From NCBI GenBank assembly GCA_010093605.1, contig MU004195.1:186001-250000 (forward strand): 64,000 nt of DNA, read 5' to 3'. The notes beneath the pieces are model-generated. The model had not been told where the DNA came from. It ran no database searches and saw only the letters and a list, made by a program, of their open reading frames with translations. Origin of the DNA: Lophium mytilinum. Lineage: Eukaryota. This document shows positions 1 through 64,000 of the stretch, one piece after another (position 1 is the stretch's first letter; each line of letters starts with the position of its first letter). Made by a program: the position numbers and the translations under genes.

Positions 1-66
1 CTCGCTGTCGCCGTCGAGGGGCACGCCGAGTTCGGGGATTCGAGTTCGGTTCTGGAAAGACTCCAT
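1..66 (-). CDS. Possible 5' end of a gene running off the left edge (MESFQNRTRIPELGVPLDGDSE...)
   Basis: ATG at 66 (minus) opens a frame that stays open to the window edge. It is preceded by a pyrimidine-rich, 5'UTR-like stretch. Only 22 codons are visible. Confidence 0.35.
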   Translation of the reverse strand, partial: MESFQNRTRIPELGVPLDGDSE

Positions 67-1954
67 AGTTCAGACGATGCGCCGAGTGTGCGCGGGTGTG
101 GGAAGGCGTGAATGTAGCGACAGTGTGCGAGGGGGCGTGGGTATAGGTATGCCGTCTGCAGGCATCAGCAAGGAGCCGATGTCGAAGTGCTCTATGCGCG
201 GCAGAGAAGGAAGGGGTCGGCAAGCAAGGGAGAGGAATGTGGCGGCATGGACTAGAGAATGCGAGAGGGGAGCAATACGGATTGTCGCGCGGATTTTCGT
301 GGTGGAGTAGTTGGGACGCAAGTCCACGGGCAGAGCGAAACGTGTGGAGTAGATGTAAGAGGACCCTCGCCTCAGCTAGCGGACGTGGAGATCGCGGGAG
401 CTAGAACGAATGGCTGAAATACAACCTTAGAAAGGCCGTAGGAGCTCGTTTTAGTTACGCGTACCTAATCGAAACTATAGCCATTACATCAACTTCTAGA
501 ACACAAGACGAAGCCGACTAGATCGCGGAGAAGCCGTCTACACATCTTAAGCATACGATTTTACATGCTTCTGGCCATCCTTTATCCAGTCTTGGACTGT
601 AGGTGCTATCCACGGATGCACGCAAGTCCAGAGCATTTTTGGCATTAGTTCGGTTATGCAACACCAAAAACGACGTCTTTCGGCGACCGCAGCCTCGACA
701 CCACTAAACAAACAACCTCCCAGGAACCTCTCTCTCTCTTGTTAGTGGCAGGCCGTCGCTCATCGCGGATACATGCTGCAGTCGCCGTACAATGTCCTTC
801 CGGAGCGCTGCTTTGTCCCAGTGCGCCGTCTTCGCTGCGATGCTTTGACTCCAAGGGGTAGGGGTTTGAGACATGCAGTCGCTTCAAGGCCCAGTTTCAC
901 AAGGCCGCACCAACTTCTCTTACTCTCTTGACCGTCTCTTCCGTTCCGTGACCATCTCGCCGTTGTCGCTGCTTCGTCGTGCACTATGTTTGCGAGCGGC
1001 AGTGACGGCTGTGCGATGCGAAGGCCGTCGACCCATCGTGCGCAGCAGCAGTCGTGACGGCGACACTCCGCCAATGCATCCCCGAGAGTGCTTTGTAGCC
1101 TCTGTACACCCCTAGTCTCCTGTCGTGCATACGACGAGGTCGCACTCGGGATGCTTGGTCCCGGTCGCTAGGACAAGTGCATTAAGGGATGCAACCGGCA
1201 GTGTGTGAAGTATCAAGGTATCTTTCATATCTGTTTAGTGAAGCGTGAGAATGAGTACGTTCAGCTTAGACGAGTGCATTTAGTATTTCATTGCTCAGCC
1301 GATGTCAGGATCCCTCCAATGCTTCCAGCAGACCGCAATCCAAATCGAGGGACAGCAAACTTTACATCGAGTCATAATTGTTGTCAGGTAGAGAATGGCA
1401 GACAGTAGCAACTCAAATCACAGCATGGTGAATGTACCATCTGCTTCTGAAATCTCCGTACATATAACAGACGGCTTCAGACAGCATGGAAGATGCAAAA
1501 TCGGATTGCTCAGCCATATATATTGGTCACTTGGCGTACGGAGCTTATTCTCGCCCATTATTGTCATCTATCGATACCCCTCGTATCAGAGAGCAGACGA
1601 TACCACAAACTAGATCTACACATATAACCCATTTCCCCCGACACGCCTTGCTGGAGGAACGTGTCCAGCGAAAGAATTCTAGACGAGCTCTCCCCCACGA
1701 CACCTCCGCCGACGCCCTCGCCGTAGTAGTTACTACTGTGGTCGGAGTGCGTTTGCATTGTCCGTCGCAGGGCTGAGCACATCTTGTGTCAAGGTCGATA
1801 CGCTTAAAGCAGGCTACGATGGCATAACGGCAAAAGCCGTGGACTGCTCAGGTTGGCTGGCATCCCTGTGATGGCGACATGGCGAGCATTCCCCAGCTTT
1901 CGTGCATCCCTCGCTGATAGTCGCTAGGTATATTCCGGCCGCAGCCGCTCCTTA

Positions 1955-2199
1955 CCGTATTGACTGAGCGTATACAAACGCCAGGCTTGGCAGCGCTAGT
2001 AGATCCCCTAAACCCATGGGCGTATAGTTGCGCACGCTATCTTAACCATACTCGTTGAGCGTATCAGCTCACCGCAATCGCACCGACAAGTGGGTCCATC
2101 GGCATCCATCGGCGCCTGACAGGTCAGCTCCGGGCCCTTTTATCCTCGATAGGTTTAGGCGCGCCAAGCCTGGCGTTTGTATACGCTCAGTCAATACGG
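1955..2199. mobile_element. MITE, Tc1/mariner (pogo-like), ~245 bp
   Basis: Perfect 37-bp TIRs (CCGTATTGACTGAGCGTATACAAACGCCAGGCTTGGC at 1955-1991; reverse complement at 2163-2199). TA flanks both sides (1953-1954, 2200-2201). No coding capacity. Confidence 0.8.
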
Positions 2200-2832
2200 T
2201 ATTCTCGTGCTGGAAGCGCTGCCTCAGTGCACTCAGACGTGAATTTGGGTGGTTCGCTACTCCATCCTAGCCGCTTACACCACACTATACCCAACGCAGA
2301 TGGTACCAAATTAATCTAGCCGCTGAGCGTCCAAACAAAGAGGCTGTGTGGTCCGCAGTAATTTAATTTCCAAGATCTATCAGCGCTAGACCGTCCAGCG
2401 TTAAATCCACCGCTGCAACGGGCGGTAAGCGGCCGACGACCCTGACGACTCTCCTGGCGGCCCTCCCTCCAGGCCTCTTACATTCTTCATCACCTCTGCG
2501 GCTCGTCGCGTTTTCACTCATTCATTCCATCGCAGCAGCTTCACTCTTTCAGCTTGCTCGCATCCACTCTTTCGATCCAATCCCCAGCAACCACTAGCTC
2601 CTCGCAGGTAAGCCGGCCCTCCGATCGACATTCCTCCCAGTCTCAAAGTTGCACGACAACGTCAAGTCGCAGCCCTTCTGCACCCTCATGGCGGAAAGAT
2701 CGGCTAACATGCGGGTTATCAACAGTTATCCTCACACCTTGGAAAGACCTGAAATCCCATTGTCAATCCGCTGCACTCACGTCAAACTATCCATCGCTAT
2801 CTATTCACCATTACTCTCGCACTTATCCCGCT

Positions 2833-3339
2833 ATGACGACTTTCCAATTGCTTGTCGTGCGTGATGACAGCGCCGGCACACTCAACCCCACCATGATCAA
2901 CCTCCTCATCGCCCTGATGGTGCTCATTCTCGTGGGCCTCTGCGCCATTGGACTTCTATTCTGGCTGAGAAGCGTGCGAAGAGCCAAGAAGGGATCTGAC
3001 CTCCCCCTATACAACGAAAAATCAAACTCGAAGTCCTTGAACCACCGTCGCTTGACTATCACCGTCCAGGAGAAGCAGAATCTCATCGACAACTCCTCCA
3101 GCCCTCCACCCAGCCCGGTCCCGGAGATCCGCATCACTTTCCCCGACGAGGTAGACGAGACGGGCAAGAAGCAGTCTGGTCGTGTCGTGGTCGTACGTGT
3201 TGGCGACCACAGCGTCGGATTGGAGCCTTTGAACGAGGATCTGCCCCCATACCAGAAGGACTCGTCGGATCGATTCCAGTCTCTCGATCTCGACCGCATT
3301 GGAGGCTTGAAGGAGAAGGACGAGAAGAGATGGTCATAG
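2833..3339 (+). CDS. Fungal single-pass membrane protein of unknown function (168 aa)
   Basis: ATG at 2833 within ORF 2554-3339. One hydrophobic helix (INLLIALMVLILVGLCAIGLLFWL) is followed by basic residues. Pro-rich SPPPSPVPEIRITFP and LPPY motifs; coding-like codon usage. Confidence 0.75.
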   Translation: MTTFQLLVVRDDSAGTLNPTMINLLIALMVLILVGLCAIGLLFWLRSVRRAKKGSDLPLYNEKSNSKSLNHRRLTITVQEKQNLIDNSSSPPPSPVPEIRITFPDEVDETGKKQSGRVVVVRVGDHSVGLEPLNEDLPPYQKDSSDRFQSLDLDRIGGLKEKDEKRWS

Positions 3340-4053
3340 TCGACCGTGTTCCACGCCACCCATGTCCTTAATCCTTAATCGGCATCCTTCAACTATACTC
3401 TCCCGCCCGCCGACTACCCTACTCTTCCGCACTTCCCTTCATGCCACTTGGCTATGACCCGATATTATTATTATTGTTGACGACATGTACAGTTGTGCTG
3501 ATTGTCTTCTTCGCGGCGCTTCACTTCTCAGCAGCAGCCGTGCGAAGATTGTCTATGGGGTATAGGCCTAGCTTCGGCCTCTTTGTACATTTCTCAGAGA
3601 AGAGTTTGGAGTGCGCAAGTGCTTCCAGTCTTCTCTATTGAGGTTATAACCTCTTATGTAGCTTCTATTCTTAATGTATGATACATCCCTCTGAATTGGT
3701 TTGCTGCTCCGATGCAACTGGGGAAATCAATGCCAATCTAACTGCCATATTCCTGGCGCCATTGTGACGTGAACCTGCTGGACATGATGTGTTTGCCAAG
3801 CCTCAACGGTGAACGTGCTAGGTACTCGCTTCATTGTGTAAACTCAGCACCCTTGCACAGCTTATAGGGCATGCGATAATAATATCAAGAGGCTAATAAA
3901 GTATTGCAAGCAATGGTAAAGTCATGGATGCCATCTACATCCTAGCGCTGTGGATCTTCTCTTGACAACCCGTGCCATGGTTCTCGACGCGAGTTAGCCC
4001 GCCAAATTGATCGCGAATTGTTCACGAATCTCGCTTTCGCGTCACCAACGGCA

Positions 4054-7000
4054 ATGGAGGACCCTCTGCCATCTTATGAGGGCCTTGCTGCGGCCTTTGC
4101 AAAGGCAAAGGCTGAGAAGGAAAAGGAAGAAGCTTCAGGCTTGAGGGATCGAACAGAATACGCAAAGGTGTCCAACAAGCAAGCAGAGGTGCGGTTCAAA
4201 GCCGCCCACGGCCTTCTACTCGCCTTCTTCTCCTGGATCCTGTAATTATCAACAACATGCGATTCCGGGCGGCTCACTAATGATGTCTTAGTCTCCTCCA
4301 TATCCTAGGCGTATACCTATTCACCAGTGGATTCCTCCTTACCAGACTTGTCCTCGACTACAACTCTTCCTGCGCCGTGCCTCCAGTAGAGTTGACGCGA
4401 TCATACCAGGCAGGATCGCCAGAGTCGGGCTGTTGGCATCCTAAGACCTTTGAAAAGGCAGTCGTCATCATTGTTGACGCCCTCCGATACGACTTCACCG
4501 TCCCATTTAGACCCCAAGGCATAGACGACAAGCCCCATCATTACCACAATGCGATACCCGTCTTCTATGAGACCGCGGTCCAGCATCCCAACAATGCGTT
4601 CCTACTACCTTTCATCGCTGACCCCCCAACTACGACGTTACAGCGATTGAAGGGATTGACAACCGGAACACTACCGACATTTATAGACGCGGGCTCAAAT
4701 TTTGCTGGAACGGCAATAGAGGAAGACAATCTCGTGGCACAACTGCGCAATGCTAGTAAGAGGATAGTTCACCTCGGGGATGATACTTGGCAAGCCTTAT
4801 TTCCTGGCTATTTTGAGCCCAATCTCACAAAGGCCTACGACTCCTTTAATGTATGGGACTTGCATACGGTGGACAACGGCGTCACAGAGCACATATTTCC
4901 CTTGCTACATCCTTCCAATTCGAGCAAATGGGATGTGGTATTTGGGCACTATCTTGGAGTCGACCACGCTGGTCATAGATACGGTCCAGACCATCCTGCC
5001 ATGACCTCTAAATTAGAGCAAATGGATGGGGTATTTCGAAGAATGATAGAAGTTCTCGACGATTCGACACTCCTAGTTGTCATGGGTGATCATGGCATGG
5101 ATGCGAAAGGTGACCACGGCGGCGAATCGGACGATGAGATTCAAGCAGCTCTATGGATGTACTCTAAGAAAGGCATCTTTGGACGTAGCAACCCCGCCAA
5201 ACAAGAGCCTCCAGCTACGGCCAAAGAGAGGCCTGTTGCTCAAATAGACCTTGTGTCTACCCTATCCCTTCTACTAGGCATGCCTATTCCATTCAACAAC
5301 CTAGGGGCCCCTATTGAAGAGGCATTTATTGGTAAAAAGGGGCAGGACTACGAGAACCTAGCCCTGGTCAATCGTTTGGCAACATCTCAGATTCACCGGT
5401 ACCAACACGAGTACTCTCAGGCACGAGGCTTGGACGAGAATGCCAGATCAAGTTCCTTGTCCCTCTGGGCAGCAGCGGAGGATTCCTGGGCATCTTTAGC
5501 TACAACCAAATCGCCATCCGCAAAGCAGTGGAACAATGCTTATTCGGCCTTTTCCGCATATCAGCGCGAGACTCTGAGTGTCTGTCGCGCTCTTTGGGCC
5601 AGATTCGACGTAGCGAGAATGGTCCATGGTGTCGAGATCTTAGCCTTTACACTTGTTGTCCTGGCCATCTATGCTCGTGGTATCGAGGGAGACCGTACTG
5701 AACTAACCCCAGCTCTTCTACTTAGGGCTGTGATCGGTACGGCTCTTGGGCTATTAGTCGGCCTAGCTGTAGGGTTCGGTGTGCCTTCGCTACCTTTCGA
5801 ACACACTTTGATATACTCTACAGCGATAGGCAGCGTCGCAGGTTTTGCTTCGGGCTTTTGGTACGTACGGCGAAGACTAATATCGCCCTTGCCACGCTCC
5901 ATATGGGGCTGGGTTGGTGTCGTCCTTACGGTCGCTCTTTCGGTAGGCTTCGCATCCAATTCCTTCACAATTTGGGAGGATGAGATACTGCTCCACTTTT
6001 TGAGTACATTTGGTGTACTCATGACAATTTCGTCCTTACGACAGCCAGACCTCATCGATCGAGCCCTCGGTTGCTATCACTCCATCTTGTTTATTGTTCT
6101 CACTCGCATCGCCTCTCTCTCCAGACTATGCCGAGAAGAACAGATGCCGTATTGCAAATCAACATACTACGCCTCTGCCAACTCTTCGACTTCCGCAACT
6201 TGGCAGTTAGCCATTCCCTTCTTCGTGGCTTTCACACTTCCCAATCTCCTGCGATCATACTTCAAGAACACTCGATCATATCAAGGCTCCGCTATTTTGT
6301 GGATTGATTTCGCGTTCCGCACTGGATTACTCATAAGTGCTGCTTTCTGGACAATGGATGCTGCAGATGACGGGGATTGGTTCCCCGGATACGGAGCGTT
6401 ACTGAAGACCTCCAAGATCATTCTAGCACAGATTGTTTTTGCTATAGCTTTAGCAGCTGGTTATTCTACCTTCGCCTGGGCCGCTCCACTGCTCAGCATT
6501 GAGACGAAATCGAGCTCAGCTGCCGAGGATTCTGAAAACCGCTCCCGACAGGTAGTAGCTGAAGGTGGAAGCTCGTCGATCACCATCCTGGGCTATGCGA
6601 ACGTTCATGGATCCCGATATGCACTCCTCATTACAATGTGGCTCCTTGCTGTCATTCTAGTGCAGAAGCCAATGGGCGGAGGCGCTATCGGGCTTCTAGG
6701 GTGGCAAATATTCTCTCTGTTCGAGATCATCGACACGAACAAGCTTTCGGATACACCAGTCGGGCCTCTACTCCTAGGTTTTCTAGGATCCTTTCACTTC
6801 TTCAAGACTGGCCACCAAGCAACCCTTTCCAGCATTCAATGGGAGAGTGCTTTCATCCCTCTCAAGACTATCAAATATCCATGGTCTCCGCTTCTCATCG
6901 TTCTCAACACTTTCGGGGCGCAGATCCTCTGCGCAGTCGCTGTACCGGCTGTCGTCCTCTGGAAACAACCACCTAAGAAGAAAGGGCTGCTCGGAGACGT

Positions 7001-7229
7001 TGCTAAGGCGATAGCAACTCACTTGCTATTCTACGCAGTCATCAACCTCGCTACAACAATGTGGGCTGGTTGGCTGCGGAGACATCTGATGCTATACCGA
7101 ATCTTTAACCCGCGCTTCATGGCTGGTGCAATTGTTCTTCTAGTCGTTGAAGTAGTAGGGATTTTGATTGCGCTCTTGGGGGTTCGCTTGAACTTTCTCA
7201 GCGTTGCGGAGGTGTTCGGATGGAGCTAA
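4054..7229 (+). CDS. GPI13: GPI ethanolamine phosphate transferase 3 (PIG-O/Gpi13)
   Basis: Exon 4054-4241, GT-AG intron 4242-4291, then HILGVYLFTSGFLLTRLVL. Motifs IVDALRYDF, ADPPTTTLQRLKGLTTGTLPTF, HYLGVDHAGH and GDHGM; multi-pass TM C-terminus. Confidence 0.95.
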
Positions 7230-7670
7230 GTAGTCCTACCCTGTTTGCTCGGCTTGTCGAGCCATTCTTTCCTTAATTTGACATTCTGGCATTGCTTCGG
7301 AGTCTTTGTAGTCATAGAAAAAACTGCATCTTATCGGATTTTTGGAGACATAGGTGTCCTGATTCGTTGACCGTGTTGTACATCAGCCACTGTATAGCAC
7401 CGTTCACGGAGGCCGTGTAGTAATACAAGCAAAGTCAGAGATAGATTATGTCATTTGCGAAAGTTCAATGGTCGTGAGCCGCGAATGAATTCAAGGTCGA
7501 TACGTATCGTGAGCCGTGGTTGAGCCAGCGCAAGCGACTTTCGCGCAAGAGGGAGCTCTTTCCTCTCCATTTGCAACCACGTACACCAAACACTATACTG
7601 AAACTCTACTAAAGCACTAATAGTCCACCCAACATTTTCGAGTCCCCTTAACAGTCCTGCGCCCTCGATA

Positions 7671-8828
7671 ATGGCGGAAACCAGAGCTGTCCGCTTCCTC
7701 GTCTTGTCAGATACGCATGACCTTGCCCTCGGCGATGAAAGCAACAAGCCTGCACTTCGACAACCCTTCCCTGAAATCGACGTTCTCTTACATTGTGGAG
7801 ATCTCACAGAAACTTGCACCCTAGACGGACTTCGACAAGCGGTTAGCTTGGTCTCCGCAATACCTGCTGAGCTTCGAATATGCATCGCGGGTAATCACGA
7901 CACGATTTTGGACCGGAATTTCCACATCGCGAACGGCGGGTCGCTGTCCGACCATGAAGAAGCCTTGAAAATAATGTCAAATGGAGCCATAGAATACCTC
8001 ACCGAAGGCACTCACAGCTTTACTTTGCCTAGCGGGGCTACCTTCAACATCTTCACCTCTCCCTACACACCATCGCAATACGGGCCTCAATATGGCCTTC
8101 ACGCCTTTCAACACGCTTCCGGCGAAGATCGATACAACCCTTCCACCATCACGCCAGACTATGCAAAGAATACTTCAACTTCAGCCTCCATTATTCCCAA
8201 TTTCCCGGCCGTCGACATTGTCATGACACATGGACCTCCAAAGTACGTCCTCGACAGGACCACTGATGGTAGGACATCAGCAGGTTGTGAGCACCTGCGA
8301 CGAGCTATCTGCCGTGCCAAACCGCGCCTACATTGCTTCGGACATATACACAGCGGATATGGGGCGCAAAGGGTAGCCTGGAAAGACTCTGTTTCCTCAA
8401 CAGAGCTTGAAGAACTAGGAATCGAGGACCAGTCCTTTCAAGACGATAGATTGGTTTTACTGCCTCGACCAGAACCAGAAGGGCTGATGAAGAACTCGAA
8501 CCGGCGCCGCGGATACGTGAAAGTGAGCGACGCTACGAAGGAGGCGTTAGTACATGGGAAGCAAACGCTAATGGTGAACGCTGCGATCATGGATTGGGAG
8601 TCACAACCGCACAACGCTCCTTGGTTAGTCGTACTGGATCTTCCTGTCAAAGAGATCCTACTTGCAGGTACTAAGGCAGCCATAGGGCTGAAAAGGAAGA
8701 GAGGCAAGGACGATGGCTGTCGAGATATTTGGGAGAATAACAAGGCCAATGACGCGGCGGCCAGTGGGTCAAAGAAAAAAAGAGAGGATGAAGATAGGTC
8801 TCCAGCCGCAGGACGTAAGACAGATTAA
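7671..8828 (+). CDS. Calcineurin-like metallophosphoesterase (MPPED/239FB-like)
   Basis: Motifs SDTH, HCGDLT, IAGNHD, THGPP and FGHIH; basic C-terminal tail. Confidence 0.88.
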   Translation: MAETRAVRFLVLSDTHDLALGDESNKPALRQPFPEIDVLLHCGDLTETCTLDGLRQAVSLVSAIPAELRICIAGNHDTILDRNFHIANGGSLSDHEEALKIMSNGAIEYLTEGTHSFTLPSGATFNIFTSPYTPSQYGPQYGLHAFQHASGEDRYNPSTITPDYAKNTSTSASIIPNFPAVDIVMTHGPPKYVLDRTTDGRTSAGCEHLRRAICRAKPRLHCFGHIHSGYGAQRVAWKDSVSSTELEELGIEDQSFQDDRLVLLPRPEPEGLMKNSNRRRGYVKVSDATKEALVHGKQTLMVNAAIMDWESQPHNAPWLVVLDLPVKEILLAGTKAAIGLKRKRGKDDGCRDIWENNKANDAAASGSKKKREDEDRSPAAGRKTD

Positions 8829-8900
8829 GAAAGGTCGTGATTAATGTAGATATTATTGAAAGACGTAGTTGAAAGCGCAATTACAGTTGATACCCTCAAA

Positions 8901-10774
8901 CTACTCTTTCTTCCGGTCCACGCGGGGTATCATGACCCAGCTGATTCCCATCGCCGCGATGAGGGCCACAAGAATAGGCTGTAGCACACTTACGCCAGCT
9001 TTACCGGCGACCAATCCAGCAAGAGCAGGGAATATCGTGCCTCCAGCCTGTGCAATGACGAAGACTAGCCCTGTATCACAAGCCAGGTTAGCTACAGTAC
9101 TACATCAAAAGTTTAGACACACAGATATGCTACTACTGGGCTCCGCCACTACCCACTCCATACCACTGTTCGGAGTGGCCTAGCTTGTACGTAGCCAGTC
9201 CGTCAAGGGCCGGTCCAATGTCGATTACATCAACTTTGGCATTGAGCTGGAAGATGCAAGAGCCCATGCACACAAATATGACACTGCTCGGACTGCACCG
9301 TTGCTCAGTCGATACCACTGTTCGGAGCGGCCTAGCTAGTAGGTAGACAGCCCGTCAAGGACATCAACTTTGCACTGTGCCGGCAGTTTGGCAAGGCAGT
9401 GTAATGGAAAAGAGTCATAATGTATGGTTTACGTACCAAGAGCAGTGGCATGAATTTCAACAGGGAGAATTTTGGTCGCAGTCGAGATACCCTAACATCA
9501 CAATCGTTCAGTCATATCTATCGTGCAGGACGTGTTGGAGTTACTTACAGTAGCAAAGAAAGGTCCCAAGAAAAAGCCCATCAAGCTGACTGTGACTGCG
9601 CTAGATATCAGATTGTTCACCTTCCAAAAGACAATTTGTAGAATGAGACACAGTGCCGAGTAAATTAGTAGCATCCGACGTTCTCCAAGCCTGAATGTCG
9701 GCTCTGCTAGGACCAACCTCCCGACTGCGAGTCCGCCGTACATGCCGGAAGGCACGTACCCAACTTCGGAGAGCTTGTTCTTCCGAACAGTAACGAGGTA
9801 TTCAACAAGCCAACCTATACGAATACTGTTAGACCGGCTTGACTCAGCATCGTGCGTAACGGTATCGGCTTACCTCCGGCAGTGATAGCAGCGCCCAGAT
9901 GGAAGAAGAAAAAGATACTTAAAAGCCACACAGTCTTATTCCGTAGCGTGAGTTTCATTTCAGGCCAAGCTTTTCTAGTGTTTCCCTCGCCAGTGTCGGC
10001 CAGCTTTCGCGATAAACGTCTAGGCAGGCGGACCTCACTTCTGAATGCTGAAGCTACAAGGGAGAGATTGACGATGGTCAAGCCTAGGGGGAAAAAGTAG
10101 AACCATGTCCACCGATCGGGGCTCGACGAAGATATTGCGGCAGCAATAAAGGGGCCTACAAGACACCCAACGCCGTAACTAGCATGTATTACACCAAGCC
10201 AGCGGTGTGCAGTCTTGACGGTTGATACGAAGATGTTTGCTTGGGAATCCTGAAACGCCGTCCCCAGGGCGGCAAAGAAGAACGTGGTACAAAAGAGGCC
10301 AAAGGGGGGCTTCTAGTAGATCGTCAGACGCACAGTAGGCTACTGGCAGAGCTTACGACTAACCCAGAATCTCAGTATATATGCCAACACTTGGAGAGTA
10401 GCGCCGAGAACCAACGTTCCGCCAGCTCCAAGATGCAGCTTTGGATATCCACCGAGTAGTGCGGCGAGAAGCCAACCCGCGAATCCGGAAGCATAGAGCA
10501 TAGCTATTTGCCCAGTGTGTATTTTATATCCGCACAAGATGTACGGAATCAAGGTACCGAGGCTTCCATCATTGACGCCGGCGATGAAGAAAGCAAATGT
10601 AGCACTAAGGAGTTTGAAAGCAACCACTCTATCAATTGGCCTAGGTGGCTGGTCCGCTGCAGTGGTTGAGTCAGGTGCTTGTTGTTCCAACTGACCTGAA
10701 GGGGTAGATTCTGGGTATTCGGCCAAGTTGATGGAATCTTGCGCATCTCGGGGTGCTGTGTTAAGGTTTTGCAT
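8901..10774 (-). CDS. MFS transporter (multi-exon)
   Basis: Exon peptides AGVNDGSLGTLIP, GGLAVGRLVLAEPTFRLGERRM, GFFLGPFFAT and a final exon GLVFVIAQAGGTIFP...RKKE* (stop 8901-8903). Several GT-AG introns, including a long one at ~9071-9436. Confidence 0.85.
9160..9372. repeat. Imperfect ~50-60 bp direct repeat inside an MFS intron
   Basis: ATACCACTGTTCGGAG(T/C)GGCCTAGCT...CCGTCAAGG at 9160-9208 and 9312-9360, each followed by ACATCAACTTTG. Confidence 0.8.
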
Positions 10775-11319
10775 TATGCTAAAAGAGAGAGATGTCTTTA
10801 CACCAGGCGCGGAAAGCGAAAGCAGTGATACATATGAAAAGACGCATTCTCAGCTGGAAAGCGGCCCGAAGAGCCTGAAATCTCACCCTCTGGAACAACT
10901 AGGAGTATTTAAAAGGCCGATTTCAGATAGTATTGAGGGAGGATATCCGGTTAGTTGATGCGGAGGCGATCACATACTAGTACAGGAGAGGAGATGCTTG
11001 CGAGAATATAGCACATACCACGGAAATAGAAAATCGCAAGAAATGAACTGGGATACAATGGTTATTGTGAAGGGCAATGACTAATACGGACTGTTCACTT
11101 TTGCGAGTCGAGAATGATGGGCTATTGACCAGGTCAACGTTTCGTGCTGATCTTTTCAACTTCCTACAGTAGACTGAACTACAGTCAGCAAAGCCATCGC
11201 AGCAACACTGAAAAATAGGGTAAAGCGAAGTCTCCTAAGTATCAAGAAACCAAGCGTTCCATACTACGCCTTCTACGCCGACCATATGCCAAGGATAACG
11301 CCTAGTGTTTTACCAATGA

Positions 11320-11901
11320 TCAATCAGAGTCCTCTCGTCTTAGCTCTTCTCGGCGGGCCTCCTCTTTGCCTCTCTCAAGAACAGACTCCCTCAGCCGCTC
11401 CTCTTGTCTTTTCCAGTGACTACCCTCCTCGTAGTCCTCCCGGATACCCAGGGCCTTGCGGAGCTTCTCGCTCTCCTCTATCTTAGCGGCAGCTAATTCG
11501 TGGACCTGGTGGGACTTGAGTCCTCTCGCATTTGGGCCTGCGTCTTTGCCCTTCTCTCTCTCGGCTTCAAGCTTCTTGCGGAAGGCGGTGCACTGATCAT
11601 CGATGTCATCCTCGTCGACGCTACATTCGATCAGCATCACCTTAGACAGAGTGCAGTGGCCTGTGACATACCCTTCGTCTTCCAGTCTGTCTCGTAGCTC
11701 GAACACCTTCACCTCAATTTCTCGGCGGCGGTCGTGTTCCAATATCTCCTTGTCTGGCTGGCGTTGGCGGTGCTTGAAGTTATCGAAGTCTTTAGGGTAG
11801 GGAGCGGCATTGTCGCGAGGCTTGAGCAGTGACAGATTCCGCTGGACGTAGCCAGAGGTGCCGCTGCCCCTTGGAGTAGAGAGGCCGACGTTGGACGACA
11901 T
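11320..11901 (-). CDS. CWC21: Pre-mRNA splicing factor Cwc21
   Basis: N-terminus MSSNVGLSTPRGSGTSGYVQRN and cwf21 motif EILEHDRRREIEVKVFELRDRLE. 51-nt GT-AG intron at 11621-11671. Confidence 0.95.
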   Translation of the reverse strand: MSSNVGLSTPRGSGTSGYVQRNLSLLKPRDNAAPYPKDFDNFKHRQRQPDKEILEHDRRREIEVKVFELRDRLEDEGYVTGHCTLSKVMLIECSVDEDDIDDQCTAFRKKLEAEREKGKDAGPNARGLKSHQVHELAAAKIEESEKLRKALGIREDYEEGSHWKRQEERLRESVLERGKEEARREELRREDSD

Positions 11902-12115
11902 TGTGAAATGGAGGTTCTTGCGTTGAGTAGACTGCCTAGGTAGCGGAGGCGGAGGTGTGCGGAGTTTGGTGCACGAGTCAGTTGCCCCGCGGCGATGACT
12001 CTAACCCTTTATTCCATCTACTCCATTTCTTCGACCATGAGTCTTCCACCACGACTTTCACTTCGCGCATAGCACCTCAACATATTCTCAATCACTTGAA
12101 TACAGAGAGGCGCTC

Positions 12116-13441
12116 ATGGCTACAACTTCTTCCAGCTCGGCGCCAAAAGACGCGTCCACCGGCCTCACCAAGCTGCCCTTCCCACCCCTCACCAAACAGC
12201 ACATTCTCAACTGTTCTTTCCACTCGTGGCATCCACGGTCCGTTCGACTCCCTATTGCGCTACTATCACAGCACTGACTTTATTCCAGTTACCGCGCCAT
12301 CACCCCTAAAGCCCGCCTCGTCCCGCTTTCGCCGCCCTTCCTATCATACCTCCGCGCCGACGGCATCGTCCTCCCACCCGACGAAAATGACCGCACCGAC
12401 TGGTCTGACTCGGACAGCGGCATATTCTCCTCGACAGACAACGCCTCGGAAGCTGAAGACGACGAGGATGACGACCCCTCAACCCAATGGCGCGACGTCC
12501 ACGAGGCTGTCCGAGCAACTATCGAGGAGCTCGGCGGCAAGGTTGTCCCTAAGCTGAACTGGTCGGCACCCAAGGATGCGACTTGGATCGCTGCTACCAA
12601 CAGCATGGAATGCCGGACACCGAACGATATCTACCTGTTGCTGAAGTCTAGCGATTTCGTCACTCACGACCTCGAGCATGCCTTTGATGACTGCGAGGAA
12701 TATGCGCCTGGGGAAGAAGCAGGATCGCAGAAGGAGGCGATCCTATCATCCGAAAGCATACCATACCACCTAGTTCTGCGAAAGCACATTACACTCAATC
12801 CCTCTGTTGAGTTCCGCTGTTTTGTTCGGCGGCGGAAGCTCATTACCATCTGCCAGCGTGACCTCAATTACTTTGAGTTCCTGTTCAAGATGCAAGACAA
12901 GCTCCGTGATCGAATACAAGAGTTCTTCCAGGTGCGACTACAAGATTCGTTTCCAGACGAGAATTTCACGTTCGATGTTTATGTTCCACCCCCACACGAC
13001 CGAGTATGGCTTGTAGACATAAATCCATGGGCGCAGCGAACCGACCCTCTCCTCTTCAGCTGGCTAGAGCTACTCACGTTGCCTGAGCCTTCAGAGCCCA
13101 GCACACCAGAGGTAGTTTCTCTTCCATTGGACTCACAAAGCACGTACAAGGAAGACCCTGCCTCTGCTAAGTCGGCAGGAGAAGACCAAGGAGACCAAAT
13201 AGACTCCGAATCCGAAGACGACGAAGACGTAGAAGAGCTTTTCGCCCCCGAGTTTCGCCTTGTGCACAGAGATGATCCAGAGGCATACGGTTTCACTACC
13301 CCCCAGTACAGCGCCCACAAACTGCCACGCGATGTTGTTGACGCGAGTAGAGGCGGCGAAGGAAGCATGCGAGAGTTTGCGAACAGGTGGAAGGAAGTGC
13401 TCGCAAAACAGACTGAGGGAGACGGCCAGGATAGCGAATAA
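12116..13441 (+). CDS. CDC123: Cell division cycle protein 123 (eIF2 assembly ATP-grasp protein)
   Basis: [12 protein letters not shown], intron 12238-12288, then [40 protein letters not shown] and [16 protein letters not shown]. Confidence 0.95.
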
Positions 13442-13655
13442 TGAATGATGATTATTGGGATAATTTAACAAGTACAGCAAGAGCATGCTGCTCATCTACG
13501 CAAGACTTGACTCCTAGATACGTGACAAATAATGCATCATGACAGACATACACAAACAGCTGGAGAGCTATGCCAAAGAGTATAACACTTGACTAAAACG
13601 CGTACCCACTACTATGTCACTATAGTATATAAGAATAGCTCATGCTAATAATAAA

Positions 13656-14398
13656 GGGCACGAGTATTTCCACGCCCCCCTATTTTAGTTTCACACCCCC
13701 TAACTTTAGTAGATGTACAACCTCCTCCCGTCTAATCTTCTAACTGGTCCGGAGGGGTTGGATTACTACTCCAGCGCTCAAAATAGGCAGGCTGTGCAGC
13801 CTTGCCATTTCATCGTGTATTTTCACCGTTTCTAGCAGCCTATTAAGGCTATAGATAAGACTACATATAGGCTATATATAAGGCCGTATATATAGCTATA
13901 GTTATAGCAAGGCTATATAGTATACCTATTTTACTATATATACTTCCTGTTTCCTATAATATATATAGGCCGTTTAATTGCTACCTACATACCTATATGC
14001 CTATAAGTATGCTAAACTAGTTAAATTATTACCTTATTACAGCCTTAGCTTATTATAGCCCCCCTGCATTGCCGCTATACTCCCCTAGGTATCCTAATTT
14101 ATAAACCCCTCTATCTCGTACAATAGTTTCTAACGTTAGAGCTACTTGATAGGAAGCAGCGCTGGCGCTGCCTGAGGCTGAGGCTCCAGATTAGCTCTCT
14201 CCGGCCGCTATACTACCTTCTGTGGTGCTACTATTATTTTATAATGCCCTCCTTGGAGTTAGGCGGCCGGCTACTGGAGCTCGGAATAAAAGTCCAAGCT
14301 GTTCTAGCAAATTGAAAGATTAAATAATAGGGGTTTGCATGTACTAAAGTTGGGGGGGTGTGAAGCTATAATGGGGGGGCGTGGAAATACTCGTGCCC
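13656..14398. mobile_element. Non-autonomous TIR DNA transposon (Mutator- or hAT-like), RIP-affected interior
   Basis: ~65-bp imperfect TIRs starting GGGCACGAGTATTTCCACGCCCCCC. An 8-bp TSD ATAATAAA lies at 13648-13655 and 14399-14406. Confidence 0.8.
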
Positions 14399-14442
14399 AT
14401 AATAAAATAGTCTAGCAGCTATGCTATAATTTAGTTCTACAC

Positions 14443-14648
14443 TGTCAAAGGTATAGAGTCGATGGGAGAATAGATGGATAGATAGATAGGAATTGTATTG
14501 CTTGAGTTCTATTCTATATCGACAGCAACGGAGTATATATACAGCGTTCGTTGTATCACGTTCAAACGCTCACGGTTTCGTCCCGTTTGAAGGCTTTTGA
14601 GCCTATTATGCGTAAGGATATAACGCTTATGCTATTGTAATCCTTACA
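14443..14648 (-). mobile_element. Solo LTR of the resident Copia family (internally deleted)
   Basis: TG...CA ends; near-identical to the reverse complement of 32585-32845 apart from a ~55-bp deletion. TSD TACAC on both sides. Confidence 0.9.
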
Positions 14649-15308
14649 TACACAGGATTAGTAGGTTAAAACCTAGGCTATTCAACCTATTTAAAAGGGT
14701 TCTACTAAGATATAGAGTTAAGGGTAGATTTTAAGCTAGAATAACTATATTTATAGAGAGGATATAATCTACATTTATATTTTACTTCTTTATAGGACTA
14801 ATATGCGCTAGAGGCGCCGGCTTAATAGTTAAGCGAATTAAATAATATTAAAAGTAGCTAATAGGCTAAATAGCACTACGGTACCAGTTAAATACTATTA
14901 AAGGGTTAGCTATCTAGTACAAGCCTTATATAACTATGTCTTAAAACTACTTAAGTAGAAAGTATATAGTAAAGTAAAGCTATACTAAGCTATACTATAT
15001 ACTACTACACGCTTTATTAGAAGTTTTATATACTTTAATAGATAGATACATAGTAAATAGAGCTATAAGAAGATAAATATAGAACTATTATTACTCTAGA
15101 TTTATAAGGAGAAAGACAAGATTAGTATATATATATATAAGCTAGTCTAAAAGTAACTAACTATACCCTAATAAGGAAGGTAAAGTATAGGTTATATACC
15201 TACCTTTAGTATATAAAGAGTGATAGAGTTATAGTAGATAATTATCTAATAGCTTTCTCATCTTTTTAGTTGTTAGCTTTGCGGGTATTATTAGCTTGTA
15301 AGGGTAGG

Positions 15309-15342
15309 TATCAAAAGTATAGATTTGGCGTGTGAATAGTTG

Positions 15343-15424
<82 letters not shown>

Positions 15425-15638
15425 CAGAAAAATAGGAATCATATTGCTTGAGTTCTATTCTACACCAACAGCAATAGAGTTGTATATATACACTATTCAA
15501 TGCATTGCAAAACGCTTCCCTCATGTTCTTCTAACGTTATCTGACGTTTGTTGTATCACGTTCGAACGCTCACGGTTTGAAGGCTTCTGAGCCTATCATG
15601 CGTAAGGATATAACGCTTATGCTGTTATAATACTTACA
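15309..15638 (-). mobile_element. Solo LTR of the Copia family with an expanded (GATA)n tract
   Basis: Homologous to the 32585-32845 LTR; (GATA)20 at 15343-15422. Flanks GTAGG/GTGGG differ by one RIP-type change. Confidence 0.85.
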
Positions 15639-16171
15639 GTGGGTACAAGTAGCTAGTATTAGGAAGTAGGATCGCTTCTCAACCACACTCTTTTGTGACG
15701 CTGTGGAAAAGCTAACAGCCTAGCCTTATATTAGACTTATATGAACACTTATATACAACCTTACCTATAGTATAGTAGTTAGTATATTAGAGAGACTACA
15801 GATGCACGCAAGAATAGAGCTCCGGTTGAAGCCCCAATTTGCTCTTACCAATGAGCAGATTGAATGAAAGCGGAGTATGAGTTTTCCAAGAAGGTAATAC
15901 CGCTCTGTACAATTGCTAGTCCCTACATAAGTTGCTTTCCGCGCTCTTTTCCTAGGAACCTACGTCACCAGATAAAGCGTGTGATTGCGTTAACGTGAAG
16001 GACTTAACTCGGACTTACCTGTATCCTGCCATGATGTCAGTCAACCGCAATCGAAAAACGCGTCAGAGTGTATTGCACGTAGCATGCTCCCACAAGAAAG
16101 TGGTCTTGGCTGTCTCTTCTTTCTTCCGTCCTGCGTAACAAAAACCGCGCCACTTTCCCAGAGCCAACGCA

Positions 16172-17445
16172 ATGCCTAAACAGAGTAACCACGAGGCATC
16201 ACATGAGGCACCCTTCGAATACGAGAAAGAAATCTACACTAAAGGCCTCCAGTTTGAGCGTCCGTCACTTACCTTTCAATCCGAAAAGTGGGAAAGTTTA
16301 GCTAAAGAGCGCCTTTCCGCTGAATCATGGGGCTATGTTGGAGGAAGCGCCGGCACTGGTGAGACTGCAGCAAAGAATCGTGCTGCGTTCCAAAAATGGT
16401 CAATCGTCCCAAGCCGCCTGGTAAAGGCAGAGTTCCCCGATCTAAGTGTGAAGCTGTTTGGCGAGCGTTATCCATTTCCCATCGCAATTGCTCCCGTTGG
16501 AGTTCAGAGAATTTTCAATCCAGATGGTGAAGAGGCAAGCGCTGCTGCGGCAAAGGAGCAGGAAGTTCCCTATATCATGTCAACTGCTTCTTCGACAAGC
16601 ATTGAAGACGTTGCGAAGGCCAACGGCACTGGAAAACGCTTCTTCCAACTCTATTGGCCAATGAACGAGTACAACCATATTACGAAGAGCCTTCTCCAAC
16701 GCGCGAAGAAGTCTGGGTTCACGGCTCTGTTTGCTACTCTAGACACCTACATCCTTGGCTGGAGGCCGAGCGACATGGACAATGGTAACTCTTTGCATGA
16801 TATCATATGCAGTGAGTGCGCGCTGACAAACTAGGATACAACCCTTTCTTGCGACCCGACAAGATTGGCGTTGAAATTGGCTTCACAGACCCGGTTTATC
16901 GAGCCCATTTCCAGGAGAAACATGGAAAGTCGGTGGATGAAGACCTGAAGACTGCAGCCGGCGAATGGGCGAGCACTGTATTTCCTGGGCATAGCCATTC
17001 CTGGGAAGACGTGAAGTTTCTGCATGAGAACTGGGATGGACCAATCGTCCTGAAGGGAATTCAATCAGTCGCAGATGCGAGGAAGGCTGTAGAGATAGGG
17101 GTCCAAGGCATTGTGGTCTCCAATCACGGAGGCCGTCAGGTAGATGGTGGCGTAGCTTCGTTGGATATGCTGCCAAAGATAGTCGATGCGGTGGGTGATA
17201 AGTTGGAGGTGTTGTTCGACTCTGGTGTTCGGTGTGGTGCTGATATCGCAAAGGCTTTGGCTCTTGGGGCAAAGATGGTGCTGATAGGTCGGCCGTACGT
17301 GTATGGGTTAGCCTTGGGCGGGAAAGAGGGTGTCAATCACGTCCTCAGAACATTACTAGGGGATCTCGATTTGACGCTGCATCTTTCCGGAATTCCCTCT
17401 GTTAGCCAGAAGGAACTAAATCGGGATCGACTTGAGAAGGATTAG
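16172..17445 (+). CDS. FMN-dependent alpha-hydroxy acid dehydrogenase/oxidase (lactate 2-monooxygenase-like)
   Basis: Motifs PIAIAPVG, FFQLYWP, PIVLKGI, VSNHGGRQVD, DSGVRCGAD and IGRP. Intron 16785-16834. Confidence 0.93.
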
Positions 17446-17863
17446 CCGTGCGCAGATCTATTCATAGACCCATTCCTCTCGTTCCCTTTGAATTATATGG
17501 ATGAGATTCTATCTGGTAAGGGAAAGGCTGATTCTAAACCCGCTGTTCCTAGTAATTGAGTGACATCGGGTTAAGTCCCAGGCTTACCTAGTCATCTCAC
17601 CCTGCTACCCCACCTACCCCTCTCACATCTTGTATCACCGTCCCACCATGCGCATTCACGACATCGATTTCGAATTACTCAGCATGTAGTTCAGATGTTT
17701 GCATTGATAATCAAGGTTTGATGTAGCCAGTAGTAAGGTTGCGCGAGCGTATCGAGACTGATGGCGACATTATTCAGCGTCATGGTGCAACAGATCCGAA
17801 GAGATAAGTTGACCTTTTCCTTTCCGCTTTCTTAGATGATATTGAATACAAAAATTCCTAAAT

Positions 17864-18736
17864 ATGGTGTCCAACAAATTCTTTGCTATCGTTGCTGGTG
17901 TTGGCCCGGGTACGGGGAGATCAGTGGCCATCAGATTCTCGGAAGCCTACCCTGTTGTTTTGCTGGCTCGCTCCCCGGAAAGCTACAACAGTGTTGTCGC
18001 CGAGATCAATAAGGCCGGCAGGAAGGCGATCGGTATTACTGCCGATGCAACGGATGAGTCCTCTCTCAAATCAGCGTTCGAGACCATCAAGAAGGAGCTC
18101 CCCGACTTGAAGCTCGCAGCTACGATCTACAACGTTCGACCCAACTCACGACCAAGCCGCAAACCGTTCTTAGAGCTGACTTTAGAGGACCTAGATACCA
18201 GTCTAAATGGTAACATGTATGTCTTATCTTGCGGAACGCCCGTTTACTTGTGCTGATATATATCTAACCAAACTTCTCTACTCCAGCCGTGGTCTCTTCA
18301 ACTTTGCTCAAAGCATATTGCCTCTACTGCTCGGGTCGGTAGAGCATTCTCCTCAACCCCCGACTCTGATAGTAACCGGGGCGACCGCATCGATTAGAGG
18401 GTCCGCAAAATGGTCCGTTATTGCCGCGGGCAAATCTGGGCAGCGCATCTTAACGCAGTCTTTGGCAAGAGAGTTCGGTCCGCTGGGGGTTCATGTCGCC
18501 CATGCCATCATCGATGGCGGCATTGATGTCCCTGATGCGACACATTATCCTCGCAATGAGGGAACTCCAGATAACCGAATCAGTCCTTACGCTGTAAGTA
18601 AATCTACATATCTGTGTCAAATGTTCGAATGTTAACTCGTTGCAAGATTGCCGAAAGCTACTGGTATCTGCATACGCAACATAAATCAGCATTCACCCAG
18701 GAATTGGATCTGAGACCTTTCATCGAGCATTTCTAG
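17864..18736 (+). CDS. Short-chain dehydrogenase/reductase
   Basis: AIVAGVGPGTG Rossmann motif, TGATASIRG, QSLAREFGPLGVHVAHAIIDG and C-terminal ELDLRPFIEHF. Introns 18217-18286 and 18594-18646. Confidence 0.9.
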
Positions 18737-19343
18737 GCGAAAAGACCTGAACAGGCTCTAAAGAATCTTACATATAAGCCTTAATGGACGACCTGCTTTG
18801 CTACCCAGAGCTCAAATCTTTGCATAGATTTGGATGCTAACAATGCGACGGGGAGGAGATTTCGAGGAGGAGGTTGAGCTTGTTGCATATCTCAATCATT
18901 TACGAAAGTTGAATCGATGTGACATCATTTGCTAGCCATGAGATGTGATTCATCAGCTCTATGCAAAGGTAATATTTGCTTGCCAATCGTGTTGCGACTA
19001 CCGTCGTCCTTCATCAGTCTGAATTACAGTCACTGTTGAAGAGTCAGCCAGCTGAGAGCTGAGAGAACAGTTCTTCGTCAACAAATTGTTTCGCAATTAA
19101 GAAGAATTCTTATAATTGCGTAGATAGTGCCGCGGGCTTATGTTTCTCGCCAATATGCCTGGCTGAAACTCCGAATTTGAACTTCCGAGGTGAACTATAT
19201 AACAGTGAGCCCGATTTTCTACTCACCCTGATATGTACGATATCTACTTACCGTGATATGTATAATATCTAAGTAAAAAGGCTTGTTTGGTTTCCTCTGT
19301 TCGCATTTTGAGTCTCGATATAGGTCTTCCTGTCGTTCTTATA

Positions 19344-21134
19344 ATGGCCGCTCTTCCCGAACCCGCTGTCTCCGACGACGACATTCCCCAGCGAGTCAAG
19401 GACTCCTCTCGGCGCTTATCCTGGATCCGATCTCTTCTCCTCCGCACCCGCCTCGACGACGATGTCTGCAACCGGAATTACGCCGGCAACGGCACACACG
19501 ACGACCCTTATATTATCGATTACCTGCACAACGACCGCCAAGACGCCATGAATTTTTCCAAGGGGCGAAAATGGGCCATTGCCGTTCTTCAGTCCCTGTC
19601 CACGTTTGCGGTGACCTTTGCCAGCTCGGTGTACGTCAGCGGCATCGAAGGCGTCGTGCAGCGCTTTGAAGTGTCCAAGGAGGTAGCCACGCTAGGCTTG
19701 TCGCTCTTCGTGTTTGGGTTCGCCCTAGGACCGTTGATCTGGGCTCCTCTATCGGAGGTGTATGGGCGCAAGTCCATCTATGTAATTTCGTACACGGCGT
19801 ACACAGCGTTCAGCGTGGCGGCGGCGTGCTCGCCCAACATCACGGCCCTGCTGGTTCTTCGCTTCTTTGCAAGCGCGTGTGGTTCGTCATCGATGACGAA
19901 TACTGGGGGCTTCATTGTTGACATGTTCAGCAAGGCGGAGCGCGGAGTGGCGACGGGATTGTTTATTACGGCTCCCTTTCTGGGGCCTGCACTTGGTAAG
20001 TGGTGGATGTCCTTTTTCTATGGTGCCAGTTTTGCCATTGATGCCCTTGTACACTTGCTAATTCCTATTAATTTCTTTCAGGACCCATTGCTGGTGGTTT
20101 TCTTGGTGAGACCCAGGGCTGGCGCTGGATTCTCGGTCTGGTCGCCATACTGGGCGGTGTGATCTGGATTGCCACGACGCTGGCCACCCGCGAAACATAC
20201 GCGCCGTTCATTCTGCGATGTCGAGCCAAGGCCCTCTCCCGGATGACAGGAAGCGTATATGTGTCCCGGCTCGATGCGGGACAGCCGTCCAAAACGCTTT
20301 CGCAGGAGCTATTGGTTTCTTTAACGCGCCCTTGGATGCTTCTGTTCCGCGAACCCATTGTCTTGCTGGCGTCACTGTACGTCTCTATCATCTACGGCAC
20401 ACTGTACATGTTCTTTGCCGGGTTTCCCACCGTTTTCCAAGTTACTCGAGGCTGGAGCCAGGGAACCGCCGGACTTCCGTTTGTCGGCGTGGCCATTGGC
20501 GTCTGTTTTGCCACGGTGGCAGCCGGTGTGGACAACAAACGCTACGTGCGCCTGTGCGCGGCGGCCGACGCAGAGGGACGCGCAGTCGAGCCGGAAGCCA
20601 GACTGGGTACGGCCATGGTAGGCTCCATTGTCCTTCCGATCGGTCTGTTCCTGTTCGCGTGGACGACGTATCCGTCGGTGCACTGGATCTTGCCCATCAT
20701 CGGTGCCATGTTTTTCTCGTTTGGACTTGTCATGGTCTTCATCTCGCTGGTCAGTTATCTGGTCGACTCTTGTACGTTTTGATACTCGCTTCGTGATCCT
20801 CTGCAACAATGCACATGCTCACCTGTATACAGACGTCGTCTATGCTGCTTCTGTGATGGCGGCCAACTCGTTGCTTCGGTCCTTGTTCGGCACCGCGTTT
20901 CCGTTGTTCACCACCCAAATGTACGAAAATCTCGGAAATCAATGGGCAAGCTCCATTCCTGCGTTCCTGGTGCTTGGATGCGTACCTGTCCCATTCCTGT
21001 TCCACAAATACGGTCCGCAAATACGCTCCAAGTGCAAGTATGCTTCAGAAGCAGCAAAGGTGCTGGAGGTGATGCGTCGTCGGCACGTCGTGGTTGGAGG
21101 TGACCCTAATGGGCTAGAGAAGGAGGCTGAATAG
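19344..21134 (+). CDS. MFS drug:H+ antiporter (DHA1 family)
   Basis: Motifs [43 protein letters not shown] and [14 protein letters not shown]. Introns ~19996-20080 and ~20772-20832. Confidence 0.92.
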
Positions 21135-21412
21135 GTTGTTTCGTGGAGGCGGGTCCCGACAGTATTAATGGCCCTTCATAATACGTAATGGGGCGCCGGC
21201 TTGGGAGTTTCAGAGATGGATGGAAAGTATGTAAAGCGAACAAGATGGCTACTGCAGTGACCCAGATTGTATTATTGCAACTAAACGATGGGAAAGTTGC
21301 AGGGGGGAAAGATGAATCAACAAGCTCCGTATGTTGATAGATTCCTACATGGTCAATGTTGCCCGAAACAATGCATGTGCCTCGATGCCGCCGGTCCTTG
21401 GGAAACCCCATG

Positions 21413-23863
21413 TCAATATCGACCAGTAAAATCCAGTTGCCCAATCTGCCACTCGTCCAAGAACTCAAATCCTAGGAAGCCCATATCGAACGACGGATTA
21501 ATCTCACACTGCTCCGACGGAGACGAAATCACGCTGACCTGTGTGTGCGGCGAAGCGCAAGCATCCGCCTTGCTGTTGCCCTGTGACAGCGACAGCGCAG
21601 GTACTGGACCGAGAGTGTTGGGCAGAACCAAGTACAGGTTTTTCTTGGCAAGAATCTCCTCAAATACCGGCAGCGCTCTTTTAAGTGCGGGTATTTCTTT
21701 TCCCTGAGTGAGAACAAGCATCGTTTGGTTGATGGATATCCGAGCCATGGAACGGACAAGGTCTGTCCCGGCTGGATCGAGGGCCGATTCGATATGTAGA
21801 GCGAGCAGCGCAGTTATTGTGGTTACGCTAACAAAGTCATTGTTAGTTCCATTCGTGCGTTCTACAGAGCTTGTCTGAAAAGTGGGGAAATGGGAAGAAA
21901 TAGACGGCGCCTACAAAGATATGGGAAAGTCCTGAAGGGTGTCACTTGCCAATACCCTCATAGCAATCGTGTCCAACTCTAGAATAGCAGACCGAAGCCG
22001 CTGTTTGGCCCACGCGCTCCAGTCCGCATGTTGGGACTGCTGCAACCCGCGTCGTATCAGACGACACAAGACGCACTCATACCTATAGCTCATGGCTTGT
22101 ATATTCAGATAGTACACGTCAGTTGCAGTATTCCCACTCACGTGCATCTTGGAAGCGAGAGACTTGCGCCAATCATCGACTGGGTGCAATATTTGGCGAG
22201 GATCCTGCAGCGGCTTGTTTGTCACGATGGACAAACATTGTCCGACTAGATAGAGTTAGGCCCGCTTGTGGTATTAGTTACAGAATTGAAAAAAGAGTAA
22301 AAGGAATAAGAACAAATAATCGAATAGAATCAACACGCACATATTCGAGACAACTCGCAGTGAACAACAGGCAAGACCTTTTGCTGAGGCGTGACCGCCG
22401 ATAGTAAGCCAGATGATGTTCCCGAGACATCCTCCGCTTCCCAGTCATCTTCAGTCCTAGGCTTGATCGCAGAGGTGTTTTCGAGTAGTCGCGAGCGTCT
22501 GGTACCGGCAAAGACGTAGAAAATGTCTATAGACTACGTAGCTATAGCAAGCGTGAAGCAAGAAGAACAGCACACGGTAACGAGAAGAGGGACGTACGTG
22601 GAGAGCCCACCAGATCCTTCTATACAACTTTATGACTTTGTGGGGGTTGTCTTCTCGAACACACCTGTCGGAAGTCCGTAGGTTAATACACGCAATATAT
22701 GTCACAGTCCAGAAGTAGGAAACGTACGTGTTGCATAGGTCAAGCTTGGTGGCAAGGCGAATTGCGTTGTGGAACCAGTAGCCAAAGTCGCGGTCGGTAG
22801 GGTGGTCGAGAATCACCATGCACAAGATGATGGATCCCTGCAGCATCAACAACAGGTCATCTTCAGCGGCGAAGTCGTGGAGCAGCTTGGCCTTGGAGAA
22901 GAACGACTCTTGCGCGGCCGAACGGCTAGCAAAGCCGCAGGCGGATAGCACATCTGCTGCCGCGTGGAGACTGGCTGATGTCAATATGACGCGGAGCAGG
23001 AATAAAGAGCAGTCGCCAGTTTGATAGCCGTGAATGAAATCAGCTCTGTTGATCACGGGAGCAAAAGGGTAGACGTGGTCAAAGTATGTCTTAATGAGAG
23101 CGTCTCTGTCGTTTTTGACTGTGAGCAGCGACCTAAAGAGGATGGAAAATGGAGGAGTCTCTCACAAGTGATGCGGAGGGGGCAGATCAAAGACACCCTT
23201 CTTGACAAGATATTCATTGTCAGTATCGTCCAATTGGGGTAGCTTGGTCCACAGACAGTTCCGAGGAGTAAAATTGTCTTCCGGAATTGAACGATAGTGA
23301 GTAATGGAAGTGGCGTGATGTCGACTGGACTCTGCAGGCTCTTTCACGACGTCGTTAAGAATATTGAGGTAGAGTAGATCCGGCTCAGTCTGACGAGGGC
23401 TTTGGCACTCTAGGGGATCGGAAGTGGAAGATAGTTTTGATTGGTTATTTGATTGGCTACTGTTGGATGTAGCCGAGATGCCTGTAGTCTGTCAATAGTT
23501 AGTGGGAGCAGAAGAAAAGGTGGATAACAGAAGCATCTCGGACAATGCCAATTCTAAAGCATACATGGCTAGCAGTCGGCGAAACATGTAATACTTTCCT
23601 ATGAACCCCATCTATATTAGCATGTACAATCAAGAGCCATTATCTCAGTAATCAACTGACCTAGTCCGGCCCTTGCGGACTGGCAGTACACAGTCCTCGG
23701 CACGCTGCCTGCTGGCACAGCTGCTACAGGGGAGGCCAATCACGGCGGCATCGCACTTGACCTTATGTGTGCGGCAGGGCACACAAGCCTTGTTGACTTT
23801 GCGGGCACGTTTTCCGGTTTCTCCCACCCTCTGTGACTCGCTACCTGAGGCAAAATGAATCAT
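21413..23863 (-). CDS. Zn(II)2Cys6 transcription factor with Fungal_trans middle domain
   Basis: KACVPCRTHKVKCD...PCSSCASRQRAEDC binuclear cluster; YFDHVYPFAPVINRADF and RRIWWALH. Many short GT-AG introns; the start codon is approximate. Confidence 0.88.
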
Positions 23864-24149
23864 TGAAGGGGTACGGGCGTTTGTTGTAGCTTGCAATGGC
23901 GCGGACGATCAGGGCATAGAAGGGCTTACATAGTGGAGTGACGGCGTTTTCCTTTCATGTTTTGCGATTTCGGCGTTTCAACAGATCAACTCGGAACTTT
24001 GTATATTACCGAGTCAGACCCACTATTAATCTGAGGAGAGTTGAGCCGAAGCTCAGCCGGCCCTGAGCCGACTTTAGTCGTAGCGGCGCTGGGTCAAATG
24101 CGCAAAGGGGATCTGGTAGGGGTAGGGGGTGCATATTGGGGTTTTATAA

Positions 24150-24710
24150 GGACGAGCCTAATTATCACCCCCCTTTTTGCTACGTATTACCCCCTATTTT
24201 GCTACATATCACCCCCCTTAGATTTAGCCTAGCTCCGGCCCGTATTAATACTATTCCACTAATTATATCTACTAGCTTACCTATAGCTTATGCAATTTAT
24301 ATAAGAAACTAAATAACTCCTTCTATATAGATATATAGAAAGGAAGAATAAATATTACTATTAGAAGCTATATAGGCCTAAATACCCCCCTACTATACTA
24401 GCTTTTTCTCTAAAAGTAGCCTCCTCTTTATAAGTAGATAGGGGGTTATTCTTAATAGTAAATTTACTATTAGAGACTAAGTAAATATAACTATAGATTA
24501 ATATTAAATTATCTACTTATCTAGTAGAGAGATCTAGTACTATATTAGTAAATTATAAATATTATAAAGTACTATTATAGCCTTAGTAGTAGTCTAATTA
24601 TTTAAATAAAGTTTTTCTAAGCTAGAGCTAAGCTAAATCTAGAGGGGGGAGTATATAGTAAAATAGAGGGTAATATATAGTAAAAAGGGGGTAGATAATT
24701 AGGCTTATTT
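24150..24710. mobile_element. Degenerate non-autonomous TIR element (Mutator-like MITE)
   Basis: ~85-bp inverted arms (GGACGAGCCTAATTATCACCCCCCTTTTTGCTAC... versus the RIP-altered complement at ~24625-24710). Flanks TTTTATAA/TTTTTAAA resemble an 8-9 bp TSD. Confidence 0.65.
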
Positions 24711-25150
24711 TTTTTAAAAAATAGTATATATACTTACTATCTATACTTAGTATCTATATACTAATTAAGTATTCTATCTTCTTCTTTAGTTAATACTTAT
24801 CTCTTCTTCTTCTTTATATTCTTATATACTTTCTTCTATGCTCTCCGCCTAGTACTTCCTTCTTATAGCCCTATCTACTAACTAACTTACTTAACAGCAT
24901 TCTACAATTATAGGTTGTTTGCGAAACAAGAGCCTATCTTAACGGGCTGCGCGTTAGCTCCTATATAGCTAGCTACAGCGTCTATAATACTAACTACAAG
25001 TTATAGGGTTTAGTATCTAGGAATTAGATGCTAATCTGCCGGGATATACTAATATCTCTGCAGGGAGAAGTACCAAGAGTGTAAACTAACAGTACTAATA
25101 ATATTAAGAGAGATTAAAGTTAAGAAAAGTAGCCTAAATAGAACATAAGG

Positions 25151-25330
25151 TGTTATAATAAGGGAACTAATAATACTACACCCCCTTCTTCTATATATAC
25201 CTCTTTTATCTAATCTCCTAATTAGTCTAGAAAGTTTCCCTAAGGATTTTAGTTTACTTGCCTAAGTTGCCTACTAACTCTAAATGCTCTCTCTGCATAG
25301 GGCGTAGCTATAAATAATTACTATTATTCT
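25151..25330 (+). repeat. Second dispersed AT-rich repeat family (probable degenerate LTR)
   Basis: Shares ACACCCC...TCTAATCT...TTTACTTGCCTAA...CTAAAT(G/A)CTCTCTCT with 32040-32230 and is similar to the reverse strand at ~26090-26210. Confidence 0.5.
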
Positions 25331-25616
25331 TATTCTTTTACCCACGCTTGCACTTATTATAAGTATATACCTATACTTATATCTAGTATATTACCTACAC
25401 AACCTTATATAGATGCATCTAGATGTAGAAATTATAGTAGGCTACCTAGCTTTAAGGAAGCAATAGATAGTATAGTAATAAGATAGTATTTATCCTTAGC
25501 CTTATTTTAAGGTAATAAGGCTTATCTATAAAATGCTCTTGTAGTGGCTTACATTATATAATAAAGTAACTAAGGAACTTATAAGTTAGACAAGCTTAGA
25601 GTTAGCGAAAATTTAG

Positions 25617-25876
25617 CGTTAAAGGTATAGAGTTGGTGTAAGAATATATAGATAAATAGATAGAGATTATATTACTTAAGTTCTATTCAATACTAATAGC
25701 AATAGAGTTGTATATACACATTATTCAATGCAGTATAAAATGCTTCTCTAACGTTCTTATAACTTTATCTAATAATTATTATATTACGTTTAAACGCTTA
25801 CAATTTTTTTCTATTTAAAGGCTTTTAAGCGTATTATATGTAAGGATAAAACGCTTATGCTATTATAAAACTTATA
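25617..25876 (-). mobile_element. Solo LTR of the Copia family, heavily RIP-mutated
   Basis: Homology to the resident LTR; TSD TTTAG on both sides. Confidence 0.85.
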
Positions 25877-26268
25877 TTTAGGGGGCTAGGCTTAGTATAG
25901 AGGAGCTATTACAAGGTAAGGTATTAATAGTATAAGTGTACTCTAAGGCATGTAAGTATATAGGCAAAAATATAATAGCTTACATATAGCTTTATAAAAT
26001 AGAAAAAATAGATAATAAGATAGAAAGGCTATATAGCCTTATATATAGCTATATCTATAGTATAGATTTATATAAGAATAGAATTCTACATAAAAGTACT
26101 AAACTATTCTAGCTAGTTAGAAAATTAGATAAGAGGGGGTGTATAGAGTAAAAAGGTAATAGATATAGAGAAAGAAAGGGCTGTAATATTATTAGTACCC
26201 TATTAGAAAGATATAAATTAAAAATTATCCAGCTTCTATAGATGTGCCTTAGATAATAGCTTAGAAAT

Positions 26269-26536
26269 TGTAAGGATTAAAATAGCATAAGCGGTATATC
26301 CTTACGCATAATAGGCTCAAAAGCCTTCAAACGGAACGAAACCGTGAGCGTTTGAACGTGATACAATAAACATTAGATAATGTTACAAGAACGTTAGAGA
26401 AACGTTTTACAATGTATTAAATGCTGTATATATACAACTCCATCGCTGTTAATGTAGAATAGAACTCAAGTAATACAATTCCTATCTATCTATCTATCTA
26501 TCCATCTATTCTCTCATTGACTCTATACCTTTAACA
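26269..26536 (+). mobile_element. Solo LTR of the Copia family
   Basis: TGTAAGGATT...CTCTATACCTTTAACA; TSD GAAAT on both sides. Confidence 0.9.
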
Positions 26537-26944
26537 GAAATTTATTTATATATCTATATATTTATCTATTTATCTAATTCTATCTATCTATATATCTATC
26601 TATATATCTTTTTATTTATCTAGTTCTATCTATCTAAAGGTAGATTCTAAGTAAAAGATCATGCTACTAGAAGCGCAGTTATAGAGGTTACAGCTAATTG
26701 TAGAAAGTGTAGCGCTGCTAACAGGACTATAGTAGCCTTATAAGGTAGCTTAGAAAGTAGGTACTATCTTTTTTAAGAAGTATAAAGATGGCTTCATTAA
26801 TAAGGTCTTTACATAGGTGCTTATAGGCTAGAAGTAATAGAAAGAGGGCCTTTATTAGGTCTAAAATTAGTAATTAAGAAAGTAGAATAATATACTAAAA
26901 TAGACCCTGTAATACTATTAAAGATATAGAGTTTGCATAAGAGT

Positions 26945-27069
<125 letters not shown>

Positions 27070-27123
27070 TAATATCGAAAGCAAAATTCTAATAAATACT
27101 TCTTTCTAACATATAAGTCCTAG

Positions 27124-27396
27124 TATTAAAGTTATAGAGTTAGTGTAATAGTATATAGATAGATATATAGATAGATAGATAGGAATAAAACTACTTAAGT
27201 TCTATTTTACACTAATAGTAATAGAGTTATATATATTCACTATTTAATGGATTATTAAACGCTTCTCTCATATTCTTCTAATACTATCTAACGTTCCTTG
27301 TATTACTTTTAAACGCTTACAGTTTTATTCCCGTTTATTAGCTTTTAATCCTATTATGCATAAAGATGTAACACTTATACTGTTCTAAAACTTACA
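27124..27396 (-). mobile_element. Solo LTR of the Copia family, RIP-mutated
   Basis: Homology to the resident LTR. Flanks CCTAG/CTTAA differ only by C>T and G>A. Confidence 0.8.
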
Positions 27397-27877
27397 CTTA
27401 ATACTATAATAAGATATCAAGTTTTGAAAAACGCTAGAAGTACTTTTCTAGGCCTACTTATAACCATTCTTTTAAATCTAGACTTCATTTCATTATTTTT
27501 CTTTTATAGAGCTATAATCTAGACTTTAGTAATATACTTATATAATATGCTCTACACTACCATCTTTTTACGGCCGTGTCTAGGCGTGTAGTTATTTTTA
27601 GAAGCTCTAGTTTATATATTAACTAAACTAGCTTTGGATTATAAAACAATAGCTTATATTTATTTTAAAGGTACTGTGGCCTACTGGTAAATCTCATGTA
27701 ACTATTGCACCTAACGTTCTACATTGTTATAACTTTCATAACCCCCTGCCCAGCCAAATGGTATATCAAGCTTTCACTGAACTAAATGAAGCGTTGCGTT
27801 ACTAAAGGATGGCCAGATTCTTCGCGATCTTCCTACACACAAGCTTTCCACATCGCGTTCGCTCCGCTACACTACAT

Positions 27878-28861
27878 CTAAGGCTTCACAACTCTTACGG
27901 AAATATATCTTCCATCCCCCCAGTTGAGCCAAGCCTCAACGCCGGCCATAACGTTAATAAATCGGTCTTGTATGCCGAGCAGACGGAACAACTGGTAAGG
28001 AAGATAGCCTACAACACCGAACAGCCTCCACATAGGAAGTACTCCGTCGGTCAGGTCTTCCAGTGAAAAGTCTTTAAATCCCACCTTCTCGGCGAGCTCC
28101 TGATATCCACCCTCTTCTAGCGTATTTTGACAGTGTGACAAGCGAAGGACGTCCTGGAGAGTTCCTGTGTTGCGACTGAAGTCGGCTTCGTGGAGAACAA
28201 GAGCACCGCCTGGTTTCAAAAGGCGATAGAAGTTGCGGAGCACTTTGACGGGATCATCTGCATGCACGAACGTTTCCATTGTGTAGATGCCATCGAAGGA
28301 CTCATCCGGGAAAGAGGAAAGATTGTGGTAGTCGCCGTACTCGACCGACACTTTGTCTTCTAACTTATGGTTCTTGATATTCCTTCTAGCATCTGCAACG
28401 TGGTGGGGCGTGATATCGATGGCTTGAACGTTTAAGCCCTTCTGAGCCATGTATATGGCGACATATCCTGAACCGGCACCCGCATCAAGGACCTTCGCTC
28501 CTGGACTTAGTTCCAAACGGGTGTATAGCTTCTGCTCCATCGCTCGCAACGCCGTCGAGATCGGGAAAGGGGACAGCTGGCCTTTCCTGTATAGCCCACA
28601 ATGCCTGGCGTTGCCGAGTAACAGCCAGTAACCAAGTCGTGATTCCAAGGAGGCATAGTAGTCCGGGACGGACGGTGACGCGTCGCCATTGCTCGCAATC
28701 AAGCCTGTTCATCACAGTCAGCGACGAAAAGAGGTGACACCATAGCCTTCAACGCAGGCCAAGAGCGCACCTATAATAGCCGACGCCAAAAGTGCTAAAA
28801 AAGCAGCAACATAACGCAGTCGAAACCGAGATCTACTTTGAGGCGTGGTAGGGTTCGCCAT
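27878..28861 (-). CDS. Class I SAM-dependent methyltransferase with N-terminal signal anchor
   Basis: KVLDAGAGSG (motif I), FDGIYTMETFVH and RLLKPGGALV. First exon MANP...YVAAFLALLASAII is joined by intron 28705-28770. Confidence 0.88.
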
Positions 28862-30445
28862 CGTGGGAGATGGTCAAAACGGAGCGGAGTGGAAAAGCTG
28901 TACCTGGGTATCGTTTGGTCTGAGATTATACAGAAGGCCCCCTTGGCGCGCTAGGTAATCCCCCCTACTTAAACCATTAACGAAAAAGCGGGTGCGTGCG
29001 GAGGCGGGTTGTTAGGCGACGAAGGGCCCACATCAGCTCGATACGAGCGATCTGATACGCTCCATCATGAACCTAACGTTGAAATTACGCGCCAAGGAGG
29101 GCTCTATCAAAGATGGCAACGCGGCGACGGGCGCTATCTACGCGCTGCGGCACAGCGGAACGTCCCAAGCCAGCAGTGATGAAACCCAATCAGATGGAAG
29201 TTGCCAGTTCCCCCCCCTGCTCAGGTCATCCACCAGCGCTGTAGTATGGCTGGAGCAATTCTGCAGTGCTTCCCGCTTTGTTGTTGATTGAAATGGGTTC
29301 AAGCAAGAGAAAAGTTTGGGTGAACAGGGCTGCGGCGAATTTTGTCTCCTGGTCTCTATGCGAAATTTTATCTTGGTTATGATATGGACCAAACGCCCTA
29401 AACCTAACCGAGCCCGGAGTAGCTGTTAATCCGAGTTCTTGCTTTCACCTCTACCCTGTGGTGACAGCTGCGAAGGCTAGACTACCCACCTTACCTTTTC
29501 TGATCAGCAGGAGCAACACAATGTACTGTACGGATGCGTTCTGTATACAGATAGCAGATAGCGCCCTATGATTGACAGAACCCCACCGAACACATGCCTA
29601 CTTGCATTCGCTATCCGCCGGTCTACGAACCAGAATTAGAGATCGGCGCCATAATATGCGCCCTCTTGTGGCCTCCTTCTGGTAAAATTTTGTGTCAGGG
29701 GTCCTCTCCAAAGAATTTTGAGGCGGCACAGCCCCATCGCCCAAGCTCCTCAATGTACGACCCCCGAACTACCCCACGCAGGTCATGGAAGAGAGACTCT
29801 CTGCTTTCAGGTCAAGCTATCGTATATGTACGCAGTGTGTCACTACTTAGGATTCTTCAATAAATTTTCAAAATCTAGACAAGATAGAAGCTCGTCACCT
29901 TGAGCTAACTGCGCGGTAACGTGTCGAAGCACTACAAGTCTTTGATGAGTGTGCCATCTTTTTCACCCCCTGCCATACCCTGCACCCCAAAATGTGAACC
30001 CGCTCAGTGCTCTGCAATCGGCTAGAAAAATAGCGCAAGCGCTCGTGCCTGGGGATGAGGCGGCGTACGTATTGGCTCATGAGACACACAGGTTGAAACC
30101 GAGATGCAACCACAAGCGCAACCAGCACTCATCGTTCAGCTGTCTAGGTTGTCGACCCCTCCCGTTGACGGGATTGGAAGCAGCACTACATATCGAAACA
30201 GCGACTGTTGCAACGACGCTAGATTAGGCTACGGTTACGGTGTCGCCTTGACCAATGTTGGTATGACCCGCTCGACGATGCTGTGCCGCACCGAGTGAGC
30301 TGGTCTTGTGGACTCTGCAAGCGCTTGCTTGCCGTATGTCCTCGGGACGGCCCGCCTACGAAAGTTCTCTTAGTGTCTACCCACTCTGACCTAGACAGTG
30401 GGTCTTCTTTCTTTCGACGTCCAAAGTCTGGCCGTGAGCTTCCTA

Positions 30446-31899
30446 ATGAGTGCTTCCATGAACTGTTCGGCTTACAACAACAATGTCAACCTCACGGGCA
30501 CTCGAGGATGGGTACGACAGTCCAACGATCGTGGAAGCCTAGATATTATTATCTCTTGTGGAGTTACCGTCTTTCTTTGCATCTGGACATCTGTTTGCGT
30601 CAACGTACCCGCACCTTCTCGTGGAGTCTGGGACATCTTCCGGGATCGATGGCATATGTTCTGTCTAGGATTACTTGGCCCTGAGTTTATTCTTCTCAAC
30701 GCACTTGGGCAATTCTGTAGCGCAAAAGCTTCAGTTCGGGCATTCGCTGCCACAGATCATTCAGGCTGGACCATGAAGCATGCCTTTTTCGCTGATATGG
30801 GAGGTGTTCACCTGCGACTTCCTAATGCCCTACTGGACGAACCGAAATCGTTCCCAATAAATGCTAAGCAGCTGCATTTCCTGGTTGCAAATGGCCACAT
30901 TCCTTTCCCTAGCAACATCACGCAGGATACAATCCGTGACAAGAACAAGAGTGATGGACTAGCTAGGTCTGATATATCATCAACTCTTCTCACATAAAGG
31001 CTAATTGATCCAGGTTCATTTGCTCCATTCAAATATTTTGGTTTACTTTAAGCACGGCGTCTCGGCCCATCAAAGGTTACGCAACCACTAGCCTCGAACT
31101 TACGACCATCGCATACATTGTCTGTGCTTTAGCCACAATGTTCTTCTGGCGACATAAGCCAATGGATGTTCAAGACGCTATTTTCTTGGATTGCCAGCGC
31201 GAATTGGATCAATTACTGGACGAGCAAGGACGTAGTGCGGCTGGTCCATATCATTTCACGCCACTCGACTTCGTTAGTCGAGAAGAATGGATAGCCAGCC
31301 GACTGTGGGTGTACAACGTCAACCTCCTACGACGGATGCGGATAATTCACACATATCGGAAAACGCTTCCCATCCAACACTTCTCATCGTTCAACTTCCT
31401 GATCCCAGAACGATCAATGCTCTTCGTTGCGCTAGCCATTTCTTTGGCTTATGCGAGCGTTTTTGTCGCAGGCTGGAGCATTCATTTCCCCACTAGGCTG
31501 GAGATGATCCTTTGGCGAACATGCTCCTTGGGCTCGATGATGATTGTGGCCATTGGTGGCGTATTTGAAATATCTCTTATGATAAAACATTACTCGAAGA
31601 CCACACAAGGCGACAATGTTGAGTTGACTCTGGGACCTCATCTAGTCCGCTCACATCCATTGATTAAGCCGGCGCCTACACGTATGCAAGCCGCTATGCA
31701 GCATGTCAAGAACAAGACGCCAAATTTGGATCCAGAGTACGAGGTACCCTTCCGGTCATTGATAGTTACGCTACCATTGTGCGCTTTGTATACTATTTTC
31801 CGATTCTTTATTCTCTTAGAAGACTTTATATCATTCCGGGGACTTCCAGCTACCGCCTTTATGGCGATAGACTGGGCGACGTATCTTCCACATATTTAA
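30446..31899 (+). CDS. Fungal multi-pass membrane protein of unknown function
   Basis: Motifs RGSLDIIISCGVTVFLCIWTSV, WTMKHAFFADMGG, IRDKNKSDGLA, LELTT, FFWRHKPMDV and FPTRLEMILWR. Intron 30967-31013. Confidence 0.8.
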
Positions 31900-32584
31900 C
31901 AGTTCTGAAACTTTTGATAACTTAGCATAGAGGCTATAGGAGCGATACCTCTACTTCTATAGTCTTATTTCTTTCTTATAAATGCCTAATATAGATACTT
32001 AATATACTTAAAATATAGAAAGATATAACTTTTAAGCCTACTAACTATACACACCCCTCTAACCTAATCTTCTAATAACTACTAAGTCCTACTAGAGAGC
32101 CTCTAACACCCCTCTAATCTAATCTTCTAATTACTACTAAGTTCTACTATAGAGCCTCTAATTTACTTGCCTAATATACTTACTAAGTCTAAATACTCTC
32201 TCTAAATATAGTAAAGTTATATGTAATAATTACATTGTTATACTAAACCTTATCCTTCTTCTTATTATTATACTTATTATCTTTATATCTAGCTCCTTCC
32301 GCAGTTAGATAGAGTAAGAGCCTAGTAATAGGGAGCTACTATACTAGCTTACAGCCTATAGAACTTAAGAGGCTAATAAGCTTATATAGTATATAGATTA
32401 AGTAGTAATAAAGGTAGGGGTAATAGAGGAGGACTAGGATTAATATTAAGAGGCTATAATAAGGTAAGGTTTCTACAGTTTAAGATATGCTTCTAGATAT
32501 ATAGGTATATAGATAGTAATAAAATAGCCTATATAAAGTATATAAAATAGAAAGAATAGAAAATAAAATAGTAAGGCTAGTAGC

Positions 32585-32845
32585 TATAAGGATTACAATA
32601 GCATAAGCGTTATATCCTTACGCATAATAGGCTCAAAAGCCTTCAAACGGGACGAAACCGTGAGCGTTTAAACGTGATACAACGAACGTTGGATAACGTT
32701 ACAAGAACGTTAGAGAAACGTTTTATAATGCATTAAATGCTGTATATATACTCCGTTGCTGTCGATGTAGAATAGAACTCAAGCAATACAATTCCTATCT
32801 ATCTATCTATCCATCTATTCTCCCATCGACTCTATACCTTTGACA
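32585..32845 (+). repeat. 5' LTR (261 bp)
   Basis: T(G>A)TAAGGATTAC...CTTTGACA; matches six solo copies in this window. Confidence 0.92.
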
Positions 32846-32855
32846 GGTTATGAGC
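32846..32855 (+). promoter_or_regulatory. Primer-binding site of copia type (internal tRNA-iMet priming)
   Basis: GGTTATGAGC immediately follows the LTR; compare copia-type GGTTATGGGC. Confidence 0.75.
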
Positions 32856-33388
32856 TCGGATCGCACCACGCAATCTACAGCTATACAAAGCACCAACGGG
32901 CAGGTTCTATCTTAAAATCAACCAGATATCGATCAAAATCATCCAAATCGACCAAATATTGGACGAAAACGACGCCGTTTACCATCTCGTTTACTATTAC
33001 CAGCATACGAACCTACTACACCACCGTACGAGTGGTTTCAAGCTCAAAATGAAGCCGAAATAGCCGAAAACGAAGCCAAAATTGAAGAAGAGGACGAAGT
33101 TATCGACTATAAACCCGCTATACAACAGCTGGAACGCAATCTAGAATTGTAAATCCATCACGAATAAAATCAGACTAAAGAAATTCATATTTACCATCAC
33201 GAAGCTTCTATAAGCTTATATTACGTCATAAACCACGCAATTAACCTTCCAACCTCTATTATCTATTACGTATTAAATCCAGATACTCTAGATTAGATTA
33301 TAACCTTTTATCCTATTATCTTATCCAACACAAGAAGATAAATTGATTAAAAATCGAAATATTTCTCTTTCTATCTATCTATCTATTC

Positions 33389-33660
33389 ATCAAATACATA
33401 GATACATAGAATTCATCTATCTATCTATTCGCCAAATACATAGATAGATAGAAATCTATCTATTCAACAAATCTATAGATATATAGAAATCCATCTATTT
33501 ATCTATTTATCTATCTATCTATTTATCAAATACATAGATACATAGAATTCATCTATCTATCTATTCGCCAAATACATAGATAGATAGAAATCTATCTATT
33601 CAACAAATCTATAGATATATAGAAATCCATCTATTTATCTATTTATCTATCTATCTATTT
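33389..33660. repeat. Two tandem 136-bp units of GATA/TATC-rich sequence in the element leader
   Basis: Units 33389-33524 and 33525-33660 are essentially identical. Confidence 0.9.
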
Positions 33661-33696
33661 GCCTAACGGGCTATTTATCTATCTATTCAATCTAAA

Positions 33697-36600
33697 ATGG
33701 ATAAAATCAGTATTACCAAGCTAGTTGGTCAATCTAACTACGAAGTTTGGGCTCTAAGAGTACAATCTCTCTTAGTAGAAAAAAGTTGTAGTGATGCTAT
33801 TAGCAGCACTACTCCTATTCCTATTAATAAGGAAAACGATGCAAAAGCATTAGCCACTATTAGGCTTACTATAGAGGATGGTCCTCTATTATAATTATAG
33901 TATTCTGCTACTGCAATAGAAGCTTGGAAGCTACTAAAGAAGCTATATAGCCTAAAGGGCTTTAGTTCTAAATTCCTTATTTGTAAGGAGCTGTTTAATA
34001 CTGTTTTATCTAAGTTTTCAACTATAGAAGATTACTTAAATAAGATAAAACAGTTAACAGATTAATTAAAAGCGAAAAAGCTTGAATTACTAAATTAAGT
34101 TATTGTAGCCTGGGTTTTAAATAACCTAACGGACCCCTATAATGGCTTTATAATAATGGTTACGCAATCCTATAGGGAAAACTTATCTAATATTAAATTA
34201 GATGATTTATTCTCTAATTTAATGGACGAAGCAAGAAGACAAGAGTCTAAAGAGCACGAAACGGCTCTATTTAATAGAACTAAAAAGTTCTTGCCTAAAA
34301 ATAAGAATAGAATAGAAAAAACAAGATATTATAAGAAGTGTAAAACAGCTACGCACCTTATAAAAGATTGTTTCTATCTATTTCCAGAAAGGGCACTAAA
34401 ATGGTTTAGAACTAAAGAGTATTTCGAACCACTAAAAGATAAGGAAGAATCCTTAATTATAGAGGAATCTAACCCTAATAATTAGGGAGATTTCGATATA
34501 GATCTAGATGCAGCTGAAGTAAAGGTATTTCTAGCATCCCATTATACCCCTAATAACGAAGCTAATTATATATTAGACTCCGGGAGCACAAGCCATATAA
34601 TAGTAGATAAAAATCTATTTACTAGTTATAAGGAGCAAGCTATTATATTAAATTGGGGAGAAAATAAAACTACAACTGCAAAAGGTGTAGGAAATGTACA
34701 ATTAAAACTAAATGGGAATATATTTATACTAGAAAAGTGCCTTTTTATACCTAACTTTAGATATAATCTAATATCTATAAGTAAACTAGATTCTATAGGA
34801 ATAAACGTTACGTTTAAGAATAAAACAGCTATTATATATAAAAAGAATAATATACTAGCAACAGCATCGCTTAAAAACTCTTTATACTATATAAATATAG
34901 AAAATACAACGCTTTTTATAAAGTAAATAAATTAAATACATAAACAGATAGATAAAAGCGATTTGATAAATACATACATAGATAGAAATAATCTATCTAT
35001 TTGGCACTAAAGAATGGGCCATATAAGCTCTAGAAAGCTTAGTATATTATTAGGCATACCACCTATAAAAGAACCTATATAATGCGAAGCCTGTATAAAA
35101 GCTAAGATGACTAAGAATAAAAGAAGTAAGGAAATAACACTAAAAACGGTAATTCCTTTACAAAAAGTCTCTTTAGATTTAGCAGGGCCTATAAATCCAC
35201 CTAGTTTAGGGGGTAATAAATACGTTATCTTCTTTATAGATACAGCTTCAAGATATATAGAATATAAACTATTAAAATCTAAAGATGAAGCTTATAACGC
35301 CTTTTTAGAATATAAAGCTAAGGCTGAAAATATAAATACAGGAGATAAAAGAAAAATACAAATTTTTAAAACTGATAATGGGGGAGAATATATAAATAAG
35401 AAGTTTAAAACAACTCTTTTAAAAACGGGTATAATCTATTAATTCTTAAGCCCCTATACGCCGGAACAAAACGGTCTAGTAGAGCGGATTAACTTAACTA
35501 TATTTAATATAGTAAGGGCTCTATTATATACAGCTAATTTACCTTTTAATCTATGGGGAGAAGCTGTAAATGCGGCCGTATATATATACAATAGAACGCC
35601 GCACTCTAGCTTAAAAGATAAAACGCCATTTGAGCTATATTATAAAAGAAAAGCTAAAATAGATAATATAAAAATCTTCGGATCTACAGCTTATTATAAG
35701 GTTAAAACGTAAATAACTAAATTAGAACTAAGAGCTAAAAAGGCTATAGTATTAGGCTATGGTTCAAATGCGTATAGACTATTAGATATAGAAACTAAAA
35801 AGATCTTTTGGGCAAGAGATGTATCTATAATAGAAGGCTTCCTTAATAAAAGGAATGAAAACAACAACGTTAATAAAAAGGGAAATCCTTTAGAATACGT
35901 TATTAATATAGAGCCACTAAAAGATAATACTATAAGTAATAATACTATAAGTGATACTATAAGTAATAATACTATAAGTAGTAATAATTTAATAATAGAT
36001 AAAAGCTCTAAAGATGAATTAGCTTTAAAACCATCTAAAAATCTATCTATTTAAAGATATACACAGAATCCAAATTTAATAAATAGATATATAGATGAAA
36101 ATCAATCATCTACAAATACATACATAGATAGAAACTAAACTTAATTATCTACAAATACATACATAGATGATCTATCTGAAGATGAATTGGCCTTTATTAT
36201 TAATAATAACAACGAGCCAAATACATATAAACAAGCTATAGAATCTCCTTATAATAATAAGTGGAAAGAAGCTATGCAAATAGAAATAGACCAGCTTACT
36301 AAGCAAAATACCTGGGAGTTAGTAGACTTACCAGTAAATAGAAATGCGTTAAAAGGACGCTGGGTTTATAAAATTAAAACCGATATAGATAATAATATAT
36401 CTAAATATAAGGCAAGATGGGTAGTAAAAGGTTTTAGCCAAGTCTACAGCGTAGATTATGAAGAAACCTTTGCTAATACCTGCCGCCCAGAAGTATATAG
36501 GCTATTACTTATATTAGCTACTTATTATAACTGGGAAATAATACAATGGGACTTTAAAAACGCATTTACGCATGCAGACTTAGATAAAGAACTATACGTG

Positions 36601-37573
36601 GAACAACTACATGGTTTTAATATAAATAATAAAGTCTGTAAGCTAAATAAAGCATTATACGGCTTAAAACAGTCCCCTAGACAATGGTATATCTATTTAG
36701 CTACGTATTTAGAAAAGTACGGTTTTAAAAGTACTATTGCAGAGCAGGCAGTATTTAAAAACGAAAATATAATAATAGTCTGCTACGTAGATGATTTATT
36801 AGTATTTAGCCCAAATATAAAAGATATAGAAAATCTACAATTAAAACTAAGCAAAGACTTAGAATTAACAAACTTAGGGCCTATATCCTATTTTCTAGGC
36901 ATGGAAATAATACGTAATAGAAAGGAAAGAACCCTATTATTAAGCCAGAAAAAGTATACAAAAAGTCTATTAAAAAGATTTAATAAAGAGAAACTAAATC
37001 CCGTTTCTATACTAGGAGAAATAGGTATAAAACTAGAGAAAAACGATAAACAGGCATTAAAAGAAGATATAAAACTATACCAGCAATAAGTTAGAAGTCT
37101 TATTTATCTATCTACAAAGACAAGACCAGATATAGCCTATAGCATAAATCTATGCGCTCATTTTATGTCTAATCCTAGTCCTATTCACTTTAAAGCCTTA
37201 GAAAGGATCTAGAAATACTTATTATATAAGCCTACGCACGGAATTAGCGTTAAATTTTCTCCTAGTGATCCAGCACCCTATTTATTAGGATATTCCGATG
37301 CAGATCACGGGGGTGATATAATAGGAAGAAAATCAACAACTGGCTACTACTTCTCCTATGGAAAAACCCCTATTAGCTGGAATAGTAAACTACAGAAATC
37401 TGTAGCACTATCTAGTTGCGAAGCTGAATATATGGCTTTAAAAGAAACTATAAAAGAATATATATACTTAATAAGTATATTAAAACAACTTAATATTAAA
37501 AATACAGAAGACTTCTATCTATTTACGGATAGTCAATCAGCTATAGAATTAGCTAATAATCCTGAACACCACT
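33697..37573 (+). pseudogene. Copia gag-pol polyprotein broken by RIP-type stop codons
   Basis: Gag (KLVGQSNYEVWALR), degenerate Zn knuckle (YKKCKTATHLIKDC), protease LDSGSTSH, integrase WH.RMGH/CEAC/DLAGP/TDNGGEY/PEQNGLVER, RT KARWVVKG/YGLKQSPRQW/YVDD, RNase H DADH/RKSTTGY/EAEYMA/TDSQSA. In-frame TAA/TAG at Gln/Trp positions. Confidence 0.93.
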
Positions 37574-38058
37574 NNNNNNNNNNNNNNNNNNNNNNNNNNN
37601 NNNNNNNNNNNNNNNNNNNNNNNNNNNNNNNNNNNNNNNNNNNNNNNNNNNNNNNNNNNNNNNNNNNNNNNNNNNNNNNNNNNNNNNNNNNNNNNNNNNN
37701 NNNNNNNNNNNNNNNNNNNNNNNNNNNNNNNNNNNNNNNNNNNNNNNNNNNNNNNNNNNNNNNNNNNNNNNNNNNNNNNNNNNNNNNNNNNNNNNNNNNN
37801 NNNNNNNNNNNNNNNNNNNNNNNNNNNNNNNNNNNNNNNNNNNNNNNNNNNNNNNNNNNNNNNNNNNNNNNNNNNNNNNNNNNNNNNNNNNNNNNNNNNN
37901 NNNNNNNNNNNNNNNNNNNNNNNNNNNNNNNNNNNNNNNNNNNNNNNNNNNNNNNNNNNNNNNNNNNNNNNNNNNNNNNNNNNNNNNNNNNNNNNNNNNN
38001 NNNNNNNNNNNNNNNNNNNNNNNNNNNNNNNNNNNNNNNNNNNNNNNNNNNNNNNNNN
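37574..38058. other. Assembly gap (N run)
   Basis: Run of N covering the RNase H end, the PPT and most of the 3' LTR. Confidence 1.
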
Positions 38059-38306
38059 TCTATCTATCTATCCATCTATTCTCCCATCAACTCTATACCT
38101 TTGACAGTAGCCTTATATATTATAAAGATATTTAAAAGAATAGAGCTCTAGAGCTTTCTCTAAGCCCTTTAAGCTAGTTAAAAGGTTTAATAGAAGAGGG
38201 ATATATATATAGCAAAAATAGTATATATATTTAGTAATAACTTATTTAATATTCTAAATACTATATTAGATATAGAAAATAGTACTTTCTTAAAAAGATC
38301 TATATA

Positions 38307-38308
<2 letters not shown>

Positions 38309-38366
<58 letters not shown>

Positions 38367-38368
38367 CT

Positions 38369-38403
<35 letters not shown>

Positions 38404-38405
38404 AT
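38309..38405. repeat. (TCTA)n microsatellite
   Basis: Long TATC run with one interruption. Confidence 0.9.
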
Positions 38406-38858
38406 CTCTTACTTTTATCTATTATATAGTTAGTCCCAGGAATAGTAGTATAATATGAGATATATTCTAGGCTCTTACCTTCTTTTAATAGTACTATTTT
38501 CTATATAGAAACTTTAGGATTCTATAGCTATCTCTTTCTATTTAAGTTATAAGACCTAGAGAGTAGATATTATGTTAAGATTATTGTTAAAGCGTCTACA
38601 CCCTACATAAGTGGTACAAATTCTGTCCGGCCTAACTAGCCTAGGGCCAATCTTTTTTCATAAACTGTGACATATTATAAATTGTTAAAAAAAAGCCTAG
38701 CATCTATTACTATATAGCTAGTAGACTTTACTCCTTAGTAATCTTTACTCTGTAGTAAGATTAAATATAGAAGATTTATTCTTATCTTAAGATACTCTTA
38801 TTATAGTAGATATATAATTTAGCTAAGAAGTTACTTTTCTTGAAATTATACTAATGTT

Positions 38859-39122
38859 TGTAACTTCTATAATAATATAGACAACATGTCATTACGCATA
38901 ATAAGCTTAAAAGCATTTAAACGGAATGAAACTGTAAACGTTTAAATGTAATATAATAAACGTTAGATAACATTATAAGAACGTTAGAGAAACGTTTTAT
39001 AATGCATTAAATGCTGTATATAGATAACTCCATTACTGTTAATATAGACTAGAACTTAAGTAATATAATTCCTATCTATCTATCTATCCATCTATTCTTT
39101 TATCAACTCTATACCTTTAATA
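38859..39122 (+). mobile_element. Solo LTR of the Copia family, heavily RIP-mutated
   Basis: TGTAAC...CTCTATACCTTTAATA homologous to the resident LTR; flanks ATGTT/ATGCT. Confidence 0.8.
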
Positions 39123-39524
39123 ATGCTTACTACTATGTATTATAAAGTGCTTGGAGAGCCTTCTTCTATTTTTCTGATATCTTACTATTACCCTATAACT
39201 CAATATTTATAATCCTACATTTCATAAGCAAGCAATAGATAACTTATAAGCTTGTAGCTGTGCTATTATAATGTATAGTGTAGCGCCCCAGCGCCCACCT
39301 TAAACACAGTTGAATACTCATTCAGCTCTAACGTAGCTGAAGAATCCTTATAAAGGTGTCAACTAAAAACATAGTTTACTTTTGAATAACATGTCTGTAA
39401 AGAAGCTGTGTTTGGGCCCCTTTCGCGCTTGTGTACAACTGGCAAGTAGAATCCGTCTGCTCTTTAATTTTTCACGCATCAATAAGCTGCGAGAGGGAAA
39501 AGGTTGTAAACCACGAGTCTAACA

Positions 39525-40583
39525 TTACGTTGATTTACAAAACAATGGTCCTAACGGTCCTGTGAGTAAGCTCTTCGAGTCATCTGCTTCCACAGCATCA
39601 AGCATCGCTTTCCCCAGCTGAACGAGTTCCGCTGTACCTTCCTCATCCGTCCACCTCATCCTCGAGTAGAAGATTATATGCACGGCGAAATGCACAACAA
39701 GCCGAATCTTGTCACGCTGCTCTAGTGGATGTTCAGTTAGATACGCCTTTAGAAAAGCTTCGAACATTCCCTTGCCACCGTGAAATCGATCGACCATCCA
39801 TGAGTCTGCAGCAAATCGCCCAACATCAGTGGCGCCGTTTCCCACACGAACAGTTTCCCAATCAATGATTGTCAACACAGGTGCCCACAGCTTGATCTCA
39901 TCCTCTTTCTCTACTTTGACAGCATCATCCTGGTTCTCGAGCTGGATGTTTGGCAGCCAGAAGTCACCATGGCATAGACACGTTTTGTCCGAAGCAGTTT
40001 CGGTGCCAAATTTCGTGTTGATGCGCTCTCCGAGAGCAGGGTCGTGGCCATGTTGTTTCAGGACAGAGGCTAGACCATTATAGGTGTATCTGAAGATGGA
40101 CTTTGCAGTTTCATTGTCGAACGTCCTCTTGACGAAATCCAGCGTGTCTGGCTCTGAAGTCTCCCTGTGCAGTTTCGCCAGCCAGGAGCCTATCCTCCGA
40201 CCGAGAAGGGGGATATCGATGTTATCGTCATTTTTATAGCTTTCTTTGAGATCTTGTGACCCCCCGTCAGACATACACATTACATGCTCGTCAGGAAAGT
40301 AGTTATACAGCTGCGGAAGGCGAACGTGCTCGTTTGTGGACATTATGTCGGGAATAGCTGTCAACGCTAAGTGCTCGTAGTCCATCCTTTCGATAGCCAG
40401 TGGGACATCAGGCATTATGCGAACGTAGGGCTCCGCATGTTTAGCGATGCTGTGCTTGCCAAGTTCTGTCTTGATACGCCAACAGAAGTTGGCTGACCCT
40501 CCAGCAAGGTCCTCAATCTCGTGGCAGGGTATGTCCTTCGAGGATAGAAAACGACGAAGTTCTAATTCGGTAGTGATTGGCAT
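39525..40583 (-). CDS. APH/choline-kinase-like small-molecule phosphotransferase
   Basis: LAGGSANFCWR loop, IAKHAEPY, CHGDFWLPNI (Brenner motif) and IIDWE; intronless. Confidence 0.88.
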   Translation of the reverse strand: MPITTELELRRFLSSKDIPCHEIEDLAGGSANFCWRIKTELGKHSIAKHAEPYVRIMPDVPLAIERMDYEHLALTAIPDIMSTNEHVRLPQLYNYFPDEHVMCMSDGGSQDLKESYKNDDNIDIPLLGRRIGSWLAKLHRETSEPDTLDFVKRTFDNETAKSIFRYTYNGLASVLKQHGHDPALGERINTKFGTETASDKTCLCHGDFWLPNIQLENQDDAVKVEKEDEIKLWAPVLTIIDWETVRVGNGATDVGRFAADSWMVDRFHGGKGMFEAFLKAYLTEHPLEQRDKIRLVVHFAVHIIFYSRMRWTDEEGTAELVQLGKAMLDAVEADDSKSLLTGPLGPLFCKST

Positions 40584-41164
40584 GATATCAGAGAGAATGA
40601 TTTGTCTAGAGTATCGTGGCGACTGTATCTTTTTAAGGTTTGTGTCTTGTCGGCATATCATCAGCAGGTGGGTTGAGAGCGTTGCGCTGCTGCCTGGGCT
40701 GCCGTATGAAGAACGGCGCAGCTCGCCTACGATTTCTCGGAACCACCATCTGTAGAATATCGCAGCTCAAAGCCATATTGATATCATCACGGTGGTTGAA
40801 GGCGCAAGCACTACAGAGCAGCCACAGATCGGACAGCCATGGGCTGGTGCGAGTCCTCAGAAACTTTGAATTACCGTCGAAAACTACATCGCACGTCCGT
40901 TATCCACTACCCCTAAACCGCCCCTTTCTACAGGCCTACTGGTTCTCTCCACGCCACATTATTGGATCCTTGGTAGTACTGTAATACCGGTGGATTTTTT
41001 GCGGGCCGGTACACTCCTGAACACAACAGATGATGACCAGGGGGACTTCCCGAGGGCTTGATGCGCCACGAACATGGAGCTCGCATATATGAAGAAAACA
41101 TAAGCTGGCACATGGACGGAAACATACTTGTCTACTCTTAAGCTGAATACCTCTTGTCATCAAT

Positions 41165-41746
41165 ATGCCCAAAGTCACCACTTTGTGGCTGACCGTTGCG
41201 GCGGCAGTAACAGTCCTCGCGACCGATGCTGCCATTGTATCGCCAGCCAGCGGGACAAAAATCAAACCTGGAGCAACCTTCGCTTTCGAGTACAGAACAG
41301 CGGCCGACTACTGCGTGTCAAGCTACAACTTCACGGTTTGGCTGGACACCCAAGATCCGACGTCCTTGTACCCTTCTAACACCTGGGCCCGAGGGGTATT
41401 CTTGGGTGAGTTTGCACTGCCAAACTACCCTGGTAGGTTTCACTGCCTGAGCCCATGTCACTGCGGGAGATTGATGTCGAGTCCCGTAGGAAACCCATAC
41501 CCAAGGAACCTTCCACCATCAAACTTTACCATGCCAGACTTCTCTATATCGCCGGGCGGGTTTGGCGTGGGTTCAAAAGTAAATGATGCTCATATCAAGC
41601 TGCTCGTACTTGAAGAGTACCAGACCTGTGCCGTGAGTAGAACTTCGTTTGTGCGCGTCGAGGTATTGACAGAGAGAATACAGGGTGGGCTAGGAAATAC
41701 GATAGGTTTTCACTATGCCAATCTGATCTATAACGCTACGAGCTGA
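41165..41746 (+). CDS. Small secreted protein (~157 aa after splicing)
   Basis: Signal peptide MPKVTTLWLTVAAAVTVLATDA. GT-AG introns 41433-41489 and 41633-41683; two Cys in the mature part. Confidence 0.78.
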   Translation: MPKVTTLWLTVAAAVTVLATDAAIVSPASGTKIKPGATFAFEYRTAADYCVSSYNFTVWLDTQDPTSLYPSNTWARGVFLGEFALPNYPGRFHCLSPCHCGRLMSSPVGNPYPRNLPPSNFTMPDFSISPGGFGVGSKVNDAHIKLLVLEEYQTCAVSRTSFVRVEVLTERIQGGLGNTIGFHYANLIYNATS

Positions 41747-42249
41747 TGTAGACTTCGTGTGCGAAAGCAAGAGGCGATAGTGAAACGTTGGTTGGGGGTC
41801 ATGTGCATGATTTGACTGATCATGCGATCAATACAATCAATCTGGCGCCCCTTTGTTCGTCCAAAGACCAAATAATATTCTCATACCTTTCTCCATCTCT
41901 TCCCCTTGCTAAACCGTCGATTGATTTCTGGAATGTTTGCATGCCACTCTCCTGGTTTCTATATCTGGCTATCTTCAGCTCTTCTGGATACGGCTTGAAT
42001 TGTCTGGGGTTTGCGAAGGTACCTAGTGCGATTTGAAGTTGTGTAAGCTGATATTGTTCCGAGGTCGAACGTAGATGAGCCTCTTCTATGTCTAATCTCT
42101 TGCTTTTCCTTAGACGTGACGATTTCATATTCGCCCCTGCTATGGTCTTTGGCTATCAAAAGCAGGATTCTTTCATTACCGCCTTGGCTGGGGCTGTAAC
42201 ATATCAGCAGGTGTTCTAGGCTAAGCACAAGTGGCGCGCTGTACTGCAT

Positions 42250-43741
42250 TTATGGATCGTAAGGGCCAATTGCTCGTCGGCCACTCAATATCTCAGGAGG
42301 ACCATCTTCCTTGACAAGGAAGACATCCTCATGACGTATACCAAACCTACCAACCAGGTAAACACCTGGCTCATTGGTGAACGTCATACCCGCACGAAGC
42401 ATCTGATTATTACCTTGATGTAGGTAGGGTGCTTCGTGCGCCTTGATTCCGATGCCGTGGCCAACACGATGTGTGAACATGGGTCCATATCCAGCTTGGG
42501 TTATGACAGTGCGAGCTGCAATATCGACATCTTTTGCCCTGCTCTCGGGTGTGAACCTCTGTGCAGCGGAGGTCTGGGCATCTAAAACTAGTTGCCAGAC
42601 TTTCAGCTTCTCTTGATGGAGCCTGAAACCAGTTTTGTGGAGGGGGGACCACCCAGAGGCAAGAAAGGTAAGAAGAGCTCCGATTCTAGAAGGCTTGGGC
42701 GGAGGAATGAAGAACGAACGGCAGATGTCTGACGAGTACCCAAGATAATGCGCTCCGACATCGATTAGGACCATAGTGTCCTGCTCCAGAACCTTGTCTC
42801 CTGTCACAAAGCCTCCATGGGGAAGTGCGGCATTTTCTTCGAACAGCACAAGGTTAAAGAAGAGAGAGAATCCGATGGATAGTAGTGTTTGGTCGAGGAC
42901 AGTCACAACTTCGTCTTCAGTGAGACCCGGGAGCAGACAGCTTCGAACTGCTCTTACTGCTTCCACGGTTCCAGTATTAACGGCTCTAAGAATTTCGATT
43001 TCCGCGGCGCTCTTCGTCTGTCGAAGGGCCTCGATTTCCATGTCCAACCCTACGGTGCTAAAGCCGTTGCTCGACAAACCACGGACAATGAAATCCCTCA
43101 TTTCCTCATCTACCATGATTATTGGGTCCTTCGTATGGGAGAACAGTCCCTGCTTCAGAGTTTGATACGGGTTCCAATGTTCTTCCCAGGTCACGATGTT
43201 CAGGCTGTGTTCTGAGGGTATTCCAAGCATCCTGACTCTTCCCTCTTCAAATTTGGGGCTCAAAAACGAGGTTTTGGCATGGATCTGTCCACCGTCTTCG
43301 ACTCTCGGTTCGACGATCATCAGAAAGGGTCGTTCCTCGGGCTCCCAAGGCTCCCACGACGTTTGAGAAATGTTGCCATAGTATTCGAAGGTATAGCCAG
43401 GTTCTAAGACGAAACCATCAACTCCAGACGCCGCAAGTGCCTTCGCCAGCTTATTCCGACGATCGATGAATTCGTGGGACGTGATTGGATGCGCATCATG
43501 GAGGAACGAGGTGTCCCGCTGGATTGTGTCGATCGAGCATTGCTGAACGCGATCGATTGCCGATTTCTGCGTGAATGGTAACTATTGAGAAAGTCAAAAC
43601 CAGAATCTCAATTTACAGAGATTAGCCTACAAGAGTCACTAATGTCAGGATGAGCAGAGCTATGAGTGCACTGCTGATTCGAATGCGATGGGTGGAAGGT
43701 TTCCCCAGTTCCCTTGCGCCTTTGGAATACTCATCCCTCAT
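42250..43741 (-). CDS. Xaa-Pro peptidase (M24B, prolidase-like) with N-terminal signal anchor
   Basis: Metal-ligand motifs IDVGAH, YSSDICRS, FTHRVGHGIG, HEAPY, TNEPGVY and RHEDV. First exon carries a hydrophobic helix; intron ~43582-43630. Confidence 0.88.
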
Positions 43742-44115
43742 CTTGGACCACGGAAATCGTCATCTCAGACTGCTCGGCTCTAGTATCATGCTGGTAGCTG
43801 TTATCGAGGCTCAGTCACAGTGGAGATGACTCGTTGGAGGTGTAGGGTAGCGTTGATAGTGAGTCTTGGCATTATATCAGCACCAAGTCACGTGAAAAAC
43901 ACGCATACTATTTCAAGTTAAAACTATTTGAAGACATTTAGATGCATTTCTTAGAGTGATAAAGTAGTCTCATAGCATAAATTTCTTAGATGGATACAGT
44001 TGATTTATGCTTTTAGTGGACGCGGGGATCCAGTCGTGCCAGTCTAGTAGAATTTAATAAGCAACTCGGCAACACTCAACACACCCCTACAGCATACTGT
44101 TGTAAGATTACTCCT

Positions 44116-46008
44116 TCATCTCGCCGCCTTCTCTTTCCACTCATTGACCAAGTCCTTGTAGTCTTCTGGCCCGTATGGGTCAAACATTTCTGCCGTGCTG
44201 CTGCTCTTCCGGTGCTTGTTGAGCCCTAAGTCGCCCAGAAGCATGTCCACATAGGGCATCGCATCAAAGACAAAATCCGGCACCCTCGCCCCATAACCGC
44301 ATGGATACCGCCATTTAACAAACCGAGAATGCAGCATCGTTACCCACCGCGCATCCCGAGTCGACGCTGGCAGGCGGGCGAGCTTTGTATCGAAGTATGC
44401 CGAGATCCAAAGCGCTTGCGTCTGAGCGCACATTGCGGTTGTGATGGTTGTCAGCATGCCTGCAAATGCGATGTTCCGATGTTCGAGGCTGTTAGGAGGA
44501 ACTATGAAGCGATAAAGGTTCAACGGAAGAGGCACTCCTTCTTCCCTGTCCTGTTGTGACAACACGGGTTGCGCCCGGAGGCGTGGGAATCGCTTCAAAA
44601 TTTCGGCATCTGCCCGTCTTTCCAGCTGCAGACTTTCCGAGTTCATGGAGTGGTGCGAGAAGTCGATCCCCGAATCTAGGCCTGGTGGTAGGAATCTCAG
44701 CGGAGGACGAGCCGTGAATCCAGTCGCGCACACAAGAACGTCTGCTTCAAGCTCTTCTCCGGTGGAAAGATGGACAGTATTCGCGGAGAGATCCGTGACA
44801 TCTGCAATATGGACTCTAATCATTCCATCCCTGACCAATGCGAAGAAGTCTGTTGGATAGTTGAGAATACTCAGCCCACTTCCAATCCAGAACGCACTGT
44901 TCCATGGCTTCAGCTTCTCCACCTCTGGATGCTTTCTGAATCCGTTCAAGGCAATAACGTCATTGCTTAAAACACTCCAAAATGCGTCCACGACTTTGCG
45001 CCCGATGAAGGTCCCATGCAGAAGTCCACGAATCCTCGAATAGCCATCCTCGTCTCCCCAGATGCAAGGGCTAAACCAGGTCAAGAATCGAGTATGTACG
45101 AGCTTTTCCAGCCACTTTCGGAATGGCGTAACGTGCGCTGGTGCCATCCAAACTGGACCTTTTCCACCTCTCCGTACAATCATATTGACTTTGACCCCGG
45201 ACGTCGCGTAGGCGTAGGCACAATCCCAGGCTGATTTCGCTGCGCCCAGAACAACGACGCTCCTCGCTGAACTGAGGGTTTTCGAGTGGTCTGGGAAGTA
45301 CCGAGAATGAAAAACCGGGTTTTGAAATTGTTCACGCCCTGGAAGGTCCGGAATATTCGGCTCAGACGCCAACCCGGTTGCAACGATTAGCCTTTTGGTG
45401 CTAAGGTACCGCGGGTGCTTCGAAGTCGTATCAGCCGGTGCAACATGAACCTTCCAACGTCCAGAATCCGAGCCCCTGCCCGAGGCATCTATGTTTGTGG
45501 GCAAGGATGAGGAGTTGGAATGTGAGTGTGCGTCCAGCATGCCAGATGAAGAGAGGAGCTTATGATTTGATAGTATTGTATCGTCACCGGATGCTTCATA
45601 CTCAATCGTTTCCACCTTCGTATTGAAGCGTATGAGTCCGAACACACCGAAGTGCTCAGCATAGTTGGTCAGATATCGGTGTAGTACTGCACCGGAAATG
45701 TGTTCTCCTGGGTTGACACCGTAGTCATGCGACATCGGATAATCGCTGAACTCATACGTTCCCAGTATATTGTTTGCTCTCAATCCCGGATAGATACGAT
45801 CCATTCCCCATACGCCTCCAGCTGTCGCAGCAGCTTCGACGACGATAACTTTCTCTGTCGGATGAAGCTGGACATACGTCTTCGCAGCTGCAAGGCCGAA
45901 CCATCCTGATCATATCAGAAAAGCTCGAAGAGATGTCATTAAATGACGCGGGCAGGCGTCCACGCTTCTCTTACCGGCACCAATGATAACCAGATCGTAG
46001 TCTTCCAT
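44116..46008 (-). CDS. Flavin-containing monooxygenase (FMO-like)
   Basis: MEDYDLVIIGAG/WFGLAAA (FAD fold, intron ~45906-45974), IVATG, FQNPVFHS, VVVLGAAKSAWD and VCATGF. Confidence 0.9.
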
Positions 46009-46626
46009 CGTCGCACTAGTTGCATTCGTTGCACTCTTGGCCTTCTGCAGACCAGTTCCGTACATAGGTGAGAAAGAAGAGCTTGTTAGTTCTTGCATGT
46101 GGCGGATCGTGTCGAAGGGCCACGAAAGAGCAACACTCCTCTCTGCTGCGCATGTGGCTGGGCGGTAGGCGCTACTGGTACCTAGTATGTACCTGAACTT
46201 TTTGAATCGGATAAACACGGTTGCTACGACAATTGGGCGAATGGTTGCACAAACAGGGCACCCCTGGAATATGGGCCGCTCTATGTCACATCGAACGAAG
46301 GACGAAAGCAGATTTGACGACTGATGTATTCTACGCCTGTATGGCTACAAGTCGAAGCACACGCTTTCACCAACGAACCCATAGAATCATTGCCAGTCGG
46401 TAATATCAAGGGGAAACCCTACTATTATTGGCTTTGGATGTTCTACCCTTAACGATCGGCATGACATCACCTTTACTCCGATGCATCCGCCTACCTTCGT
46501 ACTGAGATTTGTACAGTACCAATGCATTCATCGTCCATACAACAAAACGCCCACAAGACAATAGAGCGACATTGTTCACAGTAATCCTTAATTCGTTTGC
46601 TATTTACTGATCTCATTGTGCTCGAG

Positions 46627-46830
46627 ATGTCAAGTCCCTCGGAGCAGCCGCAGACCTTCATGCAGCGCCTCGCCACCGCGCTTGTCTATGTCCTCGCCTT
46701 CCCTTTCATCGCCATCTTCATCGGATTGAAGCGCGTTGTTACCCAGCAGAAAGAGCCGCCGCACTCATACCGTAACAAACTGCCTACCATGAAGAATTTA
46801 GGACCCAGTCAGGATGCGAAACGTCGGTAG
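46627..46830 (+). CDS. Putative small single-TM protein (67 aa)
   Basis: MSSPSEQPQTFMQRLATALVYVLAFPFIAIFIGLKR; C-ending codon bias like neighbouring genes. Confidence 0.5.
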   Translation: MSSPSEQPQTFMQRLATALVYVLAFPFIAIFIGLKRVVTQQKEPPHSYRNKLPTMKNLGPSQDAKRR

Positions 46831-47255
46831 TGGAGGATAAAGCCGGGCAGCGGAGGGCAACTTTCTTGGCATCATATCTGAATGGTGAGCTAATAAAGTT
46901 GTAACGATTTGGTTATGTTTTAAATCCATGCAGGTGAACAAGCAAAAATCATGTGGCTATCGCATCTAAAGATTTTGGACCTCAATATGGGTGGGCCACA
47001 TATTCTGGAACCTGGAGAGACTCATGCCAAGCGGCACGCCCACGGTTGCATGCGGTTCCCTCCTAGCTAGACTTCTATGATTGCGCACATCGCCCAAATA
47101 TATACAAGGGCGATATTTCTAGTGCAGGGTCGTCAAGCTTGAGTAGCTACGGGTCACAGTTTTTAACATCGCCCATTTTAAAAAGAATTGTGTCGCACTG
47201 CTGTACACACCCATCTTCTTATCCACCGTAGCTTTCCGAATTCATCATCATCGCA

Positions 47256-48998
47256 ATGGATGTCCAAACCCAGAGTGGCTTGATGAGCTTGCCAAGCGAG
47301 CTGATGTCGTCGATAGCCTCATTTCTTTCGGACTCGGATTTGACCAACTTGTGCCATGTGAGCAAATGTTGGAACGACATTGCCACGAGGGATCTATGGC
47401 AGGAGATGGGAATTGTTGTTACCGGAAACTCAATTGAAATGATAAGAAATGCCCGAAAGTTGACGCTCGACATCGGCCAAATGACCGCCCACCCTGGACC
47501 AGCTCAGATTCGGAAGCTACATCTATTCCCCGAAACTGAAGCACCCAGGAATAATCAGGCTCAGGTCACAACCGCAGTCCTTAGTGCTCTCACGCCAAAC
47601 AAGCTCATTCAATTTTCTCTCTTAGCAGCCGATGCCGATTGCTTGGGACTACTTGCGAGAAAGCAGAAACGCCTTGAGCATCTATCAATGCGGTACTGCT
47701 GCCAGTTCTGGCCTTCTTCTTTTGTCGAGACCCTATCTTTTCCCTCGCTCAAAAAGCTTTGTCTATACAAGACTCATGCCCCAACCCACGAGCTTTCCGA
47801 AGGAAGGAATAACGTGGGGGTCATCATTCAAAACGCTTCCAATCTGACTTGCCTACAATACACGTGTCTACCCGATCAAAGGGAACGATCGGGCTTGGAA
47901 AATGCTTTAAGACACAGATATGAAGGCTCCACGCACTCCCCGCTAAGGCTCCAGTCACTCATGCTGAGCGGCCAGGACTTGTCCATTGACACACTACTGG
48001 AAACTATTACTTCGAATGTTGAACTTTGCTGGATCAGGACACTTTATCTACGATGCTGTCCATACGCCCACAAGTTTTTAGCAATCCTCTCGCGAGAGAA
48101 CAAATTGCTACTCAAAACATTCGTCTTTGCACAACACAACGCCAATACTTTGCCCACGTCGACACTTACAACCTTCCTGCAATCATTTTCCGGGCTGGAA
48201 CATCTGTGCATTGATCTAAATGGAGACCAGCCACTGCCCGCAATCGAAGACTTCGGGAACCATGCCGCCACTCTCGTCACTCTCATAGTGAACCGTCGAT
48301 ATCGTCGCTATGACAGACCAGCATATTCTCTCTCCGAGATTGCGCACTTGTGTGCGTTGCTCAGCCAGCTGCAGCGACTAGCCATCCAAATCCCAGCTCT
48401 GAAATGCCCCACGAAACCAGGGGACGATTTTATCTCCCAAGCCGGCATGACGGAGTTTCTCGTAAGCACAACCTAGAAATGGTTGAATGGAAGCTAACTC
48501 CTTCTCTAGAAAGCAGTGACTACTCTTCCTTCGTTGAACACCCTGAGAATAACAAACATGCCCTGCCTGTATCGAGGGGTTCGCTCTTCTGTCGATGTTG
48601 CCGGGTTTCCACAGTGTGCTGATCAGTACCTCGAAACCTTAGAGTCTCTAGCAACGCAATGCTTCAAATATCTGCTTCAGACCCAGAAGAATTCCAAAGT
48701 GGACCAGCTTTTCTTCTCTCCTCTAACTTGTATTTCTGTTTGGTGTAGCCCCAGAGATTGCATTCATCCAGCCGGATGCAACTGCACGTCCCGCAAGATC
48801 TATCCTCAAGGCTATCGCCGACGTGTCTTGCCAGGCGGGATTGATTGCGCTGTAGTGTTTGCTGAGCCATTTCGGTTGCCCAGACATGACGATGCCCCCG
48901 GAGAACCCGAGCCAGATCCACACTTCTTACCAATTTCAGACGACGAGGGGTTTTCAAGGTACTATCACGAATGGGTTGACGGCGAAAGCAGTAGGTAG
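47256..48998 (+). CDS. F-box protein with leucine-rich repeat-like region
   Basis: LMSLPSELMSSIASFLSDSDLTNLCHVSKCWNDIA (F-box) and repeated LxxLxL motifs. Intron 48462-48509. Confidence 0.8.
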
Positions 48999-50114
48999 GT
49001 CTAGAGTGTATTCTTTTAAACGTTGAATGCGGGGTGTATTTGATTTCAACTATGCGATTTGTTTTTTCAGAATGATAATGTTTTCAATTCTCTATGAGCG
49101 CACGAGGCGAAGTCGACGGTCAGCATGTCTCCTTCAAAAGTTTCGCTAGCAGGCACCCCGTGGATCGATAGGGCCAGGCTGTAGTGTTTTCTGTTGACAT
49201 CGATTGCAAAATCTCGCAGTCTATAGATATCTCCGACGTCGTCCACAAAGTTCAGCCTCGATACTCATTGCACAAAGACATGCTGCGCTATTCCAAAAGC
49301 CCCTGGGAACACTGGAAGGGCTTCCGGCACTCGGTTTGTCGTTGTTTCAGCTGTGATGGTGGCTAATTCGATATCTATCAAGGTAGCAGAGCATCTCCAG
49401 ACGGTATGTATGTACATTGCCAATTAGGATCTCTGGGACACAAGAAAACTCAGGCAGAAATACCAATTTCATCTGCCAGACCTTGAACAGCGGCGACCTC
49501 ATGAAGTGCAGTGTCCGGATATAGCACAATCATTGGCCACGACCAGTATATAGGGTTCCCAACTATGATACGGAGTCTATTCAGGACGTTAAAAGGTCAG
49601 TGCAATTTATACCTCGGCTCCGACACGTTCTAAATGATGTTTGACTTACTCTCGATATGCTGAAACGCTCCAAACAACGGCGAGTGTATGGTAGGATTAT
49701 ATGGCATTTGATGATCCAACACCGTTCCTGAGCTATTCACATCTTGCTCGATTTCCTATCAGTAACCTAGAGCACCTCATGCAGCGACAAACTAGTGTGC
49801 ACATGACGGTCAGCTTGATTCCAGAGACCAACACAAGGTTACTTCATCTCTGATTTATATGTGGACGCCAGAGGCTTCCGTATTTTCCAGGAGCCATTGA
49901 AGAATGTTCAGATTCTAATCAAGGTTCTCCACCCCCGGGCATCAACTTCCCAGGAATCCCCAGCTCAAGACCTGATTCAATCGAGGAAAGCAATTCGATA
50001 GATGCCCATTTGGCGTGATATCCTTTCTTCTTCCCAAAAGCAACCTGAACGCCGCCCATATCCGAAGCACTTCCCCAGTTCATTCCATTTTCTCTCCACC
50101 CCTAACCCCGGCCC

Positions 50115-51619
50115 TCAATCTTTCTTAAAGAAATTCAACAGGTTCGTCTGATTGGGACTGATTGGTTTTGGGCCCTTGTAGGGCTTGCCCTTCGGAGGCT
50201 TCTCACCAATCCTCATGACCTCCATCAGCTCCTCGAACTCTTTCTTCCCCACAACTCCCCCACTAGCCTCCTTATGGCCCCTAGCATAGTTATCCCCGAG
50301 CCTCTCCTTCAATCCGTCCGGTGCCTCACTGGATTCCGCAAAATCTCTCAATTTTCGAATGATGTCGACCGGCTCCTCACGCGCTCTAGCGCTCCTCGTA
50401 ATACGGCACGAGAAGTTCACAAGATCAGGGAGATACCCTTCATTTGCACACATGACGACCTCTAGTTTCTCGCTTTTGAGGTACCCGGCCCAGCGGGTGG
50501 CGATGACGGGGTGAACTTGTGCTTTGCTGTTGATGCGAAGGACGCATATTGTACCGTCGAAGGAGAATTTCGGTGCCGTGTGAGCCCACTTCTCCACCTC
50601 TTCATTGACCTCGAACCTCGCGGCTTTGAGTGTTGGGCTATTCACGATCACGCTTGGTGTTTTGGCTGCAAGGAGGGCGTCCCATGCGGGTTTAACATCG
50701 TAAGAGGCGGCGCGGCGAGGGGCGTTGATCATTGAGACACAGTCGTTGATGGCTTTGCGGGAGTGGAAGTTGAACATGTCGTTCATATTTGGGAAGGGTT
50801 CTTTCCACTTGAGGTTGTTGCCTAAGTCTCCGTGGGTTCCGACTGCGCAGAGCCAGTCGAGATGAGCGCCTAGTTCTGGGTGGAGCTGTGTACAGAGGAG
50901 ATAGGTTAGGAGCGAGGTCGTTACTACTGGAGGGCATTCGCAAGCATTGATGACTACAGCGTTTTCTGGGAAGCCTCCAGCTTCGGCGAAGTGGTGGTCA
51001 ATGATCAGGCCTCGATGCTCGGTGTCGATGATAGGAGGTGCTTTGCGCGATCCCTGGTCCAAGACGAAGATGAAGACCGGCTCGTAGGAGGCCATGGCGG
51101 TTCTTTCGGCCTCGTCGTGCACATTGTTACCCTTTGCGACGAGATGCACGGAAATTAGCTCAGGGGAAAGGCCTAGGTGTGTAAGGGTGTGGTGTAGGAT
51201 GACGCCTGAAGTCAGTCCATCCGCGTCCTTGTCTGGCACAATAAGGGTACGTTTCTGCGCCTTGACGCTGTGGAGAGCTGTTAGTCGAGGACGAGTGCAG
51301 ATGTGCAACGCTGTTTGTGGTGCCCCAGTAGGCCAAATGGAGTCAGGAAGTAGAGAGTAACTGGCGTTTTTCCGGGTCAGATAACCCTTCGAAGCACCAC
51401 AAACAGTGGCACCATAGAGCATTGAGACAGAACTTTAGCCTACCATTCTTGGATGAAAGACTTCGCACGGTCGATCTGGGTCTGAGGAGCTGGCCATATG
51501 GCTTCGCCGGTTTCCGGATCGCGCACCTGAGCAGTGAGATGATAATCTGGAATGGCAATCCTGGGCTTCTTCGGCTTCTTTGAAGGAGGAGCAGGCTCGG
51601 CCTTACGCTTTCCAGCCAT
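50115..51619 (-). CDS. RecJ-like DHH-family phosphoesterase/nuclease
   Basis: Exon 1 MAGKRKAE..., intron 51268-51443, then PDKDADGLTS, VLDQG, IIDHH, VGTHGD, INAPRR, FSCR and RGHKEASG. Confidence 0.85.
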
Positions 51620-52502
51620 AATCGCTGGCGATAGTCTATAATTGAGAGTTGATAGGTTTGAAAGAGCAACGGAAGAAGATTGGGAGGGAAGAGCAGGCTT
51701 GAAAGTTAGTATTGAGTGATGAAAGTGAGAAGAAAGCGGAGTAGCAAGAAGCCAGGTCAACGACCTCACTTTGAAAACGTTAGTTGTTTTCATCGATTTA
51801 GGCCTGATGCATGAAGGTGGTGAGGAAGGTCTTGAATCGATGATGTAGTCGAGCCTTGCGCCACTAGCGCCACATCCGGCCAACCATTACCTATCCATCC
51901 TCCAGGCCTGCAGTTGAAGTGCTAGTACGCTACTTGCATTCGTTGGACAGCACATCAAACATTTCGATACATTCCTGAAACTCTAGATAAGACATAAGTG
52001 TATTCTTGAGCAATCTGCTATCTGGTAGGGCTACCTTCATTGACGTCATTCCACGACTCAAAGAAATTGCCGCATGATCGAGGAAGCCTAAAGTACTTGA
52101 GTTGCATTCAGAGACTCGAAAGAGGGCGAATGCGCTATCTTCAATTGCTTTTTATGTCGAATGGTCATCTCAGGCGAAGTAGCAGACTACTCAAAATACA
52201 TTATAACACATACAAGTCCACTTTTGGCGAAGTATACTGGGACGCCACGAGCAATGGTTGCCAGTATACACAGATATCTGACTCATGTACATTAGTATAA
52301 TCTCAACTTCGCATATAGCTGCAGTATCTTCTTCACAGACTTCGAGAAAGGGTTTAAAGCCTCAAGGCTATTTTGATTTGGCCAAAACCGTAGACCCATG
52401 TAGAGCCCTAGAAAAGACAAAGGAAGAGAGCCTGTACAGCCTTGGGAAGGCCCTTCAGAAGGTCGAATTCGTGGGGATGTAAGTGCCCCTTCCGCAATGT
52501 CG

Positions 52503-53184
52503 TTAGGCGTCTGCCTCATCTCCTGCTCGAAGCACAACCGCCATTCTCAACTTACCCGCCGCTTCCAGCTCATCGCATCCTTTGCAGACAAGCGGACCAT
52601 CATCCTCGTTGGCCTGGTCCAGCTTGTACTGCTTCTCGCAAGCCTCAAATATCGGGTCAAAGTCCAAGCGCTCCTCATCATCCCAGAAAACGAAAGAATA
52701 GCCCAACGATCCCAATCCTCCCCTAGCCGCCGCCTGCATGCGGTCCTCGATCTTTTCTCTCAGGAAACCCCCAAGGTCGCCTCCGACATTCTCTCCGATG
52801 GCAAATCGCTCAAAAATGGCAGTTGCCTTCCGTTCGAAAGCTTTACGGCAGGCGTCGCTGTGATTGTCAAAGCGGGTGGGGAGCTCCTGTTGAAAATCTT
52901 CAAGGACGGCGGAGATGATTACGGACTGGTACAGCAGGAGTGCCTGGCGGTTTTCCGTTAGTGTCATGTCCAAGAAAGCCTAGGTGCGATCCGCCCAAAA
53001 CGCTGGCTGATGCTGGAGGTAATGTTAATCGGGGAGTGCTCACCATTTGCTTGAATTCTTCGGGATTGATGGTTTGCTTATCGGAATGGGTGGACTGCTC
53101 CGTAAGGTCGATATTTGGCTCCTTGGATATGAGATCCTGCTCGTTGGTCGCTGCGTCGATAGATGGCAAGTTCGTGGTAGCCAT
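52503..53184 (-). CDS. Hypothetical protein (two exons)
   Basis: ATG at 53184 (MATTNLPS...). Intron ~52943-53043 has a GTGAGC donor, CTAAC branch point and CAG acceptor; the second exon stays open. Confidence 0.55.
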
Positions 53185-53570
53185 GATGAGCTGGGCGAGG
53201 CTGCTTGAGCCTGGAGAGCAAACGTGAGCCACCGAGTAGGAAGAAAGAGTGCATTGACAGCGTTGCTGACGCAACTCGAATGGTTTGAGTGAAGAGCAGT
53301 GAGTGAAGTGAAGTCGCCGCTAGTGGTCGGCTTTACGGCCGCGAGAAAAATGCCACAGCCCTCCGAACTCCTGCTGTATCAACGAGAAATGCCTAGGTTT
53401 GAAAAACAACGCATGTCGTCCGATCTTTGAGAGTATCAAGCTAACCAAACAACAAATAATGTTCGCCTTACTTAGATGAAACTGCGCCTCATGATGCAGA
53501 AGTCAACATTGATTTCCAACCACTGATAGTAGAAAACACATACCTACGACTAGACTAACACTAAAACCTT

Positions 53571-54956
53571 CTACAACTTCGCATCCCCCAAACTCTTCCT
53601 CCCTCCAAACCCGAAGAGATACGCAGCCACCTTCCTCATCTGAATCTCCTCACTCCCCTCCGTAATCCTATATCTCCGATGATGTCTCCAGATATGCTCG
53701 AAGGGAAAGTGCCTACTATATCCATTGCCACCATGAACTTGAATCGCCCGATCCGCCGCCTCACAGCACAGCCTATTAGCCCAGTAGTTACACATAGATA
53801 CCTTGTCCCCAAGCTTCTTCTCAATTTCTGCATGCGGCATCGAGTCCATCTCCAGGGCTGTCTTACGGATCAATAAACGCAACATCTCGGCTTGCGTCGC
53901 TAACTCAACGAGCGGGAACTGGATGGCCTGGTTGTGCGCCAGAGGCACTCCGAAGGGAGCGCGCTCATTGGCGTACTCGACTGATGATTTAATGCAGAAG
54001 ACGGCGGCGCCGAGGGATGACGCCGCCTGGCGGATGCGGTTCTCATGGACAAAGGCTTGCGCGACGGCAAGGCCATTGTGGATGGGTCCCAGGACGGAGG
54101 TGGACGAAACCCAGACGTTTTTGATGGAGACGGTGGCGTGGTCGGTTGGCATGTTCAGCGTCCTTTAGACAATCAGTATCTGGACCCTCTCCTCTAATAA
54201 TGGGATACAGGGTGGAAGGGAATATACAAACCATTGATAACTCTCTGCCTTGATTCCCGGGTCCTGCCTAGGCGCAATAAAACAGCTAATCCCCTTCACA
54301 CTCCCATCCTTCCCCTCAGTCCTCGCAAAAATGAAGCAATGCGTCGCATTGTGCATCCCTGTCTGCCACTTCTTGAACCCGTTGATCAACCACCCATCAA
54401 CCCCATCCCGCTTCTCCGGCCTCGCTCGCGTCTCCATATGCGTTGCATCACTCCCATGATTCGGCTCCGTCAGCCCAAACGTAATCCGCACCTTACCCTG
54501 CAACCGGCCCCCAATCAGCTCCTTCTTCTGCGCCGGCGTCCCAAAATTTTCTACCATGATCACGTCGGGGAAGTTGCCGACCATCGAGTGCTCAGTTTGG
54601 AGGTCGTTGAAGAGTCCGAGGCCTTTGGCGGCGAGGTGCTCTCTGATAACAGCCATCCAGAGATTGCTTCCTCGACCGTCGCTGCTGTTCTGGCCTCCAT
54701 ACTCTTTTGGCAGTGAAAGGCGGTAGAAGCCTGCCTCATCTGCCAGCTGTTTCGACTCGGCGAGCAGCTCTTCCCACTCTGGGCGTGGTAGACCGTTATT
54801 GTCCCAATCCGTTCGGGCGTGCTCGCGACGGTGATCGAAGAAACGATTATTGTCGTTCTTGTTCTGCAATGGCGTGATCTTTGTTTGTATGAAGTTGTCT
54901 AGGTCTTTGAGATACTGAACGAGATCCGGAGGTAGCGAGAAGTTCATGGCGGCCAT
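53571..54956 (-). CDS. Acyl-CoA dehydrogenase with PTS1 (-AKL)
   Basis: FGLTEPNHGSDA, INGFKKW, YANERAPFG, AIQVHGGNG and RITEGSEEIQ. Intron 54163-54231; C-terminal AKL. Confidence 0.93.
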
Positions 54957-55605
54957 TATGGAAGTCTCAAGGTGTGATTAGCAGTACAAGGAGAGTATAG
55001 AGATCCAGAAGAGTAGAAAAAGGAAAGAGATGGATGAAATGGAATTGATTTGAATTGCTATATACGTTGATCATGGTGGCCCCATGCTGACTCGCACGGG
55101 TCGTTTGCTCCCGGGGAGGTTTGATGGTGATGTTCATGCGGGCGGGGTCTAAGAGGCCGAGGTTGGATGGTATAGAAATCACGTGAGAAACTGCCCATAC
55201 TCCTCTGCTTTGGCCAAGTTAGCCTACCGGGTGTTCGGAATTTCCGACTTCGTCTCACATGGATTTCTGAACATAAGGGACCACAAGCGGCGGCAAATGC
55301 TTGTATATAAACCTATAAAGATCTATGCATGGCATCTTGATCCGCTCTCGCAGCGGATGTCAGGAAGCCGTGAGCACGCAGAAATCCACAACCGCGGAAC
55401 TATCACACCGAATACAGTGTGATATTCCACACCTTTGGGGTGCCACTTAGTATTTCCTGGGTGTCCAAATGCAAAATCGAAGGAATATGATCTACAAAGT
55501 CCGAGGAAAAGTCCTTTTTGATGCCGTGAAAATGCAAGAGTGCGCCAATCGCTATGCAAAATATGAAACCCAGGGTATCTGTGATGAATAAGGCAGCCTG
55601 CGCCT

Positions 55606-57776
55606 TCAAGGACCCCGAAAGTCGTTGAAAATGCCAATCAAGTCGTCAACGCGCTCCAGTTGAACCAAGAGCTTCAACTCGGTCTGTGACCACTCGCGTA
55701 GCTTTTGTTTGTCCAACTTGCTCAAATACTTATCTTCGTTACCTTTGACGTCCGTACGTTCCGCTTTCTCGATGTGTTCGAGCTTCGCTAGGCGCTCCAT
55801 CTCGATTCTCTGGAGGATACGAGCCATGGCTTTGTACGCATCCTCCAACAGTAACCGCCTGACCCGGTCCTGGTCGTAGAACCACAGGAATATAGTTCGG
55901 CTCGGATGACGACTGTTGTCTTTTGGAATTTCTTGAAGGTCCAGGAAACCCGCTGCTTGCATCTGACTGAGGATAGGACGGATTTCTTTTGGTCGGCACA
56001 TACCCAAGCTGGCAACTTGTTTCTCGTCCAATTTACCCTTGTTATGCAGAAGTCGCAGGAGTCGCATGCCGAGGCGTTCGAATCGAGATTGAACAGTCTC
56101 TTCAATTTGGTTCTGGATGAGGTACTTGCTTAGACGTGGAAACTCCACATACCATTCACTGATTCCTCGTGAGCTGGCCCAACTAGCAAGGTGCCGAGGA
56201 TCTTCGGAGAGCATCTTGATGTGTCTCTCGACTAGCTTGCCTCGGTTGACTAAGGTATCGCTACCATCCTTGGTGTTTCCATTGACGAATTCGGGATTTT
56301 CAGCGAGACCGTCGTAGAGGTCTACACTCTTGTCCAGGACTTCCGCAACTCTCACGACGCTAGCCTTTGCGTCAATAACGACGACGATCTTGTCCGGGTC
56401 CGGGTCGGGATCGACGAATTTATATGGATCATAGCATCTTGGGAGCTGTTCTTCTAAAAGTTGGAGAAAGGCTCTATACACCTTGGACGTTGTTTCTCCG
56501 ATGAAACGGTTTGCCAGACGGACGAGCTGTTCTGTGCGCATTGCAACGCTGACCTTTTCTGGGCTGACGCGCACAACGAGATCGCCCTATTGAAGATTAG
56601 GCAAAGTCGGGGAGAGAGCATCAATTGCCTTACATCGAGCAACACGCCGTCATCAGCAGCGAACCCTGCTTTGGAGTAACTGGCACCATTCACACCGTTT
56701 GTTCTGGCTCGTTTGGCGGGCGGCAAGGCAGAGGACGTGGCGGGACGTTTGGAGCCGGTTTGGATGCTTGAAGTCGAGAAATCGAGCCCTTGATCCCGTA
56801 GCTGGCGCATGCGCTCTTTGAGATGGCGGTGCAGCGCCTGAACCTGCTTCGGACCTTTTGGGGGCTTACCCTTTTCGAAACGATGGTCTAGGACCCAAGC
56901 TTCGGCGTCAAGGCGTTGGTCGGAGAGAGGCCAGAAATCTCGCTGGTCCACAGGGACGATCCAACCGGCCTTCAGCAGGCGGTGTAGGATGGCATGCATC
57001 TCAGCATCAGACTCGACGTAGGTTTCTGGCTTGTCCTGAACGATTGCCGATCCATTGGTAGTGACTCCATTGCTGTTCTCCACGCTGCCGACTTCCCCGC
57101 CGTTACCAGCGCTATCGTCATTGCTTGCGTCGCCACTGATAGCCTTTTTGGCGCTTGTCATCTGACCGTTGACGCCCTCATGCTTGATCGTGGTTCCGTT
57201 TGGAAGCGTCGAGCTCACATCCGCCTTCTTGTGAATCTTTCCGTAGGCAGCCGCGAGATCAGAGACTTTCGCATGTCCCGAGTTCAGCAATGTAGTGACA
57301 ATTTCGCCGGCCTCTTGTCCATACCGCCCCTCTACTAGTCTCGCGATCTTCCCGAGGCGTCCCAGATTGTGCGCGTGTTCCCAGCTGACTTCGTAAAATG
57401 CGATTTCCTCAAGCTCGGATTGGAGGACAAGTTGGAATTGTAGAAGGGTGGCGAGGCCGTGCTTGAAAAGCTTGCTGGTGAGGGTCGATGCTCGAATAAG
57501 ACCAGCTAGATGCTGCCGCCCAACATGCGCAACCGTAGCAAAGACGTCCTGGGAAAATCAGCACCGAGCTTTAACTAGGTCGCACAGGCGAGAATTGTGC
57601 AAGGAATATGTGAAACCCCACGCAGGAAGCCGAGTATAGTACTTACAGCAGCCAATTCGCCAAACTCCTTCTCTACGAGGAGCGTGCAGAGCTCCGTAAC
57701 GTTCTGCAGAGAAAGTCAGTATGATTCATCCCACTTGGAGCGTTCGGGTCGGGCATGCGCGACGTACTTTCGACAT
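55606..57776 (-). CDS. RPC82: RNA polymerase III subunit C82/RPC3
   Basis: MSK/NVTELCTLLVEKEFGELAA N-terminus, LLHNKGKLDEKQ and LQEIPKDNSRHPSRTIFLWFYD; several introns. Confidence 0.9.
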
Positions 57777-58033
57777 GATGTGCTAGAGATGTTGCCAGAT
57801 CTCTAGACAGGCACGGATGCTACCGGAAAGAAGACATGAAGAAGCCTGGTGGCCGGGGTGCTGAGAGTGAAGTAAAATAGAAGCTTCCCCCGCTAGAACG
57901 GGCTTGCAATGTGGTGGAGGAGTCACGTGCAAACATTCCTTGGCGCAACACCTCGTTTCGACATCTTCCCATCCGGCCGCCATCTTCAACCAGCACCCAC
58001 CTCTATCCATTGACTGCCGCCCACCCCGTCACG

Positions 58034-59595
58034 ATGCTCTCGCGCTCTGCTCTCCGCCGGGGCGCTCTACGGTGCCAGTTCGCGCAGCCCGTGCAAAAGC
58101 GCTACCTTGCCGAAGCTGCGTCCGGCTCGTTCCAGTATCAGACCGGCGATGCCAGCGGAGTCAAGATCGCTAGTAGAGATCTCGCAGGACCTACAACGAC
58201 CCTCGCCTTGGTGTCGAAGGCCGGCACGAGATACCAGCTGCTCCCTGGGCTGACGGAGGGCCTAGAGAAATTCGCATTCCGGGTACGGCTATCCAATTGA
58301 GACGGAAAGAAAGCTGCCCTGAAGCTCTGCTAACCTTCAATTCTGCGGCAGGGGACAGAACGACGGTCCGCGTTGCGCATTGTTCGAGAATCCGAGCTCC
58401 TGGGCGCCGAATTGGAATCCTACCACTCCCGGGAGAACCTCGTCATTGGAGCCAAGTTCCTGCGAGACGACCTCCCATACTTCGTCGAGCTACTCGCTGA
58501 AGTTGCGTCTTCGACAAAATACCTTCGTATGTAGAAGTGACCATGGATGGCGTTCAGATGATTGGAATTGACAATTGCAACAGCCCATGTCTACACCGAA
58601 GAGGTTCTCCCTCTCATCAAGCTGGCCCACAAGAAGTTCTTGGCCAGCCCCAAGGCGATAGCTCTCAGCTCAGCGCATAGCCTGGCTTTCCACCGCGGTC
58701 TCGGGACGCCCGTGAGCCCCGCGTCTGCCACGCCATACACGAAATACCTAGCCGCCGACACCATCGAATACTTCGCCCAGTTTGCCTACGCAAAGCCCAA
58801 CTTCGCCATTGTTGCCAACGGTGCTGAGCATGCCGACCTGTCGAAATGGGTCAACGAGTTCTTCGGTGGCGTGTCCGCCAAAGCCCCAGAAGACCTGCTC
58901 CAGTCCGTCCGGGATAAACAGACCAAGTACTACGGTGGTGAGGAGCGTATTGCCCACGGCTCCGGCAACTCGTTGGTCCTCGCTTTCCCCGGCTCAAGCT
59001 CCTTTACGGGCGGTTTCTACAAGCCCGAGATCCAGGTTTTGGCGTCCCTACTTGGCGGCAAGTCCAGCATCAAGTGGTCGTCCGGCTTCTCCCTGCTCTC
59101 CAAGGCCGCCGCCAGCCCCGGCACCAGCGTGGAAACCAAGAGCGCCATCTACTCCGACGCCGGCCTTCTGTACATCAACATCAACGGCACTGCAGAGAAC
59201 GTCTCGGCGACTGCCATTGAGGCTGTCAAGACGCTGCACAGTATCGCAGGCGGCAAGATCAGCGCCGAGGACATCAAGAAGGCGAAGGCAGCGGCTAAGT
59301 TCCAGGAGCTCGAGACCGGCCAGGACATCACGGCAGGTTTGGAGCTGACTGGCTCTGGATTGACTCACGGAAGTAAGGCATACCAGCTCGACGAGACGGC
59401 GAAGGCTATCGAAGGTGTTACGGATGCTCAAGTTAAGGCTGTAAGTATCCCAAATTATGAATATCACAGTACTCTCAAGCTAATATATCTATTTCGCAGG
59501 CCGCCAAGACATTGCTCGAGAGCAAGGCAACAGTATCAGCAGTCGGCGATCTCTTCCTGCTGCCGTACGCGGAGGATCTAGGGCTCAAGGTGTAA
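58034..59595 (+). CDS. QCR2: Cytochrome bc1 complex core subunit 2
   Basis: Arg-rich presequence, KAGTRYQ..GLEKFAF, RSALRIVRESELLG, LLGGKSSIKWSSG, YSDAGL and VGDLFLLPYAEDLGLKV; three introns. Confidence 0.95.
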
Positions 59596-59966
59596 ATATC
59601 ATATAGAGAAAAGAGCGGGTTGCTTGTTTGTTGAAGGGTTGTCTTGGTCTTGAGTGTACCATTATCCTGTGATTAGTCCAGACTAGAGATGTTGTACTTG
59701 TGGCATATCGAATCGAAGCTTTCTTGAATTCATTATGCGACTTTATATGTGGTGTATAATGTTTGTACATGATGTAAAGGGTATCGAGTTCGCAGTATTT
59801 TTACCAGATCCGGCTTTCCTATAATCGACGAAGCACCGAAGACTTGTCTGCGTGACTGCTCGTGTGTTTTCGTGGCTCCGTCTTTTGGTGCTTCTGCATC
59901 CTGTGCTCCTCATATTGGGAACCTTCACCAGCCCTGTTGTATCCGGACTCCCGCGAGTAGTCTTTC

Positions 59967-60249
59967 TCAGACTGTCTTTTCTCCCCCGATCTTCTCCCAC
60001 GCCAACCCAACCCTCCGCCTTAGTACGTCTACTGTCTGTGCTGTGTTCCGGCCCTTCTCTTTCTCTTCGCGACTTATCCGGGCGGCTGCAGCGCCTGCGC
60101 CGATGACGAGGGCGAAGACAGGATCGAGGCGTCTGTGGGATGAGGTGTCAGATGGTTGAGGTAGGGGTAGTGGGATGAGGGGTAGGGGCATCGATTGGAG
60201 GGGCAAGGGAAGGGAGGGCGCACTTTGAGATTATGTAGGCGTAGGCCAT
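59967..60249 (-). CDS. NCE101: Non-classical export protein 1 family microprotein (~63 aa)
   Basis: MAYAYIISK, intron 60133-60223, then RLDPVFALVIGAGAAAARISREEKEKGR. Matches the Nce101-type YxISK..DP.FA..IG pattern. Confidence 0.78.
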
Positions 60250-60965
60250 GATGTGGGTTCTTGGCTCGCCTCTCGTAGGGCGTATAGATTGCGGTTGGGA
60301 GTCTAGAGCAGGGCTGTATGAGTTGGTGATTGGTATCAAAGACGTGGTGATTCGTGGGGTTCGACGTTCGTTGGTGGTGGAGCTTGGGATGATCTGCGGG
60401 AGTGGAGAGCTTGGGACGGGTGGCTGGAGCTTGGGCGGATGAGGTCAAGAGAACCGTGGATCAGGCAAACGGAATCCAAGGTTTAATTTTGGGGGATTTG
60501 CTAGCCCGTTCAACAGATGTGGCCTTAGGATATTTCGCGGTCATAATTGTCATTTTTGAGTCTGTGGTCATGTGGATGGTTGCAGCTGACTGAACTGCTC
60601 TCTGACTGAACTGTGCTCTCAGTATAAGGCCGCATTTCAGAACCATATCACGTAGATCTAGCAGTGTGAGGTACCAATGTGTTGATTTGGGGGTTATGGA
60701 GAAGGAGGAAAGGCGCAAAGACAGTGGAAATCAAAAGCCTGTCCCATCATCCTGCCTTCCGTCTGCATCTTATCAACGAGACCCGTTCCTCATGAATGCG
60801 CGAGGTGTGAAGTTGTCCATAGGAACCTCCGCAATATCAGGCCCGCTGCCTCCTCTGTAGTCGTGTCGTGCATGAAAGTCAAAACCAAATCGCAACATCC
60901 CACAACGCCGTGTTCGAGCGCCATCTGCCGTCGAGAAACCCGGAAATCGAAAAGGACGGACCAGC

Positions 60966-61482
<517 letters not shown>

Positions 61483-62233
61483 CTTTGCTAGTGACGGTGG
61501 GCTGTAGGTTTGTGAGAGTTGTGGAGGTTGTATGTTGGTGGAAAGCTGGTGGTTGTGTGAGAAGGTGGCGGTGAGGTAGGTGGAGGATGAAGGCAGCAGC
61601 ACAGCGCGGCGGGTTTAAGAGGGGCACGCAGGCAGGCGGACAGGCGCGTCACGTGGGGATATAGGCAGGTGAATTCGATGGCAGTTGTATAAGCACCTCC
61701 ACGTCAAGGCGGCAACGTCACTTTATCTAGTCGTGGGTGCCCAGCTGGGCAGTGGATGAGTGATTCAGCGCCGCGCACAGCAAACTGCACAGCCGCCCTT
61801 TGTCCGTGGGAGGGCGCAACCTGAGCCGCGGGGAGTCATGAGGCTGAGCCGATGCAGCTATCCAGGTCACTTGCTTGCTGAAGCTTGACTCACCCGCGAC
61901 TGGGCGAGGTACTCCAAGCCACTGCTCTGTATCATGGGAGCTGTCGCCAGTATTCGACCTCCTATCCTCAAGATGTGTGAATACAGCCTCCCCGTGATCT
62001 GGTACCTGCAGCTCGAGCATGAGCTTCTCCCAGCAAATGATTCGCCGCCCTCGCTTGCACCGTCCGTGGTGTGATGACCCTCACTCCACACCATGTAGGC
62101 CGATGTTTCTTCTTCTCAACATATCTAATTCTCCGCGCCCCCTTACTCCTGTCTCCAGGACCCGTCAAACTGCCCTGATTCTCCATGCATCTCCCGTAAA
62201 AGGCCCTGCCATCCTGCGTGCAATTAGACCACC

Positions 62234-63553
62234 ATGGCCTCCGTCCGACCCTCATTGCAGCTATTGAAGCCGCCCTTCTTTCGCTCGAACTATGGGCCGA
62301 GAGGACTCCTTCGCGTGGACTTCTTCACCCCCAAATCAGCCGGCCGGACCGTGAGACAGATGTCCGATGGCCTCCCCAAAGGCCCAAAACTGGGCAACGC
62401 TGGCAAGAGACCCGTCTTTGGCGCAAAAGCTCGCCTCGCCGTTGGCATTCCTTTTGTCGGGCTGCTGATTTACTCAATGGCAAGCTCCCAGCTTCACAAC
62501 CCGGCGTCAACCGCTAATGACCTAAACTAGGCCACTGGCGAACGACCCTCTAAAGCCGATACCCTCACTATCGCCGAGAAAGATGCCTTGACGAAGCAGG
62601 AATCCGGCATCACTGAGCAGTCGCCAATGCGCCTGCGGATGGAAGCCTTTATAAAACAATACCAGAAAGAGATCGTCGCTGCCCTGGAAAAGGTTGACGG
62701 CAAACCCTTCCTCGTCGATAGCTGGGACCGACCCGAAGGCGGCGGAGGCATCTCATGCGTGCTGCAAGACGGCAACGTCTTCGAGAAAGCAGGCGTCAAC
62801 ATCTCCGTCGTATACGGCCGGCTCCCTCGCGCCGCCATCGCAAAGATGCGTGTGAACCACAAAGCGCTGGACCCGGACGTGGACTCCCTAGAGTTCTTTG
62901 CCGCAGGCCTGAGCATGGTCCTCCATCCCTCGAACCCTATGGCGCCCACCGTCCACCTCAACTACCGCTACTTCGAGACCGCGGATGAGGCTGGCAACTC
63001 CAACGCATGGTGGTACGGCGGTGGCTGCGATCTTACGCCCTGCTACCTCTTCGATGAGGACGCGATACACTTCCACAACACGATCAAGGCAGCTTGCGAC
63101 AAGCACGATAAAGCATACTACCCGCGTTTCAAGAAGTGGTGCGACGAATACTTCAGCAACACGCACAGAGGGGAGACACGTGGTGTCGGTGGCATCTTCT
63201 TCGACGACCTCGACGAGACGGAGAAGGACCAAGAACAGCTCTTCGCCTTTGTGCAGGATTGTCTCGGCGCTTTCCTGCCATCCTACATCCCCATCATCAA
63301 TCGCCGCAAGGACATGCCCTTCACCGAGCATGAGAAGCAGTGGCAGCAGCTCCGTCGCGGCCGATATGTCGAGTTCAACCTCGTCCACGACCGCGGGACC
63401 GCGTTTGGCCTCAATGCCCCTGGCGCCCGTGTGGAGAGCATTCTGATGAGTTTGCCACTCACTGCTCGGTGGCAGTACATGCACTCTCCCGTACAGGGGA
63501 CGAGGGAGGAGCGCTTGCTGGATGTTTTGAAAAGGCCCAAAGAATGGGTTTGA
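62234..63553 (+). CDS. HEM13: Oxygen-dependent coproporphyrinogen III oxidase
   Basis: [54 protein letters not shown] and [10 protein letters not shown]. The N-terminal exon is joined through putative GC-AG intron 62480-62530. Confidence 0.95.
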
Positions 63554-64000
63554 TAATTTGCGTTGGTTAAAGCGACTAGAAAAAAGTGGTGCTTGTATAT
63601 TGCGCTGTGAATCATGATACCTTTGTACAAATATGTAGCATCAAAAATAGGCGTAGTATGCAATGTCATTGATCTGTGTACACCTGTTTCCTACTGTTTG
63701 TGGTGCTCCGACATGTTTTCACATACCTGAAAGTGGTGGAAGCGCATCCTTTTGAACATTTAACAAACCTGTTAAGCCACATCAGACAGTGGCAGCAGCG
63801 TGTGCACAGTAGATAAACTGGCACATCTTACTGCCATAGGCTGAAGCCGTTCAAGAGGCCAAGCAGCGTCCCCTTCTTGCTACCACGGCACCTCCTTTGC
63901 CTCACCTTTTGCGTGACCTAACCCGCGACATCATATCGGAGTGTCGACTCCATAAGCCTGAGCCACCAGTAGCTGAACTGAGCTTCCCCAACACCTCGAA

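Follow-up and report, generated by a model that had tools for sequence, protein, structure and literature searches.

The gene described here, which lies within a 64-kb window (the whole stretch of Lophium mytilinum DNA that was analysed, 64,000 nt), encodes a RecJ-like DHH/DHHA1 protein that may serve excision repair as an exonuclease tethered to PCNA and processing 5' ends, possibly downstream of UVDE. On the sequence and modelling evidence set out below, we put the probability of this reading at about one half. Predicted activity, a putative nuclear localization signal (NLS), a clamp-type tail and the UvdE and ligase neighbours of bacterial relatives together suggest that the gene probably encodes a nuclease of DNA repair that has so far gone unstudied. 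If this is so, it would be an active eukaryotic relative of RecJ, widespread in fungi and apparently wired to PCNA. In the textbook view, the DNA metabolism of eukaryotes includes a single RecJ relative, Cdc45, which is inactive.

The gene comprises two exons separated by a single intron, with a CDS of 1329 nt and a TGA stop codon (50117-50115) at the end of exon 2 (Table 1). The product is 100% identical to an NCBI protein annotated as 'DHH family protein, partial [Lophium mytilinum]' (P0003), and the splice junction, FIQEC/VKAQ, is common to P0003 and the orthologues. The WPAP segment encoded by exon 1 is kept in bacterial members of the family also. The contigs of sequencing run X1, the kind of which was guessed, continue uninterrupted across the intron; the run thus behaves as DNA.

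Table 1. Features of the gene and its predicted product, by position in the window
Feature	Position	Strand	Description
Whole gene	50115..51619	-	Two exons; DHH/DHHA1 protein of 442 aa
Candidate N-terminal extension	51620..51793	-	In-frame upstream ATG at 51793; 58 codons
Exon 1	51444..51619	-	58 codons + 2 nt; ATG at 51619; NLS-like segment; PxYH...WPAP conserved
KRKAEPAPPSKKPKKPR	51560..51610	-	Basic segment; classical NLS pattern, bipartite and monopartite (pattern match)
Intron	51268..51443	-	176 nt; GT..AG; GTAGGC...CTAAC...CAG, CTAAC being branch-point-like
Exon 2	50115..51267	-	DHH domain, helical linker, DHHA1 domain, Lys/Pro tail, PIP motif, stop
PDKDADG	51216..51236	-	DHH motif I; invariant; aligns to RecJ GDYDVDG
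LDQGS	51048..51062	-	DHH motif II; invariant; aligns to RecJ motif
DHH	50991..50999	-	DHH motif III; invariant; aligns to RecJ motif
GTHGD	50826..50840	-	DHH motif IV; invariant; aligns to RecJ motif
NAPRR	50712..50726	-	Counterpart of RecJ motif V (APR.NAAGR); two invariant Arg; hhalign pairs APRR with RecJ APRL
FSCR	50403..50414	-	Probable counterpart of RecJ motif VI (GSxRS), S-x-R of the 5'-phosphate pocket
RGHKEASGG	50256..50282	-	DHHA1 motif VII; G, H, A, G, G invariant; aligns to RecJ GGH..AAG
GEKPPKGKPYKGPKPISPN	50151..50207	-	Lys/Pro-rich flexible linker, from composition and low model pLDDT
QTNLLNFF	50127..50150	-	Canonical PIP-box pattern; KKD alone separates it from the stop

The original prediction had recognized the catalytic motifs of RecJ/DHH proteins in the spliced product, and translation of the minus strand, by which motif positions were checked, finds all of them in place. 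Members of the DHH/DHHA1 superfamily are defined by motifs I-IV (DxD, D, DHH and D), with two metal ions bound; all four are present here and align to those of RecJ. Alignments of 36 and of 48 members show no or almost no variation in motifs I-IV, NAPRR, FSCR and GH..ASGG. The assignment of FSCR to RecJ motif VI follows from the order of the motifs and is probable; its C and R are invariant across the aligned members, and its F and S almost invariant. Pfam DHH (PF01368) scores 27.7 bits against the exon-2 protein, just below the gathering cut-off of 28.1, and is annotated in most orthologues in the protein match list. Pfam DHHA1 is undetected in this protein, yet RGHKEASGG is invariant and the fold of the model is that of DHHA1; one cyanobacterial fusion member gives a weak DHHA1 match. 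The protein is apparently a catalytically competent two-domain DHH/DHHA1 nuclease, as far as its motifs can indicate. This is in line with the suggestion that it is RecJ-like and probably active, for which the invariant motifs I-IV and DHHA1 GH motif, and the finding of RecJ-type sequence relatives only among solved structures and NCBIfam models, are the grounds.

A catalytically dead scaffold comparable to Cdc45 is by contrast very improbable. Cdc45 is described as having no counterparts of Asp79, Asp135 and His159 of Deinococcus radiodurans RecJ (PMC4846377), whereas the metal ligands of the present family are all invariant and the catalytic residues of this protein are intact. Cdc45 chains are also absent from the sequence-search matches to solved structures.

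Relationship to RecJ is evident at the level of the domain, although not at that of the whole protein. Five NCBIfam models match at E<=1, of which four are RecJ-type, including TIGR00644 (E 5e-10) and archaeal RecJ (E 9.7e-10); the fifth, an amidotransferase, is at chance level (E 0.14). The TIGR00644 score, 38.3 bits, lies far under the equivalog cut-off of 396.9, and the match is limited to residues 2-133. A search of the family profile against solved chains gave 12 matches, all RecJ/GAN-type except for three designed-repeat artefacts, and hhalign comparison with four canonical RecJ proteins gave a probability of 97.3 and an E-value of 2e-11 over 330 columns. The hhalign pairing appears to be shifted by one beta-alpha unit in the DHHA1 half, and was not used for residue equivalences there.

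The predicted structure (m2a72893a64ff, P0003 numbering) has a pLDDT of 86.9 and a pTM of 0.85, and contains the RecJ core of DHH domain, long helical linker and DHHA1 domain. The structures nearest to it are bacterial 5'->3' RecJ proteins, by Foldseek ranking with VIA-align as a second look. There is no OB fold: the chain stops 46 residues past the DHHA1 motif, a stretch occupied by one helix and a disordered tail, and RecJ chains of 616-756 residues align to the model over their core only. Judged by the TIGR00644 score and the missing OB fold, the protein is not a RecJ orthologue. Compared with bacterial RecJ (TIGR00644; 2zxo, 1ir6, 5f54-5f56, 8y30), it shows 17-21% identity and lacks the OB-fold and C-terminal domains. 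It differs from the archaeal homologues (GAN/PfuRecJ, 5x4h; MjRecJ2, 6tvv/7ykv; RecJ-Cdc45, 7bhi) in having neither a CID nor a GINS-binding insertion, and in that the tree places the origin of the family among bacteria, not archaea.

In D. radiodurans RecJ, the pocket is described as consisting of Arg109, Arg280, Ser371 and Arg373, with Arg280 of motif V contacting the 5' phosphate and Tyr114 acting as the sugar gate; the nuclease core alone is reported to have much decreased activity and processivity (PMC4846377). The motif V Arg is paired in the hhalign alignment, but Arg109 and Tyr114 are aligned to non-conserved residues, so that the determinants of 5'-phosphate binding and of sugar discrimination can be recognized only in part. 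Among the closest known systems are, in addition, the NrnA nanoRNases and MtPAPP of Methanothermococcus thermolithotrophicus (8a8k), a pAp phosphatase with the RecJ fold. The protein could be a phosphoesterase of small substrates, similar to NrnA or MtPAPP (a pAp phosphatase, nanoRNase or dinucleotide hydrolase), with a tail motif unrelated to PCNA. We consider this quite unlikely; the bearing of the tail on PCNA is set out below.

QTNLLNFF had been placed at the extreme C terminus after a Lys/Pro linker, and this is confirmed. It conforms to the PIP pattern Q-x-x-[LIMV]-x-x-[FYW]-[FYW], and the last 31 residues of the protein include seven K/R and six P. The tail is predicted to be disordered, with a mean pLDDT of 61 for residues 401-410 and values below 50 for residues 407-426, which include the PIP motif (P0003 numbering). 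The expectation that the motif would be kept in orthologues held for its core but not for its canonical form. Of 120 close homologues, 119 have a hydrophobic-x-x-aromatic-aromatic core among their final 35 residues; for diverse representatives whose tails measure at least 40 aa, the figure is 39 of 47, and for shuffled tails approximately 1.4-1.5%. The canonical Q register, QxxLxxFF, is found in this protein alone among the 120, and in 9 of the 47 representatives. Most commonly, Q is situated one residue farther from Leu (Q-x-N-T-L-x-N-Y-F; 107/120 close homologues and 24/47 representatives), while 11 of the close homologues have no Q in the motif, and four representatives have an L-x-x-F-G-F tail form. 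Canonical QxxhxxFF recurs in members from Cryptotrichosporon, Sorochytrium, Pleurotus and Saitoella. A PIP degron was considered and rejected, as motif positions 5-6 are not occupied by T-D and the chain ends three residues past FF.

PIP-PCNA complexes are abundantly solved and are a textbook type of pair. A complex was modelled between PCNA of Mytilinidion resinicola, a confamilial stand-in, and partner residues 336-383, which carry this protein's own canonical tail. The ipSAE was 0.78 (0.79, 0.78 and 0.77 in individual runs) and that of the best of three controls 0.02; this score is a measure of likeness to PIP-PCNA pairs and not proof that the protein binds, and its height may derive from solved complexes already familiar to the modelling program, given how common this type of pair is. 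The runs share at least 61% of their contacts, with partner pLDDT of at least 55. In calibration on microbes, 51 of 78 solved complexes attained the mark applied to such models, as did 2 of 108 pairs that were mismatched; on eukaryotes, the numbers were 39 of 65 for solved pairs lacking a similar older complex and 2 of 126 for unrelated pairs. The modelled interface involves PCNA residues 40, 43-47, 124-129, 233-234, 250 and 252-257 and partner residues 369-383; within it, Leu and both Phe residues touch the PCNA pocket with low expected error. The disordered Lys/Pro tail, the conserved motif core and the score of the model together favour the PCNA tether that was originally proposed.

Aromatic-pair motifs can serve several partners, and an active repair nuclease might instead be recruited through its hxx(Y/F)F tail to the 9-1-1 clamp, to Rev1 (as an RIR-like motif) or to Mlh1 (as a MIP-like motif). 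The shifted Q of most close homologues and the L-x-x-F-G-F form are compatible with such a partner, and the complex model covers only the canonical tail of this one protein. Against this, the family retains PIP positions 4, 7 and 8 together with the disordered terminal location and the basic flanks of the motif, some distant members again show the canonical spacing, and the modelled Leu and Phe pair contact the PCNA pocket. An RIR motif, moreover, needs a helix after FF, for which the residues that follow it, three here and two to five in most orthologues, are too few. Recruitment by a partner other than PCNA seems improbable.

In its putative tether, the protein resembles FEN1/Rad2, Exo1 and RNase H2B, which similarly have a PIP-type motif in a disordered terminal segment flanked by basic residues; docking in the pocket is likewise predicted here. 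The catalytic fold is unrelated, being DHH instead of that of the FEN1/XPG family, and, in contrast to the PIP-box nucleases, most members of the DHH family have a non-canonical Q register. At the other end of the protein, the basic NLS-like segment that had been noted is indeed present. KRK-x10-KKPKKPR agrees with the bipartite NLS pattern, and M-K-R...K-K-P-R is kept in orthologues; a nuclear protein, directed there by this putative N-terminal signal, is the best reading.

The family is widespread in fungi, with 1291 matches in one database search. Outside the fungi, the eukaryotic matches from all searches were limited to a single amoebozoan and a single green alga, and in the tree the eukaryotic members form one clade nested among bacterial ones. 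The best explanation of the sequence data is a distinct family of bacterial origin that entered the eukaryotes once. The NLS-like head and the PIP-type tail are additions of the eukaryotic members alone, setting them apart from bacterial RecJ and also from the bacterial members of the family itself, which are without them. Canonical RecJ is also present in all five bacterial genomes with this family that were tested, which indicates that the family is a separate paralogue.

Bacterial loci related to this gene were sought with a six-sequence bacterial alignment as the query, and neighbours were counted in 79 loci by HMM scan of all six frames. A gene for UvdE directly adjoins the DHH gene in 33 of the 79, from six named phyla, the two being divergent in 20 loci, in the order UvdE->DHH in six and in the order DHH->UvdE in seven. 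The bacterial loci are mutually related, so that 33/79 does not represent 33 independent events. The corresponding control counts were 0 of 120 unrelated metagenome loci and 0 of five canonical RecJ loci. Simple ORF calling with Pfam had found UvdE in 10 of 43 loci, overlapping long frames in GC-rich DNA having masked genes. An ATP-dependent DNA ligase adjoins the DHH gene in six of the 79 loci, RuvAB lies directly upstream of it in one locus (L168), and 40 loci, some of them on short contigs, have neither UvdE nor ligase beside it. One genome that carries the DHH gene (G001) has no UvdE, and the HMM search found no UvdE or ligase gene in the 64-kb window. Gene context in bacteria is not automatically transferable to fungi.

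A second form of association with ligase is seen in long proteins that contain this DHH domain: 54 of 61 clusters are ligase-DHH fusions of filamentous cyanobacteria, about 950-1030 aa in length, in which the ligase is of the three-domain type with an N-terminal DNA-binding domain (PF04675+PF01068+PF04679). LigD is a bacterial ATP-dependent ligase with a phosphoesterase end-cleaning module, and the two are alike in bringing ligase and nuclease or phosphoesterase together in one polypeptide or operon; the module fused in cyanobacteria differs in being a DHH/DHHA1 domain. The literature search found no description of the cyanobacterial fusion, which would provide a ready biochemical entry point. 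One protein (P0465) contains the C-terminal half of the DHH region and part of UvdE, and was not counted, as either a genuine fusion or a merged annotation could account for it; three from Pyrenophora (P0466-P0468), with GH85 and this domain, look like merged gene models. Taken together, the UvdE neighbours, ligase neighbours and ligase fusions of bacteria point specifically to excision repair.

The same PCNA-tethered enzyme could alternatively act in replication, for example by clearing the lagging strand of RNA primers or of primer ends that are mismatched; its polarity might then be 3'->5', in the manner of archaeal GAN, PfuRecJ or RecJ2. The bacterial links are, however, with UvdE, ATP-dependent ligase and RuvAB and not with replication genes, and the structure nearest to the model is that of bacterial 5'->3' RecJ. 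The family is apparently missing from most eukaryotes, and so patchy a distribution would be unexpected for a core replication factor. We regard a role in replication as unlikely.

If the excision repair reading is correct, the pathway would begin with an incision 5' of a lesion, made in fungi by UVDE (alternative excision repair) or by AP endonucleases (long-patch repair). PCNA would be loaded at the 3'-OH, and the C-terminal motif would dock beneath the interdomain connecting loop, in the pocket of PCNA. The tethered nuclease could then degrade or trim the lesion-bearing, 5'-phosphorylated strand displaced by Pol delta, with 5'->3' polarity by analogy with RecJ, via the conserved Arg of motif V and Ser-x-Arg of motif VI, and a ligatable nick would remain. 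UVDE is described as nicking 5' of the lesion to leave a 3'-OH and a 5'-phosphate, after which Pol delta displaces the strand and Rad2/FEN1 and ligase complete repair (PMC13451438, PMC6264785). Loss of UVDE is reported for Pseudogymnoascus destructans and for entomopathogens (PMC13451438). The step proposed here is similar to that of FEN1/Rad2, the removal of a displaced 5' strand as by Rad2 in alternative excision repair, and the pairing with UvdE and ligase in bacteria gives the family a concrete and testable place in that pathway.

The role had been put forward as one not recognized as characterized, and this agrees with the literature search, which, within the collection of papers covered, found none on this DHH family. 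A 2026 review of fungal DNA repair never mentions RecJ or DHH (PMC13451438). In PMC7835796, recJ occurs solely in a reference, as does DHH in PMC7445287, and fungi are unmentioned in PMC3307487.

A wider scenario, speculative and on balance doubtful as a whole, is that a bacterial module of UvdE nickase, DHH exonuclease and ATP-dependent ligase passed to an early fungal ancestor, in which the nuclease acquired a nuclear signal, a PCNA tail and, as an option, a mitochondrial presequence. The as yet unassigned removal of the lesion-bearing strand after UVDE incision, independent of FEN1 and Exo1, would then be its task in both nucleus and mitochondria, and the cyanobacterial ligase-DHH fusions would be new, self-contained nick-cleaning ligases.

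The optional presequence relates to the candidate N-terminal extension from the upstream ATG, which has no Asp/Glu, five Lys/Arg and 17 Ser/Thr residues, a presequence-like composition. A longer isoform begun at this codon may direct the same enzyme to mitochondria. Uve1 is reported in the mitochondria of Cryptococcus (PMC3764193), and the nuclease is in this respect a candidate explanation for mitochondrial processing of UVDE nicks. A comparable basic N-terminal extension is present in 26 of 84 orthologue models.

The gene for the RecJ-like DHH/DHHA1 protein of Lophium mytilinum is split into two exons. The splice junction ..FIQEC/VKAQ.. is common to the aligned orthologues and is also used in a 100%-identical NCBI model (P0003, 'DHH family protein, partial [Lophium mytilinum]'). 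The sole sequencing run found for the locus behaves as DNA. Each motif listed in the original prediction, including the C-terminal QTNLLNFF, was recovered by translation at the coordinates assigned to it. The surrounding genes are ordinary and unrelated to the DHH protein; the window has 46.6% G+C and includes 485 N.

Features of the DHH gene and its surroundings
Feature	Positions	Strand	Remarks
APH-like kinase	39528-40766	-	
M24 peptidase	42253-43581	-	
Flavin monooxygenase	44119-45909	-	
F-box protein	47232-48473	+	
DHH gene, exon 2	TGA at 50117-50115	-	1153 nt; total 442 codons
QTNLLNFF	50127-50150	-	ends three residues ahead of the stop
DHH gene, intron	51443..51268	-	176 nt, GT..AG, CTAAC branch site
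DHH gene, start ATG	51619	-	opens exon 1, 176 nt
Possible N-terminal extension	51620-51793	-	in-frame ATG at 51793; 58 residues before the NLS-like start
Acyl-CoA dehydrogenase	53574-54977	-	
RPC82	55609-57557	-	
M16 peptidase	58562-59578	+	

Pfam reports a DHH domain alone, at 27.7 bits against a cut-off of 28.1. NCBIfam gives five matches at E<=1, a chance-level amidotransferase and four RecJ types, all far under cut-off (TIGR00644, 38.3 against 396.9 bits; archaeal RecJ, 37.9 against 360). A word-indexed search returned 1291 relatives; the 120 matches listed share 57-64% identity, and those that carry names are fungal. Among 50%-identity representatives, searched exhaustively, 655 proteins reached E<=0.001. 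Ten of these were looked up by name, and the seven that carried names place the family in basidiomycetes (Cryptotrichosporon, Pleurotus), the taphrinomycete Saitoella, the chytrid-grade fungi Sorochytrium and Phlyctochytrium, the amoebozoan Planoprotostelium and the myxobacterium Corallococcus, where it is annotated 'DHH family phosphoesterase'.

The AlphaFold2 model, for which 36 sequences were used, reaches pLDDT 86.9 and pTM 0.85. A helical linker region connects its DHH and DHHA1 domains, and both the N-terminal head and the C-terminal tail are disordered. When the Foldseek ranking was re-examined with VIA-align, the best match was Thermus thermophilus RecJ (score 28.8, rmsd 3.1, 319 aligned residues, model 27-399 on chain 51-416), followed by the RecJ proteins of Deinococcus radiodurans (28.6) and Staphylococcus aureus (27.8), the pAp phosphatase 8a8k (26.6), archaeal RecJ2 (23.6), GAN (22.8), human Cdc45 (22.4) and NrnA-type enzymes (16-18.6). 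The family profile matched only RecJ-type chains among solved structures, together with three designed-repeat artefacts, and hhalign against four canonical RecJ sequences gave a probability of 97.3 over 330 columns. Together, these results indicate that the Lophium protein is the counterpart of the catalytic core of RecJ; unlike RecJ, it lacks the OB fold. A true RecJ is also present in all five tested bacterial genomes that carry the family, which is thus paralogous to RecJ rather than RecJ itself.

Alignments of 36 and 48 members show little or no variation in the catalytic residues of motifs I-IV, NAPRR, FSCR and GH..ASGG, and a catalytically dead scaffold is practically excluded. The alternative of a small-substrate phosphoesterase is retained, since 8a8k is itself a RecJ-fold pAp phosphatase and fold alone cannot decide between such an enzyme and a nuclease. 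The 5'-phosphate pocket of D. radiodurans RecJ is described as formed by Arg109, Arg280 (motif V), Ser371 and Arg373 (motif VI) (PMC4846377). hhalign pairs the motif V Arg with a counterpart in the Lophium protein, and the S-x-R of motif VI plausibly corresponds to the invariant FSCR; no conserved partner of Arg109 or of the ribose-excluding Tyr114 was found in the family by hhalign.

Bacterial members stop directly after the last DHHA1 helix, without head or tail, unlike the eukaryotic members. Tails of at least 40 residues past the DHHA1 motif occur in all 120 listed close homologues, and 119 of them have [LIMV]-x-x-[FYW]-[FYWLM] within the last 35 residues, compared with approximately 1.4% of shuffled tails. 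The hydrophobic/aromatic core of the proposed QxxLxxFF PIP box is therefore conserved. The register of its Q is not: the Lophium protein alone among these homologues has the canonical spacing, 107 of the 120 read Q-x-N-T-L-x-N-Y-F, with Q one residue farther out, and 11 lack the Q. Among 47 diverse representatives with tails of at least 40 residues, nine are canonical (for example QKGIQQFF, QKRLESFF, QRKIKDFF and QKRLDQFF), 24 shifted, two core only and four L-x-x-F-G-F; of the eight with none, several show the motif farther upstream or seem truncated.

For modelling of the complex, a PCNA was obtained by scanning metagenome contigs with a degenerate pattern of the conserved PCNA C-terminal motif; one ascomycete-type exon among the matches served as the query that retrieved named full-length PCNAs. 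That of Mytilinidion resinicola, which shares a family with Lophium, was modelled with residues 336-383 of the exon-2 translation, i.e. with the canonical Lophium form of the tail only. The prediction tool worked without the alignments built here. In line with the PCNA tethering proposed in the original prediction, the tail docks in the model, scoring 0.78 (runs 0.79, 0.78 and 0.77), whereas the best of three controls reached 0.02; at least 61% of contacts are common between runs, and partner pLDDT is at least 55. In calibration, the score mark was reached by 51/78 solved microbial complexes and 2/108 mismatched pairs, and by 39/65 solved eukaryotic pairs without an older like complex and 2/126 unrelated pairs. 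Since many PIP-PCNA complexes have already been solved, such a pass denotes likeness, not binding. The modelled contacts (PCNA 40, 43-47, 124-129, 233-234, 250 and 252-257, with Leu and both Phe central) match those of a classical PIP peptide. Binding of the tail to a partner other than PCNA is kept as an alternative.

At the N-terminus, the NLS-like segment is a pattern match: KRK-x10-KKPKKPR fits a classical bipartite NLS, and M-K-R...K-K-P-R is conserved in orthologues. The possible 58-residue extension contains no Asp/Glu, five Lys/Arg and 17 Ser/Thr. Of 84 orthologue models extending as far as the WPAP segment, 26 have a comparable basic extension of 30-72 residues. It looks like an optional mitochondrial presequence, and alternative starts may generate mitochondrial and nuclear isoforms.

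Gene context in bacteria suggests a pathway for the family. A scan of one genome per species gave 79 loci in Myxococcota, Acidobacteriota, Cyanobacteria, Armatimonadota, Chloroflexota, Actinomycetota, Planctomycetota and others. Pfam analysis of crude neighbouring ORFs at 43 loci found UvdE, ATP-dependent DNA ligase, RuvAB, UDG and HU adjoining the DHH gene, and HMMs built from these ORFs were run over six frames of all 79. UvdE directly adjoins the DHH gene in 33 loci (20 divergent, six UvdE to DHH, seven DHH to UvdE) and has a three-domain ATP-dependent ligase gene as its immediate upstream neighbour in six, compared with 0/120 unrelated metagenome loci and 0/5 canonical RecJ loci; these counts are not independent because the loci are mutually related. 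Of five genomes chosen for having no adjacent UvdE by Pfam, four encode it, one copy being in fact adjacent; it was not found in the fifth, Corallococcus coralloides.

Among 61 long proteins matching the DHH domain, 54 are ligase-DHH fusions of approximately 650-1030 residues from filamentous cyanobacteria (Microcoleus, Nostocales, Calothrix, Scytonema and others). These 54 clusters (the representative P0200, and P0412-P0464) are annotated just 'ATP-dependent DNA ligase', and in them a ligase of the three-domain type is linked to the DHH/DHHA1 domain; the fusion is possibly a self-contained end-cleaning ligase. A functional link is favoured by the phylum spread, by the occurrence of three gene arrangements and by the fusions. 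Pyrenophora models joining a GH85 glycosyl hydrolase to the DHH protein (P0466-P0468, 1031-1180 aa) probably reflect the merging of neighbouring genes, not true fusion. A 699 aa protein, P0471, is a further fusion of repair enzymes, with Fpg/Nei glycosylase (PF01149, PF06831) and ATP-dependent ligase domains; its match is marginal, over 13% of the query.

In the four cyanobacterial loci with UvdE upstream (L156, L159, L162 and L166), the DHH gene is followed by a gene for an iron-containing redox enzyme (Haem_oxygenas_2), and two of them also have a DUF3140 gene ahead of UvdE, in the same orientation (L166:3395-3739, L159:3521-3865). In four loci of Thermoanaerobaculia/Acidobacteriota (L146, L151, L152 and L158), the gene directly after the DHH gene has the same orientation and encodes an HU-type DNA-binding protein. 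In a Vulcanimicrobiota MAG (L168:3176-4951), ruvA and ruvB are immediately upstream, the ruvB frame overlapping the DHH gene start.

In the pathway outlined by two sources, UVDE incises 5' of a UV lesion, leaving a 3'-OH and a 5'-phosphate; the damaged strand is then displaced by Pol delta and removed by Rad2/FEN1 before ligase seals the nick (PMC13451438, PMC6264785). A RecJ-core exonuclease starting at the 5'-phosphate would be a natural alternative for removal of the damaged strand, and the bacterial order of nickase, DHH nuclease and ligase genes agrees with such a sequence of steps. The fungal nuclease would be brought by its PIP-type tail to the PCNA shared with Pol delta, FEN1 and ligase. 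Uve1 is reported to be mitochondrial in Cryptococcus (PMC3764193), and a possible isoform directed to mitochondria would fit with this. We infer all steps of this scheme that go beyond gene context, fold and the conserved motifs; the same PCNA-tethered enzyme working in replication, with archaeal-type polarity, is kept as an alternative. The original prediction did not recognize this role as characterized, and a literature search, with subscription journals and supplements outside its reach and prior work thus possible, found none on the family. Term searches of the accessible text gave neither RecJ nor DHH in a 2026 review of fungal DNA repair (PMC13451438), and no fungi in a 2012 RecJ/Cdc45 phylogenomics paper (PMC3307487).

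A quick maximum-likelihood tree was made from 23 eukaryotic and 39 bacterial members, picked for diversity with many close homologues omitted, and four canonical RecJ as outgroup. The eukaryotic members form one clade (SH-aLRT 99), nested among Corallococcus/Acidobacteriota-type sequences; the supports for this nesting, 87 and 92, fall short of decisive. A single eukaryotic clade within tail-less bacterial members implies that the family entered eukaryotes once and acquired head and tail thereafter. The copy of Planoprotostelium fungivorum (P0152), with a tail motif of the L-x-x-L-G-F-F type, nests among basidiomycete sequences and may reflect contamination or a gene acquired from fungal prey.

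Clamp-like intronless ORFs of 260-280 aa ending ..FYLAPKIGDD(D) occur in many metagenome contigs of marine and freshwater origin (L006, L012, L020, L034 and others). Their resemblance to fungal PCNA is confined to the C-terminal motif, and they probably represent PCNA homologues of viruses or protists.
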